Notes: a model not told the origin generated them from the sequence alone. 20,000 nt of DNA from an uncultured virus (IMG/VR IMGVR_UViG_3300033068_001557) (IMGVR_UViG_3300033068_001557), one strand, 5' to 3'; positions 1 to 20,000 are shown, counted from the first letter of the stretch. Made by a program: numbers and translations.

Positions 1-244
1 TGTATAAACACATCTGTCTCTATATCGTTAAATAACCCCAGTCTACTGATTGGAGTTGTTTGATTGTTTACTGTTACCTAAATGTATAACCTTAAATGAT
101 TTTGTATATAGATATTATTGGTCTGGAATTAGTCATCAACTAATGCTTTTAGCTTAGTCATGTGAGGTAGTTTATTCATTCCCATCAATAATGTCTTAAT
201 GAGGAGAGTGCTTGGTAGGTGTTAGCTCTCCTCTCACAAAAGAC

Positions 245-273
245 ATACACCTAAGCAAGTGTATAAACTGCTT
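245..273 (+). other. Compact H-type pseudoknot in the leader of ORF 319
   Basis: S1 ATACAC(245-250)/GTGTAT(259-264) crosses S2 AAGCA(253-257)/TGCTT(269-273). Confidence 0.45.
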
Positions 274-318
274 TAATTTTTATAAATAATACATTATTAA
301 TCAACTAAATAAAATAAC

Positions 319-621
319 ATGATTTGGATAACATCAGAAAGAAAAAATATTCCTATATCTCAAATGGATAGCACACATTTAGAGAATACTATTAATTGGA
401 TAACTGAAAATAACAGACCTTCCTGTATAATTAATAATCATGAAGCTATTGTTTGGATAAAAGCAATGTCTAAAGAACTAATCAATAGAGAAATAGCTGT
501 TATGAAGAATAATATAGCTGAATTAAGAAAGCAAAATTTAGAATTATTAGCTAAATATAATAAAGAAGTTGAGGAATTAGCTTTATTTGAAGCTGCTAAT
601 AATGTATTGGATAGATTTTAA
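319..621 (+). CDS. Hypothetical phage protein with C-terminal coiled coil
   Basis: 100-aa ORF, ATG after an A-rich leader; I-x-x-M-D-x-x-H-L-x-N motif of small phage proteins; helical C-terminus. Confidence 0.75.
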   Translation: MIWITSERKNIPISQMDSTHLENTINWITENNRPSCIINNHEAIVWIKAMSKELINREIAVMKNNIAELRKQNLELLAKYNKEVEELALFEAANNVLDRF

Positions 622-632
622 AATATATCTCC

Positions 633-766
633 AAAGTGAGTAGTTATTTAAAGAGATTAATAACTACATGAATAAAGGATAGCTCATATTAAAACTAGAA
701 TATAAATGAAGAATTTATATTAGAGGAGTACACTTCAGCTTAATGTAGCTGCCACTTTATTTTTTT
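633..766 (+). ncRNA. Candidate multi-stem structured RNA / terminator element
   Basis: AAAGTG(633-638)/CACTTT(753-758) encloses GTAGTTATT/AATAACTAC (640-667), AATATAAAT/ATTTATATT (699-721) and CAGCT/AGCTG (736-751); a T-tract follows. Confidence 0.35.
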
Positions 767-780
767 GTATAAAAAACAAG

Positions 781-905
781 GAATAACAATCAGCGTTTGT
801 TTTTAGTAAATATATTTCTGTCATTTTATATGACAGGATATCTGTTGATTTTTGAGTGTGTGGAAGTTGAGATGATAGAAATATTGTCTCAACTTATTGT
901 TATTC
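781..905 (+). ncRNA. Candidate structured RNA
   Basis: GAATAACAAT(781-790)/ATTGTTATTC(896-905) encloses a CTGTCAT/ATGACAG hairpin and a 14-bp GAAA-capped hairpin with 2 G-U pairs (864-895). Confidence 0.4.
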
Positions 906-1331
906 AATGTGTTGTAAGTGTTTTATGGAGTGTTGGATGAATGACATATTGTCTGGTATGTACACCACCCCACATTTTATCATTAAATCAATTCTATAAA
1001 ATCTGACCTAATGTCAGTAAATATATATCACAATTATAAAAAACTCAATAACATTCCAAGATGTTGAGGACACCAGTTTCTTTGATATATTAACAATGTA
1101 ATGCTTACACAGCCAGACTTTTGAAAAAGTCATAGTAAGAAATATTACAGTTAATGCAAGGTCGGTCTTATACTCCTTAGCTTAATTAGCTGAAACTCTG
1201 ATGTTGTGCAGATATGTGCAAAGGAAGCTGTTAAGGTAGTAAGAATGAAAATACAATAGAAAACTCTTGTTGTACTATATCAAAGTTTTAGGTGTAAAAC
1301 ACAATTTTCTTAACTCTCTAAATAAAAAACA

Positions 1332-1520
1332 ATGGAAAAAATAGATTTGACTCCAGAAGAATACTCTGCATTGATAACTAATTACCCAGAAAAACACCAA
1401 TTGTATTATATTTGGGTAGGTATTTTAGCTTGTAGAGGATATAAAATTCCTTTTACATTATCTGAATTAAACGTAAAACATATTTCTAATAAAAGCTATT
1501 TAGTAAATGTAAAAAAATAA
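1332..1520 (+). CDS. Hypothetical protein
   Basis: 62-aa ORF with an A-rich leader shared with ORF 1600. Confidence 0.65.
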   Translation: MEKIDLTPEEYSALITNYPEKHQLYYIWVGILACRGYKIPFTLSELNVKHISNKSYLVNVKK

Positions 1521-1599
1521 ACTTTTAGAGAGTCTGGCTGAGATAATATCAAAGCTGGACTCTATAAAAATTGTTAACTCTCTAAAAAATCAAAACATT

Positions 1600-1944
1600 A
1601 TGGAACAATATCACATTTTTCACAGTAAACCTAATGAATTCATGTTTACTGAAACAGAAATCCAACCAAGAGAATATGTTGGATTTGTTAATGCTAATTC
1701 TATTGAAGAAGCATTTAAACTATCACAAAACATTGAATCAAATTGGAATCCAACTAATCCTTGTAGAAGTACAAGTGTTGGGGATGTAATTCAAGAAGAT
1801 GATAAATTTTTCATGGTTTGTAGTGTAGGTTTTAAAGAACTTCGTACAGAAGAAGAAATAGCTAAAGATTTAGACATTGAAGAAATGTATGAAGATTTGG
1901 CTACTATAGCTGATAAGGAAGAAGAATCTAAATATCAACAATAA
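1600..1944 (+). CDS. YodL-like domain phage protein
   Basis: EEAF..SQN...CRSTSVGDVI...FMVCSVGF resembles the RSxSVGDV motif of YodL-like domains; acidic tail. Confidence 0.65.
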   Translation: MEQYHIFHSKPNEFMFTETEIQPREYVGFVNANSIEEAFKLSQNIESNWNPTNPCRSTSVGDVIQEDDKFFMVCSVGFKELRTEEEIAKDLDIEEMYEDLATIADKEEESKYQQ

Positions 1945-1956
1945 AATCAATTAAGT

Positions 1957-2115
1957 ATGAAAAAGTTATTCCTTGATACAATACAAGAAGTAGAGAATTT
2001 AAAATCTTTACTTAAATGTGATAAAGTAACTTATCATTATCTAAAGATGAAAGGACAATATTTATTTAAATATCCTTCTGATTTAGAAGAAAAAGTACAT
2101 GATTTAGGTTATTAA
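1957..2115 (+). CDS. Small hypothetical protein (52 aa, not in the ORF track)
   Basis: ATG 1957 to TAA 2115, MKKLFLDTIQEVENLKSLLKCDKVTYHYLKMKGQYLFKYPSDLEEKVHDLGY, 12 nt after the previous stop. Confidence 0.6.
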   Translation: MKKLFLDTIQEVENLKSLLKCDKVTYHYLKMKGQYLFKYPSDLEEKVHDLGY

Positions 2116-2181
2116 AACCACATCAATCATAGTATAAAAATAAATGTCAGTTTGTTTGAGCCTTGTTCTGACTTTAAACTC

Positions 2182-3187
2182 GTGAAGGCATTCTATCCAG
2201 TAAGCTACTGGCGGTGGTTCACCATACTAGACAAGTGAATATTTTTATCAAGTTAGAAAACTTGGTTACTGTAGCAATACAGTATATAATTAGGGTGAGA
2301 ATCCCTGAAGTTTATCAGTTTATATGGCTTATATCTTGTCTTGAACAAGTATTAGTGCGACAAAACTGTTTGGCAGGTTTCTTGTCATTAGAATAACCTA
2401 TGAATTCATAAGTAGGGAAAGTATTATGAACACCATGTCATAATGCACTGAAAGAGTAATTTTTCAGGTCATATGAAAACCAATATAATATCTACATTAT
2501 GTAGTAACTGAATGCCCAGCAAGCTGAAAGTGAATGTAATGTAGACTTGGGACTGACCATCTTGAGTTGAGTGGTAACACAATAAGAATTATATTGATTT
2601 GACTCCAAAAACTCCTTAGCCAGAGTTATAGAGTCATTTACAATACATTGTATTTCCTATGTAGCTTTTACCAAAAAGCTCATGAGTGTGGTAACTCATT
2701 AGAAATAGTAGGATAGGTAGAAATACTGATAAATTCAATGTAAAGAGTAAGTATTCTTGGCAGAAGAAAGCACGAGGTTGTCGTAGTTAAACCATTCAAA
2801 AGATGGCAAACTAACAAGACAAACTACAACCTTAACACGGTTTGGTATAAATAATACATTATATTATTAACACCAATTATTCTAAGATAATAAAGCAAAA
2901 GTGTTTGTCACACATAGAACAAAATAACCTTATCCTGCTGTAATATGTAGGTAATAGAGTCTCGCAAGGAATCTATTAAGGTGAAATGGATTATCATTCT
3001 AAGTGCAGGGATGTACTGAAGCTTTCCAAAGCAGATGGTAAAAAAGAGTAATCTATAACTCTATGTGTAGTGTTTGTAAGTTTTATAAACTTATGGTTAT
3101 GTCTGTTACCTATTAGAAATAATAGGTGTGATTAAGTCTTGAAAAAGACGAAAATGCAGATAGTAAAGGTCAAATCTCAGCCTTCAC
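2182..3187 (+). ncRNA. Giant ornate non-coding RNA candidate (GOLLD/ROOL-like class)
   Basis: ~1.1-kb gap with no credible ORF; ends pair (GTGAAGGC 2182-2189 / GCCTTCAC 3180-3187); about 20 nested helices, several with GNRA loops (2267-2284 GCAA, 2448-2467 GTAA, 3108-3127 GAAA, 3136-3149 GAAA). Confidence 0.7.
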
Positions 3188-3224
3188 CCTTAAAAGGGTA
3201 TTTTATAATTTAAAACCACTCAAC

Positions 3225-3443
3225 ATGAAAAATTTAATTATATTAATATTGTTATTTACTGCTTGTAAAAAAGAAAAATACACAGCAGATAACTGTCCTG
3301 CAAGAAATGCAAGATATTTTTATTACAACGATAACACAACTGAAACTTGTTGTGCAAAAAGTATTAGTCCTTGTGATGCTAAAACAATACAAGAATTTAA
3401 AAATAACTGTCCTTCAGGATGGGTTGTTAAATATGCACCTTAA
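3225..3443 (+). CDS. Small Cys-rich lipoprotein
   Basis: MKNLIILILLFTA-C lipobox followed by KKEK, typical of Bacteroidota lipoproteins; 5 further Cys. Confidence 0.7.
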   Translation: MKNLIILILLFTACKKEKYTADNCPARNARYFYYNDNTTETCCAKSISPCDAKTIQEFKNNCPSGWVVKYAP

Positions 3444-3647
3444 ATTTATTATTCATTATAAATCAACAGATTATGAAAAAAAATCAGTATCAAGCACATC
3501 TTACAGCTATGTTATTAGCAGGAGCTACTGTTTGGCATTTTTAAAATGCAATCTCTTTTTCAAGCGTACTTGTACAATGCTTAGTTTTGTGAGCGATAAT
3601 CAAAACTTCTATTTTTTATTCAATATGTCACAATATAAAATCAACAC

Positions 3648-3812
3648 ATGAAAACAATAATTATTACATTAATCATAATTGTCGTTTTAGGATTAACTAA
3701 ATGGTTAATGCATTGGAAAAACGAACAAACAATAAAATCATTTTTACATATATCTGATGATAATGTCACAGATTTTGAATGTGGTTATGGTAAAAATAAA
3801 AGCACTCAGTAA
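3648..3812 (+). CDS. Small membrane-anchored hypothetical protein (54 aa, not in the ORF track)
   Basis: ATG 3648 to TAA 3812; N-terminal hydrophobic stretch MKTIIITLIIIVVLGLTKWLMHW. Confidence 0.6.
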   Translation: MKTIIITLIIIVVLGLTKWLMHWKNEQTIKSFLHISDDNVTDFECGYGKNKSTQ

Positions 3813-4155
3813 TTAACCTAAACGATTTCCTGTAGTAATGGTATTAGATATTTACCAAATTAAATATGATAATTCATATAATGTTGAGTACGTTTATCTA
3901 AATGATTTTAAATAATTCTAAGGTATTCTTTGTGATATTCAAACAGGTAATGTCAATAAAGCCTGTGTTGCATGAGATGTATGATAGTCCTAAGCTATTA
4001 CAGAGAATATTGAAGAAAAAACGACATTTCTACTATACTTAAATGTATAAGCTGTTATCCAAACAAGATTAATTACAACAAAAAAGATTTAATATCCTCT
4101 GTAATAAGATTAATTATAACAGTTGTAGAAATGTTTACTTTTAAAACTTTAAATT

Positions 4156-4329
4156 ATGAATAACTTAAAAAAAGAATATGCTATTGATGGTTATGAAGAA
4201 GATTTACTTGTAGCAAGAAAAATGTACTGTTATTTAAGAAATAATTCTAAAAATGTTAGGTTTCTTAAAAAGAAAATGAACAAAAGATTTAGAAAATTTA
4301 ACAAAAATATTGACAACTTTAAAGAATAA
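4156..4329 (+). CDS. Small basic hypothetical protein (57 aa, not in the ORF track)
   Basis: ATG 4156 after an AAATT leader to TAA 4329; MNNLKKEYAIDGYEEDLLVARKMYCYL...KKKMNKRFRK; abuts ORF 4333. Confidence 0.65.
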   Translation: MNNLKKEYAIDGYEEDLLVARKMYCYLRNNSKNVRFLKKKMNKRFRKFNKNIDNFKE

Positions 4330-4332
4330 AAT

Positions 4333-4701
4333 ATGAATATATTTAGTTGGTTTAAATTTAAACCTAAACAACAAAAAGTTAAAAAAGAATTTGTATTTCA
4401 AATTTATGAAGTAGTCAAAATAGGAGATTTATATAGATATACAGTAAAAGCTTCTAATAAAGAAGAAGCTTTTAAAAAATTAGTAAAATACTTCTTTGGA
4501 CAAAATAATAATCAGGAAATTGAATCTAAACACTTAAATACAAATTATCCCATGCATGAAGTATTTGAATACAAAAATATGCCTTATTGGTTTGCTAAAA
4601 GAATATCTGGGCATGTTAGAGATAAATCATATGATTATCAAAAAAAATTAGAAAAATATTGTATTGATAATAATATTAAATTAAAATCTTATGAATCATA
4701 A
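4333..4701 (+). CDS. Hypothetical protein
   Basis: 122-aa ORF packed in an operon. Confidence 0.75.
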   Translation: MNIFSWFKFKPKQQKVKKEFVFQIYEVVKIGDLYRYTVKASNKEEAFKKLVKYFFGQNNNQEIESKHLNTNYPMHEVFEYKNMPYWFAKRISGHVRDKSYDYQKKLEKYCIDNNIKLKSYES

Positions 4702-5047
4702 CTTATTAACATACATATTAACACTAATTATAGTGTTTTTGTGTGCATTAAATTCTAATGCAAAAGAACTTAAAGTTACTTATTATTATGAACAAACCCC
4801 TGAATATGAACTAATTAGAAAAGATACTTCTATATTAATATCATTAAAAGGGGAAATTATTAAAATAGGTGATAAAGTGTTTATTGCTGAAAAAAGAAAA
4901 TGCTATTATTCATCAGATGATTACATGATATTTGATGAGTATAAAATAGGCAAAACTAAAATTACTTTTAATTTAAATCCTGATAATGGAAATATATTAC
5001 AAGTAGATTTTAAATTAAATAACCAAATTTATTATTACAGACCATGA
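4691..5047 (+). CDS. Putative secreted/periplasmic protein
   Basis: N-terminal signal peptide (LLTYILTLIIVFLCALNSNA^KE); overlaps both neighbours. Confidence 0.7.
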   Translation: MNHNLLTYILTLIIVFLCALNSNAKELKVTYYYEQTPEYELIRKDTSILISLKGEIIKIGDKVFIAEKRKCYYSSDDYMIFDEYKIGKTKITFNLNPDNGNILQVDFKLNNQIYYYRP

Positions 5048-5187
5048 CAAAAGAACAATTAAAATTATTTTATGAATTATTAGACACTAAAAATTCATGG
5101 GGTAAAAATGAAATAAAAACATTATTATTGGAAATAACAAGTGGGATTATAACTTCATTAGAAGATTTTAAACAATTAAATAAATAA
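5044..5187 (+). CDS. Small hypothetical protein (47 aa, not in the ORF track)
   Basis: ATGA overlap with the previous stop; MTKEQLKLFYELLDTKNSWGKNEIKTLLLEITSGIITSLEDFKQLNK. Confidence 0.6.
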   Translation: MTKEQLKLFYELLDTKNSWGKNEIKTLLLEITSGIITSLEDFKQLNK

Positions 5188-5191
5188 AATT

Positions 5192-5503
5192 ATGACATTC
5201 AAAAATCAACCTTATGTAAAAAAGTATGACTCTATGGGAAATGTAACAAATCCTATTCAAAGAGCATACATTAACTTTTATCCGAACAGAAGTTTCAGAA
5301 GAAGTTTTGGTAAACCTTTAGATTATCGTGATTATTTAAAAATTAAAAGAGATAATCTTTTAAAAAAACAATTGTCAGTTTTACAATCAATACGTGAAAC
5401 AGGAAGACAATATGTTTCTAAAATGAATAATGAATTAAAATCATTATATGGTATTTTTAGACAAGCTTTAGAAAAATCATCAGCAAACAAACAATGGATT
5501 TAA
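5192..5503 (+). CDS. Hypothetical basic protein
   Basis: 103-aa ORF in the operon. Confidence 0.7.
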   Translation: MTFKNQPYVKKYDSMGNVTNPIQRAYINFYPNRSFRRSFGKPLDYRDYLKIKRDNLLKKQLSVLQSIRETGRQYVSKMNNELKSLYGIFRQALEKSSANKQWI

Positions 5504-5509
5504 AAAATT

Positions 5510-5869
5510 ATGTCACAGGACAATAGAATCCTTCTGACCATTTATTTGGAGGAAGGCTTTCACTCACGAGTGGAAGGACAAAACTTTAACAAAAAAAGAC
5601 CAAAAGGTACTTATGAAACAAGTGATGGAGTTTTTCGTGGAAGAATTCCACATCAAAGAAACTATGTTTCTTATTCCAAATCAAAAGTAAGAGTTACTAC
5701 AATTCCTTCACGCACAGTAGAATACTTTCAATCTGTAGAAAGCAGACCATCAAAGTATTGTGATGAGAGAAACAATTGGTTGAAAATGACACCTCATCAA
5801 AGATTGATGTATCATTTGAAACAACAAAGTGAAGGAAAAAAATTTGAGTTTTCTTTTATTAAAGTTTAA
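5510..5869 (+). CDS. Hypothetical basic phage protein
   Basis: 119-aa ORF followed by a terminator. Confidence 0.75.
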   Translation: MSQDNRILLTIYLEEGFHSRVEGQNFNKKRPKGTYETSDGVFRGRIPHQRNYVSYSKSKVRVTTIPSRTVEYFQSVESRPSKYCDERNNWLKMTPHQRLMYHLKQQSEGKKFEFSFIKV

Positions 5870-5880
5870 TAGCCGAGAAG

Positions 5881-5921
5881 AGCAAGAGTAATTACTATAT
5901 GTGTTACTCTTGCTTATTTTT
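5881..5921 (+). terminator. Intrinsic terminator
   Basis: AGCAAGAGTAA(5881-5891)/TTACTCTTGCT(5904-5914) 11-bp stem plus T-rich tail, just after ORF 5510. Confidence 0.7.
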
Positions 5922-6046
5922 AATATTAAATTTATATAAAATGTGTATTATAAAACCAGGTGAAAAACCTGAAATTCAAAGCGATAATGAAACAGATAAT
6001 CTTTCTTTAAATGTTTTATAATTATTAATTTTAAAAATAAATAAAT

Positions 6047-8197
6047 ATGAAAAGAAAAATAGAAGATTATAAAGATCAAAAAGTAGCAATACATTGTTCT
6101 ACTAAAGAAGAATGGGATAAAATTGTTGATTTATTTCCTTTAAATAGAAGAAGTATAAAAAAAATTTATTGGCAAGCAAATGTTAATAATGGAAAATCTG
6201 ATACCATTAACATTGAAGGGTATGGTTGGAGTCCTAAAAAACATTTTGAAAATAAAGGTTACACTATTTATCCTGCATCTGATTTTTTAGAAGAAAAACC
6301 ATTTAAATTTAACATAGGGGATGAAATAAAAGCTAAACCAGGAGGTTATTATATTGCTAGTCCTCAACATTTTGCAGAAAGTCATAAAAAACAGTTTCCT
6401 TCAAACGGAACAACAATTTCAGGTAAAATAATTGAAAGAACTCAAGCTCAAGGATTTAATTGGTATAGATGCAGTTATGACAATTGGATAACAGAAGAAG
6501 GAGTAGAATTGGTTAAAGAAGATATTCCTGAGTATATTGAATACATTGATACTAAATATAAAGGACAAATTGTTAAAGTTGAAGAATGGACTAACCATAG
6601 TTTTTGTTGTATTAGATTTGAAAATGGTCAAAGAGAACAACCTTTTAAAAATTTGGTAAAACCTTCTACAAAAGAAGCCTTTGATTTACAAAATAAACTT
6701 AAAACTATAAGTGAAGATATATTTTGTATTAAATTAAATTCTCAAGAAGAATCTGGAACGTTAGTATTTGGAAAATACAAAGTTGGAGATGTTGTAGTTT
6801 CTTTAGAACAAAAAGCTCCTTATAGAGTAGTAGGAGATATGTTTAAAGTTTTAGAAAATAATATTAATGCTTTATATTATCTCCATAATACTTGTTCTTT
6901 AGCTTCTAAAGAATGGAGAGCAGCTACAGAAGAAGAAATAAAAGCTTTTCAACAAGGTATTAAAAATGTCAATGATATTCCTAAAATAGGTGATTATGTA
7001 GTTATTACTAAGGGAACTAATAATTGGTCTTCTAAGATGAATCACTATATTGGAAAAGTAGCTAAACTTACTAGTTGTTTAAGTGATGATAAAAATACTT
7101 TTAGAATAGATTTAGATAATGGAGGTTGGAAATGGCAATTAAAACATAATCATTTTAGAAAAGCAAAACCAGATGAAATACCTTTAAAACAAACTACTAT
7201 GAGCATGCAAGAAATTCAACAAATATGTAAGGAAAAATATCCTATTGGTTGTAAATATAAATGTCTTAATTTTAACTCTGAGTATATTTTACTTCAAGAT
7301 GATTGTACTTATACAATTGTTAATAATGAAATTTGGGCAAGTCATGGAAAAGGATGTCTTTATAGTAATGGTAAATATGCTGAATTAATTTCTTTACCTA
7401 AATCTGATTGGAATCCTCAAATAGGAGATCATGTTATTATTATATCTCCTACAGAAGAAAATAATTGGGTATCAGGAATGGATAAATATGTAGGTAAACT
7501 TGCTAAAATTACTAAAAAAAGAGAAGATACTTCTTTTGAAATAGATTTAGACAACGCTTATTATGTATGGGATTATAAACCTCATCGTAAATTTTTTAGA
7601 AAAGCTGAACCACATGAAATATCTACTATATCAAAATCATTTGAATTTTTTAAAGAAGGAGATAAAGTTCTTATAAAAGATGGCTGTGAATATTATCATC
7701 AAGGAATAGATTCTATCGGAGAAAAAATGATTGGAATTATATCAAATGTTACTTCTTCAAGTTTACTTTTTATTGTTAAATGGTCTGATGGAAGTCAAAA
7801 TACTTATAATAAAGAACATCTTGACCATTATGTAGAAATGACTTCAAGTAAATCTATTAGTCCTGCTATGTTAGAAATAGCTAAATCTAAATATCCTTTA
7901 GGAACTTTTTACATTGATTTATATGAAGGTAAACAAGAAGTAAGAGGAACTCTTACTATTAAAAAAGATATGATTACTGATGGATGGGGAGGAGCTGTTT
8001 ATCAAAAAGGCAAATGGGCAAAAATAGTTGACGCTCTTTATAATGATAATAAATCTGAACAAAAGACTAGTACTTCAGAAAATTATCCTTTAACCTCTAC
8101 AAAATCAGTTACAAAGAAAAAAAGAGAAATTACATTAGTTCCTTTAATACAACCAAAAACAGTCAAAGTATTTGACAGAGAAGAAAATTTTTTTTAA
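6047..8197 (+). CDS. Large modular hypothetical protein with internal repeated small beta-domains
   Basis: 716 aa; repeated [FY]KxGD-type module starts, two IGD..NNW..M..Y.GK.AK.T..F.IDLDN..W..FRKA.P.EI repeats and two KYP.G..G..Y..GK[YW]A repeats. Confidence 0.85.
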   Translation: MKRKIEDYKDQKVAIHCSTKEEWDKIVDLFPLNRRSIKKIYWQANVNNGKSDTINIEGYGWSPKKHFENKGYTIYPASDFLEEKPFKFNIGDEIKAKPGGYYIASPQHFAESHKKQFPSNGTTISGKIIERTQAQGFNWYRCSYDNWITEEGVELVKEDIPEYIEYIDTKYKGQIVKVEEWTNHSFCCIRFENGQREQPFKNLVKPSTKEAFDLQNKLKTISEDIFCIKLNSQEESGTLVFGKYKVGDVVVSLEQKAPYRVVGDMFKVLENNINALYYLHNTCSLASKEWRAATEEEIKAFQQGIKNVNDIPKIGDYVVITKGTNNWSSKMNHYIGKVAKLTSCLSDDKNTFRIDLDNGGWKWQLKHNHFRKAKPDEIPLKQTTMSMQEIQQICKEKYPIGCKYKCLNFNSEYILLQDDCTYTIVNNEIWASHGKGCLYSNGKYAELISLPKSDWNPQIGDHVIIISPTEENNWVSGMDKYVGKLAKITKKREDTSFEIDLDNAYYVWDYKPHRKFFRKAEPHEISTISKSFEFFKEGDKVLIKDGCEYYHQGIDSIGEKMIGIISNVTSSSLLFIVKWSDGSQNTYNKEHLDHYVEMTSSKSISPAMLEIAKSKYPLGTFYIDLYEGKQEVRGTLTIKKDMITDGWGGAVYQKGKWAKIVDALYNDNKSEQKTSTSENYPLTSTKSVTKKKREITLVPLIQPKTVKVFDREENFF

Positions 8198-8220
8198 ACA
8201 AACAATTAAATTATTAAAAA

Positions 8221-8670
8221 ATGGCTCAAGAAGCAACACCAACAACACAGCCTACAGGTATTGTAGCAAAAATTATGCGTATCTTAAAATTAGATGACGC
8301 TGGTAAAATTCAATCTTTTTTTGAAAGAGAAAGAAAAAAGTTAAATAGAGATATTGTAACTTTGAACAAAAACATTGAAAACACAAAGTTTAACAGTGAA
8401 CGAACTTTAGACACTTATCGTGAACAATTGGAAGATGCAGAAGATGCATTGGATAATGCTTATGCAGGTGTTAAATTGTCTGATATTGAAACAAATTCTT
8501 CTCAGGAAACATTTTCTTCAAAATATTGGGACAATATTGATAACAAAACAGAAGTAGTTGAAAGACTTAAATCTGCGATCAAATCTCATTCTGAAAAAGT
8601 TGAAGAAGAAATTAAGGAATTTGAAAAACAAATTGCTGAAATCAAATTCAGAATTGCGAAAATTTCGTAA
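8221..8670 (+). CDS. Coiled-coil hypothetical protein
   Basis: 149 aa, heptad-rich E/K/L helical composition. Confidence 0.8.
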   Translation: MAQEATPTTQPTGIVAKIMRILKLDDAGKIQSFFERERKKLNRDIVTLNKNIENTKFNSERTLDTYREQLEDAEDALDNAYAGVKLSDIETNSSQETFSSKYWDNIDNKTEVVERLKSAIKSHSEKVEEEIKEFEKQIAEIKFRIAKIS

Positions 8671-8690
8671 TTAATTTTTTTTATTGTAAT

Positions 8691-8762
8691 TGTCTGTTAG
8701 TTCAATGGATAGAACTATTGATTTCTAATCAATTAATACAAGTTCGATTCTTGTACAGACAA
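8691..8762 (+). tRNA. trnR: tRNA-Arg (anticodon UCU)
   Basis: Acceptor TGTCTGT/ACAGACA; D arm GTTC-AATGGATA-GAAC (A20 Arg identity element); anticodon arm ATTGA-TTTCTAA-TCAAT; T arm ACAAG-TTCGATT-CTTGT; CCA not encoded. Confidence 0.92.
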
Positions 8763-8805
8763 TTACATTTATTTTTTTTTTGGAACTAATGTAATTTTAA
8801 ATTTT

Positions 8806-9033
8806 ATGATTAAAACAGAAACAAGTATTAACGGTGAAGTTATAGTTTTTTTAATTCCTTCTACTGATTTAGATAGAGAAATTTTAAAAACAATAAAATC
8901 AGATTCAAAAATTACAGTAGTATCTGTTAAAGGAGCGCAATATCATGGTAAAGCAGTTCCTGAAGGCACTATTGTAATTTCACCAAAAGAAGTTGAAAAT
9001 GAAACAGACGCTTTTGAAACAACTATTGATTAA
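8806..9033 (+). CDS. Hypothetical protein
   Basis: 75-aa ORF between the tRNA and the tmRNA. Confidence 0.7.
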   Translation: MIKTETSINGEVIVFLIPSTDLDREILKTIKSDSKITVVSVKGAQYHGKAVPEGTIVISPKEVENETDAFETTID

Positions 9034-9095
9034 TAGAAAAATAACAAAGGACAAGTTATTTTGAATTTTTGTTTAATTCTCATGGTATTTAATAG

Positions 9096-9131
9096 TCAAT
9101 CATAGTGGTAGTCCACACTATGATTGATTTT
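9096..9131 (+). terminator. Strong hairpin (terminator or processing signal) just upstream of the tmRNA
   Basis: TCAATCATAGTG(9096-9107)/CACTATGATTGA(9116-9127) perfect 12-bp stem followed by TTTT. Confidence 0.5.
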
Positions 9132-9135
9132 ATAT

Positions 9136-9531
9136 GGGGCTGTACAGGCTTTGCTTTCAAACAGAAGGAAATAATTTAGGTAGAGAACAAACTCTTTAAA
9201 ATGAAAACACAATTTTAAATGGCAATAATGCTAATCAAGATCAAAAATCAACTTTATTTGTATCTCATAAAAATGTAGATGCAATTTGTGCTACTATTGA
9301 AAGATCAGTAAACACAAGTAAGTTGGAGCTAATTGCAGCTTAACAAACAAATGCAAGAAGGAAGTTTCTATATCTTCTGATATTTAAAATATAGTGGTGG
9401 ATTTTTGACAATTTATTGTCAACCCTTTTTAGATTGGAATCTAAAGTTAGTAAACTATGATTAACCTATACCTATAAATAAAATTATTTTTGGAACTTTG
9501 GAATACATGGGTTCGATTCCCATCAGCTCCA
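9136..9531 (+). ncRNA. ssrA: tmRNA (phage-encoded)
   Basis: 5' GGGGCTG pairs with 3' CAGCTCC-A including the G3-U Ala identity pair; T arm ATGGG-TTCGATT-CCCAT; helix 2 AAATAATTT/AAATTATTT; internal start-less frame GGC(9221) to ...LIAA-TAA(9343); 396 nt. Confidence 0.88.
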
Positions 9532-9555
9532 CAAACAACTTAAAATCAACAAATT

Positions 9556-10263
9556 ATGAGAAAATTTAAACTTATTAAAGAATATCCAGGAAGTCCTAAA
9601 TTAAATACCATAGTATATAAAACAAAAAATATAGATAAAGATTTTTATATACAAGTTTTTGGAGGATTTGGTACAGATAATATTAGTATTATTGAAAATC
9701 AACCTGAATATTGGGAAGAAGTTAAAGAAAAAAAATGGAAGATAAATTCTTTAGAGGATGGTAAAATTTATTCTATTAAAAGACTTAAAGATAATCAAAT
9801 ATTTACTATTGGTGAAGAAATAGAAGAAGGAATTATTTCTAATATTGTTGTAACTGAAGAAGATGTTCATATTAGAATTGCTAAACGATGGCTTTATTTA
9901 GAACATGCTAATAAGAAAATTCATAAATTATTATTCATAACAGAAGATAGAAAAGAAATATTTGATAATTACAAAGGACAATTATATATTGTAAATAAAA
10001 ATACATTAGAATTAAAATCAGGTCTTGTTGTAGATTATGATAAATTTTTAGCAACTTATAATTGTAAAAATTTTTTGTATTTTTATAGTTTTTATGAAGT
10101 AAAAAATTATATTACTATGAATACACCTTGTTTATCATTAAAAGATATAGTAAAAATTTATGTTACGGCAGATAAACATGATTTTACTAATCATAAAATA
10201 GGGAACAAATATAAACAATCAGAACAAATTTATAAACTTGTACAAACAAAATTAAAATTATAA
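9556..10263 (+). CDS. Hypothetical phage protein
   Basis: 235 aa; N-terminal KFKLIKEYPGSP...PEYWEEV segment reminiscent of Bacteroidota phage hypothetical proteins. Confidence 0.8.
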   Translation: MRKFKLIKEYPGSPKLNTIVYKTKNIDKDFYIQVFGGFGTDNISIIENQPEYWEEVKEKKWKINSLEDGKIYSIKRLKDNQIFTIGEEIEEGIISNIVVTEEDVHIRIAKRWLYLEHANKKIHKLLFITEDRKEIFDNYKGQLYIVNKNTLELKSGLVVDYDKFLATYNCKNFLYFYSFYEVKNYITMNTPCLSLKDIVKIYVTADKHDFTNHKIGNKYKQSEQIYKLVQTKLKL

Positions 10264-10450
10264 AAAAAATAATTAACAGAGGTGTTAATTGATTTAGTTT
10301 GAAGTTCTTTTACATATTTAAAACAATTAAGACGACAACTTATTAAATGTCAGTATCAGTAAAGATATAAAAATCAGGTCTAAAATAAGCTGAATTATCG
10401 ACCTTAAAGGATTAAGTAAGCAACATTATTAGCATTAATAAAAAAATAAA

Positions 10451-11014
10451 ATGGCACAAAACATTAAAGAGACGTTTGCTAAACAATTAGCAACAGGTAA
10501 AGTAGTAGTAACTGAAGTAATGGATACTAAAGTTGCAGAGCAAAAGAGAATTGAAATAGCTCAATTGGTTAAAGGAGATTCTCCTAATTTGATTGGTATT
10601 ATGCAAGGTAATACAGGTGGAACTGTATTGGTAGCATGGATGCCTATTAAAGCAGAAATTGCTTCTGCAAAGAAATTAAAAGCAGGTGATATCTTTGATG
10701 AGAAATTTGCTGAAGAATTATCAGGAGTATCTGCTAACATTCAAGTTACAGAAAAAACAGAACCTTTTACATGGTTAGAAGGTGGAAGATTTATTCGTGT
10801 TAATAAAAACGCTAAAATGAACAAAAGTGGTGAAGATGGTAAATATTTGACTAAAGATGGTAACTACATCTTTCGTCAGACAGAATTGGTAGCAGGTCCT
10901 GCTAACAATACCAGAGTTCAACATGATGGTTTAACGGCAACTCCACCAAATTATGAGGTTTTGGAAGCTGTTTTACAAAATCAAGTTGCTGAAGAAATAG
11001 TAACTCATGATTAA
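10451..11014 (+). CDS. Phage protein, possibly single-stranded DNA-binding protein
   Basis: 187 aa, beta-rich with an acidic C-terminus, own terminator, upstream of the replication genes; the SSB call is inference only. Confidence 0.5.
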   Translation: MAQNIKETFAKQLATGKVVVTEVMDTKVAEQKRIEIAQLVKGDSPNLIGIMQGNTGGTVLVAWMPIKAEIASAKKLKAGDIFDEKFAEELSGVSANIQVTEKTEPFTWLEGGRFIRVNKNAKMNKSGEDGKYLTKDGNYIFRQTELVAGPANNTRVQHDGLTATPPNYEVLEAVLQNQVAEEIVTHD

Positions 11015-11044
11015 AATTCTCTTTTAATAGAATTTAAATAGCAC

Positions 11045-11088
11045 AGACAGGTAGGGATTATTTTCCCTACTTGTCTTTTTATTTTTTT
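11045..11088 (+). terminator. Intrinsic terminator
   Basis: AGACAGGTAGGGA/TCCCTACTTGTCT stem (11045-11076) followed by a long T-tract. Confidence 0.8.
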
Positions 11089-11107
11089 ATTAATTAAAAC
11101 TCCGTAA

Positions 11108-11557
11108 ATGAAAATTAAGTTAAGTGATTGTGAAGTAAATCCTAAAAAAATTGAAGCATTAGAGAATTATTGTAAAAAAAACAATAAATTAATAGCTTTA
11201 AGAGACATGAAAAACAGATTGTTGGCAGTAGGCTTGTCAGTAAAAGCATTACAAACATCTAAAACAAAAGATGGCTTTCATCAATATAATGTAATATATA
11301 AAACAGTTTCTGTTATAAAAACACTGGAAGATAAAGATGTTAATGAATTACGTTATGCTGAATTAGTAAAAAATAACTTTACTGAAACTTATCCTTTATA
11401 TGATGTTTATCTTTGTGTGTATGACGGTATGATTAAACATAAAGAAGAATATAATAATAAAAGAGAAGAATATTGGTTTAAAGCTTATAATTGGTATTTA
11501 AGATATCCAGATAAGTTTTCAATATTTGATTTAATTAACAGAAGTACTAAATCATGA
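11108..11557 (+). CDS. Hypothetical protein
   Basis: 149-aa ORF; ATGA overlap with the next gene. Confidence 0.75.
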   Translation: MKIKLSDCEVNPKKIEALENYCKKNNKLIALRDMKNRLLAVGLSVKALQTSKTKDGFHQYNVIYKTVSVIKTLEDKDVNELRYAELVKNNFTETYPLYDVYLCVYDGMIKHKEEYNNKREEYWFKAYNWYLRYPDKFSIFDLINRSTKS

Positions 11558-12165
11558 ATCAACTTGAAAAACTGTATTTAATAAATACTGCTTTTAATTC
11601 TATTATAAAAAAAAGAAAAAAAACTATTTCTTTATTTTTAAATTGGCAAGATAAAAAAAGTTATATTGGTGAAGGTAAAATTTTAGAAATGTTGGAGTTT
11701 ACTCCAATTGTATTTTTAGATAATCCTTCAGTAAAAAATACTTTTATATATTTTAGACCAAGAAGATGTTTGTGTGAAATTGTAGAGTCAAAGTTTTATG
11801 ATAAAGGCTTTAAAAAACATTTTATAATTCCTTTTAAAATTCCACAAAAACAAGCAGAAGAATTGATTCCTAAAGAAGAGAGAAAATATAACACTCCTGA
11901 AAATAATATAAAAACAAACGTAATAATAACCGCATTAAATTTTAATAACTCTCTTGTAGACAGTATTGAAGAAATTGAATTTAGCAGACAAGTATTACAT
12001 CTATATAAAAAACAAAAAATAACTGACCAAAATTTAACAGATATAAAAGAACAATTAAATAAAAATTTAGAATTAAGACAAAAAAATATAGATGATACTT
12101 TTGACAGACTTTATCCTGATAAAGCTAAAAAATTAAAAAAATTAAAAAAAAGAAATTATGACTAA
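11554..12165 (+). CDS. Hypothetical protein
   Basis: 203-aa ORF, translationally coupled. Confidence 0.75.
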   Translation: MNQLEKLYLINTAFNSIIKKRKKTISLFLNWQDKKSYIGEGKILEMLEFTPIVFLDNPSVKNTFIYFRPRRCLCEIVESKFYDKGFKKHFIIPFKIPQKQAEELIPKEERKYNTPENNIKTNVIITALNFNNSLVDSIEEIEFSRQVLHLYKKQKITDQNLTDIKEQLNKNLELRQKNIDDTFDRLYPDKAKKLKKLKKRNYD

Positions 12166-12427
12166 AAAAGAACAAGTAAAAGATTATTGGAAAGCATTAT
12201 TTCATTATACATTATCATGGATAAATCCTTTTTTAGAAAAAAAGTTTAAAACTTATTATGGATTTTGTCATTATTTTGCATTAATACAATATAAAGATTT
12301 AATCAATTATACTGAATTAGTAGCTTTAGCTCCTCAAAAAAATTATTTAGAATATTGGTTTGAATGTGGTAAAAAATTACCAAGAATTAAACTGCTTATA
12401 AAAGCAATTATAAATTGTTATAAATGA
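12158..12427 (+). CDS. Hypothetical protein
   Basis: 89-aa ORF overlapping its neighbours; ATGA overlap with the polymerase. Confidence 0.7.
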   Translation: MTKKEQVKDYWKALFHYTLSWINPFLEKKFKTYYGFCHYFALIQYKDLINYTELVALAPQKNYLEYWFECGKKLPRIKLLIKAIINCYK

Positions 12428-13755
12428 AATTAATTAATGATATAGAAATATTTTATAATTTAAGTTTCTTTGGTTTTAAAAATTTTGAAACCAAAGAAAC
12501 TTTTTCTTTTGAAATATCAGAATATGTAAATCAATCTCAGGAATTTTATGATTTTTTGTTAAAATTAGATAAAAATAATGTTTTTTTTATTTCATTTAAT
12601 GGTATTGATTATGATAATCTTGTAATAAATTATTTTTTTAAACATTATAACGTGTTTAAACAAAATAATTTTACACCATTAGATATTTGTTTATCTCTCA
12701 AAGAATTTTCAGATTATGTTATTAACTGTCAAGATAGTCACAATGATAGTGAAATAAAAAAATATAAATATCATAATAAATGGATTGATATTGATTTATT
12801 CAGATATTGGTCTAAAATGACAAGACAAAATAGAAAAATATCTTTAAAATCATTAGGAATACAATTAAATCATGACAGAGTTCAAGAATTACCATACAAA
12901 CATAATAAGATTTTAACAAAAGAAGAAATTCAAAACGTTAAAGATTATAATATTAATAATGATTTAGTTATTACTGATAAACTTTGTGAGAAAATGAAAC
13001 CTCAAATTCTTCAAAGACAAGATGCTAATATAAAATATGGTTTTAATTGTTGGTCTTGGGATGGTGTAAAACTTGGTTTAAATATATTATTAGAAGAATA
13101 TTGTAAAGAATATGGTTATGAAAGAAATCAGATTGATGGTTTAAGAAGTAAATTAGAACCAATTAAAATTGATAGATTACTTTCTCATAAAATAAAATTT
13201 ACAGAAACAGAAGAAAAAGTTGAATTAAAATATGATAAACAAAATAAACCTTATTATTTATGTAATAGTTTTTATTCATTATATAATCATCTTAAAGAAA
13301 GAGTAGTATCAACTACTAATGAATTATCTTATTCTGTTATTTTAAATGGAGTAAAATATGATATTAAAAGTGGTGGATTACATAGTTATCATAATCCAGA
13401 AATAGTTGAACCTGATTTATCTAAATTTATTTATAGAGATAAAGACGTAAGTTCAATGTACCCAACTTTAGGAGCTATTTATAGTTATGTTCCTACACAT
13501 CTTCCAGGAATGGATAAAGTAATTTTAAGAATTAGAAATCAAAGATTAGAGTACAAAAAATCAGGAAATAAAAAAGATGCTGAATTATATAAATTAGCAC
13601 TTAATGGTGGATATTATGGTAATCTTAATAGTGCTTATACACCTATGTATGACCCTAAACAATTATTAGCAGTAACATTAAACGGACAAATGTTTCTTTT
13701 AATGTTTTGTGAAAAAATGATTGAAGCAGGAATACAAATTGATAGTTGTAACACT
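12424..13755 (+). CDS. polB: Family B DNA polymerase, exon 1 (3'-5' exonuclease and polymerase motifs A, B)
   Basis: Exo I NDIEIF, Exo II SFNGIDYD, Exo III YNINNDL; motif A DVSSMYP; motif B KLALNGGYYG; ends at DSCNT, the first half of motif C. The unspliced ORF runs on to 13773. Confidence 0.92.
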
Positions 13756-14028
13756 AAAACGTTGGTGTTATAAAATCGGGTTAATTGACGGGAAACTCTT
13801 TAGAATTTATTCTACTAAATTATTATAGTAATATAATAACGGCTGAAGTAATTATTCAGGTATAGTAACAAAGAATAAAATTAGACAATCCGCAGCCAAG
13901 ACTCCGACCATTTGGAGTAAGGTTCAACGACTACTGGAGAGAAAAAGGTTTCTCTTAATAACCAGAAATAATGCCCGACATTTAATAAATTTAGTAATTA
14001 AAATTAAAAATTAAAACGATATATTTTG

Positions 14029-14036
14029 TATCTTTG
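14029..14036 (+). promoter_or_regulatory. Bacteroidota-type -7 promoter element upstream of the homing endonuclease
   Basis: TATCTTTG fits TAnnTTTG, 23 nt before ATG 14060; no clear -33 element. Confidence 0.45.
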
Positions 14037-14059
14037 TACTTTAAAAAAGACTATAAAAT

Positions 14060-14872
14060 ATGCAAACATCACATACAAAAATTGATTTAAAACACTTTGG
14101 TATTTATATAATAAAAAATACTATTAATAATGATTTTTATATTGGTTCTACTATAGAAAGTTTTCAAAAAAGAAAACAAAAACACATATATGCTTATGAA
14201 AAATGGTTAAATGGAATTGATAAAAATCAAATTCCGCATTTATATAAAGCAATTAAAAAATATGGTATGGAAAATTTTGAATTTATTATCTATAAAAAAT
14301 TTATAAATAAAAAAGATTCAAAAAGAACTAAAGAAATCATTACTTATATTGAAGAAAAATATATTGCTACTTTAAATCCAAAATATAATATTTGTAAAAA
14401 ACCTACACAAGGAGGTTGTCCAAATTTAGGAAGAAATTTATCTCAAGAATGGAAAGATAAAATAGGAGAAAAATCAAAACTTTATAGACATATAGGAGAA
14501 GTTTATAATAATAAAGTTAAGCAAAATAAAAAAGGTTCTTCAATATATAAAATAGAAGATTTAAAAGGTAATATATTTATAGGTAGTAGTATAGAATGTC
14601 AGAAATATTTTAATGTTTCCATACATCCTATAATAGATAAATATAATAATATAAATAATAAATCTTTATTTTTTAAAAGTGTAGAAAAATTAAAAAATCA
14701 GAAAAAGAAAATAAAATTATTTTTAGAAAAAGAAGAAATAATATTTAATTCTTACGGAGAATGTGATAGATATTTGAATATGTGGAAAGGATTTACTTCA
14801 ACACAGATTACAAATAATCGTAAATTAATTGTAAATTATAAATATGAATTAATAAATGAAGATATAGTCTAA
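14060..14872 (+). CDS. Intron-encoded GIY-YIG homing endonuclease
   Basis: GIYIIKNTINNDFYIGST motif, conserved R, E and YN; NUMOD-like C-terminal segments; lies in the intron P8 loop and its last codons overlap the S element. Confidence 0.92.
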   Translation: MQTSHTKIDLKHFGIYIIKNTINNDFYIGSTIESFQKRKQKHIYAYEKWLNGIDKNQIPHLYKAIKKYGMENFEFIIYKKFINKKDSKRTKEIITYIEEKYIATLNPKYNICKKPTQGGCPNLGRNLSQEWKDKIGEKSKLYRHIGEVYNNKVKQNKKGSSIYKIEDLKGNIFIGSSIECQKYFNVSIHPIIDKYNNINNKSLFFKSVEKLKNQKKKIKLFLEKEEIIFNSYGECDRYLNMWKGFTSTQITNNRKLIVNYKYELINEDIV

Positions 14873-14905
14873 ACTATATAGAGATATATAGAATAATGTT
14901 ACTTG

Positions 14906-15514
14906 GATGGAGTAACTTGTATTATTCCAATAGAACTTGAAGATAAATATGAGGAAGTTTGTAAAGAATGGGAATCATTAACTTTAATGGAATTAGAAGC
15001 TGAAGATTATAAAAAAATAATTAGAGGTAATATAAATAATTATTTAGGAATAAAAGTAAATGGTGATGTAAAAGAAAAAGGAATATGGTTTTTAACTAAC
15101 CCTGATTTAAGTAATAGTGTTGATGCTTTAATTATAGCAAAATCTCTTAAATTATATTATACAAAAAGTATTTCTATTGAAGATTCTATTTCTAATCCAG
15201 AAAAATATGGTTTTACAATATTTGATTATTGTTATAGTAATAAAATATCTAAAGATTATACTGTATGGTGGAACAATAAACATCAACAAAATTTAAATCG
15301 TTATTATATTAGTGGTAATAATTCCCCTTATCTTTATAAAAAAAAATACAATAAAACTACTTTAGAAAATGTATTAAAAGGTTATGGTGTTGAAATTTAT
15401 AATAATCATGTAGAAAAACCTTTTAAAGAATATAATGTAAATACTCAATATTATATTTCAAAGGTGAATGAAATTTTAAATGAATTTGAACCTAAACAAA
15501 CAAAATTATTTTAA
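14906..15514 (+). CDS. polB: Family B DNA polymerase, exon 2
   Basis: Begins DGV, completing motif C NTDG; INNY..KEKG and YYI motifs; spliced product 646 aa. The TTG start at 14903 in the ORF track is intron sequence. Confidence 0.9.
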   Translation, partial: DGVTCIIPIELEDKYEEVCKEWESLTLMELEAEDYKKIIRGNINNYLGIKVNGDVKEKGIWFLTNPDLSNSVDALIIAKSLKLYYTKSISIEDSISNPEKYGFTIFDYCYSNKISKDYTVWWNNKHQQNLNRYYISGNNSPYLYKKKYNKTTLENVLKGYGVEIYNNHVEKPFKEYNVNTQYYISKVNEILNEFEPKQTKLF

Positions 15515-15515
15515 T

Positions 15516-16103
15516 ATGAAAAAAATAAAATACTTCTTTAATAGATTTAGATTTTTAAAAGCATTAAATTCTCCTTTTAAACCTTTTAAATTAAAATGGT
15601 ATTTTGGTAAAGTAGCAATAGGTACACCTTATTTTTTACCAAGAAAATGGGTAAATCTTACTGAAAAAGAAATTGAAGAAAAAGCTATTATACAATATAA
15701 TAAAATTAAGGAAGAATTTAAAGAAAAAGTAACTTTAGAACATTATATACAACAATACAAAGGAACTCAAAAAGCAATTCCAAAATTATTTGGATTTGAT
15801 TTTGTTGAATTGGGTTGGAAAACTAAATGGACTAATACTGATTATAGGTTTGAATGGTCTCCTTTAGTTTCATTTGTATTTTTTAAATGGCAAATTACAA
15901 TAATTTTTAAAGCTCCTGAAGAATCTCATTATTGGGAATCTTGGTTATATTATGAATATAATACAGATAAATCTAAATCTAAAAGAGAAAGAATTATTCA
16001 ATGTCAAAAAGAATTTGGTCAAAATTGGATTAGTTGGAAAAATGGAGTAGAAACTAAAACTAATTATTATCAATTTATAATAAAAGAAAAATATTTAATA
16101 TGA
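15516..16103 (+). CDS. Hypothetical phage protein (Trp-rich)
   Basis: ORF 15480-16103; the likelier start is ATG 15516, right after the polymerase stop; GTPYFLPRKW and LGWKTKW motifs. Confidence 0.8.
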   Translation: MKKIKYFFNRFRFLKALNSPFKPFKLKWYFGKVAIGTPYFLPRKWVNLTEKEIEEKAIIQYNKIKEEFKEKVTLEHYIQQYKGTQKAIPKLFGFDFVELGWKTKWTNTDYRFEWSPLVSFVFFKWQITIIFKAPEESHYWESWLYYEYNTDKSKSKRERIIQCQKEFGQNWISWKNGVETKTNYYQFIIKEKYLI

Positions 16104-16522
16104 AAATAAATTACGTTGAAAATAAAAATGGAAAATTATTTAGTTTCCATAAACATGATTTTAAAGAAAATACTGATAGTTCAGATAACTTCATTTTTAT
16201 TGATGGAGGAATAGGAGAAGGTTACACAAGATATTCAGGAGATTTAAAACAAGGAGAAATTAAAGATTTGATGCCTGAGATTCGTGAACAGTTTATTTGG
16301 GGGCAAAACTACAATGAAAAAAATGAAAGATTACCTGAAACTATTTATAAACCCCTCAAAGATTTAACAACTTCTCATATTAGTGGTATTATTAGATATT
16401 TATTAGAAAAATCTACTTGGAATGAAGAAGAACAATATTTTATTCAAGGTAAACAAATAATGGCTATTTTATTAATATTTACTTATGAACTTGAAAATAG
16501 ATTAAATGTGGAGATGCAATAG
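16100..16522 (+). CDS. Hypothetical phage protein
   Basis: 140 aa, FIDGG..Y.R and LKDLTTSHI segments; ATGA overlap. Confidence 0.8.
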   Translation: MKINYVENKNGKLFSFHKHDFKENTDSSDNFIFIDGGIGEGYTRYSGDLKQGEIKDLMPEIREQFIWGQNYNEKNERLPETIYKPLKDLTTSHISGIIRYLLEKSTWNEEEQYFIQGKQIMAILLIFTYELENRLNVEMQ

Positions 16523-16586
16523 GTATTTCAAAATGAGATTTAAAAAAATTAGTAGAATCTAAATTAAACTTTAAAAATTAAAAATT

Positions 16587-16769
16587 ATGACAACAATATT
16601 ATCTTTGTTATTTATACTTTTGTTAGTTTTACTAACAATTTGGATTAAATTTGATATGCAGTTTGGAGTAATAAATAATACATCTTTAAATAAAAAGTAT
16701 TATGTTATTTATTATACAGTAAGGCATTGGGAACGTAAAATTATTTACTTATTTTATAAAAATTATTAA
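16587..16769 (+). CDS. Small membrane protein
   Basis: 60 aa, N-terminal transmembrane helix. Confidence 0.6.
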   Translation: MTTILSLLFILLLVLLTIWIKFDMQFGVINNTSLNKKYYVIYYTVRHWERKIIYLFYKNY

Positions 16770-16770
16770 A

Positions 16771-16998
16771 ATGAAAGAAAAAGAATGTCCTACTTGTCGT
16801 GGTACAGGAGAATGTGTAACTTCTTGTTGCACAGGAGATGTTATTACAGATGATTATGCAATATGTTCTGTATGTTTTGAACATTGTGGAGAAGGAGAAT
16901 GTCCTGATTGCGAAGGTAGTGGTAAAGTTCCTGTAGAACAAACAGAATTTTGTCCTACTTATGATGCACAACTTCAAGCTGATTTATTAAACGATTAA
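16771..16998 (+). CDS. Cys-rich zinc-finger protein (DnaJ-type CxxCxGxG repeats)
   Basis: CPTCRGTG and CPDCEGSG plus CC and CSVC..HC. Confidence 0.75.
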   Translation: MKEKECPTCRGTGECVTSCCTGDVITDDYAICSVCFEHCGEGECPDCEGSGKVPVEQTEFCPTYDAQLQADLLND

Positions 16999-17007
16999 AT
17001 ACTAATT

Positions 17008-17259
17008 ATGAAAAAGAAAACATATGCTTTAGTAAAACTAAATGATGATGTTGAGATTATTGTAATAGGTGATTATGTTCCAGCACAAGAAGAAACTAAT
17101 TTTCCAGGACAATTTGATATTACAAAAATTGAAATTACTGAAGGAACATTAATGCAATATACTGATTTTGTTGAAGATTTTTCAAGAAATTATCCAGATA
17201 TATTAATTATTGACCATTTTAATGAATTAGCACTTTTAAAATTACAGAAAAATGTTTGA
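17008..17259 (+). CDS. Hypothetical protein
   Basis: 83-aa ORF in the operon. Confidence 0.7.
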   Translation: MKKKTYALVKLNDDVEIIVIGDYVPAQEETNFPGQFDITKIEITEGTLMQYTDFVEDFSRNYPDILIIDHFNELALLKLQKNV

Positions 17260-17452
17260 TGATATAAGTCATTTTTTACTTGTCATATATCCTAAAGAAA
17301 AACAAAATAATGATTATTTAAATGAACTTATAGAATTAAATATGATTCCAATAGGAACTATTATTAAAAATCAAGAAATTACTTTTAAAGGAGAAACTAT
17401 GAATAGTGATATTATACCTTGTATTATTTACAAAAAAAATTATGTAGCATGA
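17252..17452 (+). CDS. Hypothetical protein
   Basis: 66-aa ORF overlapping its neighbours. Confidence 0.6.
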   Translation: MFDDISHFLLVIYPKEKQNNDYLNELIELNMIPIGTIIKNQEITFKGETMNSDIIPCIIYKKNYVA

Positions 17453-17673
17453 CAAGATTTCAAGCAATATTTATTTATTATCTCAGAGAAAAATGTGATT
17501 GTAGTTGGAGAGCTTTAGCTGCTCATTTTTATAATAGATATAATTATGATTGGACTAATAAATTAAAATCAGAAATACAAACTTTTGATATTTATACTAT
17601 AGGTGGAAATCAAATTGAAGGTATGTTATTACATAAAGAATCAATGAAATTATTAAATATTAGATATGAATGA
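17449..17673 (+). CDS. Hypothetical protein (possible HTH-like SWRALA segment)
   Basis: ORF 17419-17673; the likelier start is ATG 17449 (ATGA overlap with the previous stop). Confidence 0.65.
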   Translation: MTRFQAIFIYYLREKCDCSWRALAAHFYNRYNYDWTNKLKSEIQTFDIYTIGGNQIEGMLLHKESMKLLNIRYE

Positions 17674-18820
17674 TAAAAGAGATATATTACATGATGAAGG
17701 AATAGAGTTTTATAAACAAAATAATTTTAAAACATTATTTACTCTTCCAACAGGCACAGGTAAGTCAGTTATTACTATTAAACTTTTAAAAAAATATCCA
17801 GGAAAATATCTTTTAGTGACTCCAACTATTCTTTTACATAAAAGAAATTGGAAAGCTGAATTTGAAAAACATTCTTTTTTAGAAATGTATGATAATTTAA
17901 CAAGATGTTGTTATGTTAGTTTACACAAATATGATTTAAATGAGTTTGATGGAATTATATTTGATGAAGCTCATCATTTATCTGTAAGACAATATAATCT
18001 TTTAAGAAGATATTTACATTTATTTAAAAAAGATGATTTACATTCAAAAAAAGTTATTGCTTTAACTGCAACTCCAGGAAAATACGGATTTACACAAAGA
18101 GTTTTAAGAGAAATTGTAGGTAATGCTGTATTTAATTATAAATTAGATGAAGCTGCTGATAATCAAATGGTTAATAACTTTAAAATTCATGTTATATATA
18201 CTAAATTAGATAATATAACAAAAAATAGTAAAGCAGGTTCTAAAGAAAAACCATTTTTAACAACAGAAAAATCTAATTATGATTATCTTACAAAAGTTAT
18301 AAACGAACTCAAAGAAGAAATTAAAACCTCTTCAGGTATGGTTAAATATCTTTCTAAATATCAAATGTATATTAGAAAAAGAGCTAAACTATTATATGAT
18401 TTACAATCTAAAATATTAAGTGTTAAACAATTCTTAATAAAATTAGATAATGAACAACCATTAGCAAAAACAATTATTTTTGCACGAACAATTGATGTAG
18501 CTGAACAATTAGAGAAACGTTCAATACATTCCAAAAGTAGAGAAGATTTTATAGCTCCTTTTATTGAAGGTAAAATAAATCGAATATCTTCAGTAGATAT
18601 GCTTTTAGAAGGTATGAATTTATCTAAAGTGGAAATAGGTATAATGACATCACCACCTTCAGAAAGAAAATTTATACAATCTTTAGGAAGATGTTTAAGA
18701 AATGATGTTGATAAAATATCACATTATTATATCTTTTGTGTTAAAGATACTGTTGAAGAAGATTGGTTGAAAACTGCAATTGAAGATATTTCACAAGAAA
18801 AAATAATTTATGAGAATTAA
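17666..18820 (+). CDS. Superfamily 2 (DExH) DNA/RNA helicase
   Basis: Motif I LPTGTGKS, Ia VTPT, II DEAH, III LTAT, V EGMNL, VI QSLGRCLR. Confidence 0.92.
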   Translation: MNDKRDILHDEGIEFYKQNNFKTLFTLPTGTGKSVITIKLLKKYPGKYLLVTPTILLHKRNWKAEFEKHSFLEMYDNLTRCCYVSLHKYDLNEFDGIIFDEAHHLSVRQYNLLRRYLHLFKKDDLHSKKVIALTATPGKYGFTQRVLREIVGNAVFNYKLDEAADNQMVNNFKIHVIYTKLDNITKNSKAGSKEKPFLTTEKSNYDYLTKVINELKEEIKTSSGMVKYLSKYQMYIRKRAKLLYDLQSKILSVKQFLIKLDNEQPLAKTIIFARTIDVAEQLEKRSIHSKSREDFIAPFIEGKINRISSVDMLLEGMNLSKVEIGIMTSPPSERKFIQSLGRCLRNDVDKISHYYIFCVKDTVEEDWLKTAIEDISQEKIIYEN

Positions 18821-19061
18821 AAAAGCAATGACATACTGGATATATTCTTTTACTTTATCACTTATATTGTTAATTTATGTACAAAAATTTCTTTTAAAAG
18901 ATTTTTATCAATTAAATTATGTTGGTGGTTTTTTATTAGGAGCTTTTATAGATTTTTTTATAATTTTAGGATTATATGATAATGTTCCTTCTGAAAGATT
19001 GAAACAAAAACTTGAGAAAATAAAAAAGATTTTTAAAGATAATAATGAAAGTATAACATGA
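18810..19061 (+). CDS. Membrane protein with two predicted TM helices
   Basis: Two hydrophobic segments and a basic C-tail. Confidence 0.65.
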   Translation: MRIKKAMTYWIYSFTLSLILLIYVQKFLLKDFYQLNYVGGFLLGAFIDFFIILGLYDNVPSERLKQKLEKIKKIFKDNNESIT

Positions 19062-19408
19062 AGGATTATTATGAAAATTTAAAAGAAGAAGATATATTAA
19101 ACTTATTATTTATTAAAACAGATATTCTTATTGAATATCATTTAATAAATTTACACAATTATCTTCAAAAATTACCACTAATACCTTCTGTAGAAAAACT
19201 TATATTATTTAAAAACTATTGTGAAGTAATAAAACAAATAATGTTACAACTTCCACATATGATGAAATTTTGTCCAGTATTTGTTTTTTATGATTTAAAT
19301 AATGTAAAAGCTTTTTTAAAAAATCATTATAATATAATAGAAGTATTTGATAAAAAAGGAAATTTGATAAAAATAAAAATAAATGAAAAATGGCACATAG
19401 TAAATTAA
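19058..19408 (+). CDS. Hypothetical protein
   Basis: 116-aa ORF, ATGA overlap. Confidence 0.65.
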   Translation: MKDYYENLKEEDILNLLFIKTDILIEYHLINLHNYLQKLPLIPSVEKLILFKNYCEVIKQIMLQLPHMMKFCPVFVFYDLNNVKAFLKNHYNIIEVFDKKGNLIKIKINEKWHIVN

Positions 19409-20000
19409 ATGAAAAAGAAATTAAAATAGGAACTATTTTTTCTGAAAGTTCTCATTATACACTTGTTAGTAAAACTCCAGATAGAAGATATAAATTTAAA
19501 CATTTAGAAAGCAATGAAGAAGTTATTTTAGATGATGCTTATGTTGTAAATCTTTTACAAAGTGCAAACCAATACAATGAAGAAATTGTTGTTGGTAAAG
19601 AAGACAAACAAGATGGTACTTTAGGTATTAGAAGTATTTGGGAAAATATTCATTCACAACAAGTGTTTACAGTTTGTTATCAAAAACAATCTAAAAAACT
19701 TAGTGGTAGAACACTTGCTCATTTAAGAAATGAACAATTAAGTTTAGCTTTAAAAGCAATTGAAGAAGCACAAAAAAGTAAAAAAGGTGTTTTAGACGAA
19801 GCTTGTAAACAATTAAAAGAGTTACAAAATAATCCTATATTACCTATTTTAGAAGGTAATGAAAGAATTTTACGTGGTTATAAAGTTCAATTTCATTCAA
19901 GAGATGGAAAATATGACTGTTTAGATATGGATTTAGAAAAAGATAATATACGCCCTGTAAATATTAATACAATCAAATGGTTAATATTTAATGGTATTAA
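19390..20000 (+). CDS. Hypothetical phage protein, truncated by the window end
   Basis: ATG 19390, open to 20000: MAHSKLNEKEIKIGTIFSESSHY...VFTVCY...GNERILRGYKVQFHSRDGKYDCLDMD...RPVNINTIKWL. Confidence 0.75.
   Translation, partial: MAHSKLNEKEIKIGTIFSESSHYTLVSKTPDRRYKFKHLESNEEVILDDAYVVNLLQSANQYNEEIVVGKEDKQDGTLGIRSIWENIHSQQVFTVCYQKQSKKLSGRTLAHLRNEQLSLALKAIEEAQKSKKGVLDEACKQLKELQNNPILPILEGNERILRGYKVQFHSRDGKYDCLDMDLEKDNIRPVNINTIKWLIFNGI

What the first reader, a model, noticed from the sequence alone, without database searches (positions are those of the whole stretch)
2182..3187. ~1-kb ornate non-coding RNA with base-paired ends: a GOLLD/ROOL-like or new giant phage RNA
Seen: in an otherwise densely coding genome, 2116-3224 has no credible ORF, looks less AT-rich than its flanks and is almost fully tiled by helices. 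Closing helix: GTGAAGGC(2182-2189)/GCCTTCAC(3180-3187), 1 kb apart. Domain-closing helices: CAATATAAT(2481-2489)/ATTATATTG(2588-2596), TCTACATTA(2491-2499)/TAATGTAGA(2537-2545), TACATTG/CAATGTA (2644-2742), AGGTTGT/ACAACCT (2775-2832), ACACATAGA(2910-2918)/TCTATGTGT(3060-3068). Hairpins: CCAGTA/TACTGG, TACTGTA-GCAA-TACAGTA, CTGAAAGA-GTAA-TTTTTCAG, ACCTATTA-GAAA-TAATAGGT, GTCTT-GAAA-AAGAC and a T-loop-like AGGG-TGAGAAT-CCCT (2292-2306). GNRA loops and G-U pairs favour the + strand. Established: GOLLD and ROOL are large ornate RNAs of unknown function found in phages and prophages, often near tRNAs. Inference: this is an enlarged member of that class or a new family.
Basis: partly seen in the sequence, partly recalled or inferred. 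Interest (0 to 1): 0.9.

Follow-up and report, generated by a model that had tools for sequence, protein, structure and literature searches.

The report
Divergent phage GOLLD cage RNA
The gene-free kilobase is a real, strongly folded non-coding RNA of a phage, but it belongs to the already known GOLLD family of giant cage-forming RNAs, as a divergent member that the standard catalogue threshold misses.

Summary
The stretch has no good ORF, is richer in G+C than its flanks, and folds better than shuffles (z -4.3). It is a GOLLD RNA, not a new family. Rfam's GOLLD model matches 2773-3183 (+) end to end at E 7e-27, but at 100.5 bits, below the curated 150, so the default scan is silent.

About 20 metagenomic relatives share both halves. 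On a 17-sequence alignment, 100 of 132 pairs change on both sides. A model of the 5' half's first module also finds canonical GOLLD 5' domains at the right offset, so both domains are homologous.

It clashes with the last GOLLD hairpin and the terminator.

Contigs from RNA libraries of three studies start at 2301-2305, just after a TATAAT box. The RNA is therefore about 890 nt (about 2300-3187), not 1 kb with paired ends.

By homology it should build an RNA-only cage; that step is inferred.

The scan has met divergent GOLLD RNAs on other DNA before (e.g. e1-5938885).

The parts
2262..2290 (+). Putative promoter: TTGGTT (2262-2267), 17-nt spacer, TATAAT (2285-2290). The spacer is filled by the perfect palindrome TACTGTA-GCAA-TACAGTA (2267-2284), a possible operator.
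   Evidence: Read from the sequence. The scan tool did not list it because the -35 hexamer matches only 3 of 6. RNA-library contigs start 11-15 nt after the -10 box. The palindrome is unique in the window. This is an inference.
2300..3187 (+). GOLLD-family RNA, likely transcript (about 890 nt; the 3' end could reach about 3205 if the terminator is used).
   Evidence: RNA-library contigs start at 2301 (X15), 2304 (X17) and 2305 (X20), and one ends at 3187 (X17) (contigs only, a weak hint). Fold z -4.30. Rfam GOLLD match.
2300..2371 (+). Lineage-variable 5' leader with small hairpins, e.g. CTTG-TCTTGAA-CAAG at 2335-2349.
   Evidence: Not alignable across the family. Conservation starts just before 2372. 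Relatives carry unrelated hairpins here.
2372..2772 (+). 5' (cap) domain, family-conserved core. It starts with the invariant GGCAGGTTTCTTGTC (2372-2386), read as a hairpin whose loop GGUUU (2376-2380) pairs with AAACC (2477-2481) as a pseudoknot.
   Evidence: 12 helices with compensatory changes (helices 1-12). Model R1 of 2368-2484 finds canonical GOLLD 5' domains. The pseudoknot covaries across GOLLD types.
2773..2834 (+).
   Evidence: Rfam alignment. 17 of 17 sequences pair at 6 of its 7 positions (16 of 17 at the seventh), with up to 5 pair types.
2835..2893 (+). Variable A+U-rich linker, the counterpart of the disordered, cage-interior linker of env-38 GOLLD.
   Evidence: Length and sequence vary freely in the alignment. 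Relative L330 carries tRNA-Ile(GAT) here. The literature reports tRNAs in this linker (PMC12286853, PMC12990946, passages read).
2894..3183 (+). Rest of the conserved 3' (ring) domain. It includes the long-range helix 2910-2918/3060-3068, GNRA hairpins at 3108-3127 and 3136-3149, and the terminal hairpin GGT...GCC ending at 3183.
   Evidence: Rfam alignment. Helices 17-27. The long-range helix is kept through compensatory changes in 11 of 11 sequences whose anchors were placed correctly.
3186..3205 (+). Terminator-like hairpin ACCC-TTAAAA-GGGT followed by ATTTTAT.
   Evidence: Scan result (2 terminator-like sites found, 0.3 expected). Conserved in relative L080.

Best explanation
Window ~2300-3187 (+) is the gene for a divergent member of the GOLLD family of giant phage non-coding RNAs. 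It sits in an uncultivated, A+T-rich phage whose replication proteins are distantly related to those of crAss-like and Flavobacterium phages.

The RNA has the family's two-part build:
- a 5' domain (2372-2772) that opens with a hairpin-pseudoknot module;
- a 3' domain (2773-3183) interrupted by a variable A+U-rich linker (2835-2893).

It appears to be transcribed from its own promoter (TATAAT at 2285-2290) and to end at or just after 3187 (hairpin plus U run). It appears abundant in RNA libraries.

By homology with the two GOLLD RNAs solved by cryo-EM, the most likely mode of action is self-assembly. The 3' domains would form rings, the 5' domains would cap them, and two half-shells would join into an RNA-only cage of roughly 12-14 copies with the linker facing inward. 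What the cage does for the phage is unknown.

Shown here: family homology of both domains, conserved base-pairing, and presence in RNA libraries. Inferred: promoter, exact ends, cage assembly, copy number and any cargo. The confidence given is for family membership and a real structured RNA; for cage assembly by this particular RNA I would say about 0.6.
For: Family match. The Rfam GOLLD model matches 2773-3183 at E 7e-27, covering model positions 1-416 of 416 on the + strand.

Relatives. A 20-mer pattern from the 5' half gave 27 metagenome loci. Of these, 21 are true relatives by nhmmer: 16 near full length and 5 partial. They align with the window from 2372 to 3183.

Covariation. RNAalifold predicts 129 pairs, 95 of them with a two-sided change. 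On 132 named pairs, 94.1% of cells pair, against 74.0% in shuffles and 39.5-45.7% with slid partners. 100 pairs show two-sided changes. The covariation score is 0.612, against 0.223 for shuffles (0 of 500 reach it) and at most 0.128 for slides.

5' domain homology. A covariance model of 2368-2484, built only from this clade, hits 22 of 24 other GOLLD-bearing loci on the right strand. The hits lie about 290-300 nt before the 3' domain (287 nt in L062 and L009, 289 nt in the window). It also hits 1 of 14 non-GOLLD control loci; that locus, L094, carries a GOLLD 3'-end motif downstream.

Pseudoknot. It covaries across types: GGUUU:AAACC, GGCUU:AAGCC, CCUU:AAGG, UGCUUA:UAAGCA, GUGUA:UACAC and GUAUA:UAUAC.

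Linker. It behaves as in GOLLD, with a tRNA-Ile inside it in relative L330.

Phage context. DNA polymerase, helicase, homing endonuclease, tRNA and tmRNA are present.

RNA libraries. The stretch is held by 20 runs from 14 studies, 6 of them RNA libraries. Contigs from RNA runs of three studies begin at 2301, 2304 and 2305. In run X15 contig depth is 3.7 for 1966-2224 and 1229 for 2301-2432.

Cage architecture and domain roles come from PMC12286853 and PMC12990946 (passages read).
Against: The bit score (100.5) is below Rfam's gathering score (150), while canonical lake and marine GOLLD loci score 284-332.

Sequence-only profiles of this clade do not detect canonical GOLLD in either domain. The link therefore rests on structure-aware models.

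Individual R1 hits on canonical loci are weak (E 8e-4 to 0.08, rough calibration). Their force lies in consistent placement.

The structure scored was derived from the same alignment, which inflates paired cells.

The RNA evidence comes from assembled contigs only. These cannot show strand, true ends or level. The runs were selected for holding this stretch, RNA libraries can contain DNA, and no DNA run was laid for comparison.

The loops of the two hairpins in the P21 region differ from the rest of the clade, so contacts between half-shells may not be the same.

No assembly experiment exists for this clade.
Confidence: 0.88

Rival explanations
1. The RNA is: about 1 kb, 2182-3187, with its ends joined by the GTGAAGGC/GCCTTCAC helix. 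That would make it an enlarged GOLLD with an extra 5' extension.
For: The 8-bp complement is exact and somewhat unusual (17 of 500 shuffles). The minimum-energy fold of 2182-3187 uses it. A low-depth RNA-library contig covers 1966-2224, so some upstream transcription cannot be excluded; a longer precursor processed near 2300 is possible.
Against: None of 14 relatives has a comparable 5'/3' complement. The 3' arm overlaps the terminal GOLLD hairpin and the terminator hairpin. Conservation across the family starts only at about 2372. High-depth RNA contigs of three studies begin at 2301-2305, behind a TATAAT box.
Confidence: 0.07
2. It is a new RNA family that resembles GOLLD only by chance or convergence.
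For: The score is below Rfam's gathering cut-off. One close relative (L211) is not found by the Rfam model even at E up to 1. No sequence-level link to canonical GOLLD was found.
Against: The match has E 7e-27 over the whole 416-position model. Six further loci of the same sub-threshold group score 66-113 bits. The 5' module cross-detects canonical GOLLD at the correct offset in 22 of 24 loci. The pseudoknot covaries across types. The linker lies in the same place and can carry a tRNA.
Confidence: 0.02
3. It is a GOLLD homologue that does not form the closed cage. It might form open rings or another oligomer, or act with a protein or the ribosome, because its inter-shell loops have changed.
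For: In the window's subgroup, the two P21-region hairpin loops are GGGA and UCCA in 4 of 4 sequences. In the 13 others, the first loop is GGCA in 13 of 13, and the second is GGCA (9) or CGCAA (4). In env-38 the corresponding loops make the kissing contacts between half-shells. Copy number changes with small structural differences: 10, 12 or 14 copies (PMC12990946, passages read).
Against: All other helices of both domains are kept. GGA and UCC are complementary, so a contact may be preserved in another form.
Confidence: 0.15
4. The stretch is protein-coding, or is merely the leader of the downstream gene at 3225.
For: ORFs of 60 and 45 aa exist. One RNA-library contig runs from 2866 on to 3444.
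Against: Substitutions among relatives preserve base pairs, not reading frames, and indels are frequent and of any length. The 60-aa ORF lies mostly in the non-conserved leader. A terminator-like hairpin separates the RNA from the next gene.
Confidence: 0.02

Closest known systems
GOLLD RNA (Rfam RF02032); solved examples are env-38 GOLLD (833 nt, 14-mer) and Streptococcus agalactiae GOLLD (700 nt, 12-mer), per PMC12286853 and PMC12990946
   Same: The 3' domain matches the model end to end. There is a variable linker after the first 3'-domain hairpin, which can hold a tRNA in a relative. The 5' domain opens with a homologous hairpin-pseudoknot-GNRA hairpin module ('AAUAAA-hairpin-GAUAAAGUG-hairpin-UGCG'). 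It is phage-borne, lies on the same strand as its neighbours, is about 0.8-0.9 kb long, and has tRNA and tmRNA genes in the neighbourhood.
   Different: The score is 100.5 bits, against 284-332 for canonical loci and a gathering score of 150. No sequence-level similarity to canonical members is detectable. A clade-specific invariant 15-mer replaces the canonical first hairpin. In the P21 region, the Rfam alignment shows a 24-nt insertion and the loss of one model hairpin. Loop sequences are altered (GGGA/UCCA). It is not inside a tRNA array: 1 of 16 clade loci has a tRNA within 1.5 kb.
ROOL RNA (Rfam RF03087, number recalled)
   Same: A large ornate phage or prophage RNA that forms RNA-only cages.
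   Different: No match to any family other than GOLLD at a meaningful E-value in 2000-3350. ROOL has a different secondary structure (PMC12286853, passages read).

Membership tests
GOLLD (RF02032) | Statistically significant, full-length match of the conserved 3' domain to the family covariance model | tested here: met
   2773-3183 (+), model positions 1-416 of 416, E 7e-27, 100.5 bits.
GOLLD (RF02032) | Operational only, not a defining trait: reaching Rfam's curated gathering score (150 bits) | tested here: not met
   100.5 bits. The default scan is silent here. The same holds for relatives L080 (91.8) and L212-L217 (66-113).
GOLLD (RF02032) | 3' domain helices maintained by compensatory changes | tested here: met
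   Helices 13-27 are 86-100% paired, and most pairs show two-sided changes. The long-range helix is kept in 11 of 11 correctly anchored sequences.
GOLLD (RF02032) | Variable linker after the first 3'-domain hairpin, sometimes holding a tRNA | tested here: met
   2835-2893 is unalignable and A+U-rich. tRNA-Ile lies in the linker of L330.
GOLLD (RF02032) | A less conserved 5' domain of about 400 nt, homologous to that of other GOLLD RNAs | tested here: met
   400-nt conserved core at 2372-2772. Model R1 finds 22 of 24 other GOLLD loci at the right offset. The pseudoknot covaries. Only the first ~115 nt of the domain were tested this way.
GOLLD (RF02032) | Phage or prophage location | tested here: met
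   Phage DNA polymerase, helicase and homing endonuclease. Nearest named relatives are crAss-like and Flavobacterium phages at about 30% identity.
GOLLD (RF02032) | Self-assembly into a dihedral RNA-only cage | not testable with these tools
   Known for env-38 and S. agalactiae GOLLD (PMC12286853, PMC12990946). No RNA complex prediction or experiment is available here.
ROOL | Match to the ROOL covariance model | tested here: not met
   No ROOL match at E up to 10 in 2000-3350.

The most novel reading that the evidence does not exclude
This subgroup of GOLLD may have rewired the contacts that join the two half-shells. Most of the clade carries 'GC'-containing loops on both P21-region hairpins, which suit same-with-same kissing. 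The window and its three nearest relatives instead carry GGGA on one hairpin and UCCA on the other. These cannot pair with themselves but can pair with each other (GGA:UCC). That would mean a switch from two homotypic to two heterotypic loop-loop bridges, and possibly a cage of different copy number or openness. All four sequences are close kin, so this counts as one evolutionary event.
Probability: 0.15. Interest if true: 0.5.

Novelty: new member of a known kind. Interest (0 to 1): 0.3.

Why it matters
It shows that Rfam's gathering threshold hides a clade of GOLLD RNAs. At least 17 distinct near-full-length sequences were aligned here, and six further sub-threshold loci were found in phage contigs of 8 to 178 kb. 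The window's stretch itself occurs in sequencing runs of 14 studies, labelled wastewater, activated sludge, sludge, riverine and freshwater, and in RNA libraries. Adding the clade to the family seed would improve annotation. It would also give structural biologists natural variants of the cap domain and of the inter-shell loops, the parts reported to set cage copy number. It does not bring the unknown function of GOLLD closer.

Tried and rejected
- blastn of 2100-3250 against 50,697 phage records found no match.
- The window's own genome is not held.
- Most pattern scans of viral contigs returned chance hits: 55 of 86 loci had no second GOLLD motif. Nearly all loci were unrelated.
- Of the 27 metagenome loci, L342, L347, L349 and L353 were chance matches; so were the genome-collection hits L357 and L358 (L358 duplicates L353).
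- nhmmer profiles of either half did not reach canonical GOLLD, so sequence alone cannot link them.
By eye, a neighbouring inner helix (CCTAT/ATAGG here, ACTTA/TAAGT or GCCTA/TAGGT in relatives) looks conserved; it was not counted.
- RNAalifold's long-range triple 191-193/1049-1051 involves invariant columns and clashes with the terminal hairpin, so it was dropped.
- In three of the four RNA runs no contig covered the flanking genes. Because the runs were chosen for holding this stretch and only contigs are kept, this is not used as evidence.
- The search of earlier findings by place returned nothing for this genome.
- The palindrome in the promoter spacer has no second copy in the window.

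Full report
**The observation.**
- Between 2116 and 3224 the only ORFs of 40 aa or more are 2214-2396 (+, GTG start, 60 aa) and 2680-2817 (-, TTG start, 45 aa).
- G+C is 32.7% there, against 25.0% for the whole window (profile).
- The stretch folds better than dinucleotide shuffles. For 2301-3187 the + strand gives z -4.30 (0 of 20 shuffles as good) and the - strand z -3.00 (0 of 20). A coding control of equal length (6301-7187) gives z +0.30 (15 of 20).

So there is a real, unusually structured, non-coding stretch.

**Identity of the 3' half.** Rfam at its curated thresholds reports only a tRNA (8691-8762) and a tmRNA (9136-9534) in the window.
- With E-value reporting on 2000-3350, the GOLLD model RF02032 matches 2773-3183 (+) over all 416 model positions. 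The match has 100.5 bits and E 7e-27, against a gathering score of 150. The six other listed matches have E of 3 to 6.6.
- The Rfam model covers only the conserved 3' half of GOLLD.
- For scale, eight canonical GOLLD loci fetched from viral contigs score 284-332 bits and one scores 179.
- The window belongs to a lower-scoring group. L080 scores 91.8. L212-L217, from contigs of 8 to 178 kb, score 66-113. L211 is not reported even at E up to 1, although it aligns with the window from end to end.

**Relatives and covariation.** A 20-letter pattern from the 5' half (GGCAGGTTTCTTGTCNTTAG) gave 27 loci in metagenome contigs and 2 in the genome collection.
- nhmmer with a seed profile recognised 21 of them as relatives, 16 near full length and 5 partial. 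One partial contig is 99% identical to window 2116-2421. The rest were chance hits.
- Seventeen sequences align from just before window 2372 to 3183. Outside those limits they are unrelated.
- RNAalifold predicts 129 pairs, 95 of them with at least one two-sided change.

| Measure | Observed | Shuffled | Slid partners |
|---|---|---|---|
| Cells forming standard pairs | 94.1% | 74.0% | 39.5-45.7% |
| Pairs with a two-sided change | 100 | 60.6 | 25-48 |
| Covariation score | 0.612 | 0.223 (0 of 500 reach it) | at most 0.128 |

The structure came from the same alignment, which flatters the paired-cell figure. The slide control is still clear. Both halves are supported: helices 1-12 lie in the 5' half and helices 13-27 in the 3' half.

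- 2775-2781/2826-2832 and the hairpins at 3108-3127 and 3136-3149 are fully supported.
- 2491-2499/2537-2545 is supported in a slightly shifted register.
- 2481-2489/2588-2596 is supported in its outer part.
- 2910-2918/3060-3068 is the long-range helix of the Rfam model. It is kept through compensatory changes (ACACATAGA/TCTATGTGT, ACACTTGAC/GTCAAGTGT, ACACTTGGT/ACCAAGTGT, TCTGATGTAT/GTATGTCAGA and others) in 11 of 11 sequences where my anchors fell correctly. Six rows were lost to anchor errors.
- 2644-2650/2736-2742 is not supported in this alignment.

**Ends of the RNA.** The 'closing helix' 2182-2189/3180-3187 is private to the window.
- Among 14 relatives with both ends present, the best 5'/3' complement is 4-6 nt and is matched by 115-500 of 500 shuffles. 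The window's 8 bp are matched by 17 of 500.
- Its 3' arm also uses the GCC of the terminal GOLLD hairpin and the first bases of a terminator-like hairpin, 3186-3199, which is followed by a T run.

The stretch is held by 20 public runs from 14 studies. Their labels are wastewater, activated sludge, sludge, riverine and freshwater. Six are RNA libraries. I laid four RNA libraries from four studies.
- Contigs begin at 2301 (X15, preceded by nine unrelated letters that look to me like adapter remnant; this is recalled), 2304 (X17), 2305 (X20) and 2328 (X19).
- One X17 contig ends at 3187.
- In X15, contig depths are 3.7 for 1966-2224, then 1229, 841 and 728 across 2301-2895, and 91 for a contig that runs on from 2866 to 3444.
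- These are assembled contigs from runs chosen for holding this stretch. They show neither strand nor true ends, and no DNA run was laid beside them, so this is a weak hint only.
- It agrees with a TATAAT box at 2285-2290, which has TTGGTT 17 nt upstream (read).

The most likely transcript is therefore about 2300-3187 (up to about 3205), roughly 890 nt. The palindrome TACTGTA-GCAA-TACAGTA exactly fills the promoter spacer and may be an operator. It has no second copy in the window.

**Is the 5' half also GOLLD?** By sequence alone it is not recognisable.
- BLAST groups the 5' regions into separate types: canonical; the window's type; and an L212/L213/L217 type.
- nhmmer profiles of the window's clade do not reach canonical loci in either half.
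- By eye, the canonical 5' alignment and the clade alignment share this order: hairpin - AAUAAA - GNRA hairpin - GAUAAAGUG - hairpin - UGCG - hairpin.

I built a covariance model (R1) from 16 clade sequences covering window 2368-2484 and searched 38 loci.
- It hit 22 of 24 other GOLLD-bearing loci on the correct strand (E 4.5e-5 to 0.08). The hit ends 287 nt before the 3' domain in L062 and L009, against 289 nt in the window. It missed L110 and L216.
- It hit 1 of 14 loci I had taken as non-GOLLD. That locus, L094, carries the GOLLD 3'-end motif about 700-800 nt downstream on the same strand and is probably a GOLLD too.
- Three further low-scoring hits lay elsewhere.

In the model-based alignment, the loop of the first hairpin is complementary to a stretch after the third hairpin in every type, with different letters each time:
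- GGUUU:AAACC (this clade; window 2376-2380 with 2477-2481)
- GGCUU:AAGCC (L213)
- CCUU:AAGG (L212, L217)
- UGCUUA:UAAGCA (L214)
- GUGUA:UACAC (canonical)
- GUAUA:UAUAC (L094)

This pseudoknot explains the invariant 15-mer and shows that the 5' domain shares the family's architecture, at least in its first module. I could not check whether this pairing is already drawn in the published GOLLD structure.

**Other family traits.** The unalignable A+U-rich segment 2835-2893 sits where GOLLD has its variable linker.
- In relative L330 that linker holds a tRNA-Ile(GAT). tRNAs are reported in GOLLD linkers (PMC12286853 and PMC12990946, passages read).
- Unlike many GOLLD genes, this clade is not inside tRNA arrays. 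Only 1 of 16 loci has any tRNA within 1.5 kb. Loci L216 and L217 of the other sub-threshold group are flanked by many tRNAs.

**Context.** The window is phage DNA.
- It carries a DNA polymerase split in two (12424-13773 and 14903-15514) around a GIY-YIG homing-endonuclease ORF, plus a helicase, tRNA-Arg and a tmRNA.
- The polymerase and helicase are about 30% identical to those of crAss-like phages and Flavobacterium phage FpV4. This suggests, but does not show, a host in Bacteroidota.

**How it most likely works.** Cryo-EM of env-38 GOLLD (833 nt) shows a 14-mer cage with D7 symmetry.
- The 3' regions form rings, the 5' regions form the caps, and the linker is disordered inside (PMC12286853, passages read).
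- The S. agalactiae RNA forms a 12-mer. Its 3' domain alone forms mostly decamers, so the 5' domain fixes the copy number (PMC12990946, passages read).
- Since both domains are homologous here, the same kind of self-assembly is the best-supported mechanism, but it is an inference. The biological role of the cage is unknown in the literature I read.

One difference may matter. In the P21 region, the Rfam alignment needs a 24-nt insertion and deletes one model hairpin.
- The two hairpins there carry loops GGGA and UCCA in the window and its three closest relatives (4 of 4).
- In the other 13 sequences, the first loop is GGCA in all 13, and the second is GGCA (9) or CGCAA (4).
- In env-38 the P21 loops make the kissing contacts between half-shells through self-complementary dinucleotides (PMC12286853). 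GGGA and UCCA cannot self-pair but are complementary to each other. This is the basis of the novel reading, and it rests on a single lineage.

**Novelty and verdict.** This is a known kind of RNA. What is new is membership: it belongs to a divergent clade missed by the catalogue threshold.
- Notes of this scan mention GOLLD 1406 times. Similar outcomes on other DNA include e1-5938885 and e1-5864308; I did not test them.
- I did not see the supplementary alignments of PMC12286853, nor the original description (Weinberg 2009, recalled only). Either may already include this clade.

Noticed in passing
window 9136-9534 and 8690-8763; loci L005, L017, L018, L075, L080, L024, L062: Phage tmRNA genes lie within 1.5 kb of GOLLD in 7 of 10 GOLLD loci scanned (two are cut by the locus end). 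The window has a tmRNA (53.8 bits, gathering score 47; not called by ARAGORN) and tRNA-Arg(TCT) about 5.5-6 kb downstream. Six papers hold both words; in the one whose passages I read (PMC6582537), no GOLLD-tmRNA linkage is described.
   Followed up: partly
window 12424-15514: The DNA polymerase is split into 12424-13773 and 14903-15514 (consecutive parts of phrog_1252), with a GIY-YIG homing-endonuclease ORF (14060-14872) between them. Whether this is an intron or a true gene split was not examined.
   Followed up: no
window 2267-2284: The perfect palindrome TACTGTA-GCAA-TACAGTA exactly fills the spacer of the putative GOLLD promoter. It may be an operator, and it is the only copy in the window.
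   Followed up: partly
L330 2023-2096: A relative of the window's RNA carries tRNA-Ile(GAT) inside its linker.
   Followed up: yes
L211 (same contig as L133 and L350), about 1200-2310 of L350: A clear full-length homologue of the window's RNA in a 172-kb phage contig is not reported by the Rfam GOLLD model even at E up to 1. The family therefore extends beyond what the current model can see.
   Followed up: partly
L216 and L217: Sub-threshold GOLLD genes (71 and 113 bits) sit in the middle of dense tRNA arrays, with 15 and 11 tRNA matches within 3 kb, in phage contigs of 112 and 119 kb.
   Followed up: no
window 2147-2173: A hairpin GTCAG-N17-CTGAC followed by TTTAAAC lies just after the upstream ORF (which ends at 2115). 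It may terminate the upstream operon ahead of the GOLLD promoter.
   Followed up: no
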